Part shown: positions 1 to 64,000 of the stretch, piece after piece | Numbering within the stretch: the first letter of the stretch is position 1 | How the letters are laid out: each line of letters begins with the position of its first letter | Source: Escherichia phage vB_EcoM_G2494 | Sequence record: MK327935.1 | DNA: 64,000 bases | Strand: one strand, 5' to 3' | Position numbers and translations under genes: made by a program | The notes under the pieces: generated by a model | Told to the model about the DNA's origin: nothing | Seen by the model: only the letters and a program-made list of their open reading frames with translations | Databases searched by the model: none

Positions 1-98
1 GCGTAGTCCGCTAATTCTGTTTTAGCGGCTTTCTGTGATTCTTTGTCGTCGGACGCCGCAATAGCGCGGAGTTCTTCGAAATATTCTTTATCAAACAT
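1..98 (-). CDS. hypothetical protein, N-terminal part only (gene runs off window start)
   Basis: ATG at 98-96 preceded by AGGAGAATAAC RBS; frame open to window edge. Confidence 0.4.
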   Translation of the reverse strand, partial: MFDKEYFEELRAIAASDDKESQKAAKTELADY

Positions 99-124
99 GT
101 TATTCTCCTGATTGGTGGTGTTTG

Positions 125-132
125 TATAAATA
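125..132 (+). promoter_or_regulatory. T4-type late promoter TATAAATA upstream of uvsW
   Basis: exact TATAAATA about 37 nt upstream of uvsW ATG. Confidence 0.55.
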
Positions 133-168
133 TTTGTATACTGTATTTATTGAGTGAGGCTATTCGCT

Positions 169-1671
169 ATGCAAGATATTAAAATTCACTTTCTGAACTA
201 CTCCCATGTTCAAATTGAATGTAGCGATTCAATTTTATTAGAAATGCGAGATTATTTTAGTTTTGAAGTCGAGGGAGCGCGGTTTCAAAAAAGATTTAAG
301 TATGGTGGATGGGATGGGCGTATTCGTCTTTTAGATTACAACGGAAAGCTGCCAATCGGCCTAACTAAAACCGTGGGAATCTTCGCTAAAAATATGGGCT
401 ATAGCGTATGGGTAGATCCTCGCTTATTCGAAAAAGAACAAGTTACAGAAGAAGAAATTACAAAATGGTGTAATGACTTAGAATTATATTCCGGTGCTAA
501 CAGGATCACCCCGCATTGGTATCAATCAAAGGCTGTCTTTGAAGGTATTCATCATAAACGCCGTATGTTAGTTTTGCCTACGTCCGCTGGTAAATCTGCG
601 ATTGCTTGTATGTTGTCTCGCTGGTACTTAGAGAACTACGAAGGGAAAGTGCTGATCATCGTTCCTACCACGTCGCTAGTGCTGCAAATGCGTGATGACT
701 TTGTTGATTATCGCCAGTTTCCTTATGAAGCAATTCATACTATCATGAGCGGTACTAGTAAACACGTAGGTGATCGCCTGATCGTTGTTAGTACGTGGCA
801 ATCAGCATGTAAACAGCCTCGTGAGTGGTTCCAGCAATTTGGGATGGTTATTGTTGACGAATGTCACAAAGCCACTGCTAAAAACCTGCTAAACATCGTT
901 ACTGATATGGATCATTGCCAATTTAAGATCGGCATGACTGGTTCCCCTCGTGACGGGAAAGCTAACATGATGCAGTATGTCGGGCTTTTCGGTGATATTT
1001 CTAAGATCGTGAGTATTGACCGCCTGATGGAAGAAGGGCAGGTGACAAAACTGAAAATTAACTGTCTTTTCCTTCGTTATACCGATGATGAATGTAGCGC
1101 GGTTAAGGGGCGAGAATATGCGGAAGAGATCAAGTATATTACGTCTAACCCACGACGAAATAAGTTTGCTTGTAATTTGGCGCTAAAACTCGCTAAGAAG
1201 GGCGAAAACGTATTCCTGATGTTCCGCAATACTAAGCACGGAAAACTTATGTATGATGCGTTACAGAAGGTACACGACAAGGTTTATTATATTGACGGTG
1301 GAGTTAAGACAGAAGAACGTGATGAATTTAAGAAATTAGCGGAAGGGGAAACCGGGATCATTTGCGTTGCATCCTATGGTGTGTTCTCTACTGGTGTTTC
1401 AATTAAGAATTTGCATCATGTTATTTTCGGTCATCCAGTGAAGGAATCAACTATCGTTCGTCAGAGTATCGGTCGTGCATTGCGTAAACATGGTTCTAAG
1501 GATATTGCAACGGTCTGGGATCTTATAGATCATCTGGCGGTGAAGACAAAGAGCAAGAATGCTAAGAAACAGTTTAGTCACCTTAATTATGCTCTTAAAC
1601 ATGCCATTGAAAGAATAAAAATTTACAACACCGACCGATTCGAATATGCCACGAAAACCATCGAGATTTAA
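169..1671 (+). CDS. uvsW: UvsW DNA/RNA helicase (SF2)
   Basis: N-terminus MQDIKIHF...GWDGRIRLLDYN and Walker A LPTSAGKS match T4 UvsW; ORF track start at 154 is GTG, ATG at 169 has GAGG RBS. Confidence 0.9.
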   Translation: MQDIKIHFLNYSHVQIECSDSILLEMRDYFSFEVEGARFQKRFKYGGWDGRIRLLDYNGKLPIGLTKTVGIFAKNMGYSVWVDPRLFEKEQVTEEEITKWCNDLELYSGANRITPHWYQSKAVFEGIHHKRRMLVLPTSAGKSAIACMLSRWYLENYEGKVLIIVPTTSLVLQMRDDFVDYRQFPYEAIHTIMSGTSKHVGDRLIVVSTWQSACKQPREWFQQFGMVIVDECHKATAKNLLNIVTDMDHCQFKIGMTGSPRDGKANMMQYVGLFGDISKIVSIDRLMEEGQVTKLKINCLFLRYTDDECSAVKGREYAEEIKYITSNPRRNKFACNLALKLAKKGENVFLMFRNTKHGKLMYDALQKVHDKVYYIDGGVKTEERDEFKKLAEGETGIICVASYGVFSTGVSIKNLHHVIFGHPVKESTIVRQSIGRALRKHGSKDIATVWDLIDHLAVKTKSKNAKKQFSHLNYALKHAIERIKIYNTDRFEYATKTIEI

Positions 1672-1714
1672 TAAATAGGGGATTTAATGCCCCTTTATTC
1701 TACGGAGATTAAAA

Positions 1715-1951
1715 ATGATTAGCTTTAAACGTTTTTTGGTTGAGGCCGCTATTGACGGTTTCATGAGTAAGATTTATTCTTGTAATACTATCGAGGGATT
1801 AAATGAACTTGAGGCATATTATGAGAAGCGCAAGAAAGAAACAGAATTGAAACCTGCTGATGATATTTCGATCCGTGATGCCATCGCTGGACGCCGTAAG
1901 CAATTGGAAGCGGACAACGAGCCAGAAGAGGAGCCGGAAGAGGATTTTTAA
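1715..1951 (+). CDS. small acidic protein, UvsW.1-like
   Basis: 78-aa ORF directly after uvsW with acidic C-terminus; position matches T4 uvsW.1. Confidence 0.5.
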   Translation: MISFKRFLVEAAIDGFMSKIYSCNTIEGLNELEAYYEKRKKETELKPADDISIRDAIAGRRKQLEADNEPEEEPEEDF

Positions 1952-1955
1952 GATA

Positions 1956-1990
1956 TAAAAAAGCCCCATCAATGATGGGGCAAAATAAAC
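1956..1990 (-). terminator. hairpin terminator for minus-strand uvsY transcripts
   Basis: perfect 8-bp stem GCCCCATC/GATGGGGC followed by T-run on minus strand. Confidence 0.5.
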
Positions 1991-2014
1991 CAATTAAAAT
2001 CGGTTATCAACAAA

Positions 2015-2191
2015 TTACATTAACAGCATTGTTTGCTCTACGAGTTGTTCTTGTTCTTCGCCGTTCGCATCTTCACTAATCGAACGTTCTGTTACTAGCT
2101 GTAAGCAGTAGCCAGTGTGAACAACGCCGTTTTCTGTCTGGACGGCTAACGCATCCTCGACAGGTTGTTTACAACAAATACAGATTTTCAT
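2015..2191 (-). CDS. small Cys-rich protein (58 aa), uvsY.-2 position
   Basis: ATG with GGAGGAATTTTT RBS immediately downstream of uvsY; not in ORF track (<60 aa). Confidence 0.5.
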   Translation of the reverse strand: MKICICCKQPVEDALAVQTENGVVHTGYCLQLVTERSISEDANGEEQEQLVEQTMLLM

Positions 2192-2212
2192 AAAAATTCC
2201 TCCTGCATGTAT

Positions 2213-2620
2213 TTAGCGTCCAGATTCCAGCATACGCAATTCTATAGCATTCTTGATCGCAAATCCACGAGATTTAACGATATCAAGTGCGCGACCAGCA
2301 AAATCCATTACCATCTGGTAATATGCAATTTTCGTATCAAGCGGTAAGATCTCGTCGTCTGCTGCCATGACAACTTTCAATTCTGATTTCTCATATTCAG
2401 CGCGACACCAGTCATCACTACGGTTAGTGTAAAAGTCAAGACGATTTTTCATAGCCTTTTTCTTTTTAGCCTCAAGAGCAATCGTCTCTCTTTTCGCCTC
2501 GCTGTAAATCCTTAACCACTTTGAGTATACTACCGGATTATTCAGCGCCTCCCATTGCAACTTAGTCGCATCGATCTTCATGTCAGCTTCTAATTGTTCT
2601 TTCAAATCGTTTAGGTCCAT
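2213..2620 (-). CDS. uvsY: UvsY recombination mediator
   Basis: 135 aa; DATKLQWEA...LDFYTNRSD...KSRGFAIK matches T4 UvsY. Confidence 0.85.
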   Translation of the reverse strand: MDLNDLKEQLEADMKIDATKLQWEALNNPVVYSKWLRIYSEAKRETIALEAKKKKAMKNRLDFYTNRSDDWCRAEYEKSELKVVMAADDEILPLDTKIAYYQMVMDFAGRALDIVKSRGFAIKNAIELRMLESGR

Positions 2621-2667
2621 AATATCCCCTTATTCACACTAAGACCTATATCATATCACACACAAAA

Positions 2668-3066
2668 TCACTTTGCAAGTCTTATGCGTAGTTGTTCAAG
2701 ATCATCTGGGTTATCTATTACTGAAAAGTAGATTGATACTATGATTGAGTTATCGTCGTACTGCGGAGTTACTTCTACTGTCAGGTTTCGGACCCGTGGT
2801 TCATAGTTTCGGATCGCCTCATTGATGTTTTTTGATAAGGTGTCCACTGTCAGTGGGTTCATGTTCTCAAACAGTGATTTATTGAGATCGCATCCAAACA
2901 GTGGATCAAATGGACGAGATCCCTTGCGAGTAGTCACGATCAGTAGAATAGAATCCTTAACCGCTTTAATCCCTATGTTCTTTTTAACGTCGTTATTCCA
3001 CGATCTGGATATATTGAGATCCAAATCAGTATACATCTGATTAATAGTTGCCATGTTATACCTCAA
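2668..3066 (-). CDS. 25: baseplate wedge protein gp25
   Basis: 132 aa; TTRKGSRPFDPLFGCDL and VIDNPDD motifs as in T4 gp25. Confidence 0.9.
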   Translation of the reverse strand: MRYNMATINQMYTDLDLNISRSWNNDVKKNIGIKAVKDSILLIVTTRKGSRPFDPLFGCDLNKSLFENMNPLTVDTLSKNINEAIRNYEPRVRNLTVEVTPQYDDNSIIVSIYFSVIDNPDDLEQLRIRLAK

Positions 3067-3692
3067 AGAATTTTAAGGAAACTGGATAGACCTGATAATG
3101 AATATACACCAGATTCCCCGCATTCGCACTTGATCGGTACTGCCAGCGTGATTTGATTTCTTGTTAGCTCGTCGATCACTTCTTCCACTTTATCCGTGGT
3201 AAGCATATCCAGCACGCGGTCAAAGTCCTGTGCGTTCAGGTCGTCTATATTGAATTGCTGATCGCCGATCACGATATATTCGATACATGCAATTACCATC
3301 TGCATAATATCAACATCTTCTGTAAACTTAGGTTGACGAAATTTGATTTTTACTTGCCCTAAGTCCAGAATATACGGTTCAACTTCTGGTATCTGTGTGC
3401 GTGAAACATCAAGAGAATATACTTTCTCTTTATTGCATACACCACATACCCAAGTAGCATCAATTTTCATCTTATTGAGGCTGTGACACCATAAGAGAAG
3501 AAAAATATATTCTGCTTCGCATTTCTCTAGCTCTAATGCATTGATCCCCGTACATTCATGTATGATCTCTATAACAACCTCTGACAGCTTGCCAGTCTCT
3601 TTTGCTGCTACCAGTTTTTGAAATTCGCCGAAGGTGAAAGCACGGGCGTGTATCAACTTTTCGCCTAATTGGATCTTGAAAAAGTATTGCAT
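3063..3692 (-). CDS. 26: baseplate hub subunit gp26
   Basis: 209 aa, overlaps gp25 start, synteny with T4 26-25. Confidence 0.75.
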   Translation of the reverse strand: MQYFFKIQLGEKLIHARAFTFGEFQKLVAAKETGKLSEVVIEIIHECTGINALELEKCEAEYIFLLLWCHSLNKMKIDATWVCGVCNKEKVYSLDVSRTQIPEVEPYILDLGQVKIKFRQPKFTEDVDIMQMVIACIEYIVIGDQQFNIDDLNAQDFDRVLDMLTTDKVEEVIDELTRNQITLAVPIKCECGESGVYSLSGLSSFLKIL

Positions 3693-3734
3693 AATAAAAC
3701 ACCCTTTATAAACACATAGAATTATTTAGTATTT

Positions 3735-3742
3735 TATAAATA
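3735..3742 (+). promoter_or_regulatory. T4-type late promoter TATAAATA upstream of gene 51
   Basis: exact TATAAATA 21 nt upstream of ATG at 3763. Confidence 0.6.
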
Positions 3743-3762
3743 CCCGAAAGGGGGATTATACC

Positions 3763-4533
3763 ATGAATATTATCCGAATAAAACTACCGGAAGGTGTGCA
3801 GAGATTTAAACCATTCACGGTAAAAGATTATAGAGATTTCCTTCTGGTGTCAACTGAAATTAAGATGAATCCAGAAGAAGAACAAACGATTCTGGATGAG
3901 CTATTAGAAGAAATATATCCAGAAGTAGATCCGGCATTTCGTGAATATATTTTCCTGAATGTCTTTACTAGTTCAATTGGTAAAACAAAGATACCGCTTT
4001 GTTTTACTTGCCCGACTTGCAACAAAGAAAGAAAAATGTTGCTTAACTTACAGGTTGAAGCACTAAAACCAATCGTTCTAGAGGCCGCAGGGCTTAAAAT
4101 AACTTTCCGGTATGTTAAACCATCAACCGACTATGCAAAAACGTTTCTGGATGCGATAGAGCGTGTATCTGATGGTGTTAATGATTATCTATGGACTGAA
4201 TTACCGGAAGAAGTTAGAGAACAGGTTATAGATTCAATCTCATTTGCTGAATTTGAAGAAGTTGTTAAGCAGATGCACACAATCAAGATCGAACAAAAGA
4301 TATCTTGTTGTGAAAGTCATGACCTGAAATACATAGGTCTTCTTCCATTATTCAAATTGTTGTTGAATCCAGATGAGTTATTCATCTTTTATCGAATAAA
4401 CCATCTATTGGCAAAATCAAATTATTCTATCAGTGATCTTATGGATATGTTACCGATTGAGAGAAACATTGCACTGACACTGGTCGAGAAAGACGTAAAA
4501 GAGGCAAATAATGCAAAGAACGGGGTTTCCTAA
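3763..4533 (+). CDS. 51: baseplate hub assembly protein gp51
   Basis: 256 aa, divergent from 26 as in T4; CxxC pair FTCPTCNKE. Confidence 0.7.
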   Translation: MNIIRIKLPEGVQRFKPFTVKDYRDFLLVSTEIKMNPEEEQTILDELLEEIYPEVDPAFREYIFLNVFTSSIGKTKIPLCFTCPTCNKERKMLLNLQVEALKPIVLEAAGLKITFRYVKPSTDYAKTFLDAIERVSDGVNDYLWTELPEEVREQVIDSISFAEFEEVVKQMHTIKIEQKISCCESHDLKYIGLLPLFKLLLNPDELFIFYRINHLLAKSNYSISDLMDMLPIERNIALTLVEKDVKEANNAKNGVS

Positions 4534-5620
4534 TGTCTCAATAAAACTTTATCAGGATTATGAGGCATTTCTAAATCATCGCTTTATAGAATTGGGTGCT
4601 ACCTTTGTTACAATGACTCTGCGTGATTCGATTCGTGGGGTGAACGAAGGATTGTTGCAATTCTATGATAATAAGGCGATGCATACAAAATTAAATGGAC
4701 GAGAGATCATTCAGATTTCGCTATCCACTGCTAATACAGATGAAGTGTTTAACCGAATCTATGGGATCTCTCATAGTAATGTAACAATTGACCAAAAATC
4801 CGACAACATTTTAACATTCCAGTTAAAGAGCTATCACGAAACACTAAACCTTAAATTTTCTCGCTCATTGACAAATAACGCTGTTAATAACGTAACTAGC
4901 ATGATTGATGCCATCTATAAGGAAGTTCCTTTATGGAAACCTACTATAAAGGGTGATAACGTTGTTATTCCTCGTTGTCCGTGGGTTAGTACCATAAATG
5001 ACTATATGGATTTTGTGAGGGCATACGGGCAAAGCGTAGAAACAGAGTCTTTCGTGTATTGCTGGGAAGATTTTGATGGTATAACGATCGCTGGACACGA
5101 TACAATATTAAAAAATGAGCCAATACCAGCTATAATCTGTGAGCCTAGACTCATGGGGCAATTTATTGATATGTCGCCTAATCTGATGGTTTTTAATTTC
5201 GAGTGGCAGACTAAGAGCAATGCTAAAGTTAAAAATTCATTTAGCAATGTGACATACACAACTATTGATTTTGTTACTAAGCAGTATAATAAAATTATTG
5301 TTGGTAATGGAGATAATATTGCACACTTTGCTCATGGTGGCGCTTATGGCGATTTAACTTATAAGAATGCGTTTTTGGAAGGTTCTAAACTTGCCACAAT
5401 AGAACAATATGATTCATATGCTACCGCCGTGTGTCACGGTAATTTCTCGTTGCGCCCCGGTATGGTTATTCGATTCTTTGATGAGAAGCAACAAGCACGC
5501 AATGATTTTATTGTTGACGAAGTGGTGCATGAAATTAGCCGAGAGCAATCATTAACTCACCTGTATATGATCGGTAACAGCGAAGAATTACAGGAAGTCA
5601 AATTTGAAGGTAAGATATAA
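4511..5620 (+). CDS. 27: baseplate hub protein gp27
   Basis: QRTGFPNVSIKLY...NEGLLQFYD...IIQIS matches T4 gp27. Confidence 0.85.
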   Translation: MQRTGFPNVSIKLYQDYEAFLNHRFIELGATFVTMTLRDSIRGVNEGLLQFYDNKAMHTKLNGREIIQISLSTANTDEVFNRIYGISHSNVTIDQKSDNILTFQLKSYHETLNLKFSRSLTNNAVNNVTSMIDAIYKEVPLWKPTIKGDNVVIPRCPWVSTINDYMDFVRAYGQSVETESFVYCWEDFDGITIAGHDTILKNEPIPAIICEPRLMGQFIDMSPNLMVFNFEWQTKSNAKVKNSFSNVTYTTIDFVTKQYNKIIVGNGDNIAHFAHGGAYGDLTYKNAFLEGSKLATIEQYDSYATAVCHGNFSLRPGMVIRFFDEKQQARNDFIVDEVVHEISREQSLTHLYMIGNSEELQEVKFEGKI

Positions 5621-6138
5621 TGACAGAAACTAAACCTATGCTAAAATTTGTTGTTCCTGTAAAAAAATTAGAGATAAACGGGAAACATATCAAGATCCCA
5701 AAAATGGGGATTAAGCAACATCGATTATTAAAAGATGTTCGTAGCTGTGATGAAACATTAAAGATTCTTCTTGATTCAATCTGTCCTGGGTTAAACGCTG
5801 CCGAGTCTGAATTGGTTATGCTTAACCTTTGTGCGTTTAATGGCAAGTGTCTGGAAGAAAAAGATGGTCTTAAGCTGTCTGATGTGTATATTTGTACAGA
5901 GACTGAATTTACTTTAAATGGTAAAGTCTTTAAATTTAAAAATCCAGTGTATACTTCTGACCCCATTATCGATGACGCTGATTTCTTGAGTCATCATTAT
6001 CACGATCCTAGCGTAGACTTCCATGATTTCCCCGCTTTTATTATGGATTGGGCTACAGGATTAAGAAAAACTATTGCACTGGATACACCGGAAGGTACTA
6101 TCTATGGTGGAATTAACATATTGGATCGCCTATCATGA
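5620..6138 (+). CDS. 28: baseplate hub distal subunit gp28
   Basis: 172 aa, size and position as T4 gp28. Confidence 0.7.
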   Translation: MTETKPMLKFVVPVKKLEINGKHIKIPKMGIKQHRLLKDVRSCDETLKILLDSICPGLNAAESELVMLNLCAFNGKCLEEKDGLKLSDVYICTETEFTLNGKVFKFKNPVYTSDPIIDDADFLSHHYHDPSVDFHDFPAFIMDWATGLRKTIALDTPEGTIYGGINILDRLS

Positions 6139-7868
6139 ATAACGCATTAACATCATTTCGCGGGATGCGCAAGGAAGCGGAAGAAAACCCGATTGATAAA
6201 CTTAACAAATTAGATAAACTTGATTCTATTGATAATTTGCAAGCTGCTACCGAATTGGTGGCAGAGACAGTAGAACAAAAATCTAATGAAGTTGTTGGTG
6301 CGGTCGAGGATAACACCGCAGCCAATGAATTGACGGCAGAAAATACACAATCTACCGCTGGCAATACCCAAAAAACTTATGAAGAATTGCAAAAACTCAA
6401 TAATTTCTCTTCTCAGATGAATGAGAAATTACGTGGTTTTGGTGTTATGATGGAACGTAGATTTGGTGTTGTCAGTAAAATGGCTAGCGGTATTGGTGCG
6501 ATTGAAGAAGCATTGAAAAAACCGGAACAACCGCAAACAATGCCATCACCTCAGCCAGTTTTGCCTACTGTACCGGAACAGCCTAACAATGACAACTATC
6601 AAGGTCTTCCAAAGAAAAAACCAGATGCTGATGACCGAAAGAAAAAGAACGTCACAGATAAGCGTAATGCTGATTCTATGGAAAATCTTCTTAAAGTTGT
6701 TCGTGGAGGATTTAAAGAAACCATAGGTATCTCTAATAAGGTCTTAGGGATGTTATTTAAGATCACCTTGACCGCTATGGCAGAAGCCGCAAAATGGGGT
6801 GCCATTTTGATGGGTATTGTTTTTGTCATTGATACCCTGATGGTTCATTTCAGATATTGGAGCGATTTATTCGAGACAAAATTCAGTGAATTTATGGATA
6901 AAGCCGGAGAATGGGCTGGACCAATTAGTGATATTCTAACAACTATTCGTCAAGTTCGAGATTATTGGTCTAAAGGCGAATATGGAGAGTTAATTAAATC
7001 TCTTGTTATGGGTATTGGTGATGCATTCTATAAAACCTTTATCCAACTTGATCGAATTATCACTACTGGTATTGCTAAAATTCTTCGCATGATCCCTGGT
7101 ATGGGTGATTATGCCGATAAGTTAGAATATGGTGCTTTAAAATCTGCTGTCGCTCAAGGCTATACGCCAAATGAAAGAGAACTCGAATTAATGGATAAGG
7201 TCGAGTCTGAACACGAAGAGGACAAATACGGGGAGCGTACTGGTTGGGCCGGAAAAGCCCGTGATATTGGTGAGGCTATCGGTGACTCCATTAAAGATAA
7301 AGTTAATGAAGGACTTGTTAGTCTGGGATGGAGAGATCAAAAGGATGTTGACGCAGAGAAGCGACAAGAAGAATTAAAGCGCGGGGAATATGAGTCTGTT
7401 TCTGCTGAACAACGATCTGCTAGTCGTAAACTTAGAATTAAAAGTGAGGGCGCGATCAATAATATTAATGAAGTTATGGAGAACTTGAGCGGTGACTATG
7501 ACAAAGAAAGAATGGGAGAGTTGAAAAGGGATATTGATGTTTACCGTGAGAAAGTTCAAGATCCTACATTAGTTGAAAGTGATCGTTCTCAGTTAGAGCG
7601 TCTTATTGAAAAATTTGATGAGATGTATGCTGATAAGACTAAGGGTGTTGTGCAAACACAGCCGGTTCCTGCAACTGAAACGGAAACAGCAAAACAAGCG
7701 GAGCGTACTGAACAAATGCAGAAACAAGCTGCAATCCAGCAACAAACGACAAATCAGACCTCAAACGTAAATAATACACAAATTGTAACAAACAATAGAA
7801 CTATTAAACAGGGTGCACCAACAACTAGAATTGATGCCCCCGGTACAATTAATATGGGGAACTTTTAA
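6135..7868 (+). CDS. 29: baseplate hub / tail-length determining protein gp29
   Basis: 577 aa, coiled-coil rich, synteny with T4 gp29. Confidence 0.75.
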   Translation: MNNALTSFRGMRKEAEENPIDKLNKLDKLDSIDNLQAATELVAETVEQKSNEVVGAVEDNTAANELTAENTQSTAGNTQKTYEELQKLNNFSSQMNEKLRGFGVMMERRFGVVSKMASGIGAIEEALKKPEQPQTMPSPQPVLPTVPEQPNNDNYQGLPKKKPDADDRKKKNVTDKRNADSMENLLKVVRGGFKETIGISNKVLGMLFKITLTAMAEAAKWGAILMGIVFVIDTLMVHFRYWSDLFETKFSEFMDKAGEWAGPISDILTTIRQVRDYWSKGEYGELIKSLVMGIGDAFYKTFIQLDRIITTGIAKILRMIPGMGDYADKLEYGALKSAVAQGYTPNERELELMDKVESEHEEDKYGERTGWAGKARDIGEAIGDSIKDKVNEGLVSLGWRDQKDVDAEKRQEELKRGEYESVSAEQRSASRKLRIKSEGAINNINEVMENLSGDYDKERMGELKRDIDVYREKVQDPTLVESDRSQLERLIEKFDEMYADKTKGVVQTQPVPATETETAKQAERTEQMQKQAAIQQQTTNQTSNVNNTQIVTNNRTIKQGAPTTRIDAPGTINMGNF

Positions 7869-8926
7869 TGAAAATTAGTGTTATCAATGATGCCGTTGAT
7901 AGCTTTAAAGCGGGGGTTAAAACCTCCGCTGGTTTTACCTCAAAAAATAAAGGGAAAACATTAACCGCTCAATTCCCCGCTGAACGTGCTAGCGGTAATG
8001 ATGCTAGCGGTTATTATATCAACGACTTATATAATAATGGTCTGTTATTCACTGCATACGATTACACATCTCGTACTACTGGATCGCTGCGTGATTTCAG
8101 GAAAAAGAAAAATGTTGCTAGCGGTTTTGGCGGTAGCGTTAATATCGCTGGTTTTGATTTAAATTTGGGTGGGAGAAATGCTGCATTTGACCGAGAGGCA
8201 ATTGCTAATATTCTTCTTCCTCGTAGTCAATCTGACGTTGACGCTGCCAGCCATAAGTTTAATGATGTTGGTGAATCTGTTATTTCTCGCGGCGGTGGTA
8301 CTTTAGGCGGTGCTCTTTCTAATATGGCATCTACTGCCGTTTTTGGTGGTATCGAAAGTATTACTGGTGGATACCTTGCCGATCACGGTGAACAGATTTA
8401 TAATACTGCGCGAAGCATGTATGCGGGTGCTGACGCACGAACGAAAAACTACGTATGGCATCTAACCCCACGTAGTATTGAAGACCTTCGCAATATTCTG
8501 ATCATATACGAAACGTTTTTAGAATTGTCTTATGGTTCTAGTGGTATTTCCAGCACCGCAAAAGAATTAAAAGCGGAAGTTGATGCGTGGTATAAAAATA
8601 CACTATTGAGAAAATCCACTCCAGAGGAAGCGAAGAGAAATGATACTCTGTTTGAAGGGATCACCGATTTTCTATCAAACGTAATTACTGTATCTAACCC
8701 GACAATATGGATGATCTCTAACTTCGGCAAGCGTACATCGTTTGAAGGGCGTAGCGATGCATTTGGTCCCGCTCAGATCTCAAGTGTACGTCTGGACAAG
8801 TCGCCTGATGGTAAGTTTAATGGCCTTGCTATTTCTCCTAACTTGCCGAGTACCTTTGTTCTGGAAGTAACATTTAGAGAGATCTTGACACTTTCCCGTG
8901 GTACTATATTTGGGAGTGCGGCATAA
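7868..8926 (+). CDS. 48: baseplate tail-tube junction protein gp48
   Basis: 352 aa, synteny. Confidence 0.75.
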   Translation: MKISVINDAVDSFKAGVKTSAGFTSKNKGKTLTAQFPAERASGNDASGYYINDLYNNGLLFTAYDYTSRTTGSLRDFRKKKNVASGFGGSVNIAGFDLNLGGRNAAFDREAIANILLPRSQSDVDAASHKFNDVGESVISRGGGTLGGALSNMASTAVFGGIESITGGYLADHGEQIYNTARSMYAGADARTKNYVWHLTPRSIEDLRNILIIYETFLELSYGSSGISSTAKELKAEVDAWYKNTLLRKSTPEEAKRNDTLFEGITDFLSNVITVSNPTIWMISNFGKRTSFEGRSDAFGPAQISSVRLDKSPDGKFNGLAISPNLPSTFVLEVTFREILTLSRGTIFGSAA

Positions 8927-9858
8927 TGTTTGATTTAAATGACTTTAACGAACAAGCCGCTAACCTTGACTTTCAGCGATCTAACTTATTCAGCGTGGCA
9001 TTTGCCACCACTCCAAGTAATAAGACACAAGCGATCCTAGAAAGTATGGGTGGTGCGGTATATGATATTATACCAAATGCATTAAATGACTATTTCGGGA
9101 TTACTCGTGGTGATTATACTGACGCATTAACAAATCTTGCTGTACAGGGTGTTAGGCGTGCTGTTGATTCATCTGGTGTCAAAAAGTATCTTTTAGGTGC
9201 AATGTCATCCCGCGTAGTTCAATCTCTTCTGGGGCAATTTGATGTTGGTACGTATGCTCTTGACTGGTTCAATATGGCATATAAGACAAGCGGTCTTCTG
9301 GTGTATGCTGTTAAGGTTCCAGAAAACAGATTGAATTATGAAATGGACCGCAACCACAATGCGCCAAACATTCGAATTACCGGACGTGATTTTGATCCGC
9401 TTGTATTGAGCTTTAGAATGGACTCTAGCGCATCAAACTATAGAGCAATGCAGGATTGGGTTAACTCAGTAGAAGACCCCGTTACAGGGCTTCGTGCGCT
9501 TCCTGTTGACGTTGAAGCAGATATTCAGGTTAACTTACATAACCGAATGGGAGTTCCTCACACGATCATGATGTTTAATGGTTGTGTTCCTGTTGGTGTG
9601 AGTGCACCGGAATTAACCTATGAAAATAACAACGAAATTACAACATTCGATGTTACTTTCGCATATCGTTCTATGCAAACTGGTGCTGTAGGAGAGCAAG
9701 CCGCGCGAGAATGGATTGAGGATAAGGCAATAAACGCAATAACAAACACTTTCGGCAATAATTTACTTGATAGTGGGTTATCTGCTGCTGGTAATGCTTT
9801 ATCGCGTCTAAATGGCGTTGGTGGGCGTGTGGTGAATACTGTCACTAACTGGTTCTGA
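8926..9858 (+). CDS. 54: baseplate tail-tube initiator gp54
   Basis: 310 aa, synteny. Confidence 0.75.
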   Translation: MFDLNDFNEQAANLDFQRSNLFSVAFATTPSNKTQAILESMGGAVYDIIPNALNDYFGITRGDYTDALTNLAVQGVRRAVDSSGVKKYLLGAMSSRVVQSLLGQFDVGTYALDWFNMAYKTSGLLVYAVKVPENRLNYEMDRNHNAPNIRITGRDFDPLVLSFRMDSSASNYRAMQDWVNSVEDPVTGLRALPVDVEADIQVNLHNRMGVPHTIMMFNGCVPVGVSAPELTYENNNEITTFDVTFAYRSMQTGAVGEQAAREWIEDKAINAITNTFGNNLLDSGLSAAGNALSRLNGVGGRVVNTVTNWF

Positions 9859-9864
9859 TAAGCG

Positions 9865-9896
9865 AAAGGCGGGGATTATCCCCCGCCTTTTTATTT
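9865..9896. terminator. bidirectional rho-independent terminator
   Basis: stem GGCGGGG/CCCCGCC with loop ATTATC, T-run on plus and A-run upstream; lies between convergent genes 54 and 9891 lipoprotein. Confidence 0.65.
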
Positions 9897-10376
9897 TGCT
9901 AAATCATTGCAATATTTTAGTGCCTTAGTTTGAAATTCTGCGCTGTTAAGTTCTTCATAACGGTCATAATCACCGTTTAATGCTGCCTTTCTTGCTTCTT
10001 GCTCTATCTGCATGTCAGACATGATAATACAGCGATCCCGTGCTTTCATCTTCTCAAGTTGTATAGACTCTTCTTTCTGCTTGCGCAATTCTTCTTGACG
10101 CTTCTTTTCTTCTTGTGCTTTCTCTTCCCGCGCTTCTTTGATTGCATCCTTGAACATCTGCGTTTGTGGTGCTAAACCAACTTTAACGCGATCTACGTCT
10201 CGACGTTCCATTTTAGAAATAAAGCATGATTCGATCTTATCATCACTTGCATATGTTGCTTTACATTCACGAAGCAAGAAAACCGGATCTGATTTAGCAT
10301 TCATCATAGCTTCCATGTTAGCACAACCAGTAAGCATGAATACAGCCGCAAGACCAATTAGTTTAATCATTTTCAT
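9891..10376 (-). CDS. putative lipoprotein with K/E-rich coiled-coil segment
   Basis: signal peptide MKMIKLIGLAAVFMLTGC with lipobox LTGC; start overlaps upstream ART gene stop. Confidence 0.6.
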   Translation of the reverse strand: MKMIKLIGLAAVFMLTGCANMEAMMNAKSDPVFLLRECKATYASDDKIESCFISKMERRDVDRVKVGLAPQTQMFKDAIKEAREEKAQEEKKRQEELRKQKEESIQLEKMKARDRCIIMSDMQIEQEARKAALNGDYDRYEELNSAEFQTKALKYCNDLAK

Positions 10377-11197
10377 TTAGTCACCTCACCGAAAATTGTA
10401 AATTGTCTACGATTCTCATCGCCGAAAGATTCTACTACGTCGTTTACCTTGACGCAAGTCCCGCGCGGTAAAATTACTTCACATTCGCAAGGGTTCCATG
10501 CAATGGACCCAACAACAAAACCTTTATGATCTTTTACATCAATCACCCATGATACATTACAAGAATGTTGCATCTTTCCGGTCATTGATTCATATCGATT
10601 CTCACAATAAAGGCTAGTGCTGTTTGAAAGCCATCCTCCAAAGATGATCGGTGTCATGCTAGTAGATACAAAGTTTTTAAAGGTAAATTCCTTATCTTCA
10701 ATAATACGCTCTATTGTCTGAATGTCAAGATGTTGACCGCGATAAAGAGTACCGTTTAACTTTTCGGTTTTATCCATGACACAATCCATCAAATCAACAA
10801 TCTCTGATATCTCATCGGTCATGTCTTCTTCCCCTAAGAGAGCACCATTTACCCATTCGTATTGTTCAGACACATAATCACAGATTGCATTATATTCTGC
10901 TGGGGTTATGTTGTTATGTTTGTAATGTTTGAATACATTATCTCCAAAGTCTTCGGAGTGTACTTCATACATCACATTAATGATTTTCTTTACAAATCCA
11001 TAATCTTGTGTCTCGCGCTCAAGGAAGCGGATAACCTTCACATAATCATCAAAGTTAATCTGATCGCTGATCATTTCAGTGATCATGTAACCATTAATAC
11101 CATCAATGTCATATGTTTCGATGTAATTATCCATACGTTCCATCATTGATTCGCGTGATTCTTCCGAAAGACGAAAATCCTGTAATTTCTTGAACAT
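10373..11197 (-). CDS. Alt-like mono-ADP-ribosyltransferase paralog (R-S-ExE type)
   Basis: LYRGQ, FVSTSMTP, NPCECEVILPRG motifs parallel the Alt C-terminal catalytic domain. Confidence 0.7.
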   Translation of the reverse strand: MFKKLQDFRLSEESRESMMERMDNYIETYDIDGINGYMITEMISDQINFDDYVKVIRFLERETQDYGFVKKIINVMYEVHSEDFGDNVFKHYKHNNITPAEYNAICDYVSEQYEWVNGALLGEEDMTDEISEIVDLMDCVMDKTEKLNGTLYRGQHLDIQTIERIIEDKEFTFKNFVSTSMTPIIFGGWLSNSTSLYCENRYESMTGKMQHSCNVSWVIDVKDHKGFVVGSIAWNPCECEVILPRGTCVKVNDVVESFGDENRRQFTIFGEVTK

Positions 11198-11220
11198 TTT
11201 AAACCTCCCATATAACAGAA

Positions 11221-11250
11221 AACGGGGCTAGTATAAAACTAGTCCCCGTT
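11221..11250 (-). terminator. hairpin terminator after alt
   Basis: 12-bp stem AACGGGGCTAGT/ACTAGTCCCCGTT, loop ATAAA. Confidence 0.5.
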
Positions 11251-11275
11251 TGAGTCAACCATTATTTCTTAAAAA

Positions 11276-13327
11276 TTACATTTTAAATTTATCTGGCATT
11301 GCGTCTACCGATACCAGATCAGCGATAAGCTGACGTAGAGTTGCCTTATCTGCTTTCTTACGTTCGGTTTTAGCTTCGGTAATAAATCTGGAGAAAGACA
11401 GGTCAGAAGCAGGTTTAACAACACCTTCACGGATGAATGCATCACCGTCCGCGATCATCTCACCAGATTCTTGTAATGCTGCCAGTTCATTTTTGTTCAT
11501 AATATGTGCCTCAATGTAATAAGTTTCTTGTGAATCCGTCGATGCCGTAGCACGAGTTACCGTATCAAAGGATAACACAACACCGCGAGGAAGTAAAATC
11601 TCGCATTCTTTGTAAGCAAATGCTTTGTTACCTACTGGCAACACAGGGATGTTTTCCGCGCCAGCAATGGAGAAAGCAACATTAGCGCCACCTTCACCGC
11701 GAGAGCCAGCCATAGAATCAACACCAGCAACGGCACTAGCCACGTTTGCATTCCAGCCGCCAAAAATGTTAGGTGCAAGGGAAGTGCTCACATAGTTTTT
11801 AAAGTAAAACGCTTTTTGCTTACGTGCAGTTTCCCACATTTGCGACCGGAAGTCCATACCACGATACAGAATAGTACCCGGATCAAGTTTAACGCCATAG
11901 TTGGAGAAGGCATTATCCAGTGCATCACACATCTTGACCAATTCTTCTGGATCTGCGATGCCTTCAAACTCTTCCAGCTTACGGTCGGTTAGGAAGTTGT
12001 TCATATTGATGTATGCTGCATCGGCATATTCGCTCAACACAAAACCTTCCGCGCCTGGCAGATCAAGATCAATATTTGCCATCATTTCACCCATGTTGCT
12101 AGCAATTGCTTCAAACATACCGGAAGCAACATTACGTAGGGCATCGGTTTTAATCTGGGTGATATGACTACGCAGCATTTCAGCTTTTACATCTGCTGGC
12201 ATAGACTGGTCTACTCGATCCATTGCCAGGGCGGTGATCTTGTTTTCGAATACTTCCTCGCTCATGATTTCTTTTAAGCGTTTGATTGATGCTGCGATAA
12301 CTTCCGCAGACAACGGATCATATTGATCCTGAACTTTTACCAGTTCGCTTACTGCGTATTTTGCATCGGCTTCGCTTTCAAAAATAGTACGCATGAAACC
12401 ATAGCGAGTGATAATATCACTTGTCCATTCATTCAGAGAACGGGCGGTTGAACGTTCTAAGGCTTGACGATCAATCAGAGTATTAAACTGTTTCTTAGGT
12501 TCGGCTTCGGTGATATCTTCTTCCGGTTTAAGATTAATTTTTTCTGGATGATTCACATAGTCGCTGTTATAGGTCGCTTGAGTTTTCAGCATTTCTTCTT
12601 TAGTCAAACGAGATTTAGCCGCTACGCGTTGTTCCGCTTCCGCGTTTCGTTCTTCTTCTGACACCAGACTAGCCGCATACGCCTCATCTTTAGTCAGAGA
12701 TTCACCAGTAGCCTTAGATACCCAGCGATCACCTAAATCACTTTCTACTTTAGTGAACAAGGAATCATCAAGTTTAATCCCTTTAATCTTATCAATCGCC
12801 ATACCGCGACGTTTGACAACAACTAAAGCGATCTTTTTGCTGGTCATTACTTCCTGCTGGAATACTTCAAACTTCGGTGTACGACGCACCAAACGCTCTA
12901 TAACGCGCTTAACCAGTTCGGTCTTACCTTTCATGCGGGATACGTTAAAACGGAACATAACAGCGTCTAATTGCGCTTTACGGGCTGTTTCCATAACCAC
13001 ATCAAAAGCACTTGCCATAACTGCAATCGGGTTATCGCCTAGACCATTTTTAAGCTGTACAATACGACCGCTTTTGTTCATTTCGCACAGTACAACATGT
13101 GCGGTCTTGTCACCCATACGAATGATTTTAGGTGTTTTGTTGGTGAAGTTACAAAGACGGACAATCACATCTTTATCGCGTGTCTGTACTGCAAAAAGCT
13201 GTTTAGGATTCTGCTTAGGCTTTAAGCACTGTACCGGAGCAATACTGCCAAAGTTTTCTTCCTCTTCCGTCAACAGCCATTTCTCGAAAGATTCAATCAT
13301 TAGATCGTCGATTTCTAAGTTAAACAT
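11276..13327 (-). CDS. alt: Alt ADP-ribosyltransferase (virion-packaged)
   Basis: 683 aa (T4 Alt 682); ILYRGMDFRS, YVSTSLAP, ECEILLPRG catalytic motifs. Confidence 0.85.
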   Translation of the reverse strand: MFNLEIDDLMIESFEKWLLTEEEENFGSIAPVQCLKPKQNPKQLFAVQTRDKDVIVRLCNFTNKTPKIIRMGDKTAHVVLCEMNKSGRIVQLKNGLGDNPIAVMASAFDVVMETARKAQLDAVMFRFNVSRMKGKTELVKRVIERLVRRTPKFEVFQQEVMTSKKIALVVVKRRGMAIDKIKGIKLDDSLFTKVESDLGDRWVSKATGESLTKDEAYAASLVSEEERNAEAEQRVAAKSRLTKEEMLKTQATYNSDYVNHPEKINLKPEEDITEAEPKKQFNTLIDRQALERSTARSLNEWTSDIITRYGFMRTIFESEADAKYAVSELVKVQDQYDPLSAEVIAASIKRLKEIMSEEVFENKITALAMDRVDQSMPADVKAEMLRSHITQIKTDALRNVASGMFEAIASNMGEMMANIDLDLPGAEGFVLSEYADAAYINMNNFLTDRKLEEFEGIADPEELVKMCDALDNAFSNYGVKLDPGTILYRGMDFRSQMWETARKQKAFYFKNYVSTSLAPNIFGGWNANVASAVAGVDSMAGSRGEGGANVAFSIAGAENIPVLPVGNKAFAYKECEILLPRGVVLSFDTVTRATASTDSQETYYIEAHIMNKNELAALQESGEMIADGDAFIREGVVKPASDLSFSRFITEAKTERKKADKATLRQLIADLVSVDAMPDKFKM

Positions 13328-13369
13328 TTTATATCCTCTAGTTGATAACCTATAAACCTATATTTATGA

Positions 13370-13399
13370 AAACGGGGCTTAACGCCCCCTTTTTATTAT
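13370..13399. terminator. hairpin GGGGCTTAACGCCCC with flanking T-run
   Basis: 5-bp GC stem plus CTTTTTATTAT; same hairpin recurs at 17933-17947. Confidence 0.4.
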
Positions 13400-13608
13400 A
13401 ATGCACCATCGAGCAATTGCTCTAAGGTGTATCCTGAATAGTCTTTTTCAATCAGGATATATTTTCCTACTCGTTTAATACAACCGCGCATTTCAACGTA
13501 TTCTGCGTAGTTGATGGTACGAGTTGTTCCATCTTCCAGTAATGCAGTACCGATTTCGTTAATGCGGTCATAAGTTACGTCGGTAATGATGATTTCGATG
13601 TTAGCCAT
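13396..13608 (-). CDS. hypothetical early protein (70 aa)
   Basis: ORF with RBS, own promoter cassette upstream. Confidence 0.55.
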   Translation of the reverse strand: MANIEIIITDVTYDRINEIGTALLEDGTTRTINYAEYVEMRGCIKRVGKYILIEKDYSGYTLEQLLDGAL

Positions 13609-13644
13609 TTGATACTCCTTAGTAGTTCGTTTCTGTATGTGTGT

Positions 13645-13673
13645 ATTATGATATACACCCTCTGTTATGTCAA
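13645..13673 (-). promoter_or_regulatory. sigma70-like early promoter (TTGACA-17-CATAAT)
   Basis: minus-strand TTGACA at 13673-13668, 17-bp spacer, CATAAT at 13650-13645. Confidence 0.6.
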
Positions 13674-13679
13674 CAACTT

Positions 13680-13859
13680 TTAGAACATTTTTGAAATTAA
13701 TTCTGCTTTGATTTCGCAGAGAACATCTAAAGATTTCTCGTCACCCGCTTTTGCTGCTTCTGCTTGCATTTTTGAAATGGCTTCAATCTCAGTGCAATTA
13801 TAAGCCGCTTGAACTTTAGCGATTGCGAGGATTGCCGATTCGATGGTTAAGTGTTTTAT
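13680..13859 (-). pseudogene. small ORF (~59 codons) with ATA in the start-codon position (decayed start or AUA initiation)
   Basis: cassette RBS GGAGAATCAAAC followed by ATA where paralogous cassettes have ATG; first in-frame ATG leaves only 29 codons. Confidence 0.35.
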
Positions 13860-13891
13860 GTTTGATTCTCCTTTCGTTTCGGTATGTGTGT

Positions 13892-13920
13892 ATTATAGGG
13901 GATCGATGATCCCCTGTCAA
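13892..13920 (-). promoter_or_regulatory. sigma70-like early promoter with palindromic spacer
   Basis: TTGACA, spacer GGGGATCATCGATCCCC (17 bp, inverted repeat), TATAAT. Confidence 0.65.
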
Positions 13921-13928
13921 CAACTTTT

Positions 13929-14447
13929 TTAGTTATTTTTTAATTGCTCATCTTGCAATAGGGCAATCACATGCTGGCGATGTTCTTCCGATTGAGGCAC
14001 ACCGAAAAAGTTTGTTTTGTAGAAATACTCTAATCGGTCTTCTCGTGTGCTCTCTTCCATCATGATCGCGGGTAGTCCGAGATTTCGGAAACGTCGCTTT
14101 TCTGCTGGCGTAAAATCACTGTAATACATCATAGAATCATCATTACCAGCAATGCTAAACTCATCCTTCATGAAGGAGAATATTGCGTTTAAACGCTGTT
14201 TACCGTCCACGATTTCGATCTCATAGCGAGAGCCATCATCAATCTTAGCCATTGCGATAGCACCAACCGGAAAATCATTAATCAGGTTTTCGATAAACAT
14301 ACGTTTGTTTTCGGTGTCCCATACTAAAGGACGCTGATAATCTGGGTTCATGTTGATATAGCCATCTTCTAACCATGCATCATAAACAGAGATGACAAAG
14401 TTTTTAGTATTGGTATAGTAACGGCGTTTAGGCGTTAAACGGTTCAT
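13929..14447 (-). CDS. DUF262 / ParB-like (GmrS-like N-terminal domain) protein
   Basis: NPDYQRPLVW and VDGKQRL motifs; ATG at 14447 with AGGAG RBS (ORF track start 14483 over-extends). Confidence 0.65.
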   Translation of the reverse strand: MNRLTPKRRYYTNTKNFVISVYDAWLEDGYINMNPDYQRPLVWDTENKRMFIENLINDFPVGAIAMAKIDDGSRYEIEIVDGKQRLNAIFSFMKDEFSIAGNDDSMMYYSDFTPAEKRRFRNLGLPAIMMEESTREDRLEYFYKTNFFGVPQSEEHRQHVIALLQDEQLKNN

Positions 14448-14448
14448 G

Positions 14449-14778
14449 TTATAGTCTCCTGAATGGATCATCACGTAAATCAATATCTTTTAAGAACTCA
14501 TCCCATGAATGGCGGATATTGTTCTTAATTCTCCAGATAAGAGCAGGGATTGAACGCTCTCCCATCTGGAAGTATGGATCATATGATCCGTATGCCCAAT
14601 ATGCTACTACAATTCCACAATCAGCGCAATAGTATTCTATTTCACTTGCTGGCGACAAAAGTCCATCAATATGATCGGTGATCTTGCTTTCGATGTTATG
14701 GCTATGACAATCAGGGCAACGGATGCAATGACCTTGTTTATCGTAATTTGATGTTAGTGAATACTTAAACAATCTCAT
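14449..14778 (-). CDS. Zn-ribbon protein
   Basis: CIRCPDCHSH...YYCADCG (two CxxC pairs). Confidence 0.55.
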   Translation of the reverse strand: MRLFKYSLTSNYDKQGHCIRCPDCHSHNIESKITDHIDGLLSPASEIEYYCADCGIVVAYWAYGSYDPYFQMGERSIPALIWRIKNNIRHSWDEFLKDIDLRDDPFRRL

Positions 14779-15494
14779 TATAGATCCTTATTTGCTTCAA
14801 ATACTGCCTTTGCGAATCCTCGCGGGGTAAGTGACCTTATAGTCTTTGTTTTCGTTCCTTTCCCGCCTAGCTTAGAATGCTGTTTACTGTACCCTTTATT
14901 AATCTGCAACGGTTTCTTTTCTGGCATTATAAAGCCTTGTCCGGTCCATAAGCAAGTCTTTTTTGGGTACATATCACGGGCGGCAATATACTCAGGAAAC
15001 GTAGGATGCTTATCATCTTCCGGCAAATAACCGCCATATTCCCACGGATGGAACATATAATCAGGCTTACGCCACATGCTAGAGATAACGCTTACAGGAT
15101 TCTCTATCATGTAGGGAACTCCTAGCCATTCACCCAAATAAGCGGTTATTTTGGCTGCCCTTACATCATGAACTTGAATCAATGGTCCTTGTTCTCGTTT
15201 CTTTCGTTCAAAGTGCGCAGCGCCACTAACAGCTAAATTGGTGCATGGTGGGAATGCAAAGATAATATCCGGTTTCCCCCATTCAAGGTCCATTGCTCTT
15301 TCTAGCCAGTTAAAATCAATCCATGTGTTTACATAGGTAATGTTTGGATGTTCAAATCTGGTATTATACTTTTTGTATGTTCCGTGGTCGCCATCGTCAG
15401 CATTAAAGCAGATCACCTTATGACCTGCTTTAGCCCATTCTAACCCCATTATCCCCGATCCGTCAAAGTTACAGAATATTAATTTTTGTTTCAT
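14778..15494 (-). CDS. DNA cytosine-5 methyltransferase-like protein
   Basis: FDGSG (motif I-like), FPPCT (PC motif IV), IENP (ENV motif VI-like); 238 aa. Confidence 0.45.
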   Translation of the reverse strand: MKQKLIFCNFDGSGIMGLEWAKAGHKVICFNADDGDHGTYKKYNTRFEHPNITYVNTWIDFNWLERAMDLEWGKPDIIFAFPPCTNLAVSGAAHFERKKREQGPLIQVHDVRAAKITAYLGEWLGVPYMIENPVSVISSMWRKPDYMFHPWEYGGYLPEDDKHPTFPEYIAARDMYPKKTCLWTGQGFIMPEKKPLQINKGYSKQHSKLGGKGTKTKTIRSLTPRGFAKAVFEANKDL

Positions 15495-15736
15495 ATACGC
15501 CCCTTTAATCCAACACAGATTTTAGAAGGTTCTTTGCCGTGCCACATTAAGTAAAGTCCGTTAATGCGGCCTTGTTTTGTATATGATTCTTTTCTGATCT
15601 TCTTATAGTGTCGTGCTTCCTCAGCCGATTGTTTAGAATACCAATCATAAAGGAAGAGGCACAAAGGCCACCCATTAGCGGCCTTAATGCAGTTATTAAG
15701 AAATTCCTTATTGCGTTTAATTAATTTTCTTTTCAC
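15491..15736 (-). CDS. hypothetical early protein (81 aa)
   Basis: ORF overlapping neighbours in operon. Confidence 0.5.
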   Translation of the reverse strand: MKRKLIKRNKEFLNNCIKAANGWPLCLFLYDWYSKQSAEEARHYKKIRKESYTKQGRINGLYLMWHGKEPSKICVGLKGRI

Positions 15737-15984
15737 GCTGCCCCCATTGGTTTGATAGTAACAGAATCTAAAAGACCTTTGTTAGCCAGTTCGCGGCAAG
15801 TTTTCAGATCCGCAACTTCCCAGCCAGCCGCAATCAGGTTATCAATGAGGCTGTTAGCAACTTCTTCGCTCATGAAAGAGCACTGTTTGCCGATGGTGTA
15901 GCGTACACGCTGTAATTTCAGTTTACGGAAGCCTTTAACGTTCAGGTCTTTAGCGATTTTCTTTGCGGTTTCGATGTTAGCCAT
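15733..15984 (-). CDS. hypothetical early protein (83 aa)
   Basis: ORF behind promoter cassette; N-terminus MANIE shared with 13396-13608 gene. Confidence 0.55.
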   Translation of the reverse strand: MANIETAKKIAKDLNVKGFRKLKLQRVRYTIGKQCSFMSEEVANSLIDNLIAAGWEVADLKTCRELANKGLLDSVTIKPMGAA

Positions 15985-16024
15985 TGTTTGATTCTCCTAA
16001 GTGGTATCTCGTCTTGATGGTTGT

Positions 16025-16053
16025 ATTGTAGGGGAGTTATCCTCCCCTGTCAA
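16025..16053 (-). promoter_or_regulatory. sigma70-like early promoter
   Basis: TTGACA, spacer GGGGAGGATAACTCCCC, TACAAT. Confidence 0.55.
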
Positions 16054-16067
16054 CACTTTTTATAAAA

Positions 16068-16235
16068 TTATTTGTTAATTTCCGGTGCGTTGCTTGGATA
16101 GTAACCTTCTTTAACACCCAGGTATTTCGCAACCATCCCTACAATCTTCTGTGCTACTACAATGTCAAATTTCAGATAATCTTCGCCGTGGGTTTCAATG
16201 ATATATGCTTCACATGCTGCTTTAGTCTCGAACAT
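16068..16235 (-). CDS. small early protein (55 aa), copy 1 of duplicated gene
   Basis: ATG with cassette RBS; about 85 percent nt identity by eye to 19861-20028. Confidence 0.55.
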   Translation of the reverse strand: MFETKAACEAYIIETHGEDYLKFDIVVAQKIVGMVAKYLGVKEGYYPSNAPEINK

Positions 16236-16268
16236 TTTGATTCTCCTATTTCGTTTCGTTATGTGTGT

Positions 16269-16297
16269 ATTATAGGGGATCTCCCGATCCCCGTCAA
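16269..16297 (-). promoter_or_regulatory. sigma70-like early promoter
   Basis: TTGACG, 17-bp palindromic spacer, TATAAT. Confidence 0.55.
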
Positions 16298-16310
16298 CAA
16301 CTTTTTAAAA

Positions 16311-16784
16311 TTATTTGCACCAAATTCGAATGATTTCGTCTCGTTCAAATTTTTGCCAGATTACTCGGTCGCCCGCTGCCATAATCCTGACAAATCCAGT
16401 TATATTTCCGGTGTACTTGCTTTTAGTTTCTGCATCATATTCAAAGAATGGAGCTTTAAGATCGCTAAACTCATCTTTTCCCACAAACTTCATAACATGA
16501 CGGTGTGCGTAATATTCGCTTCTTAGTGTTGTTGTGATAGTTCCGTCATCATTTGATTTCAGATGCAATTCGGCATCTTCATAAAGACTTGCATCTCGTT
16601 GTTTACTTTCGATACCATCATTATATGTTGATTTGGTTGCACTCCAACATTGATATGTCTTATCTACATTTTCGATCTTTTCCTGTGTCATGTCAAAAAG
16701 CGGCGCAACCTTTTTCTTAGCCGCGTGCGCAACGTTGGTCATAGACAGTGCCGCAACAACCGCAATAGCAATAATTTTCTTCAT
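16311..16784 (-). CDS. secreted/periplasmic protein (157 aa)
   Basis: N-terminal signal peptide MKKIIAIAVVAALSMTNVAHA. Confidence 0.6.
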   Translation of the reverse strand: MKKIIAIAVVAALSMTNVAHAAKKKVAPLFDMTQEKIENVDKTYQCWSATKSTYNDGIESKQRDASLYEDAELHLKSNDDGTITTTLRSEYYAHRHVMKFVGKDEFSDLKAPFFEYDAETKSKYTGNITGFVRIMAAGDRVIWQKFERDEIIRIWCK

Positions 16785-16845
16785 AATATCATCTCCTTTG
16801 GTTTATATGGCGGGAGTATCTTAGCAATACTCCCTTAATACTATA

Positions 16846-17127
16846 TTATTCGTGATTAGTTTCGATGTTGTGCATTTTGCACCAGTTCAGCCAATCGCCC
16901 AGATCTTGATAGTTGATGCTTTTATCTGCTGCCATCGTTTTTGTCTTGATACCCATATGTGCGTTATGAGTAAGCATTTTTACAGTGAACTCAATTTTAT
17001 CACCTTTAGCTTTAACATCAACCAGTTTGGTCCACTGGCTACCAGCGCCGCGAATGTTCATACCAACGATGTTTCCGATGTATGCTTCTTTGTTTTTCAG
17101 GATTTCGGTTGCTTTGATGAATTTCAT
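16846..17127 (-). CDS. hypothetical early protein (93 aa)
   Basis: ORF with cassette RBS and promoter. Confidence 0.55.
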   Translation of the reverse strand: MKFIKATEILKNKEAYIGNIVGMNIRGAGSQWTKLVDVKAKGDKIEFTVKMLTHNAHMGIKTKTMAADKSINYQDLGDWLNWCKMHNIETNHE

Positions 17128-17160
17128 TTTTGATTCTCCAGTTCGTTTCGGTATGGGTGT

Positions 17161-17189
17161 ATTATGCTATGTTCTTACTTTGGTGTCAA
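17161..17189 (-). promoter_or_regulatory. sigma70-like early promoter
   Basis: TTGACA-17-CATAAT. Confidence 0.55.
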
Positions 17190-17197
17190 CAACTTTT

Positions 17198-17467
17198 TTA
17201 GATATTTTCAGAAATAAATTTTAAAACTTGACGTAAATGTTTCTCGTCTTTGATAGTCGCCGGAAGTTCTTCTTTTACTTCCTGTGCAAGATAGATATTT
17301 CCGTTCCAAGTGAAAGATCCGTCTTCGTTTACGCGATAGCTGAACATCCACTCGCAATCATTTTCGATTTCATATACACACAGAAGGGTGTAATCTTCAA
17401 AGCTATTGATTTCAAGGTCGAAGCCGTGACGTTTTGCAAAGTTGGTAGTGGTTTTAGTCAGTGCCAT
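17198..17467 (-). CDS. hypothetical early protein (89 aa)
   Basis: ORF; 32-bp upstream leader identical to that of 15733-15984. Confidence 0.55.
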   Translation of the reverse strand: MALTKTTTNFAKRHGFDLEINSFEDYTLLCVYEIENDCEWMFSYRVNEDGSFTWNGNIYLAQEVKEELPATIKDEKHLRQVLKFISENI

Positions 17468-17507
17468 TGTTTGATTCTCCTAAGTGGTATCTCGTTTCGA
17501 TGTGTGT

Positions 17508-17536
17508 ATTATGCTATAGGCGTGATCTGGTGTCAA
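17508..17536 (-). promoter_or_regulatory. sigma70-like early promoter
   Basis: TTGACA-17-CATAAT. Confidence 0.55.
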
Positions 17537-17559
17537 TGCCTTTTTTAAAATTTTATGCA

Positions 17560-17592
17560 ATAAAAAAGCCGACACTAAGGTCGGCTAATAAA
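17560..17592 (-). terminator. rho-independent terminator
   Basis: stem GCCGAC/GTCGGC flanked by A6 and T-run. Confidence 0.55.
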
Positions 17593-17593
17593 A

Positions 17594-17902
17594 TCATTTA
17601 GACAAATAATCATTCTGTGCAATCCGGTCGGCGTATGCTGGTGTTATGTCAATCGCCAGCACTTTAACGCGTGCTTTCTTGCGACCTGGGTTTTCTCGTA
17701 ACCAGTGCTCATGACCGTGAACATTTTTATACTGCGATGCTTCTTCGAAGGTACGGATCGGACCTGGGTAATCAGCGTAAAGGATCTCTAGATCTTCGGT
17801 GATGTAAAAATATACATCGTAATTGCTGTTCTCTAGCTTAAGCAGAGACTTTCGGAACATTGGGAGATTTTCGCGGGTAAATTCAAAGATATTATCTTTC
17901 AT
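17594..17902 (-). CDS. HxHW-motif small protein family member a
   Basis: YDVYFYITEDLEILYADY...HGHEHW...VLAIDI. Confidence 0.6.
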   Translation of the reverse strand: MKDNIFEFTRENLPMFRKSLLKLENSNYDVYFYITEDLEILYADYPGPIRTFEEASQYKNVHGHEHWLRENPGRKKARVKVLAIDITPAYADRIAQNDYLSK

Positions 17903-17926
17903 AGTATTATCCTCAATAGTTGGATG

Positions 17927-17950
17927 AAAAGGGGGGCTTAACGCCCCGTA
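17927..17950 (-). terminator. hairpin GGGGCTTAACGCCCC (copy 2)
   Basis: same stem-loop as 13374-13388; follows stop of 17953 gene. Confidence 0.4.
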
Positions 17951-17952
17951 TA

Positions 17953-18240
17953 TTAAAACAGTCCTTCCTGTACACCGTAGTAGAGTTCATCGCTGATAAT
18001 TTCATTAATGCGACGGTGTGCATATTCCTGATTTGCGAAGTTGTCAGCAAGTTCTACTTTAGTTTCGCCGTCATGAGTCCATTTAGTGATAACTTTACCA
18101 TCTGCAAATTTGAAGTTGAACTCTTTAGCTACCGCATCGCGTACCAGACGTGCAAACTTATTGTTGCGGATTGCATTGTCGGTTTCGTGTTCAGCGTGAG
18201 CGAATTTGTTAACTTTCAGAGTGATAGTAATGTATGCCAT
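17953..18240 (-). CDS. hypothetical early protein (95 aa), paralog of 21518-21829
   Basis: shared VAKEFNFKF / LAKEFNTKI segment. Confidence 0.55.
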   Translation of the reverse strand: MAYITITLKVNKFAHAEHETDNAIRNNKFARLVRDAVAKEFNFKFADGKVITKWTHDGETKVELADNFANQEYAHRRINEIISDELYYGVQEGLF

Positions 18241-18286
18241 AATTTGATTCTCCTAGTTAGAAAGTGTATCTCGTTTCGATGGGTGT

Positions 18287-18315
18287 ATTATGCTATACAC
18301 CCGATCTTATGTCAA
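18287..18315 (-). promoter_or_regulatory. sigma70-like early promoter
   Basis: TTGACA-17-CATAAT. Confidence 0.55.
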
Positions 18316-18321
18316 CACTTT

Positions 18322-18600
18322 TTATAAAATAATTTTTTGATATTTTTCTATGATGTTTGTGTAGGTCACATCAACCGCGAGCACCGTTGCTTCGAATCCA
18401 CCGTTTAGCCAATGGCTATGATCGTGATCGTTAAAGAAACCGAGGCCAGTGCGAAGACCTTCTTTATATTCGGCGCGTACATTCAGTTTGTCGTCGATAA
18501 ACAGATAAAACCATGAATTTTTACTAGGATTGATGATACAACCTTTCAGATTAGGGAGAATATCACGACTAAGAATAAACTTATCACCTACTTTGAACAT
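18322..18600 (-). CDS. HxHW-motif family member b
   Basis: WFYLFIDDKLNV...DHDHSHW...VLAVDV; ATG at 18600 with GAGGA RBS. Confidence 0.6.
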   Translation of the reverse strand: MFKVGDKFILSRDILPNLKGCIINPSKNSWFYLFIDDKLNVRAEYKEGLRTGLGFFNDHDHSHWLNGGFEATVLAVDVTYTNIIEKYQKIIL

Positions 18601-18604
18601 AATA

Positions 18605-18925
18605 TTAGTCCTCACTTATAAGGTCAAACCAATTGTTTTTCGCATAATGCTTAATGCGTGCTTGATCTGCTTCCGCTGGTGATAGATTCCATGCGATCAC
18701 TACAACTTCTGACGCATCGTCATCCGTTTCTGATATCCAATGATTGTGATTCATACAGTTATTTGCTATCGCGTGAGCAAATGATCTCATTACTGGAGAC
18801 GTATAATCATAGTAACGGATTTTCAGATTTTCATCAACGTACAAATAGATCGTATAAGGTTTATATTCAGTAACCAGTAACAGACAGTTACGCAATTCTG
18901 GGAAAATCTTTTTAGTTAATTTCAT
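18605..18925 (-). CDS. HxHW-motif family member c
   Basis: YTIYLYVDENL...NHNHW...VVIAWN. Confidence 0.6.
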   Translation of the reverse strand: MKLTKKIFPELRNCLLLVTEYKPYTIYLYVDENLKIRYYDYTSPVMRSFAHAIANNCMNHNHWISETDDDASEVVVIAWNLSPAEADQARIKHYAKNNWFDLISED

Positions 18926-19127
18926 AGTCTATTTCTCCGTAATACACGGTAATCCATTTTTCTTCATACTTTGTATCTTTCCAACACACAATCCCGTTTA
19001 CTGTGCAATCTTTGGAATTGACGAATGATTCATATTGTTCTGCGTCTTCCATCATTGCATGAGCGGTCTTTTCATCGAATATATCGCAGATCGCTTTATA
19101 TGCTCAATAATCTTTAAATTTGCTCAT
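18912..19127 (-). pseudogene. paralog of 19130-19339 interrupted by in-frame TGA at codon 8
   Basis: MSKFKDY-TGA-AYKAI...; TGA at 19106-19104 where intact copy has AAA; frame otherwise open for 71 codons. Confidence 0.45.
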
Positions 19128-19129
19128 AA

Positions 19130-19339
19130 TTAAGACCACTCAAGAGTTTTTGAAAACACATCTATCCATTGTTGAGTATATGCGGTTTCTTTCCATGATA
19201 CAATACCAGTAGAATAATGGTTTTTGTTTCCAGAAAAGGACGGGCATTTTGATGCGTCTTCCATCATCTTTTCGGCGAACTCTGGTTCGTATACTCGCAA
19301 GATCTGTTGATATGCTTTGTAGTCTTTAAATTTGCTCAT
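19130..19339 (-). CDS. hypothetical early protein (69 aa)
   Basis: intact copy MSKFKDYKAYQQ... Confidence 0.55.
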   Translation of the reverse strand: MSKFKDYKAYQQILRVYEPEFAEKMMEDASKCPSFSGNKNHYSTGIVSWKETAYTQQWIDVFSKTLEWS

Positions 19340-19604
19340 AATCGTTAACTACCTTATCAGCTTCTTTTATTGTTTTTACATCAACTGCGATAACCCGTAA
19401 AGGTTCGTCATGGTTCCACCAATGATCGTGAATATCGGCTTGTGATTTATCACCAAAGGAATCACGAATATCATTTTTACATTTATAGCTAATGTGACCT
19501 TCATAGTCAACATAAAGGTAATTATCGAAAATCGGCGTTTTTAAGATCATACCGAAAAATCTTTCTTTGTGTGTCTTATCCAGTGTTGCAGTAATTCGCA
19601 TCAT
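19326..19604 (-). CDS. HxHW-motif family member d
   Basis: YLYVDYEGHISY...HDHWW...VIAVDV. Confidence 0.6.
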   Translation of the reverse strand: MMRITATLDKTHKERFFGMILKTPIFDNYLYVDYEGHISYKCKNDIRDSFGDKSQADIHDHWWNHDEPLRVIAVDVKTIKEADKVVNDYEQI

Positions 19605-19616
19605 AATATATTCCTC

Positions 19617-19796
19617 TTAGAAAGGGATGGTCATTTCTTGAGCTTGTACATTCTCGTTAGGATTAAACTTCATCCAACCGATATTGTCTACCAGCATATG
19701 CACATTTTTATCATATCCTACGTGAGTAGTCAACACTAAATGTGATTTACCTTCAACGATGATTTCCATGTACTTCTGAACTTCGATAGCTTTCAT
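19617..19796 (-). CDS. small early protein (59 aa)
   Basis: ATG with cassette RBS GGAGAATCAAA; not in ORF track. Confidence 0.5.
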   Translation of the reverse strand: MKAIEVQKYMEIIVEGKSHLVLTTHVGYDKNVHMLVDNIGWMKFNPNENVQAQEMTIPF

Positions 19797-19860
19797 TTTG
19801 ATTCTCCGTTTGTTGTCTTGATGGGAGTATCTTACTACTCCCTTTAATCATTGTCAACGA

Positions 19861-20028
19861 TTATTTGTTAATTTCCGGTGCGTTGCTTGGATAGTAGCCT
19901 TCTTTAACACCCAGATATTTTGCAACCATTCCGGTGATCTTCTGTGCTACTACGATATCGAATTTCAGGTAGTCTTCACCGTGGTTTGCTACAATGTATG
20001 CTTCGCATTCTGCTTTAGTCTGGAACAT
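19861..20028 (-). CDS. small early protein (55 aa), copy 2 of duplicated gene
   Basis: ORF track 86-aa call over-extends through promoter; true ATG at 20028 behind cassette RBS. Confidence 0.55.
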   Translation of the reverse strand: MFQTKAECEAYIVANHGEDYLKFDIVVAQKITGMVAKYLGVKEGYYPSNAPEINK

Positions 20029-20062
20029 TTTTGATTCTCCTATATCTCGTTGGTATGTGTGT

Positions 20063-20091
20063 AGTATAGGGGATCGGTGATCCCCTGTCAA
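20063..20091 (-). promoter_or_regulatory. sigma70-like early promoter
   Basis: TTGACA, palindromic 17-bp spacer GGGGATCACCGATCCCC, TATACT. Confidence 0.55.
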
Positions 20092-20101
20092 CAACTTTTT
20101 T

Positions 20102-20410
20102 TTATTCTTCATCTTCATCATTATCTTTATATGCGTACTTCATAAATTTGTCTGCTACTTCGTCCGCGTTTTCAGGTTCTACGTCTGACGCTAGGACAAC
20201 AGCTAGTTCGGTTTTGTCGTTTCCATCATACCAATGATTATGAGTGTCGTTTTCTTCGATATAAAACGAATCAGTTGGAGTTGTGCGACAATATACGTCT
20301 AAATTCCCATCGATATAAAAGATCCAATCCGAATACAAAATGATTGTTTTAGCAAGATTTTTATTGTCTCTCACAAAAGGTTCTGAGACAAATAGCTTAG
20401 TTTGTTCCAT
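20102..20410 (-). CDS. HxHW-motif family member e
   Basis: WIFYIDGNLDVY...HNHWY...AVVLASDV; ATG at 20410 with GAGGAAAA RBS. Confidence 0.6.
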   Translation of the reverse strand: MEQTKLFVSEPFVRDNKNLAKTIILYSDWIFYIDGNLDVYCRTTPTDSFYIEENDTHNHWYDGNDKTELAVVLASDVEPENADEVADKFMKYAYKDNDEDEE

Positions 20411-20426
20411 AACATTTTCCTCAAAA

Positions 20427-20618
20427 TTATACAGCTTCGTAAACTTCCCAATGTCCAGCGCCAACACGCTTAACGAAAAGGTTTTCTTTGATGTTATTCA
20501 TAAACGTCTGGATGGATTTAATGCGGTTTGAAGGTTTCCAGTCTTCGTTGGAATTGCGTCGATACATCATAACATTACCAGTTCGCTTATATTCAGCAAC
20601 CATTTTAAGACCATACAT
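20427..20618 (-). CDS. hypothetical protein (63 aa)
   Basis: ORF fills gap between family members e and f; no clear RBS. Confidence 0.4.
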   Translation of the reverse strand: MYGLKMVAEYKRTGNVMMYRRNSNEDWKPSNRIKSIQTFMNNIKENLFVKRVGAGHWEVYEAV

Positions 20619-20669
20619 AATATTATCATCAATTTGTGGGAGAGTATTACCCTCCCGATTATTGTTATA

Positions 20670-20978
20670 CTACATTACGCAAAATGGCGTGTCAATACTT
20701 CTTTTTGCTGTTCCGCTAAGATTCTCGATCTCTCCTGGCATAACATCAACCGCCAGAACTTCTACAACATCCTCTGATCCTAACCAGTGAGTATGACCTT
20801 TGTAGAACTTGATATCCCATTTATCGCTATCGCTAGCCCACCACACATCACCGTCTATAAAGTTGATGTAAAGCACACTACGACACATTGAATTAGTTAC
20901 TTTCAATACTGCGCCTTTCATCTCTTCCACGGTATGGTCTTCCATTTTGAAGACCTCGCCTACCTTAACTTTTGCCAT
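20670..20978 (-). CDS. HxHW-motif family member f
   Basis: LYINFIDGDVWW...HTHWL...VLAVDV; start coupled to stop of member g (TAACATG). Confidence 0.6.
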   Translation of the reverse strand: MAKVKVGEVFKMEDHTVEEMKGAVLKVTNSMCRSVLYINFIDGDVWWASDSDKWDIKFYKGHTHWLGSEDVVEVLAVDVMPGEIENLSGTAKRSIDTPFCVM

Positions 20979-20979
20979 G

Positions 20980-21246
20980 TTACATGTTCCGAATATGTTT
21001 AGATGCATCTTCCAGTTCGTCGATAGTGACACTGTGAGCCAGTAAGTGTACTGGTTGTGGTTCTTCACCTTCCATAGTATTGATCAGATGACCGTTTCCT
21101 GGGTGGAATGTATCGTTGCCGTTCCAAATAGCATACACATCATCTTCTGTTACGTAGATAATAAGTCCAATCGGTGATTCTGGTAATTGAAAAATTTTAC
21201 CCACTGCATCTTTGCGATTGTCTACGATATCTTTGACTGTCTTCAT
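20980..21246 (-). CDS. HxHW-family-related protein g (divergent)
   Basis: LIIYVTEDDVYAIW...HPGNGHL...HLLAHSV. Confidence 0.5.
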   Translation of the reverse strand: MKTVKDIVDNRKDAVGKIFQLPESPIGLIIYVTEDDVYAIWNGNDTFHPGNGHLINTMEGEEPQPVHLLAHSVTIDELEDASKHIRNM

Positions 21247-21265
21247 TTAGTTACCTCTCTTTAAA

Positions 21266-21445
21266 TTACATCACAATCACGCCAGCCGTAGAAAGTTGAT
21301 GTTTCAACTGAGCATTTTCTGCTACTGTCAAATCAATAATTTCTTGTGACGCTGCAATCATATAGCCATTGGTGATATTGTTTTGCATCAGTTCAATGGT
21401 TTCTTCGTTGTAGCGGATTTTAGCGATGATTTCGTTGAAGTTCAT
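21266..21445 (-). CDS. small early protein (59 aa)
   Basis: ATG behind cassette RBS; not in ORF track. Confidence 0.5.
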   Translation of the reverse strand: MNFNEIIAKIRYNEETIELMQNNITNGYMIAASQEIIDLTVAENAQLKHQLSTAGVIVM

Positions 21446-21479
21446 AATTGATTCTCCTAGTTCGTTTCGGTATGTGTGT

Positions 21480-21509
21480 ATTATAGGGGAGTTTAACCTC
21501 CCCTGTCAA
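21480..21509 (-). promoter_or_regulatory. sigma70-like early promoter
   Basis: TTGACA, palindromic spacer (18 bp), TATAAT. Confidence 0.5.
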
Positions 21510-21517
21510 CAACTTTT

Positions 21518-21829
21518 TTAAAGTTTTTCCATGATAACGGTCATAATTACATCTTCTGCGCGAGCGGTCAGATTATCAGCGTCAGCATGTGGGCGGTTGG
21601 TTGTTACAGAGATAACACCGTTGCGCACTGGTTTGATATTGATATCAAGATGATCCGCGAAACGTTCGCCAGTTACAGAATGAATTTTGGTGTTAAATTC
21701 TTTTGCCAGTGCCTTGCGAACTTCACGAATCAGGATAGCGTTTTTCAGTTGGTTCTCCGCGCTCATGGTCTTCTGGGTGTTCATGGTTCCGTCGAAGTCA
21801 ATCATTGGCAGCGTTACGATGTATTTCAT
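21518..21829 (-). CDS. hypothetical early protein (103 aa), paralog of 17953-18240
   Basis: shared LAKEFNTKI segment. Confidence 0.55.
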   Translation of the reverse strand: MKYIVTLPMIDFDGTMNTQKTMSAENQLKNAILIREVRKALAKEFNTKIHSVTGERFADHLDINIKPVRNGVISVTTNRPHADADNLTARAEDVIMTVIMEKL

Positions 21830-21874
21830 TTTTGATTCTCCGTTTAAGAAAGTGTGTTTCGTTTTGATGTGTGT

Positions 21875-21903
21875 AGTATAGGGGATACGTGATCCCCTGT
21901 CAA
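21875..21903 (-). promoter_or_regulatory. sigma70-like early promoter
   Basis: TTGACA, spacer GGGGATCACGTATCCCC, TATACT. Confidence 0.55.
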
Positions 21904-21996
21904 CAACTTTTTTGAATTATTTTTTCATGAGCTTAATGGCTTCTTCCATAGCCAGCACATTTCGATAGTTAGGGTATCGTGTTAGATCGTCATACA

Positions 21997-22028
21997 TTCG
22001 CTTAAGGGTGGATTCGCTTAAGGGTGGA
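21997..22028. repeat. perfect 16-bp tandem duplication (TTCGCTTAAGGGTGGA x2)
   Basis: two adjacent identical 16-mers at 21997-22012 and 22013-22028; creates the stop of the 22002-22262 ORF. Confidence 0.9.
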
Positions 22029-22262
22029 AACTTCCTCAAACTCTGGGTTTTCTAGATACAGTTGAACAAATTGTTTCTCTACCATCTCGGCTTTTAGCTT
22101 GTCTGCTTGTTCCTGTTCATATGATTTAGTTGGACCCAACACCAACAAAATGATAAAGGTGATCAACGATAGGAGAACATAACCGATAACGCTACGGTTT
22201 AAACGGCTTGCGTACATGCCTACCAGGAAAACAAAAAGGATATAGATAAACAGAAAGAACAT
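22002..22262 (-). CDS. small membrane protein (86 aa), apparently C-terminally truncated
   Basis: two hydrophobic helices; stop generated by 16-bp duplication, old frame stays open 26 further codons. Confidence 0.5.
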   Translation of the reverse strand: MFFLFIYILFVFLVGMYASRLNRSVIGYVLLSLITFIILLVLGPTKSYEQEQADKLKAEMVEKQFVQLYLENPEFEEVSTLKRIHP

Positions 22263-22269
22263 ATAATGG

Positions 22270-22743
22270 TTACTCCTTATTTTCGCGCTCGTACTTTTCG
22301 AAATAAAATTCTACTGGCTGGTCGTGGATTGACAGTAAGCCAAAGCGTTTAGCCGCTCGCAATCCCATATTGCGCTGAATGTACTTCTGGAAGTTCTCGC
22401 GTATACACTTACGCCAGTATTCTAAGCCCATACAGCTTTTGTAAAGATTGCATTGCACACAAGCCGGATTCATATTATCAAGTATATCGTGCTCCGGTTT
22501 ATGCATTCCTACAACCTTATACTTCCACGATCCATCATCATTACGGGCAATTCGTCCATTTTCATCATAGACTACCTTTGAGCGTCGCAATACTGGTTTG
22601 ATGTGGTCTGCGTGCCATCGGTCCCCTAGTTCCTCGCCACAATAGGCACAACGCCCACCGTATTTCATTTTCAGGATCTGGCGTTGCTCTTTCTTTGACA
22701 ATTTTTTAGGTTTAGGGGCTTTCGCCCCTTCATTATCACACAT
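22270..22743 (-). CDS. HNH endonuclease (157 aa)
   Basis: CAYCGEEL...WHADHIKP...CVQCN HNH zinc-finger motif. Confidence 0.65.
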   Translation of the reverse strand: MCDNEGAKAPKPKKLSKKEQRQILKMKYGGRCAYCGEELGDRWHADHIKPVLRRSKVVYDENGRIARNDDGSWKYKVVGMHKPEHDILDNMNPACVQCNLYKSCMGLEYWRKCIRENFQKYIQRNMGLRAAKRFGLLSIHDQPVEFYFEKYERENKE

Positions 22744-24238
22744 CGAATACCTCTTTTACTGTATTTGCAGTGGTCTTGTCGTAGCGAATACGTTTGATGA
22801 TCGGGAGAAATAAAGAGAACTCCGGTTCATCTTCTTTACGTGATTTGCTGCGGATATACCCGTTGCATGTCATCTCAATGACTTTTCCAATCAGGTTATG
22901 ACGGTCAGCCCATAACATTTCTCGGTCGAGTTCATTTCGACGATCGAACGGAATTACACGTTCAGTACCATCATCACCTTTTTCGGTTGTAGTGTCGGTT
23001 AATCCCGATCCGGTGTTAGTCATCATTCGTCCGCACGCACTACGGACAGTAAAACCGCCTACCTTATTGGGGTCTTTACTATGCGGATATGCATCAACAA
23101 TTTCCGCGTCGAAGTCAATCACTTCTTTAAATTTAACCTGATCTTTACTACGGCGATCTTCAAATACACCATGTAAATTTTTAAGGATAATACCTTCTAA
23201 GCCCATGTTTACATAGCGATGATATACTTCGCGAGCTTCATCGATATTGTTAACTACAGTGTTTTCGATTATCTGAACACGAGGATCGTTAAGTTCTTCA
23301 ACAATCTGTTTTAGTTCTTCGAATCGATCTTTATATTGCTTCGTTGCTTTCTCGTTTCCGTAATACACATCACGGTCGATAACATCCCAGACAGTGTAAA
23401 CAATACATTGGGCTTCTTCTTTTGGAATAGTTCCTTTAAGTGATTTGTTGAGGATACCATTTCCGGTCTGACGATCTGCAACAACGGATTCTTTCACTGC
23501 TTCCGCTACTGGCGTTAATGGCATTTCCTCTTCTTCAAATATCCATGACAGAGTACCATCATAAACGCTTTCAACGAAGTTCTGCGCTGGTGTTTGCGAA
23601 AGGGTAGGCATATATACCAATTCGCCATCTAGAACAATTCCACGGCCTCGTAGACGCTCTAAAACCGCAAACAAATCATCAAGTCCTTGATAGGTATTAC
23701 CTGAGCGGGTATAGATTGCTAATGTTTCCCCGTCAATATCAGCCATACCACGAGCGCCATCGCTTTTAAGTTGTGCATACGCCGGATACTTGATATTAGC
23801 AATAGTCTTATCAGAACATGACGATGCAAGGTGGCACGGCTGCTGGGGGATCAGTTTCTTCCATACCTTGTTTGCAGTGGTAGCGGAACAACCGCATTCC
23901 AGGTCACGATTCAGGACCATCATTGCAACTTTAGCATCATCTTCTGACAAGCAAGTCAGAGTATCGGTAACTAGCTGTAATGCTGCATTACCAGTTACTT
24001 GACGCGTGGCAAGTTTATTTTTAAAGACCTGCAATGCACCGGATAAAGACAATACAGACGAATAACGCGATGGTTTATCGTATTTCTTTACGCCAAACGT
24101 AACCTGTTTGCAATATGCCAGATAAAAGCATTCTTTCAGCGTTTCATTGCTCGCGGATTCTTTCAGAATCTTTTCTTTCAGCGATGTTTTGTCTGTTGTT
24201 GCAAGCTGATTAATGATATTAAGAATTGACATTTTCAC
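22736..24238 (-). CDS. 30: ATP-dependent DNA ligase gp30
   Basis: 500 aa; adenylation motif LKSDGAR; VMMxRDLECG and LIDGELVY segments match T4 ligase. Confidence 0.85.
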   Translation of the reverse strand: MKMSILNIINQLATTDKTSLKEKILKESASNETLKECFYLAYCKQVTFGVKKYDKPSRYSSVLSLSGALQVFKNKLATRQVTGNAALQLVTDTLTCLSEDDAKVAMMVLNRDLECGCSATTANKVWKKLIPQQPCHLASSCSDKTIANIKYPAYAQLKSDGARGMADIDGETLAIYTRSGNTYQGLDDLFAVLERLRGRGIVLDGELVYMPTLSQTPAQNFVESVYDGTLSWIFEEEEMPLTPVAEAVKESVVADRQTGNGILNKSLKGTIPKEEAQCIVYTVWDVIDRDVYYGNEKATKQYKDRFEELKQIVEELNDPRVQIIENTVVNNIDEAREVYHRYVNMGLEGIILKNLHGVFEDRRSKDQVKFKEVIDFDAEIVDAYPHSKDPNKVGGFTVRSACGRMMTNTGSGLTDTTTEKGDDGTERVIPFDRRNELDREMLWADRHNLIGKVIEMTCNGYIRSKSRKEDEPEFSLFLPIIKRIRYDKTTANTVKEVFDV

Positions 24239-24698
24239 CTCGTTTTGTTAAACGTTCACGAATATCATTGAGGATACTACAAAATTCCGATTCAGTCAAT
24301 ATAGTCTTTAACGGATCTGTTCCACCTATACTATGACGCAATTTCTTATTTCCTGTAGCGAGTAATGCTTTACAAAATTCTGGGTTATTCCGTGCCATCG
24401 TAACAAATGCCAGATGTACCAGTCTGTAATAATGCTCACTCATTCGATGAATCGGGCGACCCTGAAAATATAACATGTGATTCTCAGTCTTTTCAGTTCT
24501 TCCGGTTCTTTTTGCTTTGCCACCGTGCATCAAAAAGATTTCTCTTTGTCTCTGAGGGTTCTTAAATCTTAGCCCCTGTAAAAATCCTTCTGTGCTGTTA
24601 ATATCGCAACCAAATAGACGGAATGGTCTTTTATTGAAGTTACTCAATTCACCAGATGGATAAGGTCCACCCGCATAGATATCAATTTCAGAAGTCAT
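24219..24698 (-). CDS. NADAR / YbiA-like domain protein
   Basis: IYAGGPYPSGELSNF, STEGFLQGLRF segments resemble the E. coli YbiA NADAR fold. Confidence 0.6.
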   Translation of the reverse strand: MTSEIDIYAGGPYPSGELSNFNKRPFRLFGCDINSTEGFLQGLRFKNPQRQREIFLMHGGKAKRTGRTEKTENHMLYFQGRPIHRMSEHYYRLVHLAFVTMARNNPEFCKALLATGNKKLRHSIGGTDPLKTILTESEFCSILNDIRERLTKRGENVNS

Positions 24699-24852
24699 TG
24701 AAACTAATCTCGCTAATCAGAGAGAACGGATCATAATCGTCATTAGGAATATCGATAGTAATCGAATGAGGATTTACCCATACACCAAAGTGGTCTTCTT
24801 CGGTGAATACTTCGGTATGGATTTCGTGGATGTTTACATTCATAGTTTTCAT
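24688..24852 (-). CDS. small acidic protein (54 aa)
   Basis: ATG with AAGGA RBS; stop overlaps NADAR gene start; not in ORF track. Confidence 0.45.
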   Translation of the reverse strand: MKTMNVNIHEIHTEVFTEEDHFGVWVNPHSITIDIPNDDYDPFSLISEISFNDF

Positions 24853-24934
24853 AATAAAATTCCTTAATAATCAATAACTTACAAAATCATATAGCCAAAA
24901 TATAGGCGGGATTATTTCCCGCCGTTTAAAATCA

Positions 24935-25258
24935 TTAACCGTAAACTACCACAATATTCTGTTTGTGCGTTACAGTCCATTTCAGGTCGATCTCTTCTTC
25001 CTTCTTAACGCCGTTAATAACGTCTGGATGAGGAACTTTATTAAGTTTCCCATGAGGAAGCAATACAGTCTTGCCCAGCAATTCTTTATCAACGTTATCA
25101 CCGATATCAATAATCTTACCGACTAAAGGAATCTCTCCCATAGTTCGTTTTTGCTCGATGATAATACCAAAATCGCTCTTTACTTCGGTCCCTGCGCTTT
25201 CCGCTTTAGCTTCAATGATCACATAGTCACCAAGTGCTTTAGGAGTTTTAACGGTCAT
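24935..25258 (-). CDS. 31: co-chaperonin gp31 (GroES-like)
   Basis: 107 aa; position between ligase and cd as in T4; GroES-like glycine-rich pattern. Confidence 0.6.
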   Translation of the reverse strand: MTVKTPKALGDYVIIEAKAESAGTEVKSDFGIIIEQKRTMGEIPLVGKIIDIGDNVDKELLGKTVLLPHGKLNKVPHPDVINGVKKEEEIDLKWTVTHKQNIVVVYG

Positions 25259-25294
25259 AATTTTCTTACCTCTTCAATTCATCTCAATAGTAAA

Positions 25295-25912
25295 TTATTT
25301 ATATTTCGCGACCTTTGGATTTCGCCGCAGACCGGAATGTATTTGCGCTATACAACAATAAGAAACATTAAACATATCAGCTATAATTTGCTTCTTAACT
25401 TTTCCTTTAAGCCGCATTATTTCTTCGACTTGCGCATTTGTCAGTTTTGCCCGTGAGTGGTTTTCACCGACATTGTTATTGAGTCCAGTTCTAAATGAAT
25501 GTCTCATATTTTCTAGTAAGGTTACTATTTCTAGATTCCACACATAATTGCAGGTTTTTACACCATTGATGTGATTAACCTCAAGTCCGGTAACGTCTCC
25601 TAGAAATGCATTTGCTACAAGTCGATGTATCTTTTCGGCTTTAACTGAGATTTTACCATTGTCGTTTTGTTTTGACAATGTTGAATAATAATATCCATAT
25701 CGGTCTAAAATTGGTTTTATTATTTTACCAGCACGTTTTTGCTTTACGAGCTTAATATTACCGGGAGAAACTTCTCTATAAAATTCGATACTTCGGTCAA
25801 TAGATCTCAATCTACCATAATTAGAGATTTCATACCACGGATAACCTACAGCTTGTCTCCATTCTTCCGGCGCTGGTAATATGATATTATCATCTTTTGT
25901 TTCCATTGTCAA
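25295..25912 (-). mobile_element. HNH homing endonuclease (NUMOD4 + HNH, mob-type)
   Basis: GYPWYEISNYGRLRS (NUMOD4), HINGVKTCNYVWNLE (HNH); inserted between 31 and cd. Confidence 0.65.
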
Positions 25913-26235
25913 CTGCCACCATGAATTTCGACGATCTGCGCTGGTGTTAAACCGTCTACATTAATCAGACTATCAAGCCCAAAACTACAGAAACCTTCAA
26001 CTGCAATTTCATATACTGGCAAAGATGTTTCTGATTCTTTACGCGGTTTTTCAACATTAGGAACTAACCACTTTTCGTATGTTTCGAAAGGCATCAGTGC
26101 CGGATCTCGCGTGGCGATCATCTCACGGACAGTACCATCTTTCTTAGTAAACTGCAAAGAGTGAGTACCGACCGAAAACATTTTCTTTAGTGCTTCACGA
26201 AGTGCGATATTATCAACTTGTTCAGTCATTATCAA
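25909..26235 (-). CDS. hypothetical protein (108 aa)
   Basis: ORF in operon, overlaps cd stop. Confidence 0.5.
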   Translation of the reverse strand: MIMTEQVDNIALREALKKMFSVGTHSLQFTKKDGTVREMIATRDPALMPFETYEKWLVPNVEKPRKESETSLPVYEIAVEGFCSFGLDSLINVDGLTPAQIVEIHGGS

Positions 26236-26728
26236 TACCCTTCAAATCAGTCAATAATGCTTTTGGAATACGCGTGATCGTAATATCTGCATTATTCAGA
26301 ATATCAGCCCAATCACGCCCACCATTTCGATCATATGTGTCGCAATAGTATAAATGTTTAATTCCACTGTTTGCAATTGCTTTAGCGCAATCTGGACACG
26401 GTGAAGCAGTACACCACATACTAGCGCCTTCAATCGATACACCGCTACGGGCAGCAAACAAAATAGCATTTAATTCAGCGTGGATCTCGTTTTTCTGTGA
26501 CCATGCACTATGCTCTGGTCGTTTTTCTGGGATCATTTTTCCTTCATCATCCAGCCAACCGCTTTTATGTGCATGACAGCTACAGTTTTCTTGTCCTGCT
26601 GGAGTGCCGTTAAATCCAGTAGAAATGATTCGCCCGTCTTTTTCGATCAGTGCGCCTACCTTCCACGAAACGCATTTAGAGTTCTTTGCGATTAGATAGG
26701 CGATCTGCATGTAAGTTTGTGACAACAT
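26222..26728 (-). CDS. cd: dCMP deaminase
   Basis: HAE and PCPDC zinc-binding motifs of the CDA fold; synteny. Confidence 0.8.
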   Translation of the reverse strand: MLSQTYMQIAYLIAKNSKCVSWKVGALIEKDGRIISTGFNGTPAGQENCSCHAHKSGWLDDEGKMIPEKRPEHSAWSQKNEIHAELNAILFAARSGVSIEGASMWCTASPCPDCAKAIANSGIKHLYYCDTYDRNGGRDWADILNNADITITRIPKALLTDLKGIDND

Positions 26729-26749
26729 AATATAATCCTCACATATTAA

Positions 26750-26953
26750 TTAACCGTATACGCGAAAGTATTCTACTGATCCGTCGCTATACTGTTTTAC
26801 ATTGAATGTATTCACACCATGATCATTGCTCATAATGACATACACACTGCGACGCTCATCACTAAACGGGTTAACTGGTGCGGGTTCAATTTCAACATTA
26901 AAACCACGTTTAGCAAGTGCTTCGCCTAATTGCTTGAGTTTATCGGTAAACAT
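26750..26953 (-). CDS. hypothetical protein (67 aa)
   Basis: ORF between cd and pseT. Confidence 0.45.
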   Translation of the reverse strand: MFTDKLKQLGEALAKRGFNVEIEPAPVNPFSDERRSVYVIMSNDHGVNTFNVKQYSDGSVEYFRVYG

Positions 26954-27852
26954 TAAAAGTCTCCGTAGTTAACCTGAAAACATTCTACACCAATTGAGCG
27001 GTACATGTCAACCACTTGATCACGGTCATCTACTGCCAACACAACATGATAACGCGGTGCAATTTCAGAGAAGAAAATCTCTTTCTTCACTTCATGATCA
27101 GGACGACGATCATTAGTTTCACGTTGAAAGTGATCGCTAGGTTCAATACCCTGTTCACGCAACCATTGCAGAGTATCTTCTTCGCAAACATCCTCACGCC
27201 CTGAGCATGTAATGATACGATAACCATTATCACGATACAGTTTAAGCATTTCGATCACTTGCGGACGCGGTTTATCTTCTTTGACCTTTGTCCAGTCAAA
27301 CGGATGACGACCGCCCTTATCCGCTAATGTTCCATCAATATCAAAGATCACTGCCTTCGGCAGCATGGTATTCGGTTTGTATACTTCTTGACCCATATAT
27401 TCCTGCATCAGATAAAATTGGTTACGCAAATGAGAAAGTGGAATTGCTTTCTCGCCTCGATAGAAATTACGTTTCTTTAGTGTCTCAAATGATTCATTGA
27501 ACACTTGTTCAGTATACACCGCGTTAAATTCTTTTGCAAGTTCTTTGTAGAATACACGATGTTTTTCTTTCAGGTTAGTATCAGAGATAATGATACTTAA
27601 TCCGCGTGATAGAGTCTCACGAGCAATCATTCTCTGAATAGACTCTACCAGCTTTTCTTTTTCCTTAGTATACTTGTATTTCAAATGTGAGTCAACACCA
27701 AACAACATAAGACGAAGATCATCACGATTCACATTACGATAATTACTAAACCGGTTACATGTTTCCATAGCCCATGTAGTTTTACCAGACCTAGAACAAC
27801 CAACGGTTAAAATCACTTCACATTTCGGCATTATTTCTCCTTCGGTTTGCAC
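26953..27852 (-). CDS. pseT: polynucleotide 5'-kinase / 3'-phosphatase
   Basis: Walker A GCSRSGKTT, RDD motif, HAD motif DIDGTLA; 299 aa (T4 PseT 301). Confidence 0.85.
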   Translation of the reverse strand: MQTEGEIMPKCEVILTVGCSRSGKTTWAMETCNRFSNYRNVNRDDLRLMLFGVDSHLKYKYTKEKEKLVESIQRMIARETLSRGLSIIISDTNLKEKHRVFYKELAKEFNAVYTEQVFNESFETLKKRNFYRGEKAIPLSHLRNQFYLMQEYMGQEVYKPNTMLPKAVIFDIDGTLADKGGRHPFDWTKVKEDKPRPQVIEMLKLYRDNGYRIITCSGREDVCEEDTLQWLREQGIEPSDHFQRETNDRRPDHEVKKEIFFSEIAPRYHVVLAVDDRDQVVDMYRSIGVECFQVNYGDF

Positions 27853-28286
27853 CGTTCCTCATTAAGTTCTTTTCGATAATAACACATGATCAACTTACTT
27901 TCAAGTGTATATCTCTTAATATCCGCAAGCCAGACTCTGAATTTTTGGGAGTCCTCCCACGACATAGAAACTCTAGGTTTACCGTCTATTGTATCCACTT
28001 TCAGGTCAATGTCAACTTTTTCTATTGGTGCTGGTAGTTGAGGATGTAATTTCGGTTCCTGTGAATACTGGTCCATTGTACACGAAGAAAGAGCAAATAC
28101 AATAGGCACAGCGAAGACATGGATTATGGCGGTCTGAAAATTCTTATGTGCTTTCTTAAACATCCGGTGTATCACGAAAATTGAAAACACCATCAGGATA
28201 ATAATAATGCTTGCCCCTATCCCCAGATAATCAACCAGATTAAAATTGCTTATCTGCTCTTGCGTAGGCAATATTTCTATGCTCAT
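27831..28286 (-). CDS. putative outer-membrane spanin-like lipoprotein (o-spanin position)
   Basis: hydrophobic segment with lipobox LSSC; start ATGA-coupled to i-spanin stop with AAGGAGG RBS; alternative internal start at 28163. Confidence 0.4.
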   Translation of the reverse strand: MSIEILPTQEQISNFNLVDYLGIGASIIIILMVFSIFVIHRMFKKAHKNFQTAIIHVFAVPIVFALSSCTMDQYSQEPKLHPQLPAPIEKVDIDLKVDTIDGKPRVSMSWEDSQKFRVWLADIKRYTLESKLIMCYYRKELNEERCKPKEK

Positions 28287-28606
28287 TTAGTAGCCTCCTT
28301 TAATTCTTCGGTAAACTCCTTAAATGAATCATTAAGCTGTTTCTCTACCAACTTGGGTTTTTGTGCTACTACATAGCCTCGTGTAGCGTCTTTCATTGCT
28401 TTGTTTTGTTCTTCTGCAAACTTAGTTCTTATTCCGTACATCTCCTTTTGTAGTGAGTCTACGACCTTCATCTTTTCATCGGTCTTTTTCTTATACTCTG
28501 TAAATTCCCGATTCAGTCGATCTACCTCCTTTTTATTTTCCCACCACATATTGCCACCTACCCCTAGCAACACAGAGATGATAACAATGTATATCAGCTT
28601 TGACAT
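28283..28606 (-). CDS. putative inner-membrane spanin (Rz-like)
   Basis: N-terminal TM LIYIVIISVLLGVGG then coiled-coil; ORF track start 28657 over-extends into terminator hairpin. Confidence 0.5.
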   Translation of the reverse strand: MSKLIYIVIISVLLGVGGNMWWENKKEVDRLNREFTEYKKKTDEKMKVVDSLQKEMYGIRTKFAEEQNKAMKDATRGYVVAQKPKLVEKQLNDSFKEFTEELKEATK

Positions 28607-28650
28607 ATTACCCCCAACGACAAAAGGCGGGGAACTAGCCCCGCTTATTA

Positions 28651-29820
28651 TTACCAATCAATCTTATCAGCCGGAATCAGTTTCTTATAATTCCGTAGAT
28701 AGTAAGTTTTCATTGAATCCAGAATACGGTCATAATCAAGACCATCAAATGCAATCATCAGACACATGAAAATATATGCTTGTGCATCACCATGTTTACG
28801 TGATTCGATAGTCGCATTTGATGCATATGTCTTTCTGTCTTCTCCCGCGTGTGCGTTATAAAATTCTGTTGCTGTAGTGAAGGCATTGCGAAGAATAGAC
28901 CTGAATGCTTCCTCGAATAACTCGATTCGTTCCAGTGCTTCCGGTTCGCCTTCATATGCAGCACGCAAATCATCGGTTTCGCTTTCTACGACATAGTAGA
29001 TCAGGTTATTAGGAAACATCGATGTGTTTTTAATGTTATGCACACCAATATACCATTCACTCTTCACTTTGAACATTTGACCGTCTTTAGTGCGTGCAAC
29101 AATTCCTTCGATACCTTCTGCGGTCCGAACTTCATCAAGAATATTGCTAAAATGCGCTGAATCAACCTGTAACGCATTTACCAGATGAGGACGTAGGATT
29201 GCGTCAGCAAATAGCATTTGATGCGGTACGTACTCTCCTGTGACGTTATGGCGTACATTCAGAAGTGTTAGCGACGGTTCAGAATATTCTACAACAATTC
29301 GGTTGCTGGGTGCTGTATATTCAAAGTTGAAAGTATAATCAGACCCAATATCAGCAATCTTAGCGCGTAGATCCGCATACTTCTCTGAATACAGAAGACC
29401 GTTTGCTCTCTCTGCCTGGCTTGAGTACAAGGCCGCTTTAGACTTCAACTGAACATAGCCGTTATCAATGTAGGTGCTTACTAGACTACCGTCCATTTTG
29501 TCCATGACCATTTCCACATCTTCCGGCTTAAAGCGAGCGCGATCATTCTCACCCAAATTAAAAAACTTCTCCATAGGACGAGATGCGATGCGGACCGGAC
29601 GACCTTTATCGTCAATTTCAAACATGATCCCGCGACACTCTAACGCATCTGGTTTATTCCACATTTCCGGTTTGCTCAAGTACAGATAGCTAAAAATGCG
29701 CATACGGGTTTGCATCGCCGTAATTTCATCTTTGTAATAGAACGTATCAGATCCGTCACACAGTGCCATCAGATTTTTGAACAATGCTAAAACTTTTTTG
29801 TTGTTTTCTTTTGTTGACAT
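28651..29820 (-). CDS. rnlA: RNA ligase 1
   Basis: KxDG adenylation motif DKMDGSL; ALECRGIMFE and RIASRPMEKFFNL match T4 Rnl1; start may be an internal Met (overlap with denA). Confidence 0.8.
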   Translation of the reverse strand: MSTKENNKKVLALFKNLMALCDGSDTFYYKDEITAMQTRMRIFSYLYLSKPEMWNKPDALECRGIMFEIDDKGRPVRIASRPMEKFFNLGENDRARFKPEDVEMVMDKMDGSLVSTYIDNGYVQLKSKAALYSSQAERANGLLYSEKYADLRAKIADIGSDYTFNFEYTAPSNRIVVEYSEPSLTLLNVRHNVTGEYVPHQMLFADAILRPHLVNALQVDSAHFSNILDEVRTAEGIEGIVARTKDGQMFKVKSEWYIGVHNIKNTSMFPNNLIYYVVESETDDLRAAYEGEPEALERIELFEEAFRSILRNAFTTATEFYNAHAGEDRKTYASNATIESRKHGDAQAYIFMCLMIAFDGLDYDRILDSMKTYYLRNYKKLIPADKIDW

Positions 29821-30217
29821 AATTTGTGTTCCATTCTGGTTTAAATTTGGTGATCAAAACAGGTTCTTCGATATCGGCAGTGCTTATAATATCCTTACCC
29901 GTTGGATTCTCGATGTACAACTCAAAACACTGGCGGTAATAGAATGTTACTGTCTTACCTTCCTCTAGCGCCTTATGAATATTCTTACTCTTGCGAGTAT
30001 CCGCTGTTGGTGTTTGTCTGTTAATGCTGGTCCGGTAATAATTGATCCGCTTTCTGAGATTGACAGTCTGACCAATGTATACCAGTTCATCATCAACCAC
30101 AATAGCATAAAGAACATTTAAACGGTTCTTCTGAGGAGGTAGAATCACATCACCATCTTTACACTCTAAACATGAATATTTAACGAATCCATAGTTTTCT
30201 ATTAGCTCATTAATCAT
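29756..30217 (-). CDS. denA: endonuclease II (GIY-YIG-like)
   Basis: NVLYAIVVDDELVYIGQTVNLRKRINYYRT matches T4 DenA. Confidence 0.8.
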   Translation of the reverse strand: MINELIENYGFVKYSCLECKDGDVILPPQKNRLNVLYAIVVDDELVYIGQTVNLRKRINYYRTSINRQTPTADTRKSKNIHKALEEGKTVTFYYRQCFELYIENPTGKDIISTADIEEPVLITKFKPEWNTNYVNKRKQQKSFSIVQKSDGTV

Positions 30218-30267
30218 TATCCTTTCCTCACGTCACAACAAAGGCGGGATTTCTCCCGCCCACCTTA

Positions 30268-30666
30268 TTAACTTTCCAGAATATCGCGAGCTTCGTTACG
30301 CTCCTTGATGATTTTCAGGACAAATTCCAGTTTTTCTTTGTTTAGTGTTCCGTTTTCCATTGCTTCTTTGACGGTAAACACTCCGCCACCTTGCCCGTAT
30401 ACAGTGACAGTGATTTCACCTAACATCGTGGTATGAAAACCTCCAATTTTCGGTGATTCGAAAGAAACAATTACCTCGCGGACAGTATTACCGTCGTTGA
30501 TTTCTGAGAGGGTAATGTCGTTTTTGTAGGCGGTTGCTTTAACCATACGGATCAGCATAGTCTGATCTGGGGAGATGGTCATTTTGTCCATTGCATGTTG
30601 CAATGCAGCGTAACCGAAAACTTTAACGAAGTCCAGAACATCTTTGCGAGTTTGAAATTTAATCAT
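30268..30666 (-). CDS. hypothetical protein (132 aa)
   Basis: ORF with cassette promoter upstream. Confidence 0.5.
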   Translation of the reverse strand: MIKFQTRKDVLDFVKVFGYAALQHAMDKMTISPDQTMLIRMVKATAYKNDITLSEINDGNTVREVIVSFESPKIGGFHTTMLGEITVTVYGQGGGVFTVKEAMENGTLNKEKLEFVLKIIKERNEARDILES

Positions 30667-30736
30667 CTTGATACTCCTTAGTAAGTTAGTTTCGTTTCGA
30701 TGGGGGTATATTACTACCCCCGTTTCATGCTGTCAA

Positions 30737-30955
30737 CTACTTTTTAATGACAAGTTCGAATTTTGCTACCTTGCGTCCTCGTTTATTGAAAGCAACCCAC
30801 GGACGGTTTTCAATGTAGAACAATTCTTCGCCAATAATGAATACTGGCTGATTGTAAAGGCGACCCATCAGGTCACGCTGGCGAATGGTAGTAGATTCGT
30901 ATACTTCGCCTACTACAAAGTGCTTGCTGATAGAGTCGGTGCAAGTAAATTTCAT
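30737..30955 (-). CDS. hypothetical protein (72 aa), VAKFE-family
   Basis: C-terminus VAKFELVIKK resembles 59493-59699 protein. Confidence 0.5.
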   Translation of the reverse strand: MKFTCTDSISKHFVVGEVYESTTIRQRDLMGRLYNQPVFIIGEELFYIENRPWVAFNKRGRKVAKFELVIKK

Positions 30956-31024
30956 TTTGATTCTCCTTTGTTTCGTTTCGATGGGGGTATATTACTACCC
31001 CCGTTATTCAGTGTCAACTACTTT

Positions 31025-31243
31025 TTACTTGTTGTATTCATTCCACCATTGGGTTAGCTTATCAATTATTTTTGTGTTTCTATCCAACTTCTCCCACCGT
31101 TTTCTAGGGTTTATCAACCGGAATAGGTAAGGTGTACTTGTTAAGTGGACTCGGTCAATGCAGTGATTGATGTACTGCTTTTCAATTCTAAGTTTCATCT
31201 TTTTACGATGAAAATATGCAATGACTTGTTCTTCTGTTTCCAT
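31025..31243 (-). CDS. hypothetical protein (72 aa)
   Basis: ORF. Confidence 0.45.
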   Translation of the reverse strand: METEEQVIAYFHRKKMKLRIEKQYINHCIDRVHLTSTPYLFRLINPRKRWEKLDRNTKIIDKLTQWWNEYNK

Positions 31244-31343
31244 ATGTTCCTCCGTTTAGATGTGCGTATTATGCTATGGCAAGATCAGATTGTCAACACC
31301 CAATAACAAAAAAGTCGCCACTATGGGCGACTTTGAACAAACA

Positions 31344-31820
31344 TTAATCATGACCGTGATTTGCAATATCCGCTCGCGTCTTATCTTTGTGATTTCCTAC
31401 GTCAAAGACACGATAACCATTTTCACGCAAAACTTTAATCACTTCTGGGTTATCCTCAAAGACTCCGACAACTTCATCCTTATCAAAGGATTTAATTACC
31501 TCTAATTTGATGTGATAGTCTTTACGGGAATCGGTACGGCCTCTCATAAAGATTTTATCAAAACACACCCCGTTAGAAATTAACCAATCAATTGTTTCCA
31601 TGTAAGCATGTGAACTTCGTCCGGTGAGGATGTAAATCAAATGCCCGTTGTCGGAAAGAGCATTAATAACACGAATTACATCGTAAATGGGGGAATCTCC
31701 CCCACATGCCTTGTTATATTCGATCCATGACTCGACTTTATCAAGATTTTCGGTTGGCATCTTTGCTAGTCGATGTGTTGGATCTGTAATCGTAAAATCT
31801 AAATCGACAAAATATATCAT
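31344..31820 (-). CDS. HAD-superfamily phosphatase-like protein
   Basis: N-terminal DxDxT motif FVDLDFTIT. Confidence 0.55.
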   Translation of the reverse strand: MIYFVDLDFTITDPTHRLAKMPTENLDKVESWIEYNKACGGDSPIYDVIRVINALSDNGHLIYILTGRSSHAYMETIDWLISNGVCFDKIFMRGRTDSRKDYHIKLEVIKSFDKDEVVGVFEDNPEVIKVLRENGYRVFDVGNHKDKTRADIANHGHD

Positions 31821-33007
31821 AGATATTTCCCGAATCGGTTGTAGTCATCGTCTGTTAAATCGGTATTAACCTGAGATACCAGATACATGATCTCTACTTC
31901 TTGCGCCGCGTTTTGAACTTCGTCAGAGTTTAACCACTTACGCATCCACGGTAAAGGATGACGACGAACACTAAACGGGCTTTTCAGTCCGGCAGCACGC
32001 ATACGGGAATCTGCCAGGTATTCTACATAGGTTTTCAGAATTTCCGGTGACAGGTTAGGAATTGCCCCCATTGCGAATAGGTGGTCTACCCATTCTTTTT
32101 CTTGCTCGACAACATCCAGAAAGATTTTCGTTGCTTCGCCTTCAAGTTCTTCCGCAATCTGTTTCCACTCATCACCATCAACCCCAGTTTGCCATTGACG
32201 AATAATGTATTGTGTGCCTTTTAAGTGAAGTTGTTCATCACGCGCAATAAATTTCATGATCTTCGCGTTACCTTCCAGTAAACCACGTTCGGCAAAGCTG
32301 AAAGTACATGCAAAGGACACATAAAAACGGATTGCTTCCAGTGCATTTACGCAGTGTGCACACAGATAAATCGAAGCCATCAGATCTCGTTTTGTGTCTT
32401 CAAAAAATCTTCTTGCATCATCTAATTCTGTCTGATCGTCTCGTTCTTCCCAATAGTGGTGGAGAACTTCTTCTTCCCAATAGCGGAGATCTTCTTTTGC
32501 ATTCTCATACTTACGAATCCAATAGAGAACATCATCATAATATTTCCCGATAGATTCCGCTCGCTTCATGATAGAAGGGTTATCGATGATCTGGTCGAAC
32601 TCACTAGCAGGATCAATAAAACAGTTACGCATAATGTGTGTATAGCTTCTGCTATGAATCGTTTCGCTGAATGTCCATGTTTGCAACCATGTATCGAGAG
32701 TTGGATCAGATACAATTGGACCAAATACACGGGCTGGCGCTCTGCCTTGAATCGAATCTAGCAAAGTTTGATAACGTAAGTTCTCGGTGAAGAAACGCTT
32801 TTCAACATCGCTCATATTCAGATATTGAATGCGGTCAGTTGCAAGTGAAATCTCTTCTGGACGCCAGAAAAATGACAACTGCTTCTCGATCAACTCTTCA
32901 AATACTTGATGACGCTGAATATCATAACGGGCAATCCCTAAATCACTACCAAAAAACATCGGTTCGGTCATAATATCAACATGTTCACGATTAAATACGC
33001 TCATCAC
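31817..33007 (-). CDS. nrdB: ribonucleotide reductase small subunit
   Basis: 396 aa; diiron ligand region LEGEATKIFLD...; uninterrupted (no intron). Confidence 0.85.
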   Translation of the reverse strand: MMSVFNREHVDIMTEPMFFGSDLGIARYDIQRHQVFEELIEKQLSFFWRPEEISLATDRIQYLNMSDVEKRFFTENLRYQTLLDSIQGRAPARVFGPIVSDPTLDTWLQTWTFSETIHSRSYTHIMRNCFIDPASEFDQIIDNPSIMKRAESIGKYYDDVLYWIRKYENAKEDLRYWEEEVLHHYWEERDDQTELDDARRFFEDTKRDLMASIYLCAHCVNALEAIRFYVSFACTFSFAERGLLEGNAKIMKFIARDEQLHLKGTQYIIRQWQTGVDGDEWKQIAEELEGEATKIFLDVVEQEKEWVDHLFAMGAIPNLSPEILKTYVEYLADSRMRAAGLKSPFSVRRHPLPWMRKWLNSDEVQNAAQEVEIMYLVSQVNTDLTDDDYNRFGKYL

Positions 33008-33546
33008 TATTCTCCATCAATTTTGTTTATATTGTAGCCCATGTTGCCTTTTTCTATTTCTCTCAACGCAACTGAATTAAACGCTCTTGCCGCATCTTGT
33101 TCGCTATCAAATCTCCCTATATGAACACTCTTTCCTTGTATATTAATATGAACTAGCCATCTATTTGTGTACTTACACCAACTTACCCCGTTATATTTTG
33201 ATGATGCACCTTTAAATTTAGTTCTGTTTCTATTATTGACAGAATAATCAGTACCTCGTAAATTTTCTATATGATTGTTCAGCTTGTTTCGGTCGATGTG
33301 ATCTATAACTTTAGGCTTATGCCCGTGAAACATATGATAAATCACATGATGTATTAACTTCTTTCTATTGTCTACTGTTAGTTGAAGATATCCCCCATTA
33401 TGTGGACTTCCAACCTCATCACCAACTTTAACTTTATTGCTTGTTGAAACCTTTCTGAAAAGTTTACCATCTTCGTATTTAAATAGATAATGATACCTTT
33501 CGTAAAGTATTCGGTCCTCTTCCGTATAATGTATTACCTCATACAT
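33007..33546 (-). mobile_element. HNH-AP2 homing endonuclease (mobE position between nrdB and nrdA)
   Basis: HNH region HHVIYHMFHG...HIDRNKLNN plus AP2-like YNGVSWCKYTNRWLVHI...GRFDSEQDAARAFN. Confidence 0.7.
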
Positions 33547-33556
33547 AATATTTTAC

Positions 33557-33724
33557 TCACTTTTTAACACAAAATAACTTAGTATTTCTGTTTACTTCGC
33601 TATCCCGCTGCAATTCCTGCACAGCTTCAAAACAATTTTGATATGATGAAAACTCTACGCTGGTAACAGTTCCTTTATTATATACGCCTACGCTAACGGA
33701 AAGCAATAACCATAATGTAGCCAT
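33557..33724 (-). CDS. small hydrophobic protein (55 aa)
   Basis: MATLWLLLSVSVG...; tandem paralog of next gene; not in ORF track. Confidence 0.45.
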   Translation of the reverse strand: MATLWLLLSVSVGVYNKGTVTSVEFSSYQNCFEAVQELQRDSEVNRNTKLFCVKK

Positions 33725-33897
33725 TAGTTCACCTTTTGTTTTTCAACGCAATATAGATTCATAAAGCGTTTATTGTCTTCGCTGATAATCTCGCGAGCTT
33801 TAACGCAATCCTGCTTTGTTGCAAACTCAATGCTTGACATATTTCCGTAATTATACATTGAATTGCTTATTGCAATCAATAACCATACAGTAGCCAT
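33724..33897 (-). CDS. small hydrophobic protein (57 aa)
   Basis: MATVWLLIAISNS...; start overlaps upstream stop. Confidence 0.45.
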   Translation of the reverse strand: MATVWLLIAISNSMYNYGNMSSIEFATKQDCVKAREIISEDNKRFMNLYCVEKQKVN

Positions 33898-34064
33898 TAT
33901 CCGACAACCTCAAAACATTTATCATCAGGAAGAATCGCCCATTCTACACCGTATTCATCCTCGACGTAGTAGCAAGTCCCATCATGTCGAGCATCATATT
34001 CATCACCAACAACAAAGCTATCAGCTAGTTCAAAATCTACAGCAACACATTTTAATTTGGTCAT
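33897..34064 (-). CDS. small acidic protein (55 aa)
   Basis: ATG at 34064 with GAGGA RBS; ORF track 76-aa call over-extends into promoter. Confidence 0.5.
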   Translation of the reverse strand: MTKLKCVAVDFELADSFVVGDEYDARHDGTCYYVEDEYGVEWAILPDDKCFEVVG

Positions 34065-34095
34065 AATAAAATCCTCACTTGTTTTTGATGGTTGT

Positions 34096-34124
34096 ATTAT
34101 AGCGGGGATTTCTCCCCGCGTCAA
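34096..34124 (-). promoter_or_regulatory. sigma70-like early promoter
   Basis: TTGACG, palindromic spacer CGGGGAGAAATCCCCGC, TATAAT. Confidence 0.55.
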
Positions 34125-34132
34125 CACTTATT

Positions 34133-36376
34133 TTACAGCTTGCAAGATGAGCACTCGCTAGCGTCTTCCGTACCATCTGCACCGTCGCGAACGTTCGCAT
34201 AATACAGGGTTTTCAGACCGTAATATTGAGCAAACAACATATCATCTAATACATCAGCAATATCGACTTTACCAGTCTTATAAGTGCTTGGATCGTAGGA
34301 TGTGTTGGAACTAATCGCCTGATCTACAAACTTCTGCATGATCGCTGCCAGTGTCAGATAAGGCTTGTTACCTTTCTTGATCAGTGTCCAAAGCAGGTCA
34401 ATAACATCAGCATTATTCTCTACGTTCGGAATAACCTGATTAAATTGCCCTTCTTTCGATCCTTTAACCGATACAATACCGCGAGGCGGTTCAATACCGT
34501 TTGTGCTGTTAGATACCTGAGAAGACGACTCACAAGGCATCAGAGCCGAAAGCGTACTGTTACGAATGCCATATTTTTTCAGGTCTTCGCGCAGTTCTTC
34601 CCAATCCATCTCATATACCGGATCAACCAGTTCATCTACTGTCTTTTTGTACCAGTCGATAGGCAGTTCACCGCGTCCATAACGTGTTTCGTGCATCAGT
34701 TCGCAAGCACCCTTCTCTTTAGCCAGTTGCACACTAGCCTTAATCAGAGCATATTGCAAGCGTTCAAACGTTTTATGCGTAAACTCGTTAGCGTCTTCAT
34801 ATGTGAAGAAATTATCCGCGAGATACGATGCAAAGTTAGTCACCCCAACACCCAGAGAGCGACGTTTTTTGGCTGTCAGAGCTTGCTCTACAGGATAATC
34901 CTGGTAATCTAACAGGTTGTCAAGTGCACGCACCATAACCATAGCAATGCGTTCTACTTCTTCCATATTTTCGATATCAAAGTTTCCTAAAACATATGCT
35001 GCCAAAGTACATAGGCTGATCTCTGAATCATCACGACCCATCGGTTTTGTAGGCAGAGCAATTTCACAACACAGGTTGGATTGTTTAATCGGTGCTACAT
35101 TACGAATAAACGCCCCGTGATTGTTCATGTTGTCTGTGAACGTTGGGTAGATTCGACCAGTGTTAAAACGTTCAATTGCCACCGCTAAAAACAGGTCTTC
35201 GGCTTTAACACGAGTTTTACGAACACTCGGATCTTTTTCCAGTTTTTCGTAAAGCTGGCGGAAACCTTCCTCATCTCGGAAGTATAGATCCCACAACAAG
35301 CCACCTGCAACATCTGGACTAAACAGAGTAATGTAATCCCGTTTAAGGAATCGCTCTACCATCAGGTTATTAATCTGTACGCCGTAATCAAGATGACGAA
35401 TGCGGTTATCTTCCACCCCCTTATTGTTCTTTAACACAATCAGACTTTCAAACTCTAAATGCCACATTGGGTAATAGAGAGTCGCCGCCCCGCCACGAAT
35501 ACCGCCTTGTGAGCATGACTTAACGGCAGTCTGAAAATGTTTCCAGAATGGGATAACGCCAGTATGACGAACTTCACCATGCCCGATCTTAGATCCTTCC
35601 GCGCGAATCATGCCAGCGTTGATACCGATACCAGCACGCTTGCTAATATACTTGATGATTGCATTTGCTGTTTCGTTGATGCCCTGCAATGAGTCATCAC
35701 TTTCAATCACCACACACGAACTAAATTGGCGTGTTGGGGTACGCACACCTGCCATAATCGGAGTAGGCAGAGAGATTTGCTTATTCGCAACAGCATTATA
35801 AAAATCAATCACATGTTCAAGTCGATTTTCGGTCTCTTCTTGATGCAAGCACATACCGATCAGCATATACGCAAATTGCGGTGTTTCGATGATTTTCTTA
35901 GTGCTGCGATCCTGAACAAGATATTTCTCTTTTAACTGCATCGCACCAGCATAGGTCATTTTAAAATCAAGTTTATGGTCGATGAATTTCTCCAGATATT
36001 CCACTTCTTCACGGGAATACTTTTGCAGAATTTCGCGATCATATTTTCCGATTGCAATATTACGCTCAATATGGCTATAAAAATCAATAGGTTGGAATTG
36101 ACCGTATACTGATTTACGAAGCGCGAACATTGCAAGGTTACTTGCTACATATTGATAATCGGGTGTTTCTACCGTGATGTTATCTGCGGCGACCTTAATC
36201 AATACTTTCTGGATATCATTGGTAGACATACCTTCTGTCAGAAGTGGTTCAACCATATCAAACAATTCATATGGATCAACGTTATGACCTTCGGCTGCCG
36301 CTTCCAGAATTTTCATTACTTTTTCTTTTTCAAACGGAACAGTCAGACCGGAAGACTTAACAACATTTTTAATCAT
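34133..36376 (-). CDS. nrdA: ribonucleotide reductase large subunit
   Basis: 747 aa; class Ia catalytic Cys region and C-terminal CxxC; ATP-cone N-terminus. Confidence 0.9.
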   Translation of the reverse strand: MIKNVVKSSGLTVPFEKEKVMKILEAAAEGHNVDPYELFDMVEPLLTEGMSTNDIQKVLIKVAADNITVETPDYQYVASNLAMFALRKSVYGQFQPIDFYSHIERNIAIGKYDREILQKYSREEVEYLEKFIDHKLDFKMTYAGAMQLKEKYLVQDRSTKKIIETPQFAYMLIGMCLHQEETENRLEHVIDFYNAVANKQISLPTPIMAGVRTPTRQFSSCVVIESDDSLQGINETANAIIKYISKRAGIGINAGMIRAEGSKIGHGEVRHTGVIPFWKHFQTAVKSCSQGGIRGGAATLYYPMWHLEFESLIVLKNNKGVEDNRIRHLDYGVQINNLMVERFLKRDYITLFSPDVAGGLLWDLYFRDEEGFRQLYEKLEKDPSVRKTRVKAEDLFLAVAIERFNTGRIYPTFTDNMNNHGAFIRNVAPIKQSNLCCEIALPTKPMGRDDSEISLCTLAAYVLGNFDIENMEEVERIAMVMVRALDNLLDYQDYPVEQALTAKKRRSLGVGVTNFASYLADNFFTYEDANEFTHKTFERLQYALIKASVQLAKEKGACELMHETRYGRGELPIDWYKKTVDELVDPVYEMDWEELREDLKKYGIRNSTLSALMPCESSSQVSNSTNGIEPPRGIVSVKGSKEGQFNQVIPNVENNADVIDLLWTLIKKGNKPYLTLAAIMQKFVDQAISSNTSYDPSTYKTGKVDIADVLDDMLFAQYYGLKTLYYANVRDGADGTEDASECSSCKL

Positions 36377-36444
36377 ATTACCTCACTTCATATTTTAGCA
36401 GGAACAAGTTTATCCTCCATATTGGGGGCTTTCGCCCCCTTTGT

Positions 36445-37665
36445 TTATACTGCCATTTGAGCGGTGATCGCTGGATGGCTTTGATAGTTGTGAATTTTAA
36501 AGTCTTTCGGAGTCTTTGTCAATACCTCATCTAAAGATTTAAATTCCGGCAACTCAATTGTTGGTTTATCAAACGGAACACGGCTTAACTGTTCCATAAC
36601 TTGATCAAAGTGGTTTTTGTAAATGTGAGTATCTCCACCAGAGAAAATCAGTTCTCCTACCTCAAGATCACACATTTTCGCTATGATGTGAGTTAACAGC
36701 GCATAGCTGGCAACATTAAAGGGCAAGCCCAAAAAGCTGTCTACGCTTCGCTGAAACCACATACAAGACAGTTTACCTTCATTGACGTAGAATTGCACGA
36801 AAGGATGACATACACCTAATACAGCATTATGTGTTCCTTGTACGTTCCATGAGTCAATAATGATCCGGCGATCCGTTGGATTATTTTTAATTTGTTCAAT
36901 CACGTTTTGTAACTGGTCTTCCCAAATCTTCGGGCGATAGACATATTCTTCATCGTCTTTAGGGCTTGATGTGTCTACATCCATACTAACAAAGATCGTG
37001 GTATCAGGTGCTAAAATGTCACCGCCCAGATATTCATTATCAAACAGATAACCGAAATAACCATCATCTACCCATTCCTGGAATCCCCACAAGCAATATG
37101 CATCATTAACAAAATTAGATTGAGTCTTCCAGTGATCTGCTACCAGAATATAATCAAACTCTTCATAACGCATACCACGCCAGATAGCACATAAACGGTC
37201 TTCTGTTTCATTGGTTGGCGTAAAGTCTTCTACCCACGGGTGTTTAAATGTATGTGTATATTTGCTCTTAACGCGCTTAATTTTGATTTCACCGTGTGGA
37301 TGAATCGGTTTGCGTCGCCATGCCATACCATACATATTGCCGACATTATAACCATTGAATCGCAAAGGATTCTTTTCTTTCATATCAAGACAGTTGCCGC
37401 GCCAAATGTCGAAGGCTTCTTCGTCAAACTTACCGCGTGTAATTTCCTGTAAGCGACGGCGGTCAAGTGATCCCTCCATAAACCATAGCAATTCACCAAT
37501 TACAGAGGCTGTAGCCATCTTTTTAGTGGTCAGTAAGGGGAAACCCTTGCTTAAGTCAATTCGCATTTCTGCACCGAATTTAGAGAGCGTACCTATCCCC
37601 GTTCGGTCTTCACGAGGCCAGCCATTATCAAGAACATCACGCAACAGTTTCAAATATTCTTTCAT
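36445..37665 (-). CDS. td: thymidylate synthase with ~120-aa in-frame insertion
   Basis: ThyA motifs DRTGIGT, catalytic Cys in LGVCHPF, MWFQRSVDSFLGLPFN; 406 aa versus T4 Td 286 aa. Confidence 0.8.
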   Translation of the reverse strand: MKEYLKLLRDVLDNGWPREDRTGIGTLSKFGAEMRIDLSKGFPLLTTKKMATASVIGELLWFMEGSLDRRRLQEITRGKFDEEAFDIWRGNCLDMKEKNPLRFNGYNVGNMYGMAWRRKPIHPHGEIKIKRVKSKYTHTFKHPWVEDFTPTNETEDRLCAIWRGMRYEEFDYILVADHWKTQSNFVNDAYCLWGFQEWVDDGYFGYLFDNEYLGGDILAPDTTIFVSMDVDTSSPKDDEEYVYRPKIWEDQLQNVIEQIKNNPTDRRIIIDSWNVQGTHNAVLGVCHPFVQFYVNEGKLSCMWFQRSVDSFLGLPFNVASYALLTHIIAKMCDLEVGELIFSGGDTHIYKNHFDQVMEQLSRVPFDKPTIELPEFKSLDEVLTKTPKDFKIHNYQSHPAITAQMAV

Positions 37666-37999
37666 CCCACATCACCTTTTTCTTATTGATTGCTTTCTTA
37701 CGCAGTTTTGCTACTGTCTCGTCAATATCGATAAAGACAACGCCACGGTCGAATACAGTAGCAGGTCTTGAGATATCGCTATTTTCTTGCACAGGAAGCC
37801 ATGATGCGCTCGCTTCATCATAGAGATATTATAAACCGTAATAATCTACGGCTACTGCGTAGTTTTCACTGGTAGCCGTCCATAATTGAATAATACCGAC
37901 TTTCATTATTGTTCCCGTCCGCAATGTAAGCACCGACTACCAGCAAACATTAAAGATTCACCACAATGTTTGCACTCATAATCTGTCAGAATTTTCATG

Positions 38000-38581
38000 T
38001 TACGCCTTCTTACGTTCTAAAATTTGTTCGCTGATCAGGTAATTATCAAGGAAGTAATTATGTTCTTCTTTGGTTACAAAGTCAAAATACAATTCCTGAA
38101 TCATTTCCTTAGATATACCAACATCATATTCAAATGGATCGTTGATCCCTGAACGTTGAACATACGTTAACACAATACGGTCCGCAAAGTCAACTGCTTT
38201 TTCAATCAGGGAAGGTCCGCCAATAACGCTTACCAAACCTTGCAATTTCTCTATGACTTCTAATAATTCCTTCAATCCACCATCATTAGTAATCGCGGTA
38301 TACACATCTGGTTGGTCGCCGTTTTTTGCTTTCGGTGCTGGCTTACTGGTATCGGTGCTAACAACCACATTCACACGGCCTTCCAGTGCTTTAGGTAGAC
38401 TTTCAAAGGTATTACGTCCCATTACAACCGCCGCAAGATCAACATCTCCCATAGTGCGCATTTTAAAGTTTTCCATGTCTTTTTTGATTGGACGTCCCCA
38501 CGGTAAACCGCCTTTAAAACCAAAAGCCCAATTTTCATCTGACATTTTAGTATCACCAATCGCAAATACACATTGAATCAT
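38000..38581 (-). CDS. frd: dihydrofolate reductase
   Basis: 193 aa; FGFKGGLPWGRP and GRNTF motifs of DHFR. Confidence 0.8.
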   Translation of the reverse strand: MIQCVFAIGDTKMSDENWAFGFKGGLPWGRPIKKDMENFKMRTMGDVDLAAVVMGRNTFESLPKALEGRVNVVVSTDTSKPAPKAKNGDQPDVYTAITNDGGLKELLEVIEKLQGLVSVIGGPSLIEKAVDFADRIVLTYVQRSGINDPFEYDVGISKEMIQELYFDFVTKEEHNYFLDNYLISEQILERKKA

Positions 38582-38596
38582 AATATAAATCTCCCA

Positions 38597-38926
38597 TCAA
38601 ATCAGTTTGAAATAGTTTTCATTTACATTTTCTTCTGTGATTGCTGTCTTAAATTCTTGACCGTTATCCGGTGTGATGAAATAACGGTCTGAATAATCAC
38701 GAAAACGTTTTAAGTGAGATACCCCAACATTAACACCATGTTCCCAAAAACGAAAGGTAATCATTTTTGGTTCATATCGATAGTCGCTGGTCAACACAGT
38801 ACCATCACCGCGACGGGCTTCATAAACCGTAATACATTCACGATTGGCGGCTTTTAGGCATTCTTCAATAGTGCCGCACGAGATAATACTTACTTTTTCA
38901 TCTACGATTTGTTCTACAGTCCACAT
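38597..38926 (-). CDS. hypothetical protein (109 aa)
   Basis: ORF downstream of frd. Confidence 0.5.
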   Translation of the reverse strand: MWTVEQIVDEKVSIISCGTIEECLKAANRECITVYEARRGDGTVLTSDYRYEPKMITFRFWEHGVNVGVSHLKRFRDYSDRYFITPDNGQEFKTAITEENVNENYFKLI

Positions 38927-38981
38927 AATATAATCCTCTCTTTGTTTCGATGTTTGTATTATACATCATCTGTGTTCGGCG

Positions 38982-39311
38982 TCAACCTTTTTGTTCCATG
39001 AAAAGCGGTGCTGTTTCTTCTTTCAGTTTAATAACTAGCGCGGAAACTTCATCAAGAAAATCTTTTTCCATATGAGCAAGCATTGATTTAGAATCTTTGA
39101 TGACTTTCAAAGAATATTCACTTAGATTTCCTTTTCCTAACAATAATGCAGGATACACACTATGTGGGATCTCGATTTCATGATATTCACTCATAGTATA
39201 ATATTTGTGAATTTTTAAATCTATATTTCTTCGTTGTACGTCTACATCAGCAATGACATACAGACGTTCGATTTTATCACTTTTTTGAGAAAGGGTAGCA
39301 TTCAAAAACAT
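38982..39311 (-). CDS. hypothetical protein (109 aa)
   Basis: ORF with cassette promoter upstream. Confidence 0.5.
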   Translation of the reverse strand: MFLNATLSQKSDKIERLYVIADVDVQRRNIDLKIHKYYTMSEYHEIEIPHSVYPALLLGKGNLSEYSLKVIKDSKSMLAHMEKDFLDEVSALVIKLKEETAPLFMEQKG

Positions 39312-39429
39312 TGTTAATCCTCCGTTGTTTCGATGTGTGTATTATACATTACCGCGCCAGCATGTCAATATATTTTTCATAAAAATTTAGGTAATAAAAA
39401 AGCCCCCCGAAGGAAGGCTTTAAAATTCA

Positions 39430-40404
39430 TTACATCCCTAACAGAGCGTCAAGATCATCCAGATCAGAAGCGGAGGAAGTACCGCCACCCAGATCCAGCG
39501 ATGCCATCAGGTCATCAGCGGAAGAATCTAACGCCGTGCTAGCTGCGTTAATACCAACTACAGTGCTAGCTGCGTTAATACCAGCATCGAATGCATTCAT
39601 CTGTGCGTCAAAATCGTCAAGCTGGCTGTTAATCGCTGCCGCAGCACTGAAAGCCACAGCACCAGCTACCATAGAAACGCCCATAGTTTTCTTAAATTTG
39701 GTTTCCAGTTCATCGAACGGTTTAAACTGGCTAGGTGCTACAATCTCACTCAGATCAACCATGTTTTCCATCAGATATTTCTGATATGCTTCGTCTTCAA
39801 TTTTCGGAAGCTGTGATTGCTGCATGAAACGAGAATCATCATAGTTCTGGTGTTTATCAACCTTCTTAGCTTTCAGGAGGAAGTTAGCACCGGAGAACAC
39901 ACAAGTTACATCTACCGGAACTTCGCCCATGTCGGTATTCACGTTCACCATTGCAACGATCTTATCATAAATTTTCTGACCGAAGCGGAATTTGAATACC
40001 TTACCTTCATTTTCTGGTGCTTGAGGATCTTTCAGTACCAGAATATTTGCGTAGTAAGACGCTTTACGCTTAATCAGTTGCCATTCGGTTTTATCGGTAT
40101 TGTACAGGTCTTTTTCGTTAATATATTTGCACACAGGGCAAGAATCAAAATCACCGTGGGTGCTGGAGCAGTTTTCCCAATACCATTTGCCATTAACTTT
40201 GAAGGAATGGTTTACCAGTTTCACAATCGGCAGACCGTCTTCTGTCTTAGGCGGCAGGAAGCGAATCAGGGCTTCACCGTTACCTGCTGCATCAGTCTTA
40301 ATCTTCCACTCTTTCGGATCTTCTTTGGAGAAACCGTTGCCACCTTTCAGTGCGGCCAGTTGAGCTTGCAGTTTGGAGCTATCTTGACGACGAAACATGT
40401 TCAT
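39430..40404 (-). CDS. 32: single-stranded DNA-binding protein gp32
   Basis: KGGNGFSKEDPKEWKIK, GNGEALIRFLP, CSSTHGDFDSCPVCKY Zn site match T4 gp32. Confidence 0.9.
   Translation of the reverse strand: MNMFRRQDSSKLQAQLAALKGGNGFSKEDPKEWKIKTDAAGNGEALIRFLPPKTEDGLPIVKLVNHSFKVNGKWYWENCSSTHGDFDSCPVCKYINEKDLYNTDKTEWQLIKRKASYYANILVLKDPQAPENEGKVFKFRFGQKIYDKIVAMVNVNTDMGEVPVDVTCVFSGANFLLKAKKVDKHQNYDDSRFMQQSQLPKIEDEAYQKYLMENMVDLSEIVAPSQFKPFDELETKFKKTMGVSMVAGAVAFSAAAAINSQLDDFDAQMNAFDAGINAASTVVGINAASTALDSSADDLMASLDLGGGTSSASDLDDLDALLGM
39536..39589. repeat. in-frame 27-bp tandem duplication within gene 32 C-terminal region
   Basis: GTGCTAGCTGCGTTAATACCA repeated with 27-bp period (encodes GINAAST twice). 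Confidence 0.8.
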
Positions 40405-40464
40405 AATTATACCTCTTTATACATTAACTATTGATTAATTTACGTTTTATACTATATCAGATAC

Positions 40465-41061
40465 TTAATTGCTTGTCAATACTTTATCAATTATATCTAA
40501 CAGTTTTGGCTTTCTATTTTCAAATTCTAACATCTCTTCGGGAGAAATGTCAACTACTTCTGTTTTGTTGAAAAAGTTTGGGTCTATAGCATCAGCAACA
40601 AAGTTTCTCGCAAGTGCTGCCGCTTTCTCATGAACATATATTCCCAAATATATCAACTTCTTTCTTTCGACCTGAATATTGGCAACATATTTACCATCTC
40701 GTTTATAAAGACTAACACCGATATATTCAGACGATCGACCTTTCTGTTTACCCATATTTCTTGAGTTTTGTTGCTCGTTCGCATCTCTCAAGTTTTCAAT
40801 CCGATTATCTGTTATAATTCGGTTAACATGGTCAACGTATTTTGGCATGTATCCATGATGCATAAAGAAAATTATTCTATGCTCTTTATGATGTTTACCA
40901 TCGATACACACCAATCTGTATCCATGACTAGGATTAACTCCACCCGCTCTAGATCCGACTTTATGCTTTCTGTTTGTCGATATCTTGCGAATCAGCTTAC
41001 CGTTATCATATTTAAAGAGTTCATGACAACGAGCATACAATTCAGGATCATATGTTTTCAC
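40465..41061 (-). mobile_element. HNH-AP2 homing endonuclease between genes 32 and 59
   Basis: HNH region HRIIFFMHHG...HVNRIITDN plus AP2-like EYIGVSLYKRDGKYVANI...GIYVHEKAAALARN. Confidence 0.7.
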
Positions 41062-41725
41062 CTTTTAACCTCGATATTTCTTTACACTCTTTAACTACTT
41101 TAACAAATAATGCTCTTGCTTTTGCGGCGTCAATAACAAGTAGTTTCTTGTACGCCTTCATTTTAACACTATAAGTTTGCCAAATCAAGTCTTTGGCTAC
41201 CTTGTCGTGTTCGTCGATTATATTTAGAAAGCTATCTAACAACATAAACGACTCAAACGATATAATCCGATTTTGCAGTAGTTTAAAGATACCGCTAGTT
41301 TCGGTTGCGGGATTGTATGTAATTAGCTCTTTAAGAGTAACCCCGCGTTTCTCGGAGAAGTATACCAGACTTTTAATGTCATCGTCAAATCGTGTTGCTG
41401 CATCGGTTATCTTTCCTATGTATTCCATATAAAAGCCGTATGCGTCAACATCAGTGATTTCACCTACCCATGCATCGGTATTAGCTACCAGATTGCTTAG
41501 GAATAGGAAGTATAATTCTCTTAGATTGTACTTTTCCGCTAATTTTGCGAAATAATACTTATCTCTGCGTTTATTGAATGCGGCATCAGACAACCGCATC
41601 CTCCAATTGTATTTTACGCAATCATAACGCCCGTTCATATGAGCTTTCATCATGCAATATAACATATACACAGATTTAGCATTAATTCGCATATCTGGTT
41701 CTGGAGGAAGACGGTTTCTGATCAT
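41048..41725 (-). CDS. 59: helicase loader gp59
   Basis: KSVYMLYCMMKAHMNGRYDCVKYNWRMRLSDAAFNKRRDKYYF matches T4 gp59. Confidence 0.9.
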   Translation of the reverse strand: MIRNRLPPEPDMRINAKSVYMLYCMMKAHMNGRYDCVKYNWRMRLSDAAFNKRRDKYYFAKLAEKYNLRELYFLFLSNLVANTDAWVGEITDVDAYGFYMEYIGKITDAATRFDDDIKSLVYFSEKRGVTLKELITYNPATETSGIFKLLQNRIISFESFMLLDSFLNIIDEHDKVAKDLIWQTYSVKMKAYKKLLVIDAAKARALFVKVVKECKEISRLKGENI

Positions 41726-41734
41726 ACATACCCC

Positions 41735-42004
41735 TTAAATATCGAGAGTGTTGGTCGGTTCGTCGATCACTCCCTTCCTGAGTGTTCTATTTACTATACA
41801 TTCTTGTGTGATCTTGTCAATAATGGACACCGGAATATACTTCTGATAGTGACCATATTCTATAGAGTTTTCCTCTACAAACTGAGTGGTCGCTTCAAGA
41901 TAAGTCAATCCCTCTTCAACAACCAGTTTTTCGATTGCAAGACCGTTTGCTGTTTTGTTCGCGGCTTTTACCGCATGTTCATTAAGCATTGAACACCCGA
42001 TCAT
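41735..42004 (-). CDS. 33: late transcription accessory protein gp33
   Basis: LTYLEATTQFVEENSIE...NTLD matches T4 gp33. Confidence 0.8.
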   Translation of the reverse strand: MIGCSMLNEHAVKAANKTANGLAIEKLVVEEGLTYLEATTQFVEENSIEYGHYQKYIPVSIIDKITQECIVNRTLRKGVIDEPTNTLDI

Positions 42005-42257
42005 AGAGTTCTACCGCTTCGTCGCGTTCTGCTTCGAAGGTTTCGCGCTGTTGCTGGTGATACAGTTTAAACAGAATGCCCCACATTTTACCATCTACGC
42101 CTAATTCTTCTTTAGCACGCTGTTTGATCTCTTTGATCTTATCGCCGTATGCTTCTTGAATGGTTTTCTGATCGCTGGCTTCTTTAATCAGTTGTGCCAG
42201 GGTATTTCCGTGTACATTTTCATCGAATACTACTTTTTCTTTTTTCTGTTCAGTCAT
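41982..42257 (-). CDS. dsbA: dsDNA-binding protein DsbA-like
   Basis: 91 aa, position between 33 and rnh. Confidence 0.55.
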   Translation of the reverse strand: MTEQKKEKVVFDENVHGNTLAQLIKEASDQKTIQEAYGDKIKEIKQRAKEELGVDGKMWGILFKLYHQQQRETFEAERDEAVELYDRVFNA

Positions 42258-42262
42258 AATAT

Positions 42263-42661
42263 TTAACCCTCTTTCGTCATTAATTGAAAACCACGTTCAG
42301 CTTTTGAGATTTCGCTAGGACTTAAATCGTCACCCACATATTCTAGCATCATTTCTCGGATAATGTCAAGTGCTTTTTCATCACCTGATTTTAACTCGAA
42401 CTCAAGTTCATAGTGAGCATCTCCCATGACTTCGCCGACTTTGCAATAATAGAAAGTGTCTTTGCACATTTCCACTATAGCACCCTCAAGGTCAAGTGTC
42501 AATGACTTGCGGTATGTCCTTACTTGCAATAAAGGAACGATAAGGTCGGAGTTTACGCCTAGACTATCAACATAATGATAGAAATCATCCATTGTTGAAA
42601 AAGTGATTTCTTCTCGGTTGAATAGTCCAGATTCACGATCACCTATTTTGAGCATGATCAA
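42263..42661 (-). CDS. hypothetical protein (132 aa)
   Basis: ORF. Confidence 0.5.
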   Translation of the reverse strand: MIMLKIGDRESGLFNREEITFSTMDDFYHYVDSLGVNSDLIVPLLQVRTYRKSLTLDLEGAIVEMCKDTFYYCKVGEVMGDAHYELEFELKSGDEKALDIIREMMLEYVGDDLSPSEISKAERGFQLMTKEG

Positions 42662-42858
42662 TGATCTATTAACGTCAAGTCTAGATAAATTCCTTTTCGA
42701 CGCAGTGCATGATCTTCGTTATCATAATAAAATTCGTGTTTTAGTGTGTTAGCATGATCTACGATATTGTACCCGTCATACATTGCTACCCACAAATCAC
42801 AGATTGTTTCGACGCCAATTTGTGAGTGTGCATAGTATTTTAATTCAAGTTCTTTCAT
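42658..42858 (-). CDS. hypothetical protein (66 aa)
   Basis: ORF. Confidence 0.45.
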   Translation of the reverse strand: MKELELKYYAHSQIGVETICDLWVAMYDGYNIVDHANTLKHEFYYDNEDHALRRKGIYLDLTLIDH

Positions 42859-42868
42859 ATGTCAACCC

Positions 42869-43816
42869 TTAGAACTCACCAATTTTCTGCAACATTTTAA
42901 CTAACGCATTTGTTACAAAATAGTTATAAATTTTACCGCGTGGTGCTGGTTTAGATTTTTCCCATGCTAACAAAATTTCATATTCGATGTTATCAGGAAT
43001 AAATTCAAAATCAATAAGTTCGCGGTTTTCGTCAAAGCGTCGTGCTTCTTCCTCTGTCATCAAAGACTTTGGATCTTCGGCATCGAAAATTTGCTCTAAC
43101 CATTTGGTTGCAATTGGTTTAGCTCGTTCCCCTTCCAGTCGTGAGATAATGAAATCACTACGGCACTTGATCGAAGCTACACCGTCTTTTGCGTCACCCT
43201 TAACACATTTTACCATCAGGTCTTTGTAAGGGCTACCATATTTGCATTTCTTCCATGCTTTCTGTACTGGCGCCCACTGTTTCACGTTTTTGTATTTGTG
43301 CAACTGTGTGTAGTCACCATCACCTGAGTTGATCAGCACCTGGCGACCTTCGACAGAAAACTTTTTAGTTAATACAGCGATTATATCATCTGCTTCAACT
43401 TTGTCAACCTTAATAACGTGATAAGGCATGTTCTCTTTAAACTCTTCGGTGATCTTATTGATCGCAGCAAAGATCATCTCCCAATCACGCGGATCTGCGT
43501 CTCGTTTTTCCTTACGGTTGCGTTTATAGTAAGGGGCGATATCACGTCGCCAGTAACCTTTACTTGAATCAAAGGCAAGTACCGTAATTGGGTATTGCTC
43601 TTTGAATTTTGTCATATTATAACGCATGGTGTCAAGGATAAGATGACGGATCATGCCTTCATTAATAGGGTCTTCCGGTTTAAAGGTATGCGAGATAGTA
43701 GCAATCATAAGCTGCGACATATCAATCAAATGCACACCTTCCGGTAGTTTATCTTCTGGATCATCAAAGAAATCATTAAGTGTAGCGATAGTTTTTGTAA
43801 ACGGGTTATACGTCAT
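42869..43816 (-). CDS. rnh: RNase H (5'-3' flap exonuclease)
   Basis: GYWRRD, YKRNRKEKR, EADDIIAVL, KGDAKDGVASIKCRSDF match T4 RNase H. Confidence 0.9.
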   Translation of the reverse strand: MTYNPFTKTIATLNDFFDDPEDKLPEGVHLIDMSQLMIATISHTFKPEDPINEGMIRHLILDTMRYNMTKFKEQYPITVLAFDSSKGYWRRDIAPYYKRNRKEKRDADPRDWEMIFAAINKITEEFKENMPYHVIKVDKVEADDIIAVLTKKFSVEGRQVLINSGDGDYTQLHKYKNVKQWAPVQKAWKKCKYGSPYKDLMVKCVKGDAKDGVASIKCRSDFIISRLEGERAKPIATKWLEQIFDAEDPKSLMTEEEARRFDENRELIDFEFIPDNIEYEILLAWEKSKPAPRGKIYNYFVTNALVKMLQKIGEF

Positions 43817-43818
43817 AA

Positions 43819-44004
43819 TTAAGTTCTCTCCACTCTCACAACAACAGACTCATCAAACGAGCTAGATACTTCACGATCATACCCGTATTTCTCCATAACT
43901 CGCAGAATTGCATTGTTTAATTCGGCACGGAAATAATTGTAATCCTTATCTGGGATTCTGTCAACTACCCATTTTGCACCATCTGACAAATCAACTTTAA
44001 CCAT
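43819..44004 (-). CDS. hypothetical protein (61 aa)
   Basis: ORF. Confidence 0.45.
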   Translation of the reverse strand: MVKVDLSDGAKWVVDRIPDKDYNYFRAELNNAILRVMEKYGYDREVSSSFDESVVVRVERT

Positions 44005-44042
44005 AATATATCATCCTCTTTTGTTTCTATCAAGCCTTATTT

Positions 44043-44050
44043 TATAAATA
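44043..44050 (+). promoter_or_regulatory. T4-type late promoter TATAAATA upstream of gene 34
   Basis: exact TATAAATA 29 nt upstream of ATG; AAGGAG RBS. Confidence 0.65.
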
Positions 44051-44078
44051 TGAACATACTATAAAAGGAGACCCAATA

Positions 44079-47000
44079 ATGGCAGATTTTTCTCAACATT
44101 TCAAGGCCACATTTGGCTTTGACGCTGGTAATGAAAAGGTCGTCAATGTAGCATTGGCTGATAAGAATGTCAACACCGATGCGGTCAACGTTGAATTTTT
44201 CAATTACCATAATGGTATTACTCAGTATGACACAACTCGCGGTTATGATCAATACGGAACTACAATCTATCAAAACCGCCCGTATTATGCAAAAGAAGAT
44301 ATCGCAAAACCAGCAGGTGACTTTGACCCGACTAAATGGCAAGCACTGCGCACGGACCCACGTTGGGATTATGTTGCAGCAACTTCCGGCGATACTCCTT
44401 TAAAGTCCGGTGATTATATCGCAGCGGACTGTCAGTTTGCAAACTTGACATTCTCAATGCCTACTAATCCGGCAGAGGGCGACACTATAACAGTAAAAGA
44501 TATCGGTGGCAAGTGTGGTGTTAATGAGTTATCGTTCCTTGCGGCTGGTCATGAGTTCTATCATAACGGTAATGTGTATAACCGCAAATGGTATTGCACT
44601 ACCCCGTATGCAATGAACTATTTCATCTTTGTTCGTAATCGTTGGCATGTTTATCAGACAGGAACAGAGCCACGCGGTGTGTACGCACAGCCAGCGATTG
44701 ATGCTATTCAAATGCAGAATGGTGATCAGGTATTCCGCCGTAGTTCTTTGGGTAACATTGTTTTGATGCTTCCTAAGTTTGCTAATAACGGTGATATGAT
44801 CCAGACTACCGATCTTGACGGATTGACTGCAACCAACCATGTTACGGTAAAAGTGCATGAAGGTGCGCAAGAACAATCGATCGGTACTTTCGGGGTAAAA
44901 GAAATTGTTGGTAAGCGTAGCGGTCATGGTGTATTCATATTTGACAAACCGGAAAACTTATGGCGTTTGTGGGATGGTGATCAGTCTGTTCGCTTGAATC
45001 CTATCATTAGTGATACTCGCTTATCCCCTAATAGCTATGTTGCAGTATTTGGTGATCGTGATGTTACCTTGACTTTACCGACCAATGTCGAGCCGGGTGA
45101 TCGCATTCAAGTTTCTATGCAGTATATGCACGGAAACCAGACTTGCCGAATCATTACCTCAGAAGAGGATACAAAAATCCTTATGCAGAAAAACATGGTT
45201 CAGTTTCCTAAGCGTAGCGAGTACCCATTCAATGGGACCGATACATGGAGTGGAGTGTCTGAATTGTCTTTCAACGCTGCAAATGATTATGTACCTTATC
45301 TGGAGTTCTCTTATTCAGAAGGTGATGATGGTAAGAAATACTGGTTGGTGGCACATGCTCACCCGATTGTAGAACGAGTAGATCCGACTCGTAAAGATCG
45401 TGTTGGTGTAATTGCACTGGCTACCCAGGATGAAACAAACAAAAACCATGAAGATAATCCTAGCGACGAAGTTGCGGTGACTCCAAAGGTTCTGGCTAAT
45501 AAAACAGCCAACGAAACTCGACGCGGTATTGCTCGCATTGCAACTCAAGCGGAAACGCATCAAGATACTGGTTCCAGCTTCCTGGATGATGTTATCGTTA
45601 CGCCTAAAAAGTTAAATGATTGTGTTGCTACCGAAGCCCGTCGTGGTGTAATGGAAATTGCAACTCAACATGAAACCAACGAAGGTTTAGACGATACTCG
45701 CGCAATAACTCCTAAGAAGTTAGAAGAACGTCGCGCTTCCGAAGATCTCGCTGGTATTGCTGAAATTGTTCAGGTTGGCGGTAGTGCTTCCGCTCGACGT
45801 GGCGAAGCTGGTACAGGGATCTATAACATCAACGACCATGCTAAAATTGTTACGCCACAAAACATCAACGAAGTCAAGGCGACCGAAACTTCCCGTGGTG
45901 TTGGCTATCTGGCAACTGACGCGGAAGTGCAAGGGGCTACAGAATCAACCCCGCAAGATGCTTTACTAATCACGACTCGCACGCTAACGAAGCGTACTGC
46001 TACAGAATCGCGTACTGGTATCGCTGAAATTGCAACTCAGGAAGAAACAAACTTAGGTCAAAGTGATAACCATATCATCACGCCTAAAAAGCTGCATAAT
46101 CGCCGCGCAACGGAAACTTTACACGGTTTAGCAGAAATTGCAACTCAGTCGGAATTTGACGCAGGTCGTGACGATGCTCGCATTTCTACCCCATTGAAGA
46201 TTAAAACCTTCTTTGAGAATGCACAGCGTTTGAAAGTAGATCCGACTCAGGGGCTTAACCTTACGGGTGACTTGTGGCAAGGTATCATGATCAGCGGTCT
46301 TGATGCAACCGAAGACACAAAAGGTGTCGCTAAAGTTGCTACTACTCAGCTTACGGATGTTGGTCAAGATGATACTACAATCATCACTCCTAAAAAGCTG
46401 CAAGGCAAAAAGGCCACCGAAGGTAAAGAAGGTATTATCCGAGTTGGTACTCAAGCCGAAACCGTGGCTGGTACACTGGCTAATGTAGCAATTTCTCCGA
46501 AGAACTTCAAATATGTTGTTCAGACAGAGGATACATGGAAAGCAACCGAAGCGCGTCGTGGATTCTTGAAAGTTGCTACTCAGGAAAACTGTTTTGTTGG
46601 TGATAATCTGCAAGGTTCTACTCAAGAACTAGGAAACTACCAGCATGACGGAATTGCTGTTACTCCGAAAGGATTAAACTACGCACTTGCTAATTTCTTA
46701 CCTAAGATGGCAACCGCTCAGAATAGTTTGAAATTGGGTAACGTAGAGGCCGCTAAATGGGCGCGTAGAGACATTGACCAGATCATAGAGAGCAATTACA
46801 CGTTTAATAAAAACGTTAACGTGAAGGGCGATTTAGAGTGCTTAAAATCTGGTTCCTTTGAAACTCTGTCTGTGACTAAGAACTCTACTGATGATCTGAG
46901 TAATGGTCATCTGGTGTTGGGTGAGCGTGGAGTTGACGGTCACACCGGAATTACTCTGCATGGCACAACCGCATCGGAAGGTATGGAAAACTCATGGTCT

Positions 47001-47819
47001 ATTATCGTTGGTGGTACTGGAACAGCGCAAGTCGTTGATAGTGATGCTATCGCTTTCGGTAAAATCAGTGATGGTGGAGTCGTCGAGCATTACTCCTTTG
47101 CTATGGAACATGACGGCGATGCGTTAGCCTATAGAGACTTTATTGCAGGTCGTAACCTGTATGCGAAACAAGGCGGTTTATACATTGTTGACCAGTCTAA
47201 TCCGGCAATGACTCGTTCCCCAGATGGTATGCTGAATATCGGTCACGGTGGAAGTGTTAACATCAAGGCAGGTCATCAAACGTTAACTACAGAGATCGCC
47301 GGACAGAAATATCAGATCGTCCACGCAGGAAACGCAGACGAAGTTCTTAACCGTCAGTTTGTTAAGAATGCTGGCGATACAATGGTCGGTAAGCTGACTA
47401 TGGATAATGCGCCTATTGTTTCTGTTAAGCATGAAGCTAGCGCGGCAACCGCTCCGGCAATCGGTAACATCGGTTTCTGGAACATGCGAGTAACTACCCA
47501 AAACATCAAAGAAACCTATCCAGAGAAGAAAAACGGCACATTGATGCAATGGGGTACTGATGAAAACGGCCTTACCCAAATCTGGTCACCTGATGGTACT
47601 CATAAACATTATATCCGTTCCGGTACTGGTGGTCAATGGACCGCATGGGGTGAAATTTACACCAAACAGAATAAGCCTACCGCTCAGGAAATCGGGGCAG
47701 TAGTTGCAGAAGGTGGTTTAATGAACTCTATGACGGTTCGTGATTGGATCAAAGTTGGTAATGTTAAAATCATCGCCAATAATCTGACTCGTACCGTAGA
47801 CTTTATCTGGGAAGACTAA
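44079..47819 (+). CDS. 34: long tail fibre proximal subunit gp34
   Basis: 1246 aa; repeated ...ETRRGIAEIATQ.E... units and C-terminal VRDWIKVGNV...DFIWED match T4 gp34. Confidence 0.9.
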   Translation: MADFSQHFKATFGFDAGNEKVVNVALADKNVNTDAVNVEFFNYHNGITQYDTTRGYDQYGTTIYQNRPYYAKEDIAKPAGDFDPTKWQALRTDPRWDYVAATSGDTPLKSGDYIAADCQFANLTFSMPTNPAEGDTITVKDIGGKCGVNELSFLAAGHEFYHNGNVYNRKWYCTTPYAMNYFIFVRNRWHVYQTGTEPRGVYAQPAIDAIQMQNGDQVFRRSSLGNIVLMLPKFANNGDMIQTTDLDGLTATNHVTVKVHEGAQEQSIGTFGVKEIVGKRSGHGVFIFDKPENLWRLWDGDQSVRLNPIISDTRLSPNSYVAVFGDRDVTLTLPTNVEPGDRIQVSMQYMHGNQTCRIITSEEDTKILMQKNMVQFPKRSEYPFNGTDTWSGVSELSFNAANDYVPYLEFSYSEGDDGKKYWLVAHAHPIVERVDPTRKDRVGVIALATQDETNKNHEDNPSDEVAVTPKVLANKTANETRRGIARIATQAETHQDTGSSFLDDVIVTPKKLNDCVATEARRGVMEIATQHETNEGLDDTRAITPKKLEERRASEDLAGIAEIVQVGGSASARRGEAGTGIYNINDHAKIVTPQNINEVKATETSRGVGYLATDAEVQGATESTPQDALLITTRTLTKRTATESRTGIAEIATQEETNLGQSDNHIITPKKLHNRRATETLHGLAEIATQSEFDAGRDDARISTPLKIKTFFENAQRLKVDPTQGLNLTGDLWQGIMISGLDATEDTKGVAKVATTQLTDVGQDDTTIITPKKLQGKKATEGKEGIIRVGTQAETVAGTLANVAISPKNFKYVVQTEDTWKATEARRGFLKVATQENCFVGDNLQGSTQELGNYQHDGIAVTPKGLNYALANFLPKMATAQNSLKLGNVEAAKWARRDIDQIIESNYTFNKNVNVKGDLECLKSGSFETLSVTKNSTDDLSNGHLVLGERGVDGHTGITLHGTTASEGMENSWSIIVGGTGTAQVVDSDAIAFGKISDGGVVEHYSFAMEHDGDALAYRDFIAGRNLYAKQGGLYIVDQSNPAMTRSPDGMLNIGHGGSVNIKAGHQTLTTEIAGQKYQIVHAGNADEVLNRQFVKNAGDTMVGKLTMDNAPIVSVKHEASAATAPAIGNIGFWNMRVTTQNIKETYPEKKNGTLMQWGTDENGLTQIWSPDGTHKHYIRSGTGGQWTAWGEIYTKQNKPTAQEIGAVVAEGGLMNSMTVRDWIKVGNVKIIANNLTRTVDFIWED

Positions 47820-47852
47820 TTAAAGGGGGCGAAAGCCCCCTATGGGGTTATT

Positions 47853-48992
47853 ATGACACAAGAGATAGAATTACGCAACACTGGAATTAAGTTTGCGCAT
47901 TTCGACGAAGACTCCGCGACATTTACAAGCATTTCAGAAAACAACTCTGTGATGTATAAGCTGGAAGTGCGCGGATCTAATGCGGATTCTACCAAACCAG
48001 CAAGAATTAGATTTAATGGAGTGGAGATCGTTGGCGCTGGCTATGAAAATGGCCTAAATTTTAAAGTTCTTACTCCAACTGGACAACTACACGAAGAAAA
48101 GGTATTCTATGGTCGCGGTGCTGTTTTGGCGATGCGTGATTATCTTTCTTTGCTGAAAGGTGATTATATCATTGCGATGGCAACGCATGGAGAATTGTTT
48201 GCAGATCCGATAAGTGATGTTGTATTTTCTAAGATGGGATCTGTATCATTCCCGAATCACATTTTGCTACAGCAAATGCCTCGTGTATCCTATGCAGCAA
48301 TTTATTCTACTAAAATGGGTAAAATTGTGTGCGAAGGGATGCAAGCAACGCACGGAGAAGGTCAAGATTCGTCTATACAAATTGAGAAAGTTTATGATAC
48401 TATAGACGATCTTGCAATAACAGGAACACCACAACGATTTTTAGATTATCCGGTTGAGTATGTTAGCGAAGATGCCGAACATTTCGAGCTAATACAATGG
48501 CCTCATGATGAGATCAGCGCACCACTTGAATATTTTAACATAAAGGCAGGTGACAAACTATCAATATCCTTTGAATTGTTCCGTGATAGTGCCGCAGCCG
48601 CAGCCAACGTAACAGCGCGTTTCTATCACAACTACTTCACCGATGGACAATATCAAACTGGTGTTCGATACAATGCCAGCAAAAAAGACCAATGGGAAAA
48701 GTTTGAAGCCGTCTATACCGTACCGGAAGGAGTTGATAGTGTAGTAACTGGTTGTATCAGATATCCAACCAACTCCAATGAAGGTATTGTTAAAATTAGA
48801 AACATACTAATAACGCCGATCAGTGGAGTCGTCAAAACTACTGGTCCTACTTCATTTGGTGTTAATGGTGTTAGAACAACTCATATTCAGGATAACGGTG
48901 ATTTTACTAACCCTGTAATGAGTCTTCTTAAACTGCCTAGAGATAATAAACACATCACATCCAACAACTTTAAAGAGTTCGATGTTGATTAA
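47853..48992 (+). CDS. 35: long tail fibre hinge protein gp35
   Basis: 379 aa, synteny. Confidence 0.75.
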   Translation: MTQEIELRNTGIKFAHFDEDSATFTSISENNSVMYKLEVRGSNADSTKPARIRFNGVEIVGAGYENGLNFKVLTPTGQLHEEKVFYGRGAVLAMRDYLSLLKGDYIIAMATHGELFADPISDVVFSKMGSVSFPNHILLQQMPRVSYAAIYSTKMGKIVCEGMQATHGEGQDSSIQIEKVYDTIDDLAITGTPQRFLDYPVEYVSEDAEHFELIQWPHDEISAPLEYFNIKAGDKLSISFELFRDSAAAAANVTARFYHNYFTDGQYQTGVRYNASKKDQWEKFEAVYTVPEGVDSVVTGCIRYPTNSNEGIVKIRNILITPISGVVKTTGPTSFGVNGVRTTHIQDNGDFTNPVMSLLKLPRDNKHITSNNFKEFDVD

Positions 48993-49003
48993 CATTTTTA
49001 ACA

Positions 49004-49034
49004 AGCCGATCCATGTGGTCGGCTTTATTTTTAT
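49004..49034 (+). terminator. rho-independent terminator after gene 35
   Basis: stem AGCCGA.../...TCGGCT followed by TTATTTTTAT. Confidence 0.55.
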
Positions 49035-49142
49035 ACAGTTGGTTAAATTGTAACCAAAACGAAGAAAGATCTTTAGAATAATAGAAAATTTGTTTCGGTT
49101 AAAAATTAGTCAGTGCCTACGGCACGTCGCGAAGCGATATTT

Positions 49143-49150
49143 TGTTAACA
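49143..49150 (+). promoter_or_regulatory. T4-type late promoter TATAAATA upstream of gene 36
   Basis: exact TATAAATA about 47 nt upstream of ATG. Confidence 0.65.
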
Positions 49151-49196
49151 TTCTATAAATACTCGGAACTATAACTAATTTTTTTGAGGTTACTTT

Positions 49197-50687
49197 ATGG
49201 CAGATTTGAAATATGGATCTACTGTAGGCGGATCTCCCATTTGGACGCAAGGAAACTTGACGATCCAGCCAGCGGGGGATCAGCTTTTCTACAAAGGTCA
49301 TAAAATCTATACCGCTTTTGATAGACCTTCGGCTACCGATTTTGATGCTGTTAGTGCATCCGAAGGTGGCACATTTCAAAAGCAAGTTCATTTCGAGGAA
49401 GGTTTAAGCGTAGGTAGCGCATCGGCTGGAGAAACCAAAAAGAACGGGATCTTTAAAGGAAAGAGCGATGCTGCTAACTTTGATGGTGTAAGTTGGGGTC
49501 TGCATTCGTGGAAATCCATTGGTTTTGTTAATGCTCGTGATGATGTTATCATGGCTTATATTGACACTACCACAGGTGATTTTAAAACTAAAGGGACCAT
49601 CGAAGGGACAACCATTAAAGACACTGGTCAACGCGTCTATAGTCCTGTTAATAAGCCGACAAACAATGATTTGGATTTGGTGTCTCGTCGCGGTGATACT
49701 CTCACGGGAACGTATAATTTAAACACGGCTACATTTAAACTTGATGTTAATTCGAAAATACTTGCGCGGGATCGTGGTTTCATTGCTTTCGATTCTAATG
49801 CCATTTATTTTGGAAATAGTCTTGATACTTTGGCATTCAGTAGCAAAAACGAGCCGACAATTTCTGTTAATGGCAAGGCAGGTAGATTCTACCACACCAA
49901 CAATAAACCGACTAAAGCCGATGTTGGACTAGGTAATGTCACCAATGATGCACAGGTTAAACGTGCTGGTGATATTATGGAAGGCAACTTGCAAGCGCCT
50001 AGAATGTTGGCGACAAACGATCCTGCTGGTCCTAATGAATTGGTTCGTTTGAGCTACTTTGAGAGAAAATCAATGGTAGCAAATCCAACAATCATTGGAA
50101 ACGTTGATTGGAACACTCTTATTAATCGCGGTATCTATCGTGTGGAAAATGCTGGATCAGGTACTAATAAACCGTCTGATAGCTATTATAACGGCGTTTT
50201 GATGGTATATCGCCCAGAAGATGCGGTCGGTACTCGTCGAATTGTTCAGGTATACTATCCTGAATCTATTGATCATCCGATGTGCTGGCGTTCTTGTTCT
50301 AATGAATCATGGACTGCATGGAACTATGTAGATCACCGTAAATTGGCTGATATTCGCTATGTTAACGTCACTGGCGATACCATGACAGGACCGTTAACTG
50401 TTCCGGCGGCAAATGGCGTTCATACCGCAGAAGCTAACTATAATGGTGATAATTGCTACGCTGGACTTAATAGCTTAAATGGCACAGCAATGATTCATCG
50501 TGTTAGTGATATTAAAGCGCACGAGAAACTAGGCATCACACATGATTCTAAAATTATTTTCGTTAAATCACGCAACAATACTCAGGACACCGATACATTT
50601 GAATTATACCACGAAGGACACAAACCAACTCCTGATGATGTTGGCGCTGTTCCGCTTAATGCGGTAATTGATTTTGGTACTTTCTAA
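49197..50687 (+). CDS. 36: long tail fibre distal connector gp36 (enlarged, 496 aa)
   Basis: N-terminus MADLKYGSTVGGSPIWTQGN matches T4 gp36 but protein is more than twice as long. Confidence 0.75.
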   Translation: MADLKYGSTVGGSPIWTQGNLTIQPAGDQLFYKGHKIYTAFDRPSATDFDAVSASEGGTFQKQVHFEEGLSVGSASAGETKKNGIFKGKSDAANFDGVSWGLHSWKSIGFVNARDDVIMAYIDTTTGDFKTKGTIEGTTIKDTGQRVYSPVNKPTNNDLDLVSRRGDTLTGTYNLNTATFKLDVNSKILARDRGFIAFDSNAIYFGNSLDTLAFSSKNEPTISVNGKAGRFYHTNNKPTKADVGLGNVTNDAQVKRAGDIMEGNLQAPRMLATNDPAGPNELVRLSYFERKSMVANPTIIGNVDWNTLINRGIYRVENAGSGTNKPSDSYYNGVLMVYRPEDAVGTRRIVQVYYPESIDHPMCWRSCSNESWTAWNYVDHRKLADIRYVNVTGDTMTGPLTVPAANGVHTAEANYNGDNCYAGLNSLNGTAMIHRVSDIKAHEKLGITHDSKIIFVKSRNNTQDTDTFELYHEGHKPTPDDVGAVPLNAVIDFGTF

Positions 50688-50754
50688 TTCTAGCGGGGAT
50701 TATCCCCGCTTTTCTAAATAATATTATTCTAACAACCGTTAAGGATTTTATAAA

Positions 50755-53535
50755 ATGGCAGATTTACAGAGAATCCAATTTAAAAGAACAAGTACGGCAG
50801 GTCGCAAGCCGGATGCGAATATTCTAACTCCGGGTGAACTTGCTATTAACCTAGCGGATCGAGAACTATATACAAAAGATGACAGCAATAATGTAATTAC
50901 TTTGGGACACTTTCGCGGTGAGTTGCCATCTGATGCAAATTTAGATAATTATGGACCTACTGGTAAATTTACTGGCGTTTGGTCTAAATCAACTTCAACA
51001 AATGCGCAGCCAGCAAATAAATTCCCAGAAGAGAATGCTGTAGGTGTATTAGAAGTATTTGTGGCTGGTCAATTTGCTGGCACTCAGCGTTATACTGTTC
51101 GGTCTGGTAACGTTTATATCCGTTCTTTGTCTGCGAAATGGAATGGCGTAGATGGTCCATGGGGTCCGTGGCGCAATATTCAAACTGGCACACGTCCACT
51201 ATCAACTACACTAGACTTGAATACTTTAGGTGATGCTTCTCATTTTGGGTTATGGCGAAATAGTTCAAGTTCCATTGCATCATTTTCTCGAAATTACCCA
51301 GAAGAAGGTGGTCTCGCGCAAGGTCTTTTAGAAATTTATGAAGGTGGTAACTATTCTCGCACGCAACGTTATACTACCCGAATGGGTGTTGTATATGTTC
51401 GTTGTCTTGCTGGTGCATGGGATCCAGAAGCTCCGAATTGGGGACCGTGGCAACAAGTAGGTATGGTTACTCCCAACACATTCTATGACGGGGATCTTAA
51501 TAATTTTCGTTCTCCTGGCTTATATAATATTTTAGGCACTGATGCCGTTATTAACCGTCCAGTTGCAGAAGGTGTTCCGGTTGAGATGACCGGATTGCTT
51601 GAGGTTAAACAGCGTGCTTCCGGTGGCGCTATTTTCCAACGTTTCACTACCGCAGGAACGGGATCTACTACCCGTGGTCGTGTTTTTGAACGTGCAATGA
51701 CAAATAATATCTGGGGAAATTGGCATGAAGTATATACATCTTATTCTCTGCCAATTACTTTGGGTATGGGTGGTATTAAAACTCAATTAGCGGAGCTAGA
51801 TTGGCAAACATTTGATTTTGTTCCTGGTAGTATGTTTAGCGTTCCTTTGAACAAAATAAAGAACATGCCAGCAAATATGGATTGGGGTGCGATTGACGGA
51901 AACTTGGTTATGTTTTCTGTCGGTCCTAGCGAACACACTAGCACAGGGCGTACTGTTCAGGTTTGGCGTGGTACTGTATCCCAGACAAACTACCGTTATT
52001 TTGTCGTTCGTGTGTTCGGTAATTCTGGAAATAGAACTTGTACAGTTCGCCGTGTTGTTCTTGAAGACGGATCACATACTTGGACTGCTAAACAAGATTT
52101 TAATGGTGCTGTCAACTTTGGTGGTTCGACAACTTTTAAGTCCACTACAACTTTTAACACAGAAGTTAAATTCCGTTCATCCAATGCATTTAAAATGTAT
52201 GGCGGTAATTTTGGCACAATTTTCCGTAATGATGGTGAAAGTCTTTATATTCTTTCCACCGACGAAAATGATCAAGATGGAAACTTTAATACAAATAGAC
52301 CTTTCCGCTATCAATTAAAAACTGGCGATGTTACTTTGGGTGGCACTAGCGGTGCTAACGCTTTAGTATTAAAAGGCGGTTCTCTTGCTGCTACCTTTAG
52401 CGGTGATGTTAATTTAAGTAAAGGTACGCTGACGTTTGAAGCGGGTGGTAAGCAATCACGCGATTATTTCCGGTTTAATCATTGGGGTGATAGCAATAAC
52501 GCTCGTGATAACATTATTCAGTTAGAAGATAGTAAAGGCGCTCATTTTTCCACTGAACGTACTTTAGCGACTGGTGCAATTAAAACTAAATTCTTTGGTG
52601 AAGTTGAATCAACTGGTCGATTGACTATTAAACGTCCGGGTGGTGCTATTGTATTATCGACTACAGCCAGCAACGCTTTGCATATTCGCGGTGACGTAGA
52701 CGGGAATGGTAACTGGTATATTGGTAAAGGTGGTGCTGATAATTCGCTAGCATTTTATAGCTATGCTACTCAGGCGGCAGTACATATAACAAACAATGGT
52801 GAGATTGCGTTAAACCCGCAAAATACCTTAATGGTTAACGTTAACCGCGATCGTATGTATATCAATGGTGCAAGTTGGGTTGCCAGACAACCAGGTGATT
52901 GGGGCAACCAATGGCGAGTAGAAGCTCCATTATTCGTTGATCATGGTTATGTTGGTCAAGATAGTTATTATCCTATTCTTAAAGCAAGAAGCGTTATAAC
53001 CAATCAAGGATATAGCACCGCTGTTGACTTTGGTATGCGTCGTATTCCATCACAGTGGGGGCAAGCAATCATTCGTGTCGGATCCACGGAGGCTTCTCCT
53101 GATGCTGGACACCCACAAGCTGTGTTTGAATTCCATCATGATGGGTTCTTTTATACACCAGGAAATGGTAGCTTTAGCGATGTGTATATTCGTTCTGACT
53201 CCCGTCTTAAGATTAATAAAGAAGAGTTAGAAAACGGAGCACTTGAAAAAGTATGCCGTCTGAAAGTTTATACTTACGATAAAGTTAAGTCTATTAAAGA
53301 TCGTAGTGTGATTAAACGTGAAGCTGGTATTATTGCTCAGGATCTTGAAAAAGAATTGCCGGAAGCTGTATCTAAAGTTGAAGTTGATGGATCTGATGTT
53401 CTGACAATTTCTAACTCGGCAGTGAATGCTCTTTTAATTAAGGCTATTCAGGAAATGAGTGAAGAAATTAAAGAATTGAAAACTCCTTTCTTTACTAAAA
53501 TTGCTCGCAAAATTAGTAAATATTTTAAATTCTAA
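50755..53535 (+). CDS. 37: long tail fibre distal subunit gp37 with C-terminal intramolecular chaperone domain
   Basis: N-terminus IQFKRTSTAGRKPDANILTPGELAINL matches gp37; last ~113 aa SDSRLK...GIIAQDLEKELPEAV...LLIKAIQEM resemble the S74 self-cleaving chaperone domain. Confidence 0.8.
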   Translation: MADLQRIQFKRTSTAGRKPDANILTPGELAINLADRELYTKDDSNNVITLGHFRGELPSDANLDNYGPTGKFTGVWSKSTSTNAQPANKFPEENAVGVLEVFVAGQFAGTQRYTVRSGNVYIRSLSAKWNGVDGPWGPWRNIQTGTRPLSTTLDLNTLGDASHFGLWRNSSSSIASFSRNYPEEGGLAQGLLEIYEGGNYSRTQRYTTRMGVVYVRCLAGAWDPEAPNWGPWQQVGMVTPNTFYDGDLNNFRSPGLYNILGTDAVINRPVAEGVPVEMTGLLEVKQRASGGAIFQRFTTAGTGSTTRGRVFERAMTNNIWGNWHEVYTSYSLPITLGMGGIKTQLAELDWQTFDFVPGSMFSVPLNKIKNMPANMDWGAIDGNLVMFSVGPSEHTSTGRTVQVWRGTVSQTNYRYFVVRVFGNSGNRTCTVRRVVLEDGSHTWTAKQDFNGAVNFGGSTTFKSTTTFNTEVKFRSSNAFKMYGGNFGTIFRNDGESLYILSTDENDQDGNFNTNRPFRYQLKTGDVTLGGTSGANALVLKGGSLAATFSGDVNLSKGTLTFEAGGKQSRDYFRFNHWGDSNNARDNIIQLEDSKGAHFSTERTLATGAIKTKFFGEVESTGRLTIKRPGGAIVLSTTASNALHIRGDVDGNGNWYIGKGGADNSLAFYSYATQAAVHITNNGEIALNPQNTLMVNVNRDRMYINGASWVARQPGDWGNQWRVEAPLFVDHGYVGQDSYYPILKARSVITNQGYSTAVDFGMRRIPSQWGQAIIRVGSTEASPDAGHPQAVFEFHHDGFFYTPGNGSFSDVYIRSDSRLKINKEELENGALEKVCRLKVYTYDKVKSIKDRSVIKREAGIIAQDLEKELPEAVSKVEVDGSDVLTISNSAVNALLIKAIQEMSEEIKELKTPFFTKIARKISKYFKF

Positions 53536-53571
53536 CAACAAGGGGGCGTTGCCCCCTTTGGAGTATAAATT

Positions 53572-54372
53572 ATGGCAGTAGTTGGTGTTCCTGGTTGGAT
53601 TGGAAGTTCAGCCGCAAATGAAACAGGACAACGATGGATGAGTCAAGCGGCTGGTCAATTAAGATTGGGTGTTCCTTGCTGGATGAGTCAATTTGCAGGT
53701 CGCTCGCGAGAAATTATTCATACTGTAGGAGCAAACCACAATTTTAATGGTCAGTGGTTCCGTGATAGATGCTTTGAAGCTGGCGGTGCACCTATTGTAT
53801 TCAATATTGTTGGTGATATCGTTTCTTATTCTAAAGATGTACCGCTTTTCTTTATGTATGGTGACACTCCTAACGAATACGTTGTCCTTAATATTCATGG
53901 TGGTGTCCATATGTGGGGTCGAGGTGGTAATGGTGGATACACTCACTCAGGTGGAGATGGTAACGGTACACAAGGCGGTCATGTTATTCAAAATGATATC
54001 GGTGGACGGCTTCGTATTTGGAACTACGGTGTTATAGCTGCTGGCGGTGGTGGCGGTGGTGGTATTGCATATCGTCCACACTCAGGGGCAAACTGGCAAG
54101 ATATCGGTGGCGGTGGCGGTCGACCTTTCGGTGGTGCTGGCGGTGGCGGTTATTCCGGTGGTGCTGCTTCTTATGAAGGTCCGGGTGGTGGTTACAACTA
54201 TGGTAACGCACACTCCGGCGCGGGTGGTAATGCTGGCGCTGCTGGTCAGAATGCATGGTCTGATGGCGGTAAAGTTCTTAAAGTTGGTGTTGGTGGTGCT
54301 TCTGGTCATGCCGTGTTTGGATCTTCTCCAACTTGGGGCGCTGTAGGGACAATTTATGGACCTTACATTTAA
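53572..54372 (+). CDS. 38: gp38 receptor-recognising adhesin (T2-type, glycine-rich motifs)
   Basis: N-terminus [45 protein letters not shown]; several GGGGGG motifs separating variable segments. Confidence 0.8.
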
Positions 54373-54431
54373 CCGTTAAAAAAGAATTAAGGAAAAATCC
54401 CAGGGAAGGGAACTACTAAGGAGAAACGGCT

Positions 54432-54671
54432 ATGGTCTATAATATCGTCATTGGTGCTTTGTCTAATTTCGGAATGAAATTATTGTCAAAGTTAATTAGT
54501 GAAAAGATGCTCACTAAAATTTTCTTCTATTGCGCTCGTCGTCTTGCGGCTTATACCAATACGCCAATTGATGATCGTTTTGTGGAAGAACTTTATAAGG
54601 AGTTTAATAAAGATCAGTCAGAAGATAGTAACGAGCAAGATAAACCTAGTGATAGTCAACTACCTAAATAA
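54432..54671 (+). CDS. hypothetical protein (79 aa) between adhesin and holin
   Basis: strong RBS AAGGAG; amphipathic N-terminus, acidic C-terminus. Confidence 0.5.
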   Translation: MVYNIVIGALSNFGMKLLSKLISEKMLTKIFFYCARRLAAYTNTPIDDRFVEELYKEFNKDQSEDSNEQDKPSDSQLPK

Positions 54672-54704
54672 GAGTACACTGTCATAGTTATCTTAGGGCA
54701 TTAT

Positions 54705-55361
54705 ATGCAAGTTTCTGAAAAAGGGAAAGACTTTGCTATCTCAAATGTCCTGCGCGCTATTTTCACAACTAAAAGCACGGAGTTGCTCGTACTTCGTGTT
54801 TTTGCTGCCGTCGTGTTGTCCATATTAGCATTTGTCGTTTATAGTAAAAACGAGTTATTTGCGCTTTATAAAGAGACTCGTTATGAGACTTATGCTCACA
54901 TTCTCCAGGTAGAGAAAGACCGCAATTTTGATAATGCAGCACAGGAGCAGTTACAGATAGTTCATGTGTCGGCTGATGCCGATTTTTCTGCTGTTTTTAG
55001 TTTTCGTCCGAAAAACCTAAACTATTTTGTTGATTTGGTGGCATATGAAGGAAAGCTACCTCACACAATCGATGAAAAAAATTTAGGCGGATTCCCTATC
55101 AATAAAACGAGTGAAGAATATCGTAGGCATCTTTTAGGTAAATCATATTTTACCGATAAAGATTTCCAGTATATTCCATCAAGAGAAAAGAAATTAGAGA
55201 ATATCGATATAGGGTTTATGTATTCTTGCCCTATATTCAATCTCGATAATGTCTATTCTGGTAGTATCGCCATTGCATGGAAGAATAAACCGGATATTGA
55301 CATTGAGAATTTAGATACTCTTTGCAATCAATCTGCCAGAATCCTCGGAAGGATTAGATAA
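54705..55361 (+). CDS. t: holin t
   Basis: 218 aa; LQIVHVSADADFSAVFSFRPKNLNYFVDLVAYEGKLP and YSCPIFNLDN match T4 holin. Confidence 0.9.
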   Translation: MQVSEKGKDFAISNVLRAIFTTKSTELLVLRVFAAVVLSILAFVVYSKNELFALYKETRYETYAHILQVEKDRNFDNAAQEQLQIVHVSADADFSAVFSFRPKNLNYFVDLVAYEGKLPHTIDEKNLGGFPINKTSEEYRRHLLGKSYFTDKDFQYIPSREKKLENIDIGFMYSCPIFNLDNVYSGSIAIAWKNKPDIDIENLDTLCNQSARILGRIR

Positions 55362-55365
55362 CTTA

Positions 55366-55399
55366 AAGGGGAAGCCTTTCGGCCTCCCCTTCTTTTTAT
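55366..55399. terminator. bidirectional rho-independent terminator
   Basis: long GC-rich stem AGGGGAAGCC/GGCCTCCCCT followed by CTTTTTATT; between convergent t and 55396 gene. Confidence 0.65.
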
Positions 55400-55644
55400 T
55401 GGCGCATAGAAGCCCCTGAATCACATTTTGACGCTGTATGATGAAAACAGGTAGCGTACCAGTCATCGGCTTGTTTGTCTTCGTCAGAAAACGCGTAATT
55501 GCGTTGTATGCCGTTTTCTACTTTGACCAGTGCAATAGCTGTTTCTGGAAGATCAATCAATCGGACAAAATCACCATCTTCCCACTCTACACGAGCAATA
55601 TCATAGCCCATCTCAAAGTATACAATCGCTTGTTCTAATTTCAT
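55396..55644 (-). CDS. hypothetical protein (82 aa)
   Basis: ORF. Confidence 0.5.
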   Translation of the reverse strand: MKLEQAIVYFEMGYDIARVEWEDGDFVRLIDLPETAIALVKVENGIQRNYAFSDEDKQADDWYATCFHHTASKCDSGASMRQ

Positions 55645-55970
55645 TCTGGAAACTTCCCGTAAACATTCTCTGCCAGCTTACGTGCATCTTTTACAATATC
55701 TTTCATGTAATGACTATAATTTTTAGCTAGATCAATGATACAATCAACAAAGAAGTAATAGCGTCGCAGTGCTACCAGCTCAACATCTTCAAGATGACCA
55801 TTTTCTCCAATCGCTGAAATATGTTTAAATTCCTTTCGGATCGCGTCCATCGCTACATTAACTTCTTTTATAATATCTTTCGTATTATATGCACCTCGAC
55901 TAATCAAAATTTTGGTTAGGTCTTCTGCTTTTTCGTGAAAGTTGTCAATTTCAAACTCGATCATAATCAC
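55641..55970 (-). CDS. hypothetical protein (109 aa), paralog of 56079-56411
   Basis: shared C-terminal ...ENVYGKFPE / ...ENIFGKF. Confidence 0.5.
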   Translation of the reverse strand: MIMIEFEIDNFHEKAEDLTKILISRGAYNTKDIIKEVNVAMDAIRKEFKHISAIGENGHLEDVELVALRRYYFFVDCIIDLAKNYSHYMKDIVKDARKLAENVYGKFPE

Positions 55971-56078
55971 CTCTCATAGTTTCACGCTGTTGTTTCAACA
56001 TTTTTTCGTGGTTTGCTAATTCTATACCTTGTAATAGCATAACCAGTGCAATTTTCAATGATTCATCATCTTTCATAA

Positions 56079-56411
56079 TCAAAATTTACCGAAAATATTC
56101 TCTGTCATAATTCTTGCTTCGTCGATTATTTTCGTCATGTTCATGGTGTAGTTATGATCATTTAGTGCCTTAATGACAACGAGCAAGGAATCTAAAAACA
56201 CTCGATACCGTGTATATTCTACGCTATTTGTGAATACCGATGTTTTCTCTACTTTATCGATCAGATAGCCTAAAGCCGATAGCGCCTCGTTTACTTCCCT
56301 TGTTACTTTATCGGCGCTAAACAACACCGGATAAAGACGCGGTGTGATTAACCGCGCTGCCTCTTTCAATTCGGTCGCTTTCCATGATTCATATTTGTCA
56401 TAATTAAACAT
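56079..56411 (-). CDS. hypothetical protein (110 aa), paralog of 55641-55970
   Basis: as above. Confidence 0.5.
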   Translation of the reverse strand: MFNYDKYESWKATELKEAARLITPRLYPVLFSADKVTREVNEALSALGYLIDKVEKTSVFTNSVEYTRYRVFLDSLLVVIKALNDHNYTMNMTKIIDEARIMTENIFGKF

Positions 56412-56423
56412 TGTATAATGTCC

Positions 56424-56756
56424 TTACAGATGAAAACCTGTTACAATCACCGCATCGATCATACCGCTAGGAATAAACGGTTCACCCTCTTTTATTTCAA
56501 CTTTGAATTGATGCCATTTCGCTAATACTTCTTCCGGTACACCCAGCGATTCGGCGTCTGCTTTAGTTTCATCCATAATCCAACTAGGCTGCATGAGAGC
56601 ATAGTTTACATAGTCCATTTCTGGGGTCATGTCATCAATGTTAATATATTTGCAGTTGACGCGTTTCAGAATTTCAAATTCTTTATTGTCAACCTGTACC
56701 ATGTATAATTCAGTAGTTTCTGGAATCAGTTCCCACACAATCAGTACATTTTTCAT
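56424..56756 (-). CDS. hypothetical protein (110 aa)
   Basis: ORF. Confidence 0.5.
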   Translation of the reverse strand: MKNVLIVWELIPETTELYMVQVDNKEFEILKRVNCKYINIDDMTPEMDYVNYALMQPSWIMDETKADAESLGVPEEVLAKWHQFKVEIKEGEPFIPSGMIDAVIVTGFHL

Positions 56757-56764
56757 AGTTCACC

Positions 56765-57133
56765 TCACTTAACAAAGATTTTCTTTAATGCTTTCAGGAT
56801 CGTTGCTTCCGGCGCTTCTTCCGGTGGAGGAAGCAATTCTACCACTTCCTCTTCCAACTCGATATAGTCTACCAGATATTCTACATAGAATGCAAGTGCT
56901 TCCATGAAATTAGATGCTACATCCGATTCACCACACGCGCCTACATGCATTGTATAAACATCACTGCGATCAAGTTTGTGAATACTCCCCAGATAGTTCC
57001 GGTTATACCAGACTTCCCACACTTTCAGCTTTCCGGTTTTGGTTGATGTTTTATAATCGGTTTCGTAATGATGCAATTGACGTTGCAAATCATTGATAAT
57101 AACACATTTTTCGTAATTGTTTTGAATTTCCAT
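56765..57133 (-). CDS. hypothetical protein (122 aa)
   Basis: ORF. Confidence 0.5.
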   Translation of the reverse strand: MEIQNNYEKCVIINDLQRQLHHYETDYKTSTKTGKLKVWEVWYNRNYLGSIHKLDRSDVYTMHVGACGESDVASNFMEALAFYVEYLVDYIELEEEVVELLPPPEEAPEATILKALKKIFVK

Positions 57134-57143
57134 GATGTAATCC

Positions 57144-57335
57144 TCACTTATCGTTAAGAAGTTCTAAAACTTTCTGTCGTACTTTGTCAATATTAGTTGA
57201 TTCAAAAACTGTACGGTATCCCCAGCTTTGACCGTATGAGCGGTTGCAATCTCCATATCCCCATTGTTCAACCTGATAGTATTCAAGGAATGGATGCTGC
57301 CGAACTATGATACCATCGCGATTAAAAATTACCAT
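57144..57335 (-). CDS. hypothetical protein (63 aa)
   Basis: ORF. Confidence 0.45.
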   Translation of the reverse strand: MVIFNRDGIIVRQHPFLEYYQVEQWGYGDCNRSYGQSWGYRTVFESTNIDKVRQKVLELLNDK

Positions 57336-57358
57336 AATATAATCCTCACGTCAACAAC

Positions 57359-57646
57359 TTATTTTCGGTTGTGGTCACGATATGTTTTAAAATATCCCTT
57401 GTACCACGGTAAAACATCTGGATTTTTACCACTATACAGACCTTTAACCATCATGTCAATAAGACCGTCCGGTGTTTGATAATTACCAGCTTTTATAAGC
57501 TCTCTGATTAAAATTTCCCTGTATATGTCTTTCGGATCTTCGTAATCAACTTGTATCGTGGTTGTAGTCTCATTCAATTTGGTTTCTGGAGTATCTTGCA
57601 TCGCCTCCCACCAATCTTTTGTAATCTTCATGTTATTGAATTGCAT
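57359..57646 (-). CDS. hypothetical protein (95 aa)
   Basis: ORF. Confidence 0.5.
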   Translation of the reverse strand: MQFNNMKITKDWWEAMQDTPETKLNETTTTIQVDYEDPKDIYREILIRELIKAGNYQTPDGLIDMMVKGLYSGKNPDVLPWYKGYFKTYRDHNRK

Positions 57647-57657
57647 AATTTAACCTC

Positions 57658-58416
57658 TTACTTGCAAACGTATTGATCTACATCAATTGCGCCACCGAAT
57701 GTAGGATGACGTTTTTCAAATCGAATAGTTCCGTCGTTTGGTTCGAAAACGGAGTATTCATATAGATCTTTCTTGCCAACATTCTTATAAAACCCGCCTT
57801 TAGTCATAACGGTTTCTTGTACGTTTGCTTTGTGTACGTTGTATTCGTCAATGTATACAAAATCAACCATCTTCCCATTTTTAATGGTTACTTTAAGATC
57901 TCCTGGCTGGTTTCCATATTTGGCATACATTGGCGCTTCTTTAATTTTGGTAGAAATTCCATCTTTCATACTCCACTCATAACGAACGGTGCATTGATAG
58001 GTAAAAGTTTCGACCTTCGGTTCTTCTACCACTTTTTCTTCCTGTTTCGGTTGTTCTTCTTCAACCTTCACAGAAGTCTCTGAATCGCTTTCTGACGCGG
58101 TTTCTTCTTTAGGTAATACATTCATCAAGTTTTGGATTTGAGCGTTATATACAGCCTCCAGTGGCTGAATCTGCCCGATATTGATCATAGTATCACGAAC
58201 AGTTTTATTCCAGTTGCGTTGCTCTTGTTTAAGCGACGGGTCAATCTTAACAGCCTTAACATATACTTCATGAAGTTTAGAATCAAGTGTGGAGATTGAC
58301 TCATTAGCACAAATAAACTTCTCTGATTTGGTAGTAGCTTTAGCGCAATCAAAGGACGCAGCGTTAGCACCGAAAGCAGTAGCAGAAAGAACGATAGCAG
58401 CGATAATGTTTTTCAT
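57658..58416 (-). CDS. periplasmic protein with LprI/DUF1311-like N-terminal domain
   Basis: signal peptide MKNIIAAIVLSATAFGANA; DCAKATT..E.FIC....LD..L...Y......QRNW pattern; own promoter cassette. Confidence 0.55.
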   Translation of the reverse strand: MKNIIAAIVLSATAFGANAASFDCAKATTKSEKFICANESISTLDSKLHEVYVKAVKIDPSLKQEQRNWNKTVRDTMINIGQIQPLEAVYNAQIQNLMNVLPKEETASESDSETSVKVEEEQPKQEEKVVEEPKVETFTYQCTVRYEWSMKDGISTKIKEAPMYAKYGNQPGDLKVTIKNGKMVDFVYIDEYNVHKANVQETVMTKGGFYKNVGKKDLYEYSVFEPNDGTIRFEKRHPTFGGAIDVDQYVCK

Positions 58417-58487
58417 AATATATTCCTCAATGTTTTGTCTTGATGGGAGTATCTTACTACTCCCTTAATCCAGTGTCAACTACTTTT

Positions 58488-58643
58488 TTAAATTTCTTCT
58501 ACAGTAAAGTCTTCAATGTTGTTGTGCTCGGCGAACGTTGCCAGACCAGCATTCCATGCATCATCCTCAGAGAAGAATACACCGTAACGTTCATATCCTT
58601 TAGCGCCTTCAAATTTAACCATTAATTTGTGAGTATGTTTCAT
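58488..58643 (-). CDS. small early protein (51 aa)
   Basis: ATG at 58643 behind cassette RBS; ORF track call over-extends through promoter. Confidence 0.5.
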   Translation of the reverse strand: MKHTHKLMVKFEGAKGYERYGVFFSEDDAWNAGLATFAEHNNIEDFTVEEI

Positions 58644-58674
58644 TTTGATTCTCCTTCGTTGTCTTGATGAGTTT

Positions 58675-58703
58675 AGTATAGGGGATCGCCGATCCCCTGT
58701 CAA
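58675..58703 (-). promoter_or_regulatory. sigma70-like early promoter
   Basis: TTGACA, spacer GGGGATCGGCGATCCCC, TATACT. Confidence 0.55.
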
Positions 58704-58713
58704 CAACTATTTT

Positions 58714-58926
58714 TTATTTTTTACCCGCTCGTGCATTAATACGCATTTTCTGCATAGCCATGATCTGGCTTACTGCTTCTTCTTTACGTTCTTGCGTGAT
58801 AACGTGACCAGATTCCGCAAACTCTCCAGCAACTTCTTCTACGATCTCGCGAACTTGAGAACGTCCAAAGATGCGGTTTCCTTCGTAGCTCATAAATTCA
58901 GTCACTACTTGCTCAATAGATTTCAT
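58714..58926 (-). CDS. small early protein (70 aa)
   Basis: ATG at 58926 with GGAGAATCAC RBS. Confidence 0.5.
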   Translation of the reverse strand: MKSIEQVVTEFMSYEGNRIFGRSQVREIVEEVAGEFAESGHVITQERKEEAVSQIMAMQKMRINARAGKK

Positions 58927-58987
58927 GTGATTCTCCTTTCGTTTGGTATGGGAGTATAATACTACTCCCATTTCTTTACGTCAACAA

Positions 58988-59149
58988 CTATTTTAAATTA
59001 TTTTCGACCTTCATCCATTCCGCGTATTCTTGCGCAGCTACTTTCGGATTTAGTCCGTCTTCGTACATTGCATCAAGTAATTCTTCGTCGGTGGGCTTAT
59101 ACCCTAGATAAGCCTCCATCTGATTTTTCCAAATTTTATAACAGTTCAT
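58988..59149 (-). CDS. small early protein (53 aa)
   Basis: ATG at 59149 with GGTGA RBS 5 nt after upstream stop. Confidence 0.45.
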   Translation of the reverse strand: MNCYKIWKNQMEAYLGYKPTDEELLDAMYEDGLNPKVAAQEYAEWMKVENNLK

Positions 59150-59153
59150 ATTA

Positions 59154-59426
59154 TCACCAGTCAAGAGCGCGTGTCTCTGCGTCTTCCCATGCTTGATCCA
59201 TAACAGCCTTGAAAACATATTCTAAAGTATCATCTTTAGAGAATCCGAAGACCTTAGACGGAATATCTTCAATTGCTACTCCCGCAACTTCTGCATTACG
59301 CGCTTGGCAATAATGCAACTCTAAGTTATCGAGATAGCGACCGCCTAATTTCTCCATATCATCCCAGCATTTCCAGTAACCTACTTTATTTGCAATTGCT
59401 AACACTTTGCTGTTTTCGTTGCTCAT
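59154..59426 (-). CDS. small early protein (90 aa)
   Basis: ATG at 59426 behind cassette RBS. Confidence 0.5.
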   Translation of the reverse strand: MSNENSKVLAIANKVGYWKCWDDMEKLGGRYLDNLELHYCQARNAEVAGVAIEDIPSKVFGFSKDDTLEYVFKAVMDQAWEDAETRALDW

Positions 59427-59492
59427 CTTTGATTCTCCTTTTGTTTGGAATGGGAGTATATTACTACTCCCATTATTCAGTGTCAATAGATT

Positions 59493-59699
59493 TTATTCGA
59501 TTATTTCAAATTTTGCTACCGGATCACCGTTTCGTTTGGTTGCAGTAAGTTGTTGTTTGTCAAAGTAAAACCAAATATAGTCACCATGAACTACATCAAA
59601 TGTGTTTCCGCTATTGTCCGTGGATACATCAACATCATAATCACAACCGACACTAAAGCTATAATTGATGTGATCGGTTTCAATGCAACGTACTTTCAT
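59493..59699 (-). CDS. small early protein (68 aa), VAKFE-family
   Basis: ATG at 59699 behind cassette; C-terminus VAKFEIIE. Confidence 0.5.
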   Translation of the reverse strand: MKVRCIETDHINYSFSVGCDYDVDVSTDNSGNTFDVVHGDYIWFYFDKQQLTATKRNGDPVAKFEIIE

Positions 59700-59730
59700 T
59701 TTTGAATCTCCTTTTTGTTTCACTGTGTGT

Positions 59731-59759
59731 ATTATGCAATGCTGGATTATGGAAGTCAA
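59731..59759 (-). promoter_or_regulatory. sigma70-like early promoter
   Basis: TTGACT-17-CATAAT. Confidence 0.5.
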
Positions 59760-59773
59760 ACAACTTTTCAAAT

Positions 59774-59802
59774 AAAAAAGCCGACCACAAGGATCGGCTT
59801 AA
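59774..59802 (-). terminator. rho-independent terminator
   Basis: A-run, stem GCCGACC/GATCGGC, T-run on minus strand. Confidence 0.5.
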
Positions 59803-59809
59803 TAATCAG

Positions 59810-60205
59810 TTACTTACTAAATTTCTTTTTGGCTTCGTCTACTGCATGAGATGCTAGTACCGCTGCCGCATGTGCACTTTTATCTGTGTTGCAGAGAACG
59901 CCCAGATAAACATCACGCCAAAGTTTAATCATCTCGTAGATCATATCAATATCATTTTCTTGTTTGTTGGCGATGCTATTCGTCGTTATCTGGTAAGGTA
60001 ACGGCTTGATCTGTACTGGTTCCGCCATCGGGCTAATCGGTTTCGGATCAGTCATAATAGGTGCTGTTGTGGGTGGTGTTTTCCACACACCATTAATCCA
60101 CGGTTTAATTGTTGTATCGTAAAGTTTATAAGGATTTTTGTCTGGGTCAACCATCCATGCATGATGAGTACCCAAACCATTTGAAGTGATGCGTCGTTCA
60201 GTCAT
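59810..60205 (-). CDS. hypothetical protein (131 aa)
   Basis: ORF. Confidence 0.5.
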   Translation of the reverse strand: MTERRITSNGLGTHHAWMVDPDKNPYKLYDTTIKPWINGVWKTPPTTAPIMTDPKPISPMAEPVQIKPLPYQITTNSIANKQENDIDMIYEMIKLWRDVYLGVLCNTDKSAHAAAVLASHAVDEAKKKFSK

Positions 60206-60407
60206 ACTTTCCCTCCAAAAATTCTTTCATCAAATAGTCTATCGTTGCTCTGTGTTCTGGTGTGTTTGTTATCTCTGCTAACTTATTCAGAGATTCAATA
60301 GTGATCCGGTTGGCTTCTTCCATAGTCTCAACGACCATTGGCACAATCTTTTTATTGTTGTACACGAAAGCCACATAACCGCCTTCTGGATATTCTTTCA
60401 TAATCAA
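60198..60407 (-). CDS. hypothetical protein (69 aa)
   Basis: ORF overlapping neighbours. Confidence 0.45.
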   Translation of the reverse strand: MIMKEYPEGGYVAFVYNNKKIVPMVVETMEEANRITIESLNKLAEITNTPEHRATIDYLMKEFLEGKYD

Positions 60408-61765
60408 CCCTTCTTAAGTTCTTTAAGATCTTTCTTATATTCCTTCATTGCGGTCGTCTTTGTCCAATACTCATATTCACTATGATGTTTATCGGCATCT
60501 TTGACCAGTCGATCATATTCTTCTTGGGTAACGCTGTACAATGGCATAGAAACGAGCTTATCGGCGTATGGACGCAGTTTTTCATGTCCATTGATGGATT
60601 GCATTACCTCGGCCTTTTTCTTGCCCTGTAGCTCGATTTCGCCCTTAATTACGCGATCGATAAATTCGGCTTTAGCCATTGCATAATTGTATGCTTCCAG
60701 CGTTTCCGCTTGCATCAATTCAATGCGTTTATCGACATACCCTAATCGGATTTCGACGAATCGACGGATCAGATCGCTCGCTTTCTCGAATACTTCTACT
60801 AAACCACGTTCGTTAACTACTACGATATTCTGGGCTACTAACTGCGTTAGTTTAAAATCCTTCATGATTTGCTCATGTCGAGCGGATTCATCTTCGCTTT
60901 TGAAATAATCGCGTTTCAGTGTTACTTCAAATCTGAATCCGTCCTTAGAGCAACGGTCATTATATGATACAATCAGATCTTTTTCTTCCAGTGCATCCAG
61001 TACCGCTACATATTCTTCACGGTCGAACTTATAAGGAACTTCTGATATTGTCAGTTTAGTCTTGCCGTTTAGTTCATATGTACCCTCAAGAATCACACCA
61101 TCGCGATCATCTCGCGGGATAACTTTACCCGTGAATTTCGGGAATTGAACACTAGGTTCTTTATCCAGTTTTCCGGCAAGTGCTAGCTCTGTGCATTCAA
61201 TAAGGCTTTCCAGTGAATGCGGTAAAATGTCAGTTTTATACCCTGTAGCAATACCACTAATACCATTAGCCAATACCATTGGCACAACTGGCAAGTAGAA
61301 CGCTGGCGGGATGTGTTCCATATCTTCGTGCTTAGGTGCGCAATTCATATCTTTATAGATTTTAAAGAAGTTTTCATGCACACGAGCAAAGATATAACGT
61401 GCTGCACCTGCTTTCTGGACTAAACGAGATCCGAAGTTACCTTGACCGTCAAGCAGTGGAGTATTATTGCTCCATGTATTCGCCATGAGTGATCCGGCTT
61501 CTACGGCATTAGTTTCGCCGTGGTGATACCCCAATTCAGCAACACCAGATCCAATATCTGCCATCTTACGGAATTTCTTACGGTCGCCTTTACTCTTTTG
61601 AAGTGCGCACTCCATAACAAAGCGTTGCACTGGTTTAAGCCCATCCACTAATTGAGGAATCCCGCGTTCCTCGGCAGAATAGATCGCATATTCCTTAGCT
61701 TCATTATGTACAATGCTTTCAAGGCTGCGGTAAGTAACTGATTTATTCATCTTCACCTCATACAC
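60404..61765 (-). CDS. 52: DNA topoisomerase II medium subunit gp52
   Basis: 453 aa; DGLKPVQRF and active-site Tyr region AGAARYIFAR (GyrA-like). Confidence 0.85.
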   Translation of the reverse strand: MYEVKMNKSVTYRSLESIVHNEAKEYAIYSAEERGIPQLVDGLKPVQRFVMECALQKSKGDRKKFRKMADIGSGVAELGYHHGETNAVEAGSLMANTWSNNTPLLDGQGNFGSRLVQKAGAARYIFARVHENFFKIYKDMNCAPKHEDMEHIPPAFYLPVVPMVLANGISGIATGYKTDILPHSLESLIECTELALAGKLDKEPSVQFPKFTGKVIPRDDRDGVILEGTYELNGKTKLTISEVPYKFDREEYVAVLDALEEKDLIVSYNDRCSKDGFRFEVTLKRDYFKSEDESARHEQIMKDFKLTQLVAQNIVVVNERGLVEVFEKASDLIRRFVEIRLGYVDKRIELMQAETLEAYNYAMAKAEFIDRVIKGEIELQGKKKAEVMQSINGHEKLRPYADKLVSMPLYSVTQEEYDRLVKDADKHHSEYEYWTKTTAMKEYKKDLKELKKG

Positions 61766-62120
61766 GCTTACAAATCACATTCTTTACTTTATCAGATTTA
61801 TCAGCCCAATCCAATAGCCATTTTAACGGAAGGATTGAAACAATAAACGGGGCAGCAATCAAAGAAAACATGATACACCTGATAATCAGGAAAACGCAAG
61901 TGACAAAACTAGCGATAGTGATCCCGACAAAACAAAATACCATAGAAAACAGAGTAATGATATAGAAAGGCCAGAATACCCACTCCCGCATCTTAACGCC
62001 TTTGTATTCTCTGAATTGCTTAAAATCTACAAACAACTCTCGGATAGACGCGTACAGGACCGAAAAATCATCTTTCATTGCTCTGAATGAGCAATCTTCT
62101 ATTTTAGAATGACCTAGCAT
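61758..62120 (-). CDS. small membrane protein (120 aa)
   Basis: two or three hydrophobic helices. Confidence 0.5.
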   Translation of the reverse strand: MLGHSKIEDCSFRAMKDDFSVLYASIRELFVDFKQFREYKGVKMREWVFWPFYIITLFSMVFCFVGITIASFVTCVFLIIRCIMFSLIAAPFIVSILPLKWLLDWADKSDKVKNVICKRV

Positions 62121-62122
62121 TA

Positions 62123-62416
62123 TTAACCGCCTTTAACCATTAATACAGGAATTGTTTTCTGATTTGTGTATAATTGACCTACTTCAATTTTTTCTTGAAT
62201 CACCACAACGTTACAATATCCACTGTCTTTAAGTTTTCTGATAATGACTCGCTTTTGTTCGTCGGTGATAGGATTGACTGTTCTCACCAATTCACCGCAA
62301 ATAATAGCACCATCTTTACAATTACCAGTAACTTTCATGCTACGACCGTGAACAACAACCACATCACCGTAAATCACATTTTCGTCGTCGTATTTGGTAA
62401 TAACCGTGACTGTCAT
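62123..62416 (-). CDS. hypothetical protein (97 aa)
   Basis: ORF. Confidence 0.5.
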   Translation of the reverse strand: MTVTVITKYDDENVIYGDVVVVHGRSMKVTGNCKDGAIICGELVRTVNPITDEQKRVIIRKLKDSGYCNVVVIQEKIEVGQLYTNQKTIPVLMVKGG

Positions 62417-62461
62417 AATGTATTCCCTCTAAGAAAGGCCGCGCAAAGCGGCCTATGTTGA

Positions 62462-62788
62462 TTATTGTTCTACAGTATAACCGTTGTTTTCAAGCCATGC
62501 AATAACAATCTTTTCGCCAATTTCATCGAGCATTTCATCGGCGCCGTATTCTTTAATGAAAGTCGATGGATCATTATTGCTTACTACGTGCTGGATCACA
62601 ACATGCTCAGGAATTGCGTCTAGCAGTTCACTATGATCATACTCATTAACGATATCTTCAACACTAACATTATTAACCAAATCAACATCATCCATAGTCA
62701 CAGTAACGCGGCCTGACGGACGCAATGAATATTGGCTACTTTCAACTTCAACATGTGCACTTTCGCAAGTAACTTTCATATCAATCAT
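62462..62788 (-). CDS. hypothetical acidic protein (108 aa)
   Basis: ORF. Confidence 0.5.
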   Translation of the reverse strand: MIDMKVTCESAHVEVESSQYSLRPSGRVTVTMDDVDLVNNVSVEDIVNEYDHSELLDAIPEHVVIQHVVSNNDPSTFIKEYGADEMLDEIGEKIVIAWLENNGYTVEQ

Positions 62789-62802
62789 AATTAATTCCTC
62801 TG

Positions 62803-63804
62803 TTAGTAATGGCTAAACCCTTCGGTCACATCTTCAACCACATAGTAACGATGACAGCGCATTTTGGCATTCGCATAATCTTTCGGGATACTTACAACGT
62901 GACGCGGATCAACTTTACATTTAATGATTCGGCCTCGTCCACCGCCATAGTGCGGAATATAGTGTTTCGCTGCAACGTGGAGGCCATTAGAGCAAGTGCG
63001 ATCATCATCTGGGTCCACGTCTTTACGCTTCATTTTAACCGTGCGACCTGGGCTATTATCAAACGTATGCGTAAAGAAATCTTTATAATCAACATCAACA
63101 CGTTTCCATGCATAGAAACAACCATCTTCCACGATCTCAATGTCGTTGTGCTCTAAGAAGTCAAACAGACGATCTACGGCCTTACGGCTAGGGTTTTTCT
63201 TGCACTTCTCAAAGAAGTTCAGATAGTGCGTATATGGCTTATTCTCTTTAATCGACTCCACAACTCGACGAGTCAGATTATTATCAAGAACAATATTATG
63301 ATAATACACAATACCATTTTCGATACGGAAAGCGCCGTGATAATATACTTCAACCGCTTTCTTAATGTCAATCAGCGTAATAGCTTTGATGAAATCATTA
63401 TGTTTAATCGCTTCCAGTGCTTCATTAAAGTTAACATGCGACGGATCAGCAGTATAAACAATGTCACCACATGTAATAGTAATAAACTTAGTTGAGGCTA
63501 TTGCTACGATTTTTGAGGAAGTAGTCACGGGCTTTTTTGCGCGTTCACCGCCTTTTCCTTTACTGGTTTTACGGCGTGCTTTACGTTTTTCTAGTGCCTT
63601 GCGACCTTCCGCTACTGCGTCTTTCTGAATCAGTAATACACGGGAAGCAGTACGACGAGATACACCAAATGCTGCCGCAAGTGCTTCGCGGGTAGTAAAC
63701 TTACCTTCGCCCCACTGTTTAGCCAGTTTGATTTGTTTCGCAGAATCCAGGCATTGAACGTTACGGTCAGAGACGGTGATTTTTGCTTTAGTCATAGTAT
63801 TCAT
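62803..63804 (-). CDS. rIIB: rIIB membrane-associated protein
   Basis: ENGIVYYHNIVLDNNL, NPSRKAVDRLFDFL, TFDNSPG, CSNGLHV, VVSIPKDYANAKMR, YVVEDVTE match T4 rIIB. Confidence 0.85.
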   Translation of the reverse strand: MNTMTKAKITVSDRNVQCLDSAKQIKLAKQWGEGKFTTREALAAAFGVSRRTASRVLLIQKDAVAEGRKALEKRKARRKTSKGKGGERAKKPVTTSSKIVAIASTKFITITCGDIVYTADPSHVNFNEALEAIKHNDFIKAITLIDIKKAVEVYYHGAFRIENGIVYYHNIVLDNNLTRRVVESIKENKPYTHYLNFFEKCKKNPSRKAVDRLFDFLEHNDIEIVEDGCFYAWKRVDVDYKDFFTHTFDNSPGRTVKMKRKDVDPDDDRTCSNGLHVAAKHYIPHYGGGRGRIIKCKVDPRHVVSIPKDYANAKMRCHRYYVVEDVTEGFSHY

Positions 63805-63857
63805 TCCTCTATTAGTTGGGCGACTATCGCCGCCCGATTCACATCATTATACCAGAA

Positions 63858-63989
63858 TTATTTTGCTTCTACAACCTTGCGGATTGTGCGGTCTGATACA
63901 TTATAGATTCGTGCCAGTTCGCCTTTAGTCAAGCCGCGAGCGTATTGTTTACGGATGGTTTCTTTCTGGATAGCGGTCAGTTTAGTCAT
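63858..63989 (-). CDS. small HTH protein (43 aa)
   Basis: ATG with GAGGTGA RBS; ...GLTKGELARIYNVSDRTIRKVVEAK helix-turn-helix-like; frame also open to window end. Confidence 0.4.
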   Translation of the reverse strand: MTKLTAIQKETIRKQYARGLTKGELARIYNVSDRTIRKVVEAK

Positions 63990-64000
63990 AGTATCACCTC

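Follow-up and report, generated by a model that had tools for sequence, protein, structure and literature searches.

Copies A and B, the two 55-codon genes compared here, are quite likely an old paralog pair of a small early ORFan, each carried on a one-gene PeSL ('promoter-early stem-loop') cassette in the hyperplastic region HPR3 and recombining with the other. PeSL elements have been described in RB49 and phi1 (PMC2839356) and were termed 'mobile regulatory cassettes' (Arbiol et al. 2010, PMC2839356). The positions of the two genes and of the segment between them, given in coordinates of the window (the whole 64,000-nt stretch that was analysed), are as follows.

16068-16235, minus strand: copy A, 55-aa ORFan gene, ortholog of RB49 ORF191 (RB49p191), phrog_8009
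19861-20028, minus strand: copy B, 55-aa paralog, ortholog of RB49 ORF205 (RB49p205), phrog_8009
16236-19860, minus strand: intervening segment with 13 small ORFan genes, homologs of RB49 ORF192-204

Two one-gene cassettes in HPR3

The products of copies A and B are MFETKAACEAYIIETHGEDYLKFDIVVAQKIVGMVAKYLGVKEGYYPSNAPEINK and MFQTKAECEAYIVANHGEDYLKFDIVVAQKITGMVAKYLGVKEGYYPSNAPEINK, respectively. Both ORFs, with the coordinates and translations reported in an earlier note on this DNA, are present on the minus strand and therefore in direct orientation. The coding sequences share 145 of 168 nucleotides (86.3%), so that the earlier by-eye estimate of about 85% was accurate, and the proteins are identical at 49 of 55 residues (89%; BLASTP E = 1e-37), which is far beyond chance. 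In a repeat search of the window, the pair was detected as a gap-free direct repeat of 172 nt at 87% identity (16067-16238 and 19860-20031) with a spacing of 3793 nt, corresponding to the 3.8 kb noted before. The homology specific to A and B starts approximately at the Shine-Dalgarno sequence and stops one base beyond the stop codon (TAAT), and upstream of it only the likeness generic to all PeSL elements was observed. The PeSL of copy B is 71% identical to that of copy A, yet 83-87% identical to the PeSLs of unrelated genes; the 5'UTR of copy A is 84% identical to that of copy B, yet 95% identical to that of the gene at 21266-21445.

An 86-aa version of copy B with a start at 20121, taken from the mechanical ORF list, was rejected for the ATG at 20028, which is preceded by the Shine-Dalgarno sequence GGAGAATC (20033-20040) and a consensus promoter (20063-20091). 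The 55-aa protein is regarded as the real product of copy B because the longer ORF contains the promoter of B and the annotated orthologs are all 168 nt long.

The window is Krischvirus DNA; the region is 92-97% identical to genomes of this genus, with Sf20, TB34, G2248, ECD7, Phi1, JSE and RB49 among the matches. Krischvirus comprises the RB49-like 'pseudo-T-even' T4-type coliphages of the Straboviridae. The pair sits among small leftward genes located between alt/DNA methyltransferase and HNH endonuclease/DNA ligase gp30, and this stretch corresponds to the hyperplastic region HPR3 (Arbiol et al. 2010, PMC2839356). RB49 ORF191 (NP_891762) and ORF205 (NP_891776), together with their orthologs in Phi1, JSE, Sf20 and ECD7, are the same genes in the same order and with the same neighbours. 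At the amino acid level, copy A and the ORF191 orthologs are 98-100% identical; copy B is identical to ORF205 of RB49, Sf20 and JSE, while ORF205 of Phi1 and ECD7 differ by 1-2 residues. Nothing essential distinguishes the window from RB49 and the other orthologous loci. A different position of copy A in RB49, suggested by joined megablast pieces, was rejected, as the RB49 annotation has the same order as the window.

The elements that surround the two genes were located as listed below; the z-scores refer to minimum free energy hairpins compared with shuffled sequences.

16269-16297, minus strand: PeSL upstream of A, TTGACG-N17-TATAAT with the stem-loop GGGGATC-GGGA-GATCCCC in the spacer, hairpin z = -2.5
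20063-20091, minus strand: PeSL upstream of B, TTGACA-N17-TATACT with the stem-loop GGGGATC-ACC-GATCCCC, z = -3.1, homolog of RB49 PeSL206/205
16239-16246, minus strand: Shine-Dalgarno sequence GGAGAATC of copy A, read from the sequence and common to neighbouring cassettes
20033-20040, minus strand: Shine-Dalgarno sequence GGAGAATC of copy B, read from the sequence
16025-16053, minus strand: PeSL downstream of A, promoter of the ORF190 homolog and 3' boundary of the A cassette, z = -5.5
19829-19857, minus strand: promoter-like site downstream of B, TTGACA-N17-TAAGAT, 3' boundary of the B cassette, z = -3.7

Each copy is a single-gene cassette consisting of an AT-rich tract, a sigma-70 promoter with a G4/C4 stem-loop in its spacer, and the Shine-Dalgarno sequence GGAGAATC followed by the ORF. 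The promoters lie directly upstream of the ORFs and each match 11 of the 12 sigma-70 consensus positions, and in both the G-run/C-run stem-loop is placed between the -35 and -10 boxes, as in PeSLs. The location upstream of an ORFan in a hyperplastic region of a T4-type genome (HPR3 of RB49) is also that of PeSL cassettes, and comparative genomics revealed recombination between the flanking PeSLs with chimeric junctions. By their promoter features, both copies constitute transcription units behind sigma-70-consensus promoters with a stem-loop. The next promoter with a stem-loop starts 15 nt past the stop codon of A and 3 nt past that of B; the stem-loop of the latter site (GGGAGTA/TACTCCC) overlaps its -10 box. 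In RB49, cloned PeSL206/205 resulted in about 13,000 Miller units, a strong promoter, and terminator activity was reported for the stem-loop of PeSL211/210 (PMC2839356).

Among Krischvirus genomes, the stem-loop of the B-side PeSL (20069-20085, minus strand) exists in two versions that mirror each other. The form GGGGATC-ACC-GATCCCC was found in this window, MIZ4, Phi1, Sf20 and PTE-Eco09, and the form GGGGATC-GGT-GATCCCC in RB49, Brandy, ECD7, JSE, UPWr_E1 and Cognac. The hairpin is thus inverted as a unit, which looks like hairpin flipping or template switching at a palindrome. Further canonical PeSLs (TTGAC-G4...C4-TAnnnT) are present on the minus strand at 13892-13920, 21480-21509, 21875-21903, 34096-34124 and 58675-58703; two of these fall outside the hyperplastic region. 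In the whole window (1-64000), ARAGORN detected neither tRNA nor tmRNA genes, and all Rfam families stayed below the gathering threshold.

Other features of the region were noted in parallel. The window carries the rare ORFan192 cassette, like RB49, and a 267-nt extra gene, like JSE and UPWr_E1. The ORFan192 homolog (16311-16784, minus strand, 157 aa), located directly upstream of copy A, has an N-terminus resembling a signal peptide and no Pfam or PHROG match, and among phage records it was found only in RB49, MIZ2/3/6 and FL38; ORFan192 was the model cassette of Arbiol et al. 2010 (PMC2839356). The extra gene (20980-21246, minus strand, 88 aa) and the start of the ORF208 homolog overlap by 11 nt. 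An equally long gene is annotated at this position in JSE and UPWr_E1 and not in RB49, Sf20, Phi1 or Cognac; by these annotations it is another cassette-level presence/absence polymorphism.

All 13 genes between the copies are ORFans without functional annotation in the Pfam and PHROG searches. Six diverged ORFan paralogs, homologs of RB49 ORF197, 199, 200, 203, 206 and 208, are scattered in the hyperplastic region (17594-17902, 18322-18600, 18605-18925, 19326-19604, 20102-20410 and 20670-20990, minus strand). They share the motif H-x-H-W ... V-L/I-A-V/I-D, the blastp E values were between 0.09 and 4e-13 in the 12 of 15 pairs that scored, and 2 of the 6 belong to phrog_9345. An adjacent paralog pair (18912-19055 and 19130-19339, minus strand), homologous to RB49 ORF201/202, has 41% amino acid identity (E = 7e-11) and was also seen as a 97-nt DNA repeat at 70%. 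An older and larger segmental duplication with X-H-...-55aa blocks was rejected, since the all-versus-all blastp resulted in other paralog families and no colinear second block. To judge from its gene families, the hyperplastic region has grown largely through duplication and divergence.

Conservation, protein family and age of the pair

At least one copy was found in 58 of 58 Krischvirus records, two copies being present in 51 and one in 7. At least one copy appears to be needed, as none of the 58 genomes is without both. The protein of copy A recurs with 100% identity in more than 40 Krischvirus records, and all deposited copies are annotated as 'hypothetical protein'.

Both proteins matched phrog_8009 in full length (residues 1-55 against positions 1-55 of the 55-position profile) with E values of 6.8e-38 for A and 1.2e-38 for B; the function of this family is unassigned, as is that of phrog_485, to which a weak match was obtained. 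No matches were detected in Pfam (E <= 10), in PADLOC or in the PDB sequence profile search (E <= 10). The exhaustive phmmer search of 1.84 billion representative proteins resulted in 3 matches, one of them marginal, and the word-indexed search of 5.8 billion proteins in 4 matches. The AF2 model, of low confidence (pLDDT 67), consists of a two-helix hairpin (residues 5-16 and 18-39) and a tail, GYYPSNAPEINK, which is invariant and predicted to be disordered. A Foldseek search of this model against BFVD returned nothing below E = 1.8. On the basis of the strong early promoter, the place among accessory ORFans and the retention in every genome of the genus, the protein may tentatively be regarded, with low confidence, as a small early host-takeover/host-interaction or accessory factor.

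Beyond the genus, homologs were detected in a metagenomic protein (83% identity) and in the Swiduovirus siphophages swi2, D10, SeSz-2 and Bas81 (72-74%), and further in a 53-aa metagenomic protein (59%) and some Aeromonas phages. Every homolog outside the genus is more distant from A and B than A is from B. Additional loci were found in IMG/VR (2) and in metagenomes (4), and the context of the P0003 contig is unrelated. Concerning a bacterial or prophage origin, no homolog was present in 185,579 species genomes.

The substitution rates determined for the pair and for the alleles of each copy are given below.

A versus B, this window: dN 0.055, dS 0.747
Within A alleles (12 sequences): dN 0.004, dS 0.109
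Within B alleles (16 sequences): dN 0.003, dS 0.129

The dN/dS of the window pair was about 0.07, which indicates that both copies encode proteins under strong purifying selection. Between A and B, dS (0.75-0.93) was about 6-7-fold higher than the within-copy diversity in the sampled genus (0.11-0.13). Judged by this synonymous divergence, A and B are an old paralog pair that predates the diversification of the genus. A recent near-identical duplication was rejected on the same values, as in a recent segmental duplication the between-copy dS would be equal to or lower than that among related genomes. The label 'near-identical' in the earlier note was thus overstated, the synonymous sites of the two copies being well diverged. 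A-type and B-type sequences were distinct in all 18 related loci covered by the nucleotide-level comparison, and six amino acid differences (positions 3, 7, 13, 14, 15 and 32) divide the two types almost everywhere; these fixed differences may reflect specialisation.

The high dS between the copies would also be compatible with A and B having entered the genome separately, as homologous cassettes of different donor phages. The family is mobile among unrelated phages, namely the above-mentioned Swiduovirus siphophages and some Aeromonas phages, and PeSL mini-circles, which can be packaged, might be transferred from phage to phage (PMC2839356). However, A and B are the closest relatives of each other (89% amino acid identity compared with 83% for the metagenomic protein and 72-74% for the siphophages), both end in the full tail ...APEINK, which is missing from swi2 and P0005, and each copy shows derived residues of its own when compared with the outgroups, the pattern that a single duplication would leave. 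Acquisition from a Krischvirus-like donor would be indistinguishable from intragenomic duplication. Overall, separate acquisition of the two copies is considered unlikely, and descent from one duplication is preferred.

Gene conversion and deletions at the copies

Mosaic alleles were detected in several related genomes. The B copies of Brandy and PTE-Eco09 contain six consecutive A-type synonymous sites (nt 51-75). Copy A of PTE-Eco09 (locus 4916-5168) has a B-type 5'UTR and B-type first 24 nt followed by an A-type remainder, resulting in a chimeric protein. Copy A of Sf20 is B-type at sites 108 and 114, and sites nt 141 and 153 are polymorphic in both paralogs. From the pattern of alleles, these mosaics show gene conversion between A and B. 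In the window, the 3' third of the ORF is 95.5% identical between the copies versus about 80% elsewhere in the ORF, a contrast which is not significant (p = 0.08-0.19). Nucleotide-level constraint on this third was rejected, as it carries ordinary synonymous polymorphism across the panel, partly common to A and B; partial homogenisation via gene conversion is the better reading. Separately, copy A of JSE (locus ~4916-5000) was observed to have a B-type stem-loop and an A-type UTR, with an extra 312-nt gene inserted upstream.

The proposal of the earlier note that the repeats can mediate deletion or duplication of the intervening genes held for deletion, as Cognac (MZ504877) and FL04 (PP358550) have lost the block; for duplication no counterpart was found, as none of the Krischvirus records has more than two copies or a duplicated intervening block. 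Cognac and FL04 each contain one hybrid copy, which is preceded by the ORF206 homolog (the context of B) and followed by the ORF190 homolog (the context of A). The intervening ~3.5-3.6 kb are absent from the whole genomes of both phages, the coverage being 2% and 5%, respectively, with short PeSL-like matches only. Judged from these two phages, the 13 intervening ORFans are dispensable for a viable phage.

The junctions of the two deletions differ. In Cognac, B-type sequence covers the stem-loop and 5'UTR and gives way to A-type sequence at the A-run in front of the ATG, which places the crossover interval between the Shine-Dalgarno sequence and the first codons, in or beside the Shine-Dalgarno sequence. 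In FL04, the -35/5' arm alone is B-type and the sequence is A-type from the loop onward, with the crossover in the -35/stem part of the PeSL. Cognac and FL04 are not sisters in the ligase, alt or methyltransferase trees, and each nests among two-copy phages. Since the junctions differ and the phages are not sisters, two independent deletions would be the parsimonious reading.

Both assemblies are of the short-read era, and the single-copy state of Cognac and FL04 could in principle have resulted from repeat collapse during assembly. This is highly improbable: repeats of 168 nt with just 86% identity are easily resolved by assemblers, a collapse would leave a 3.6 kb orphan contig of high coverage, the two genomes originate from different laboratories and have different junctions, and the junctions resemble ordinary PeSL recombination products.

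Other losses were found around copy A. In Brandy, JK32 and UPWr_E1, copy A alone was lost and one chimeric PeSL remains, in which the promoter and stem-loop of A are joined to the 5'UTR of ORF190 with the crossover just past the -10 box. MIZ4 is without copy A and its downstream genes through ORF186; deletions of several genes can thus arise in this region between non-paralogous cassettes as well. MIZ5 has a single B-type match at the same coordinates as MIZ4.

Both block-deletion junctions map to the PeSL/5'UTR, outside the ORF, and the known PeSL recombination is therefore at least as responsible for them as the ORF homology; the contribution of the 168-nt ORF homology to the block deletions is unproven. 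The strongest rival explanation is that the deletions were purely PeSL-mediated, the PeSLs of A and B acting like any PeSL pair and the ORF paralogy having no part. It agrees with the position of both junction intervals upstream of or at the start codon, which is the zone where the mini-circle junctions of non-paralogous cassettes are located (PMC2839356). A junction of this kind likewise accounts for the loss of copy A alone in Brandy, JK32 and UPWr_E1, and the larger deletion of MIZ4 occurred between non-paralogous cassettes. On the other hand, two independent multi-gene deletions used exactly the PeSLs which front the paralogs, among about a dozen promoter/PeSL sites, and a coincidence is unlikely, although this argument is confounded by selection on which deletions are tolerated. 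The conversion tracts (nt 1-24 in PTE-Eco09, nt 51-75 in Brandy and PTE-Eco09) lie well inside the ORFs, which indicates that the coding sequences of A and B pair with each other. A purely PeSL-mediated origin of the deletions is accordingly a serious possibility but somewhat doubtful. With the paralogy taking part, the ~170 nt of extra ORF homology beside the two PeSLs probably favours pairing of the A and B sites.

Origin of the pair and comparison with known systems

Mini-circles carrying ORFs 191-194 were found by inverse PCR, and their crossovers lay in the interval from the -10 box to the ATG (PMC2839356). The second copy could have arisen when a PeSL-bounded cassette was excised as such a mini-circle and reinserted at another PeSL, either in the same genome or in a co-infecting related genome; this would be the reverse of the mini-circle reaction proposed by Arbiol et al. 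2010 (PMC2839356). Reinsertion would explain why the homology is confined to the stretch from the Shine-Dalgarno sequence through the stop codon and why a -35 box abuts the 3' end of both copies. We infer duplication through cassette reinsertion from these boundaries only. The A and B cassettes recombine with each other, as seen from the independent deletions of the 13-gene block in two natural isolates and from short conversion tracts in others.

A more far-reaching version of this mechanism is speculative and rather improbable. The paralogs and their PeSLs would then serve as long terminal direct repeats bounding a module of 3.8 kb with 13 ORFans, which would be excised time and again and might travel as a single circle between co-infecting Krischviruses; selection would maintain two diverged 55-aa versions for different host targets or variants. 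If true, the pair would combine the roles of a functional gene duplicate and of the 'hinge' in a composite mobile module, a higher order of organisation than the single-gene PeSL cassette.

The loss of the block is of the same kind as direct-repeat losses reported elsewhere. In the spontaneous 'ORFanage' deletion of a cyanophage (PMC4503421), a non-essential ORFan block between direct repeats was likewise lost from a viable phage, and classical short-homology deletions (Albertini et al. 1982, cited in PMC4122927) belong to the same type. Unlike in these cases, as far as they are described in the cited passages, the repeats considered here are functional, selected paralogous genes with promoters, and one hybrid copy is always kept.

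The closest likeness is to the PeSL cassettes themselves (PMC2839356; PMC4122927), with which A and B share the sigma-70 early promoter, the Gn-loop-Cn between the -35 and -10 boxes, the AT-rich tract, the Shine-Dalgarno sequence with an ORFan, and the hyperplastic region. The junctions also fall in the mini-circle crossover zones of those papers (-10 to ATG, or the AT-rich/-35 part). A term search of both papers found no mention of a duplication or paralogy of ORF191/205, and their searched passages do not mention mapped deletion junctions or conversion tracts. The papers, in the parts consulted, deal with gain, loss and replacement of cassettes between phages, whereas here the ORF of one cassette occurs twice per genome; the ~170 nt of extra homology beside two PeSLs and the gene conversion between the two ORFs are likewise unlike the cassettes published there.

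The A/B pair is an ordinary component of the well-described PeSL system, and both genes already have annotated counterparts in dozens of genome records. The mapped junctions and conversion tracts are small additions and not a new kind of thing, with little importance beyond phage comparative genomics. The retention in 58 of 58 relatives makes the 55-aa ORFan a reasonable target for work on early host takeover or anti-defence. Compared with the known system, the pair illustrates cleanly, in natural genomes, a prediction of the PeSL model hitherto demonstrated mainly by inverse PCR.

Follow-up and report, generated by a model that had tools for sequence, protein, structure and literature searches.

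Programmed readthrough of UGA is described for the coat/A1 gene of phage Q-beta, where the stop codon is conserved and ends a complete functional protein, and where the extension made beyond it is essential. Opal (UGA) nonsense mutants of T-even phages represent a second known situation, in which one transition creates UGA early in a gene and a leaky phenotype is expected owing to misreading of the codon by Trp-tRNA. The interrupted gene analysed here, which we call copy B, shares with Q-beta coat/A1 an in-frame UGA, an open frame beyond it and an E. coli phage as its carrier. However, copy B has a private stop, placed at codon 8, with a peptide of only 7 residues before it. With the classical T-even opal mutants copy B has in common a single transition to an early UGA, but the change appears here to be spontaneous or at least unselected, falls in an apparently non-essential gene and comes with no mutagen-like C>T bias. 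The closest described gene is ORF201 of phages RB49 and Phi1 (phi1p201; phrog_8471), which has the same locus and the same flanking genes as copy B. Alleles of the Phi1/JK32 type are 96-97% identical to copy B at the protein level, leaving the stop aside, and all other members of the RB49/Phi1 ORF201 family have CGA where copy B has TGA. The stop in copy B is an ordinary kind of event in a known, uncharacterised gene family.

The window, by which we mean the whole 64-kb stretch of DNA analysed, belongs to Krischvirus (RB49-like 'pseudo-T-even' coliphages, Straboviridae). Its best megablast matches are 96-97% identical, and megablast returned no record identical to the window from the collection searched. 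The locus is a small early-gene block situated between alt (ADP-ribosyltransferase) and DNA ligase and matches ORF182-ORF212 of RB49. The position of copy B between an ORF202-like and an ORF200-like gene is conserved in MIZ4, Phi1, E26, RB49 and 15 other phages, and an intact CDS of 216 nt is annotated at this position in MIZ4, Phi1, JK32, ECD7 and others.

Copy B occupies positions 18912-19127 on the minus strand and is 71 codons in length. Read on the coding strand from 19127, it begins ATG AGC AAA TTT AAA GAT TAT TGA GCA, with the start codon at 19127-19125, and translation of 19127-18912 gives MSKFKDY, a stop, AYKAICDIFDEKTAHAMMEDAEQYESFVNSKDCTVNGIVCWKDTKYEEKWITVYYGEIDYEIN and a final stop. 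The frame is therefore interrupted, TGA being codon 8 (19104-19106, minus strand), and after it 63 sense codons follow before the TAA at 18914-18912. The TGA differs from CGA (Arg) by one C>T change, which corresponds to G>A at position 19106 of the plus strand of the window. Copy A, the intact neighbour, is located at 19130-19339 on the same strand, with 2 nt between its end and the first codon of copy B, and encodes a 69 aa homologue of Phi1 ORF202; it starts with MSKFKDYK and has AAA (Lys) as codon 8. A gap-free alignment of the two proteins covers 68 residues and gives 43% identity (E=3e-20), and both copies match the phrog_8471 profile end to end (E=2e-35 for copy B and 1e-36 for copy A). 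With codon 8 set back to Arg, residues 1-68 of copy B align to positions 3-70 of the 71 in this profile (E=2.1e-35). Their mutual identity and common profile match indicate a true pair of paralogs and no chance resemblance. The translation thus agrees with the preliminary description, in which copy B was said to begin MSKFKDY like its neighbour and to have TGA at 19106-19104 where the neighbour has AAA; the alignment and the shared family likewise bear out what was said there of a frame that stays open for 63 more codons with similarity to the neighbour. The internal ATG pair, which had been placed at 19045-19040, is actually found at 19055-19050 on the minus strand. It forms codons 25-26 of copy B, lies in frame 48 nt past the stop and heads a residual ORF of 47 aa (18912-19055).

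The gene downstream of copy B (18605-18925, minus strand; 106 aa, phrog_9345) has its start within copy B, overlapping the last 14 nt. It possesses its own GGAG at 18938-18935, also inside copy B, with a Shine-Dalgarno (SD) duplex energy of -6.6 kcal/mol. Its translation should therefore be independent of ribosomes crossing copy B. Further along the same strand, the list of ORFs starts a 97-aa gene at the GTG at 18615, and the ATG at 18600 is preceded by a strong GAGG (-8.4 kcal/mol); this second position is likely to be the true start because of its strong GAGG and because it agrees with the 92-aa annotation in relatives. The phrog_8471 pair is interleaved with six or more small genes of 92-132 aa that form an array of diverged paralogs (approximately 17594-21246, minus strand) and have the motif H-x-H-W ... 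(V/I)-L-A-(V/I)-D. The genes of this array belong to phrog_9345, 17255, 15972 and 15965, show weak cross-matches to each other and have no Pfam match.

The family to which copies A and B belong has no Pfam match either, and a Foldseek search against the PDB found no relative (best E=5.9). Against BFVD, the Foldseek hits were all uncharacterised phage proteins, among them some of Aeromonas phage phiAS7 and of Yersinia phage fHe-Yen3-01. For copy A, AlphaFold modelling based on a shallow alignment gives a small protein with four predicted helices, with a pLDDT of 88 for the best model and 67-70 for the other four. When 1.84 billion representatives were searched exhaustively with a profile, only 10 proteins were recovered at E<=1e-3, the common core of which reads A-x-MMEDA-x(3-4)-SF ... 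IV-W-x-(D/E)-T-x-Y. It is plausible, as a conjecture from the position of the pair in an early hyperplastic region, that the family has an accessory role in host takeover or anti-defence. The pair is variable elsewhere as well. In RB49, copy A (ORF202, positions 416-679 of the retrieved locus) has lost its usual stop and runs 16-19 residues into copy B, giving a divergent, extended C-terminus. Two public protein clusters resemble frameshifted variants, P0005 of copy B and P0006 of copy A.

The ancestral state of codon 8 was read from a comparison of the locus in 21 relatives, in which both copies were tabulated. Copy B is present in 20 of these, and its codon 8 is CGA (Arg) in every one, including alleles of the Phi1/GEC-3S type (95-98% DNA identity) and of the RB49/E26 type (about 79-85%). 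In the DNA alignment, a single C>T transition separates TGA from this CGA. The 20 genomes read base by base were taken from roughly 55 database relatives, the others being near-duplicates of those and none of them an exact match to the 81 nt around the TGA. Arg is also present at position 8 in three metagenomic protein clusters. No exact match to a 26-mer spanning the TGA was found in IMG/VR, JGI metagenome contigs or GTDB genome contigs; the corresponding CGA 26-mer occurs in two viral and four metagenome contigs. Similarly, phage records contain no exact match to the 81-nt stretch around the stop, the closest being JK32 at 98.8% with one mismatch, and codon 8 of JK32 is CGA. A screen for private substitutions also flagged the stop as a G>A change private to the window. 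The presence of CGA in every relative, together with the absence of the TGA 26-mer and 81-mer, shows that the stop is derived and private to this sequence. The locus has the features of a nonsense pseudogene, namely intact orthologues, a sense codon one step away from the stop and a derived state confined to one lineage. The comparison of orthologs proposed in the preliminary description, when carried out, finds CGA in 20/20 relatives and TGA in none, which fits a recent mutation.

In the relatives, copy B behaves as a protein-coding gene under purifying selection, as indicated by a dN/dS of about 0.18 between Phi1-type and RB49-type alleles (pS 0.65, pN 0.22). The interrupted allele itself has changed little. 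Stop aside, it differs from JK32 by one synonymous and no non-synonymous change over the first 62 codons compared. The C-terminus of copy B is EIDYEIN (L66I/E67D), where others have ELEYEIN. We considered these two substitutions as decay following inactivation and rejected this, since the same EIDYEIN is found in an ENA metagenome contig (L022), which points to an older functional allele. That contig is truncated at codon 25 of copy B, so that codon 8 lies outside it, and over codons 25-71 it has four base differences with all 47 residues identical. The lack of decay downstream of the stop suggests that the nonsense mutation is recent. Such a lack fits a very recent event, and it would fit equally a gene that is still in use.

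Taken together, copy B is, with high probability, an incipient pseudogene: an early-region accessory gene of a Krischvirus, small and dispensable, whose allele in this phage was inactivated recently. On this reading, one C>T transition would have converted the ancestral CGA (Arg) to an opal TGA at codon 8, and most ribosomes would stop after the 7-residue peptide MSKFKDY. The phage would tolerate the loss of copy B, the gene being presumably non-essential and a 43%-identical paralog being intact directly upstream. The organisation of phage JSE, in which copy A is followed directly by the next gene and copy B is absent, indicates that copy B is dispensable in the genus, because copy A occurs there without it. 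Residual full-length copy B would be made solely when host Trp-tRNA(Trp) misreads UGA in competition with RF2. The resulting R8W protein would amount to roughly the percent level in K-12-type hosts and would be a by-product with no designed mechanism behind it. The preliminary description had offered three readings of the TGA, as a recent inactivating mutation, as a readthrough site or as a stop followed by reinitiation at the ATG pair. The first of these is in accord with the CGA of all relatives and the private C>T change; the other two found no support, for reasons given below.

Copy B is not the only damaged gene. Comparison of the window with five relatives (Sf20, MIZ4, PHB13, FL20 and ELT4), represented by about 49 kb each, revealed three further private gene-breaking lesions, all of them in other small accessory genes. 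The first is in the homologue of RB49 ORF236, located between frd and td (37640-37906, minus strand), where a coding-strand C>T change has turned CAA at codon 26 into TAA (37831-37829). This codon is CAA in RB49 and MIZ4, in which the gene is intact, and the gene is uninterrupted in PHB13, FL20 and ELT4 as well. The second is a frameshift in a membrane-protein gene resembling RB49 ORF211 (21916-22262, minus strand). Here a 16-nt tandem duplication (TCCACCCTTAAGCGAA twice, 22028-21997) shifts the frame of a protein which is 114 aa long in Sf20 and PHB13, and an in-frame deletion of 15 nt is also present (junction 22175-22161). The third affects a CYTH-domain gene, homologous to Phi1 gp245 (42263-42858, minus strand), in which a private 1-nt deletion with its junction within 42693-42676 (TATGCTCGA > TAT-CTAGA) splits a protein of 198 aa in relatives into ORFs of 66 aa and 132 aa. 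Several private non-synonymous transversions are present in this gene as well. Since these lesions differ in kind, and since TAA is the codon created at the second premature stop, a decoding mechanism specific for TGA cannot explain the pattern. The four private disruptions show a general loss of accessory genes and no TGA-specific signal. Two further 'nonsense' calls from the automatic screen turned out to be artefacts: the one at 31258 lies upstream of a start codon and the one at 42719 was read in the wrong frame owing to the frameshift.

As this sequence alone shows the change, one may ask whether the phage itself carries CGA, the T having entered the assembly through a consensus error or through fixation of a minority variant. 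The other private gene-breaking lesions in the window would be in line with such an artefact, and so would a surplus of C>A/G>T changes in the private set, where 59 of them stand against 27 in the opposite direction. Against an artefact, the sequence around the substituted base (GATTATTGAGC) is non-repetitive, the change is no homopolymer indel, and CGA>TGA is a classic path of true mutation. The 16-nt tandem duplication is likewise a product of replication slippage rather than a typical base-calling error. The private substitutions as a whole point in the same direction. There are 285 of them across 46,246 comparable positions (window 1-50882 against five relatives), and 76 stand in a near-identical background: 49 synonymous, 24 non-synonymous, two flagged as nonsense (that at 31258 not being real) and one non-coding. 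Isolated private substitutions are thus synonymous over non-synonymous by 2:1, where random errors would be expected to favour the non-synonymous class. This synonymous excess suggests real divergence filtered by selection and no random base-calling error, and it leaves the idea of a generally error-prone assembly unsupported. Taken with the slippage-type duplication, it makes a real mutation the more likely explanation, and we regard an artefact as unlikely.

The second C>T nonsense mutation had also raised the idea of a mutagen signature. This was rejected: C>T and T>C each occur 45 times among the private changes, and G>A (44) is nearly matched by A>G (40), a balance that leaves no signature of the kind expected from deamination or hydroxylamine. 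Among the transversions, the window-private excess of C>A plus G>T over A>C plus T>G (59 vs 27) is an observation in its own right, which AT-biased mutation pressure, oxidative damage or artefact could cause.

Can a real TGA still be of use to the phage? UGA is the leakiest stop codon in E. coli, with readthrough of about 2% at 37 C and 4% at 25 C in K-12 reporters (PMC10570021). We have considered the speculative scheme in which the TGA allele acts as a leaky, host-dependent 'dimmer', supplying R8W copy B only where the host, like K-12, terminates weakly through RF2, and there at the percent level. Together with the three other private knockouts it would then mark a lineage in which selection, such as that met on adapting to a laboratory host, favours the shedding or down-tuning of several accessory early genes. 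This seems very doubtful to us. The narrower proposal, that UGA is read as Trp often enough to provide a deliberately low or host-dependent expression of copy B, draws on the same leakiness and on the fully intact frame past the stop. Against it, the stop is conserved in no relative. It lies at codon 8, which is no domain boundary, and the product upstream of it is a 7-residue peptide, unlike the coat protein of Q-beta. Residues found at the site in close or remote homologues are K, R, L or V and never Trp or Cys. The second private stop in the window is TAA, which UGA readthrough could not rescue. Nor does the RNA offer a stimulatory element: a folding energy of -11.1 kcal/mol was obtained for the 83 nt that start just ahead of the stop, where shuffled sequences have a mean of -12.2 (z=0.45). 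A structure 3' of the stop, whether of SECIS type or stimulating readthrough, was accordingly rejected as a candidate, the fold being no better than that of shuffles. With an unconserved stop at such a position, no RNA structure and TGA serving as a normal terminator in this phage, the suggestion in the preliminary description of a readthrough site is not supported as a programmed feature, and functional readthrough is in our judgement very improbable. Beyond programmed recoding, background near-cognate readthrough of UGA alone could occur. Some full-length R8W copy B may arise in this manner, and this could suffice for a small regulatory protein.

Initiation or reinitiation at ATG25/ATG26 (19055-19050), yielding a functional C-terminal protein of 47 aa, is suggested by the presence of two in-frame ATGs 48 nt past the stop with an open frame behind them. 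The context of these codons argues against it. They have no SD, the duplex with the anti-SD being -0.9 kcal/mol against -5 to -9 for true starts nearby, and 64% of the ATGs in the neighbourhood equal or better them in SD pairing; an independent start at the internal ATG was rejected on this ground. Two out-of-frame ATGs, at 19075 and 19060, would be met before them. Moreover, the Met-Met of codons 25-26 belongs to the conserved MMED core of helix 2 across the family, which makes these ordinary internal codons and no start. In the predicted fold, a product beginning at ATG25 would be without helix 1 and half of helix 2. The reinitiation put forward in the preliminary description is therefore hardly credible.

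Selenocysteine insertion or a reassigned code, in which the TGA would be a sense codon as the open frame beyond it might suggest, is effectively refuted by stop-codon usage and the ancestral CGA: of the 71 ORFs in the window that reach 100 aa, 23 end in TGA; ARAGORN finds no tRNA gene in the 64 kb, which leaves neither tRNA-Sec nor a suppressor tRNA; the RNA past the stop forms no SECIS-like hairpin; and homologues have Arg or Lys at the site and no Cys. Genome-wide recoding of TGA and a suppressor tRNA were rejected in the same way, TGA being a common terminator and tRNA genes numbering zero. RB49, Phi1 and JSE are also reported to have 0 tRNA genes (PMC2993671, Table 2). The stop in copy B is best taken as a recent, ordinary loss of one dispensable gene and has no recoding signal, as is also indicated by its absence from all relatives examined.

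For annotation, this means that copy B is to be marked as a disrupted gene, with no call of the 47-aa ORF and no claim of recoding. The disruption adds a small data point to the view that small genes in the Krischvirus hyperplastic region between alt and ligase, the phrog_8471 pair among them, are individually dispensable. If a stock of the phage exists, it represents a natural multi-knockout, which can be compared with intact relatives for phenotypes of uncharacterised genes.

A further observation concerns td, next to the disrupted ORF236 homologue. The thymidylate synthase ORF of the window (36445-37665, minus strand) is 406 aa in length and its counterpart in Sf20 is 410 aa, whereas the td product of T4, at roughly 286 aa, is far shorter. 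The length of the ORF suggests that td of Krischvirus contains a large in-frame insertion.

Follow-up and report, generated by a model that had tools for sequence, protein, structure and literature searches.

The gene of a small early membrane protein in Escherichia phage vB_EcoM_G2494 (sequence record MK327935.1) is truncated by a perfect 16-bp tandem duplication. The analysis was performed on a window of 64,000 nucleotides of this genome, to which all positions refer and which belongs to a Krischvirus, i.e. an RB49-like T4-type phage. The duplication is very probably not a regulatory device but a real, recent and spontaneous event, private to this lineage, in an accessory gene that is dispensable and in the process of loss.

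Tandem duplication and its effect on the reading frame

The unit TTCGCTTAAGGGTGGA is present on the plus strand at 21997-22012 and again at 22013-22028. TRF reported the repeat at 21996-22028 with a period of 16, 2.1 copies, 100% matches and a score of 66; the run of matches was 17 nt long and comprised the 16-nt unit plus 1 nt of boundary ambiguity. No longer perfect tandem duplication was found within the 64-kb window, the runner-up having a unit of 9 nt. In shuffled windows (n = 200) the largest perfect tandem unit was 11 nt, and the chance expectation for perfect duplications of period 16 was 2.9e-5 per window. The duplication noted at 21997-22028 in the preliminary description was thus borne out by direct sequence look-up, by TRF and by the shuffles.

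The gene is encoded on the minus strand (Table 1), where the duplication falls on codons 79-89 of the 114-codon native gene, in its 3' quarter. A length of 16 nt is not divisible by 3; translation therefore continues through the second copy in the +1 frame and reaches a TAA three codons into the shifted frame. This premature stop (22004-22002) is provided by the internal TTAA of CTTAAG, which is read as CTT-AAG in the native frame. The resulting 86-aa ORF (22262..22002) ends with ...STLKRIHP and the stop codon. The truncated protein has lost the conserved 26-residue C-terminus and still contains its two transmembrane helices along with about 35 tail residues. The ATG of native M89 (21997-21995) is located 4 nt downstream of the premature TAA.

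Deletion of one copy in silico resulted in a 109-aa ORF with its stop at 21917, in which 26 native codons (MYDDLTRYPNYRNVLAMEEAIKLMKK) are regained at a net gain of 23 codons. Translation of the minus strand agreed with the earlier claim that a +1 frameshift with a TAA in the second copy ends the 86-aa ORF. It had also been claimed that removal of one copy lengthens the ORF by about 26 codons and that the restored ORF ends beside the downstream promoter. The long ORF does reopen, and the number of 26 holds for the native codons recovered, but the net gain is only 23; the position of the end was confirmed, the -35 hexamer following 13 nt after the stop at 21917.

Table 1. Features of the duplicated region in the vB_EcoM_G2494 window
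Feature	Position	Strand	Remarks
Sigma-70-type promoter, TTGACA-17 nt-TATACT (11/12 matches)	21875..21903	-	Starts 13 nt beyond the native stop of the gene; serves the RB49p210 homolog at 21829..21518
Stranded native C-terminal segment, 26 codons (MYDDL...LMKK) plus stop	21917..21997	-	Out of frame; 3' part of a 40-aa ORF at 21917..22039
Downstream copy of the 16-nt unit	21997..22012	-	+1 frame, I-H-P-stop; corresponds to a 16-nt insertion relative to Sf20 and JSE
Truncated ORF, 86 aa (83 native residues plus IHP)	22002..22262	-	Homolog of RB49p211, EpJSE_00218 and Sf20 gp80 (114 aa, phrog_25625); identical to QBO63176.1
Upstream copy (coding strand) of the 16-nt unit TCCACCCTTAAGCGAA	22013..22028	-	Native frame, S-T-L-K-R; single in the alignment of RB49, JSE, G37-3 and G2248
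Second private lesion, surviving single 9-nt direct repeat CGTTGATCA	22160..22168	-	Relatives have CGTTGATCAttagccCGTTGATCA
HNH endonuclease, RB49p212 homolog, upstream neighbour	22270..22743	-	Stop codon overlaps the AAGGAG Shine-Dalgarno region of the membrane-protein gene

Comparison with related phages

A total of 58 phage records, each from a Krischvirus of Escherichia or Shigella, matched the region 21500-22800 with 90-99% identity. The orthologous locus was fetched and read from 17 distinct phages, including those encoding RB49p211, EpJSE_00218 and Sf20 gp80. A 345-nt ORF of 114 aa with exactly one 16-mer was found in each of the 17, and in the alignments the unit TCCACCCTTAAGCGAA, which is arranged twice head to tail in G2494, was present once in every relative. 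With a 171-nt query centred on the repeat, 155 nt were aligned in all 21 gene-carrying records, which equals one copy. A two-copy form shared by all relatives would have contradicted the preliminary description; the opposite was observed, with one copy and the 114-aa ORF in 21 of 21 records. As all gene-carrying records have one copy, the duplication is derived and private to G2494.

No two-copy junction was detected in the collections of metagenome and genome contigs searched. Among the IMG/VR viral contigs neither the two-copy junction nor the one-copy form was detected, so the silence of that collection is uninformative. A split arrangement in two frames is used by none of the 17 relatives, all of which encode the protein in a single frame. 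The 86-aa product forms a singleton cluster among approximately 15 billion proteins and is annotated only in vB_EcoM_G2494 (QBO63176.1, hypothetical protein G2494_00215).

Between the G2494 gene copy and its nearest orthologs there are 2 substitutions, neither of them private; only two indels are private. Because private substitutions are missing, both lesions appear young relative to the divergence of about 1% that separates the nearest sequenced relatives at this locus, and 'recent' is to be understood in this relative sense only.

Second lesion in the same gene

The second private indel is a 15-nt in-frame deletion, which was missed in the preliminary description and is carried by none of the relatives. 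At the deletion site RB49 has CGTTGATCA-ttagcc-CGTTGATCA, of which a single CGTTGATCA is kept in G2494; this deletion between 9-nt direct repeats is a textbook slippage deletion. Five residues (ISPLI) are gone from the motif LSLIISPLITFIILLV in transmembrane helix 2, so that ...LSLIISPLITFIILLV... is turned into ...LSLITFIILLV.... In a family alignment of 18 members, which takes in metagenomic homologs of only 30-40% identity, residues I34, I35, S36 and P37 are conserved in 17, the G2494 protein being the sole exception. Because of this conservation the presence of these residues is ancestral, and the deletion strikes the most conserved part of the family. Removal of one 16-nt copy would not give the wild-type protein, since ISPLI would still be missing.

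An independent 15-nt in-frame deletion was observed in Logan contig SRR24962617 (gene at 795-1124), where FVQLY is lost from the helical tail. With 1 nt of microhomology, this deletion brings the short indels recorded in this 345-nt gene to three. A 109-aa protein (P0003) was considered as a one-copy intermediate of the G2494 allele and was rejected, as its deletion is independent and located elsewhere in the gene.

Protein family and predicted structure

The intact protein RB49p211 matched phrog_25625, a family of unknown function, over positions 1-114 (E = 3.7e-76). The G2494 product was aligned to this family over 79% of the query with a 5-residue gap, short of a full-length profile match. 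Judged from its sequence, the 86-aa protein is a damaged phrog_25625 member by descent and not a full-length one. In tblastn searches the full-length protein was found only in the 21 Krischvirus records. Residues 1-50 of the intact protein match phrog_9201 (55 positions) and the N-terminus of a 209-position family; as a stand-alone family, phrog_9201 matches the transmembrane hairpin alone. Residues 15-48, which form the hairpin, share 50-65% identity with the N-terminal part of proteins of about 200 aa from Asteriusvirus jumbo phages, e.g. 121Q gp451, and in metagenomic homologs (among proteins P0006-P0018) the hairpin is joined to a zinc ribbon (PF10571 or PF13248). The jumbo-phage loci with hairpin proteins were those of 121Q, Turkey3 and TH47. 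An N-terminal motif G-x-x-AS-x-x-x-RS-x-x-G...LSLIISPLITFIILLV-x-G is common to phrog_25625 with RB49 ORF211 and to the wider hairpin relatives; the G2494 copy differs from the phrog_25625 relatives in having neither ISPLI nor the C-terminal 26 residues. No Pfam family covering the hairpin itself was found, and comparison of the intact protein to Pfam, NCBIfam, PADLOC and PDB sequences yielded only sub-threshold noise, with no function assignable.

The ORF211-type protein has a pair of transmembrane helices at its N-terminus and a tail that is helical as well. An AlphaFold2 model based on an 18-sequence alignment was of low confidence (pLDDT 66, pTM 0.28), and its secondary structure alone was used. 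Helices were predicted in this model (pLDDT 66) at residues 2-20, 25-47, 53-76, 83-94 and 102-113; the truncation would remove the last predicted helix and about half of the preceding one. The hairpin looks like a membrane anchor for variable C-terminal domains, and since it seemingly serves as such, loss of the tail is likely to matter.

Selection, distribution and genomic neighbourhood

In the relatives the intact 114-aa ORF is under purifying selection, including its 26-residue tail. Among the 17 intact orthologs 19 codons are variable, 14 with synonymous changes only and 5 with a conservative replacement (L/M, I/L, I/V, P/T, D/E). The crude dN/dS ratio of these 17 orthologs is near 0.1 (75 synonymous and 267 non-synonymous sites). 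The 26 codons lost in G2494 show 3 synonymous and no non-synonymous changes among the 17 orthologs, and the C-terminal tail is retained in a homolog of 79% identity (P0004).

The ORF211-type gene (window 21917-22269) is present in 21 of the 58 matching Krischvirus records; approximately 37 of the 58, e.g. Phi1, GEC-3S and ECD7, are without it. In genomes of the Phi1 type the same promoter region follows directly on the HNH gene, the C-terminus of which differs slightly. As most Krischviruses do without the gene, it is dispensable, and its absence from about two-thirds of the relatives makes gene decay a better fit than regulation. Since the downstream gene is served by a promoter of its own, only slight polarity is expected from the premature stop. 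In the spacer of this promoter a 7-bp hairpin (AGGGGAU-CACGU-AUCCCCU) was noted at 21880-21898 on the minus strand, with an RNA fold of -11.7 kcal/mol and z = -2.3. In Phi1 the stem is kept (GGGGATC...GATCCCC) and the loop is different. The hairpin has no U-run and hence is not a canonical terminator.

The locus has several features in common with accessory-gene decay in T4-like phages: a surrounding block of small early ORFs, each under a sigma-70 promoter of its own, a free-standing HNH endonuclease adjacent to the gene, and presence/absence mosaicism, with about one-third of Krischviruses carrying the gene and two lesions in it in G2494. Such decay is usually seen in the form of end states, whereas the G2494 copy is a freshly broken intermediate in which no substitutions have accumulated.

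Origin of the duplication

The sequence comparisons establish the duplication, the frameshift, their restriction to G2494, the second lesion, purifying selection in the relatives and the dispensability of the gene, whereas the mutational mechanism, the loss of product function and the order of the two lesions are inferred. A 16-nt stretch of the small early membrane-protein gene was duplicated head to tail, probably via replication misalignment or template switching. Reading of the second copy in the +1 frame leads to the TAA in CTTAAG, giving a product of 83 native residues plus IHP at the cost of the 26-residue C-terminus. The same gene copy has also lost 15 nt by slippage between the 9-nt direct repeats. 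In G2494 the gene is best regarded as a pseudogene or a crippled allele.

In T-even phages spontaneous frameshifts arise by short tandem duplication through misalignment of the Streisinger type, as in T4 rII and lysozyme. Classical slippage duplications are usually 1-5 nt long or bounded by direct repeats of several nt. The G2494 duplication shares with the T4 rII and lysozyme frameshifts the perfect head-to-tail arrangement, a length that is not a multiple of 3 and the premature stop; the duplicated stretch is present only once in the relatives, and the event is confined to a single T4-type phage lineage. In contrast to classical T4 slippage, its unit is 16 nt long with 1 nt of microhomology at the junction, and it may be a product of template switching or break repair. 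For the 16-nt duplication simple slipped-strand mispairing is one possible explanation, and template switching or misaligned repair is equally possible. Origin from a DNA hairpin or quasi-palindrome was rejected, the fold energy being equal to the shuffle mean (z = 0). The proposal of a recent slipped-strand event can accordingly be kept as to 'recent', given that private substitutions are missing, and is weaker as to slippage, given the single nucleotide of junction microhomology and the z value of 0. An open-access literature search on T4 duplication frameshifts retrieved nothing directly on point.

Alternative explanations

If the duplication were an assembly or consensus artefact, the true genome would have one copy and the extra 16 nt would stem from assembly or polishing. 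In the source study, sequencing was done by PacBio RSII with HGAP3 or by MiSeq with SPAdes (k = 55), and coverage was inspected (PMC6563267). A perfect internal duplication of 16 nt is atypical of both assemblers, the errors of HGAP being 1-nt indels in homopolymers and those of SPAdes at k = 55 being k-sized terminal repeats. It is true that the two-copy allele is known from only one deposited genome, and that a CYTH-domain gene is also frame-broken in comparison with the relatives, by a 1-nt deletion near 42685, which could hint at an imperfect consensus. However, the second independent lesion in the same gene, a clean repeat deletion, fits real decay better than two coincidental errors. Furthermore, when 78 Sf20 proteins were compared to the window by tblastn, 75 were matched, and 70 of these 75 were encoded at at least 98% of their length in a single frame. 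This per-protein check replaced a blastn gap listing against Sf20 and JSE, which was noisy because of paired 1-nt gaps in divergent stretches. Clear frame breaks were limited to the ORF211-type gene and the CYTH-domain gene; two more small ORFs differ in divergent regions. An artefact is therefore considered quite improbable; the phage stock itself may be heterogeneous at the repeat.

A regulatory role had been suggested in the preliminary description, namely a phase-variable switch, in which the duplication would be gained and lost often and the phage population would mix long and short forms of the membrane protein. In favour of a switch are the inherent instability of tandem duplications, which may revert exactly, the ready recombination of T4-type phages and the reopening of the 109-aa frame when one copy is removed. 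The product of such a reversion would, however, still be without the conserved ISPLI, and the gene is missing altogether from most relatives. Contingency loci are built from many copies of 1-8-nt units, are usually located near the 5' end and are polymorphic between and within strains. The G2494 locus resembles them in that a tandem repeat in a coding region sets the frame by its copy number and is reversible in principle; it differs in having exactly two copies of a 16-nt unit and no simple-sequence tract, in its position in the 3' quarter of the gene, away from the 5' end, and in the lack of copy-number polymorphism in the 21 records and in the metagenome and genome contigs. The suggestion of a switch was not upheld on these grounds and is very unlikely to be correct. 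Hardly more can be said for a wider version, in which the locus would be a selected hotspot of 15-16-nt indels, with an early membrane protein being inactivated or remodelled again and again in T4-like phages, perhaps in a reversible way, and the two-copy allele being one state of a toggle; one possible reason would be a host defence that senses the C-terminal tail. If true, a toggle at the population level would be a rare phase-variation-like behaviour in a lytic phage, and nothing found points there. The mutation might also be real and not inactivating, either because the truncated form is selected or because the gene works in two pieces or by +1 rescue. Loss of the tail could, for example, let the phage escape a host defence sensing it; alternatively, the 26-aa tail could be re-initiated at the ATG that lies 4 nt past the stop, or reached by a +1 slip at CCU-UAA. 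Such a shift at CCU-UAA-G would indeed re-enter the native frame, but the internal ATG is not preceded by a Shine-Dalgarno sequence and no stimulatory structure was found. A search for a programmed frameshift at CCU-UAA-G revealed neither a Shine-Dalgarno-like stimulator upstream nor structure above background, and Rfam gave no match on either strand of 21400-22900. Residual or altered function of the truncated protein is possible, as both transmembrane helices and about 35 tail residues are kept, and the hairpin is known both from a family of its own and as the anchor of C-terminal domains that are unrelated. The number of independent 15-16-nt indels in so small a gene, three with the one from the Logan contig and the two of G2494, also speaks for this reading. 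Against it, purifying selection acts on the tail wherever the gene is present, no relative has the split arrangement, the family is without known function, and the accompanying deletion in the conserved motif suggests that selection has been relaxed over the entire gene. A mutation without loss of function is thus regarded as unlikely.

Other differences from related phages in the window

The CYTH-domain gene (homolog of Sf20 gp113 and EpJSE_00248, approximately 42266-42870, minus strand) is split into two frames by its 1-nt deletion relative to Sf20 and JSE and is the second frame-broken accessory gene in the window. At the deletion site the relatives have GGAATTTATGCaCGAC and G2494 has GGAATTTAT-CTAGAC, which is not a homopolymer. 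The homolog of Sf20 gp105 (37637-37906, minus strand) has 51 instead of 87 aa, with a stop in the tblastn alignment, and that of Sf20 gp71 (19130-19342, minus strand) has 69 instead of 87 aa; the two homologs are located in divergent stretches and could simply represent different alleles. The window is without counterparts of Sf20 gp65, gp95 and gp108 (a putative endonuclease), which represents further accessory-gene mosaicism.

An imperfect tandem repeat was detected by TRF at 32444-32496 (minus strand; period 24, 2.1 copies, 82% matches) in the homolog of nrdB, the gene of the ribonucleotide reductase small subunit; it represents an in-frame insertion of 27 nt that neither Sf20 nor JSE has. 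Two further in-frame differences from Sf20 and JSE are located in small early ORFs of a divergent region (70-81% protein identity): an 18-nt insertion at 20099-20130 in a stretch of TTTATC-type hexamer repeats, and an 18-nt deletion at about 20815.

Implications

The G2494 allele is a clean example of an accessory gene caught newly broken and is of little wider importance. In the annotation, QBO63176.1 deserves a flag as an RB49 ORF211 homolog with a frameshift and a truncation instead of being treated as a normal 86-aa protein. The ORF211 family, whose conserved transmembrane hairpin is shared with jumbo phages and metagenomic zinc-ribbon proteins, is dispensable. Within Krischviruses it has been lost repeatedly, yet purifying selection acts on the gene in those phages that have kept it.

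Follow-up and report, generated by a model that had tools for sequence, protein, structure and literature searches.

Two genes encoding HNH endonucleases enclose the DNA ligase-gene 31 block of Escherichia phage vB_EcoM_G2494 (MK327935.1). The question raised by this locus is whether both are mobile elements and mark the borders of accessory insertions, as a sequence-only reading had proposed. The stretch of 64,000 nucleotides analysed here, referred to as the window, belongs to an RB49-like coliphage (Krischvirus) with approximately 97-98% identity to published genomes. Both HNH open reading frames (ORFs), at 22270-22743 and 25295-25912, are present and their motifs were confirmed by profile search with scores above the Pfam thresholds. 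The count of four HNH genes in the 64-kb window was likewise right, the remaining two being HNH-AP2 genes confirmed by Pfam. Their density, which had been called unusually high, is a relative matter: four per 64 kb is well above the two HNH genes reported for RB49 (PMC1524935) and below the 15 homing endonucleases of T4 (PMC2988022), the genome of which measures about 169 kb (PMC2993671). Both HNH genes of the ligase-gene 31 block are already known and close homologues are annotated as HNH endonucleases in related phages; the novelty of the genes as such is low.

In this study, we propose with a probability of roughly three in four that both genes encode genuine HNH (His-Me finger) nucleases but are unlike in status. 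One probably is a mobile homing endonuclease similar to I-HmuI, the other a fixed, ligase-coupled and apparently domesticated nuclease. The interpretation given by the sequence-only reading is thereby supported in part.

The HNH gene behind DNA ligase

The gene at 22270-22743 (minus strand; Pfam HNH) encodes a protein of 157 amino acids and is the orthologue of RB49ORF212c. It had been described as lying directly downstream of gene 30, encoding ATP-dependent DNA ligase (22736-24238, minus strand; PF01068, 2.9e-22; phrog_114, 4e-140), and the adjacency is even closer than that, with an 8-nt overlap that includes the stop codon at the ligase 3' end. This overlap with the ligase stop codon suggests translational coupling. 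The AGAGG Shine-Dalgarno sequence of the HNH gene is located within the 3' end of the ligase gene.

The 157-aa protein matches PF01844 (HNH) with 27 bits (gathering score 21.4; E = 5e-6) and phrog_2118 at 3e-54. Among 25 homologues C32, C35, H44, D46, H47, N90, C95, C98, N99 and K102 are invariant; the motif layout CxxC...H44-x-D46-H47...N90...CxxC-N99...K102 comprises catalytic and zinc residues. A confident AlphaFold (AF2) model (pLDDT 89.9), inspected for the beta-beta-alpha-metal fold of HNH nucleases, places strands at residues 44-47 and 53-57, and residues 96-102 form a helix. Top Foldseek matches of the model were HNH domains (Cas9, Gme HNH, Cap5), all of them non-significant (best E 0.06, TM-score about 0.36), the best fold matches being the Gme HNH nicking endonuclease 4H9D and the HNH domains of Cas9. 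Small stand-alone HNH nucleases of phrog_2118 from siphoviruses and prophages (e.g. Bas78_0001) show 35-50% identity to the 157-aa protein and resemble it over the full length, sharing the CxxC, HxDH, N and CxxCN motifs and the C-terminal WR...RFGL...FYFE helices. Unlike these relatives, the Krischvirus protein has an additional N-terminal basic tail and a beta-hairpin insertion of about 25 residues. Moreover, its gene appears coupled to DNA ligase, whereas those of the relatives are found beside replication, methylase, DUF5131 or terminase genes.

Conservation of the ligase-side HNH gene

Carriage of the HNH genes was counted in 59 Krischvirus database records, a set which takes in one partial record of 1,491 bp. 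The 157-aa HNH gene is present in 58 of them, always beside ligase and with 96.5-98.3% nucleotide identity; the record without it probably is the partial one. Amino-acid identity is 96.8-100% among the matches listed, and in all 18 Krischvirus genomes examined the ORF and its catalytic and zinc residues are intact. The pN/pS ratio (0.054, versus 0.036 for ligase) is comparable to those of ligase and pseT; as to function such purifying selection says nothing, and a fixed homing endonuclease kept by lineage competition would look alike. In a metagenome contig the ligase-HNH pair recurs with amino-acid identities of 71% and 70%, stop and start codon overlapping as TAATG. Presence/absence polymorphism, as expected of a free-standing homing endonuclease, was thus not seen for this gene in the 59 records, and the 70% relative carries it as well. 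Across the genus the 157-aa HNH gene is fixed and under selection rather than polymorphic for insertion. In RB49 the protein is 100% identical and its gene RB49ORF212c likewise follows gene 30. Nolan et al. (2006) list RB49ORF212c and phi1 ORF212 among 'putative mobile DNA elements', as a Pfam match only (PMC1524935). In contrast to this published assignment, the data presented here describe a fixed, non-polymorphic gene under purifying selection.

The listing by Nolan et al. (PMC1524935) would agree with a gene that is still a selfish homing endonuclease, has reached fixation and excludes the markers of co-infecting phages, for example by cutting their ligase region. We regard this as a possibility deserving attention, albeit an improbable one. 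Within the phage collection no other member of the Straboviridae has the gene, and the next matches, at 45% identity or less, are found in unrelated small phages, which implies horizontal acquisition; furthermore, it adjoins a conserved essential-type gene as do the T4 seg and mob genes (PMC2988022). However, polymorphism is absent across 58 genomes, none of 18 genomes shows decay, the pN/pS ratio is like that of ligase and pseT, and gene and ligase have diverged in step, down to about 70% identity, and still overlap. Established theory (the Goddard-Burt cycle) predicts the degeneration of a homing endonuclease that has become fixed and brings its host no benefit.

Barely credible, in our estimate, is a role as substitute for Endonuclease VII (gp49) or as a terminase-associated HNH protein of the HK97 gp74 type. 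Weak PHROG matches labelled 'endonuclease VII' (phrog_1035, 1e-9) and a length equal to that of T4 gp49 speak for the former, but a separate gp49 orthologue with 44% identity over the full length is present in Krischvirus (ECD7, Delraymugoa), by which this role is largely refuted, and a Pfam search of the 157-aa protein gave no match to PF02945 (Endonuclease VII). As regards the latter, the homologue of phage Bas78 is located upstream of terminase. Yet Bas78 is the only terminase-adjacent case among the relatives, other distant homologues being found in replication or DNA-modification modules, and the 157-aa gene itself adjoins DNA ligase in a T4-type phage, without adjacency to terminase or portal. 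The T4-type terminase gp17, as is generally known, already brings a nuclease of its own.

We favour a domesticated gene. It has been inherited together with ligase across a long divergence under strong purifying selection; most likely it works for the phage as a small nuclease, probably a nicking enzyme, and is no longer mobile.

The NUMOD4-HNH gene and its insertion site

The second gene (25295-25912, minus strand) is predicted to encode a free-standing homing endonuclease with NUMOD4 and HNH_3 domains (Pfam). Read from a TTG codon the protein has 205 aa; translation more likely starts at the ATG at 25906, resulting in 203 aa as in published annotations. Matches were obtained to PF07463 NUMOD4 (44.2 bits, threshold 23.4, E = 2e-11), PF13392 HNH_3 (35.4 bits, threshold 24.8, E = 8e-9), phrog_59 (1e-35) and the PADLOC entry 'HEase' (2e-10), and the C-terminus reads as an HTH-like tail. 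I-HmuI is an intron-encoded enzyme which nicks one strand. This HNH homing endonuclease of Bacillus phage SPO1 (PDB 1U3E) was the sole sequence match in the PDB (E = 0.0014). The HNH_3 cores of the two proteins align (HRLVA...VxH.xG.K..N...NL..VT) while overall identity is low, and residues aligned with the catalytic motif of I-HmuI are kept in 8 of 10 copies of the phage gene. Presumably, both proteins consist of an N-terminal beta-rich region, an HNH core and a C-terminal helical DNA-binding part. The NUMOD4-HNH gene is free-standing, in contrast to the intron-encoded I-HmuI.

The gene had been placed between gene 31 and cd. Its immediate neighbours are gene 31 (24935-25258, minus strand; phrog_931, 5e-36), encoding a GroES-like co-chaperonin and the presumed homing target, and gene 31.1 (25909-26235, minus strand; from the RB49 and Phi1 annotation and alignment), and cd (26222-26728) lies one gene beyond 31.1. 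It was the 3' end of gene 31.1 that took the insertion. Alignment of 10 carrier and 8 endonuclease-free genomes reveals a cassette of about 620 bp (25304-25923, junctions ambiguous by up to 4 nt) at a gap in the endonuclease-free genomes. The junctions are alike in all 10 carriers, and each of the 8 non-carriers has a cleanly empty site. With the cassette in place, gene 31.1 loses its last two codons and its stop codon to new ones, and its C-terminus changes from EIYK-stop to EI(Y/H)GGS-stop. Gene and site are shared with the 'HNH homing endonuclease' HNH_2 of ECD7 (ASJ80305.1; 203 aa, 97-99.5% protein identity), copies of which, annotated as HNH (homing) endonuclease, are found in KFS-EC, E26, ELT4, PHB13, pEJ01 and phiS. 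The window differs from the ECD7-type copies by H instead of Y in the new tail of 31.1 and by a unique synonymous cluster at 25945-25956.

A T4-type late-promoter motif of gene 31, TATAAATA (25296-25303, minus strand; motif match), adjoins the cassette, which lies directly on its upstream side. The motif survives the insertion, and the stop codon of the NUMOD4-HNH gene lies within TATAAATAA. Comparison with the ORF list places each of the five matches of this motif in the window 25-45 nt upstream of a gene start. For the NUMOD4-HNH gene itself no late-promoter motif was found, and its expression therefore presumably depends on read-through of the cd-31.1 transcript.

Probable mobility and a linked gene 31 tract

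The NUMOD4-HNH gene is found in 11 of the 59 records, its carriers belonging to different assigned Krischvirus species. Ten of the 11 copies are at least 99% identical, with flanks at about 97%; pS is 0.034 as compared to 0.06-0.09 in neighbouring genes, and pN/pS is 0.155. No relatives with identities between 98% and 38% were found. In G37-3, which is 97.8% identical to the window, and in FL20 the gene is frameshifted, in or beside homopolymer runs where sequencing errors could be the cause.

Tied to the endonuclease, comparison of carriers with non-carriers reveals a divergent tract of 260 bp (25043-25303, minus strand) that comprises codons 1-72 of gene 31 and the region upstream of 31. Carriers and non-carriers diverge here by 12-20% and elsewhere by 1-3%. 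These are fixed differences between the groups, and most of them affect third codon positions; 27 of the codon differences in gene 31 are synonymous and 5 non-synonymous. Gene 31 allele class and endonuclease status are perfectly linked over the 59 records, and the carrier-type core allele was found without the endonuclease gene in 0 of 48 records. The core that always tracks endonuclease status, about 25136-25202 plus 25265-25303, was narrowed by the mosaic endonuclease-free genomes UPWr_E1, JK32 and kaaroe. The tract boundary is common to all carrier genomes, which fits a single import with ordinary recombination equally well as repeated homing. We came across no account of this linked allele of gene 31 in the literature searched.

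What is observed, hence, is a polymorphic gene with near-identical copies, decayed in two genomes and perfectly linked to the tract. Polymorphism and linked tract together form the classic signature of a free-standing homing endonuclease and are compatible with homing, short of proof; cleavage, target position and homing itself are what we infer. Positions 25043-25303 are a candidate immunity or co-conversion tract. In a mixed infection the enzyme would nick or cut the endonuclease-free allele, either within the 5' third of gene 31 or at the 31/31.1 junction. The carrier genome would then serve as template for recombinational repair, by which the cassette is copied along with the 260 bp next to it. 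Carriers may be protected because this stretch is a heavily, mostly synonymously recoded gene 31. Another origin of the tract would be a divergent donor from which the cassette derived, without target immunity, and flanking immunity would be unnecessary if the enzyme recognises the uninterrupted insertion site.

The seg and mob enzymes of T4 cleave within an essential gene nearby, at a distance of no more than a few hundred bp; flanking markers are co-converted when their genes are inherited, and differences in the target sequence protect the carrier. To our knowledge, gene 31 has not been described before as a homing target. Like the NUMOD4-HNH gene, seg and mob genes are inserted between conserved genes (SegG by gene 32, SegF by gene 56, MobE between nrdA and nrdB; PMC2988022). 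The likeness drawn here is one of arrangement, and the target of NUMOD4-HNH would be gene 31.

Cassette and gene 31 allele might instead have been spread by ordinary homologous recombination or cassette shuffling, with selection on a gene 31 dimorphism (e.g. by host GroEL) and the HNH gene as a hitch-hiker. The five amino-acid differences include residues 29-30 of gene 31; to judge by a Cpn10 match that was weak and below threshold, these may be part of the GroEL-binding mobile loop. However, 27 of the 32 differing codons are synonymous, which argues that the divergence was not driven by protein adaptation. The mosaic gene 31 haplotypes of endonuclease-free genomes and the single tract boundary in all carriers would suit ordinary recombination, and RB49/phi1 indels are known from PeSL recombination (PMC2839356). 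Nevertheless, strong sigma-70 or PeSL-like promoters as present at ORF210c (12/12 and 11/12 matches) are absent at the cassette flanks, a carrier-type core never occurs without the endonuclease gene (48 records), and retention of the I-HmuI-aligned catalytic residues in 8 of 10 copies is at odds with a mere hitch-hiker. We consider such a spread unlikely.

HNH genes and accessory insertions

The other two HNH genes of the window combine HNH_3 and AP2 domains (Pfam). One (33007-33546, minus strand; 2 of 59 records) is located between ORFs of 396 aa and 747 aa, taken to be nrdB and nrdA by gene order and size, the position that mobE occupies in T4. The other (40465-41061, minus strand) abuts gene 59 and is present in 11 of 59 records, with at least 98.8% identity in 9. 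Polymorphism across genomes, suggested earlier as a check on each endonuclease, therefore applies to the NUMOD4-HNH gene and both HNH-AP2 genes, but not to the 157-aa HNH gene.

The idea that HNH genes mark boundaries of accessory insertions is not borne out: three of them are themselves the insertion and the 157-aa gene is fixed. A partial fit is offered by ORF211c, an accessory membrane-protein cassette (21917-22262, minus strand; genome comparison), whose indel of about 345 bp begins at the 157-aa HNH gene, with its boundary within the last 13 nt or so of that gene; nothing ties the indel to the HNH gene. ORF211c is missing in Phi1, ECD7, kaaroe and others. Its copy in the window is degenerate: 16 bp are duplicated in tandem at about 21996-22011, and 15 bp are deleted in frame after 22167. 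Arbiol et al. (2010) reported ORF211 as unique to RB49 relative to phi1 and described PeSL promoter-cassette recombination in hyperplastic regions including ORF211 (PMC2839356). That all four genes are equivalent mobile nucleases which border larger insertions of accessory DNA around the ligase-gp31 block is very unlikely in our view and at variance with the genome comparisons, even with four confirmed HNH genes and an indel abutting one of them. The ligase-30.3-31 block between the two HNH genes is core and collinear in all genomes compared, three HNH genes each are the whole insertion and the fourth is fixed, carriage of the NUMOD4-HNH gene and the ORF211c indel are unlinked across genomes, and ORF211 is an RB49-specific gene of regions for which PeSL recombination was described (PMC2839356).

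Conclusions

Taken jointly, the two genes invite a speculative picture, which we regard as a long shot: a 'nick-and-seal' module of ligase and HNH nuclease, plus NUMOD4-HNH-driven exchange of gp31 alleles that differ in the putative GroEL-binding loop. If true, a domesticated HNH nickase would be co-translated with ligase and act on phage or competitor DNA. Programmed nicks or breaks might feed recombination in the adjacent hyperplastic region, or the HNH protein might attack co-infecting genomes while ligase mends the phage's own DNA. Exchange of gp31 alleles, in turn, would mean that a selfish element carries a host-interaction phenotype along.

The main value of the present analysis lies in annotation. 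Three of the four HNH genes are strain-variable selfish insertions and the fourth is conserved, in phages which are widely isolated for phage therapy. The function of the conserved ligase-HNH pair merits testing, a modest question. From the linkage between cassette and gene 31 follows a concrete prediction, open to testing, as to where the NUMOD4-HNH target region lies, and the pair would be a clean natural example of a homing endonuclease importing diverged sequence into an essential phage gene.

Results

Four HNH genes in the window

The 5.5-kb region around both HNH genes matched 59 phage records, all of them Krischvirus (RB49-like T4-type coliphages), with G37-3 as the best match (97.8% identity over 100% of the query). 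All genes of this ligase/31 region are encoded on the minus strand. According to the window ORFs, profile matches and the annotations of RB49, Phi1, ECD7 and G37-3, they are transcribed in the order pseT (26953-27852), cd.2, cd (26222-26728), 31.1 (25909-26235), the NUMOD4-HNH ORF (25295-25912), gene 31 (24935-25258), ORF215c, 30.3 (24219-24698), the DNA ligase gene 30 (22736-24238), the 157-aa HNH ORF (22270-22743), ORF211c and ORF210c. Elsewhere in the window, a 184-aa ORF (13929-14483) matches PF03235 (E = 6.5e-20), the DUF262-type domain found at the N-terminus of the type IV restriction enzyme GmrSD, which is unexpected for a phage hyperplastic region.

Both HNH ORFs are real and their motifs score above the curated Pfam cut-offs, i.e. 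PF01844 HNH with 27 bits versus a cut-off of 21.4 in the 157-aa protein, and NUMOD4 with 44.2 bits and HNH_3 with 35.4 bits in the 205-aa protein; PHROGs concur. Published annotations start NUMOD4-HNH at the ATG at 25906, resulting in 203 aa. The sequence-only reading had placed this gene between gene 31 and cd; it does border gene 31, but its other neighbour is 31.1 and not cd directly.

The same reading had counted four HNH genes, and two further ones, both HNH_3+AP2 and on the minus strand, are indeed present. The gene at 33007-33546 sits between putative nrdB (31817-33007) and nrdA (34133-36376), identified by gene order and size, the intergenic position occupied by mobE in T4. It is rare in Krischvirus, being found only in G5211 and G37-3 (2/59 records). 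The gene at 40465-41061 overlaps the end of gene 59 and is found in 11/59 records in two sequence classes, nine copies with at least 98.8% identity and those of E26 and 011D4, annotated as 'Fis family regulator', with approximately 84%. A phmmer search among all window ORFs found no paralogue of either the 157-aa or the NUMOD4-HNH protein; the HNH-AP2 genes surfaced via Pfam. Intersection of the carrier lists (59 records) revealed no database genome with all three variable HNH genes, and therefore G2494 stands out within its genus by an unusually high homing endonuclease load. The published count for RB49 itself is just two HNH genes (PMC1524935). Within the genus the density asserted from sequence alone holds, but it is still lower than in T4, whose genome of about 169 kb contains 15 homing endonucleases and which was called an outlier among its relatives (PMC2988022). 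The further proposal that HNH genes mark boundaries of accessory insertions was not borne out, since the variable ones are the insertions themselves and delimit no larger accessory blocks.

NUMOD4-HNH resides on a polymorphic cassette

The NUMOD4-HNH gene is carried by 11/59 records, corresponding to nine distinct phages after merging of GenBank/RefSeq duplicate pairs, and the carriers span several Krischvirus species (RB49, ecd7, kfsec, gec3s). Identity is 99% or higher for ten copies and 96.8% for that of phiS, whereas in the DNA around the cassette these genomes reach only about 96-98%. Carriage is independent of the ORF211c indel 3 kb away. On these sequence comparisons, NUMOD4-HNH is a polymorphic, recently spread cassette. 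Searches of the phage collection and of a set of 5.8 billion proteins for intermediates pointing to its source yielded no sequences between 98% and 38% identity.

We aligned ten carrier genomes (window included) and eight non-carriers. A first MAFFT alignment put the gap wrongly, and the junctions were settled by eye together with the 18-genome alignment. The insert comprises window positions 25304-25923 (~620 bp, junction ambiguity up to 4 nt) and lies in the last codons of 31.1, where it changes the C-terminus from EIYK to EI(Y/H)GGS. The NUMOD4-HNH stop codon falls within TATAAATAA, which includes the motif TATAAATA at 25296-25303 (minus strand). This motif has five matches in the window, each preceding the start of a listed ORF by 25-45 nt, and the match at 25296-25303 is read as a putative T4-type late promoter of gene 31, which cassette insertion keeps intact. 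NUMOD4-HNH has no TATAAATA upstream as a late promoter of its own, and a hairpin sequestering its ribosome binding site is not apparent, its RNA fold being no better than that of shuffled sequences (z = 0.44).

NUMOD4-HNH is intact in eight of ten copies. The other two, those of G37-3 and FL20, shift frame at the HNH motif or shortly ahead of it; as each frameshift falls in a homopolymer or adjoins one, sequencing error is possible. With a pS of 0.034, the gene has less synonymous diversity than its neighbours (0.06-0.09), and its pN/pS (0.155) is the top value among the conserved genes compared in the block.

Two irregularities were observed in the neighbouring 31.1. In its 3' part, ~25-35 bp from the right cassette junction, the window carries four to five clustered synonymous substitutions (25945-25956; TGGTGTTAAACC versus TGGAGTCAGCCC in almost every one of the 17 other genomes), which are essentially unique to it apart from one change common to phiS and may represent a short gene-conversion patch. 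In phage ELT4 (5615-5919), a 16-bp deletion in 31.1 next to NUMOD4-HNH leads to two annotated ORFs.

The cassette is linked to a recoded tract of gene 31

In a sliding-window comparison, carriers and non-carriers differ from each other to the same degree as genomes within a group (1-4%), except at window ~24970-25413, where between-group divergence reaches 12-20% while each group is internally diverged by about 1-3%. Fixed group differences begin at 25043 and reach as far as the insertion point (25303), i.e. they cover gene 31 codons 1-72 and the upstream region. On the 31.1 side of the cassette, the 18-genome alignment revealed no fixed carrier/non-carrier difference. Within the tract, 32 codons differ between the window and RB49, 27 of them synonymously, and third positions account for 31/37 substitutions. 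The gp31 alleles of the two differ by S29D, M30F, E54N, T55V and M72L; a GIII motif follows residues 29-30 (SM to DF).

Linkage of tract and cassette is perfect in the 59 records. Identity to the tract is 98.1-100% in all 11 carrier records, 83-87% in 46 non-carrier records, and 90.7% and 88.4% in the mosaic non-carrier genomes UPWr_E1 and JK32, respectively. Since carrier-type sequence in UPWr_E1, JK32 and kaaroe is confined to distal parts of the tract, the core following endonuclease status is ~25136-25202 plus the intergenic 25265-25303.

The 157-aa HNH gene is fixed behind ligase

The 157-aa HNH gene is found in 58/59 records, each time abutting ligase and with 96.5-98.3% nucleotide identity; the record without it is probably AJ550428.1, a partial record of 1,491 bp. 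Amino-acid identity is 96.8-100% among the Krischvirus records listed. The gene is intact in all 18 genomes compared, with zero to three differing positions, C-terminal variant aside. Its pN/pS of 0.054 compares with 0.036 for ligase, 0.042 for pseT and 0.071 for 30.3. This conservation identifies it, at the sequence level, as a fixed, selected gene. Its start codon and the stop codon of ligase overlap (GATGTGTGA), and its Shine-Dalgarno sequence AGAGG lies within the ligase 3' end, which suggests translational coupling of the two genes. In a metagenome contig (L024), a 70%-identical HNH gene directly follows a 71%-identical ligase C-terminus, with a TAATG overlap; therefore the ligase-HNH pair has co-diverged. 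An IMG/VR scan yielded no further diverged pairs, only two near-identical Krischvirus contigs.

Among the Straboviridae of the phage collection, only Krischvirus carries the 157-aa HNH gene. Its next relatives are HNH proteins of 120-160 aa from siphoviruses and prophages (at most 50% identity). Invariant in 25 homologues are CxxC (32, 35), H44, D46, H47, N90, CxxC (95, 98), N99 and K102. The C-terminal helical part is conserved in the family alignment, and an insertion of ~25 residues is peculiar to the Krischvirus protein. In a PDB sequence search, the 157-aa protein had no hit with an E-value below 0.18. Foldseek with its AlphaFold model (pLDDT 89.9) against PDB gave the HNH domains of Cas9, Gme HNH and Cap5 as best matches, none significant, and NCBIfam and PADLOC revealed only weak generic HNH likenesses (PtuB, Cas9, retron HNH). 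A replacement of EndoVII was ruled out, as Krischvirus has its own gp49 orthologue; a terminase-associated HNH was likewise dismissed, terminase adjacency being found only for the Bas78 homologue. Other homologues are found near DnaD-like (replication), PAPS-reductase, DUF5131 and DNA-methylase genes. Several distant homologues with 35-49% identity (L051, L053, L023, L032, L038) have a DNA methyltransferase, DUF5131 or PAPS-reductase-like gene as their immediate neighbour. These neighbourhoods suggest that the wider family is tied to DNA-modification modules.

Adjacent to the gene, a presence/absence difference of ~345 bp corresponds to ORF211c, which encodes a small membrane protein. The boundary of the indel lies within the final ~13 nt of the HNH gene (nt 1-474 are matched by 21 records, nt 14-474 by 37), and the HNH protein therefore has two C-terminal variants, ERENKE with ORF211c and EREHQEK without. 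Otherwise nothing ties the indel to the HNH gene. ORF211 is RB49-specific relative to phi1 and, like most RB49-unique genes, is located in hyperplastic regions (Arbiol et al. 2010, PMC2839356). The same study demonstrated that the promoter/stem-loop (PeSL) cassettes on either side of the adjacent ORF210 recombine, yielding ORF210 mini-circles (PMC2839356). In the window, a perfect (12/12) and a near-perfect (11/12) sigma-70 promoter match flank ORF210c on the minus strand (21509-21480 and 21903-21875) and correspond to these cassettes. Compared to RB49, G37-3 and KFS-EC (114 aa), the window ORF211c (21917-22262) has a frame-shifting 16-bp tandem duplication at about 21996-22011 and a 15-bp in-frame deletion after 22167, hence a truncated product of 86 aa. 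In G2494 it is probably either a pseudogene or a genome-specific variant.

Discussion

Both HNH genes are at least 97% identical to deposited genes bearing an HNH or homing endonuclease annotation, and RB49ORF212c, the type of the 157-aa gene, was listed already in 2006 (PMC1524935). In the literature searched, we came across no mention that the cassette is strictly associated with a recoded gene 31 allele, and no evidence for ORF212c as fixed and selected. Both features are ordinary cases of known biology.

Conservation, gene overlap and co-divergence with ligase lead us to read the 157-aa protein as a domesticated putative nuclease co-expressed with ligase. The main rival reading is a fixed yet still selfish endonuclease.

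NUMOD4-HNH, by analogy, fits a known pattern. Free-standing T4 endonucleases of the seg/mob type, whose literature is reviewed in PMC2988022, cut a conserved neighbouring gene in an endonuclease-free genome; repair then copies the endonuclease gene together with flanking markers, and the carrier is immune via target polymorphism. Cassette plus linked tract is the pattern expected of such enzymes, and we infer homing and the position of cleavage for NUMOD4-HNH from the sequence comparison. Its only sequence relative in PDB, I-HmuI (1U3E, E = 0.0014), is a nickase; NUMOD4-HNH could act by nicking or by a double-strand break. The GIII region of gp31 may contact GroEL, as judged from the GroES/gp31 mobile loop. 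NUMOD4-HNH may carry along a co-chaperonin allele that differs functionally from the common one.
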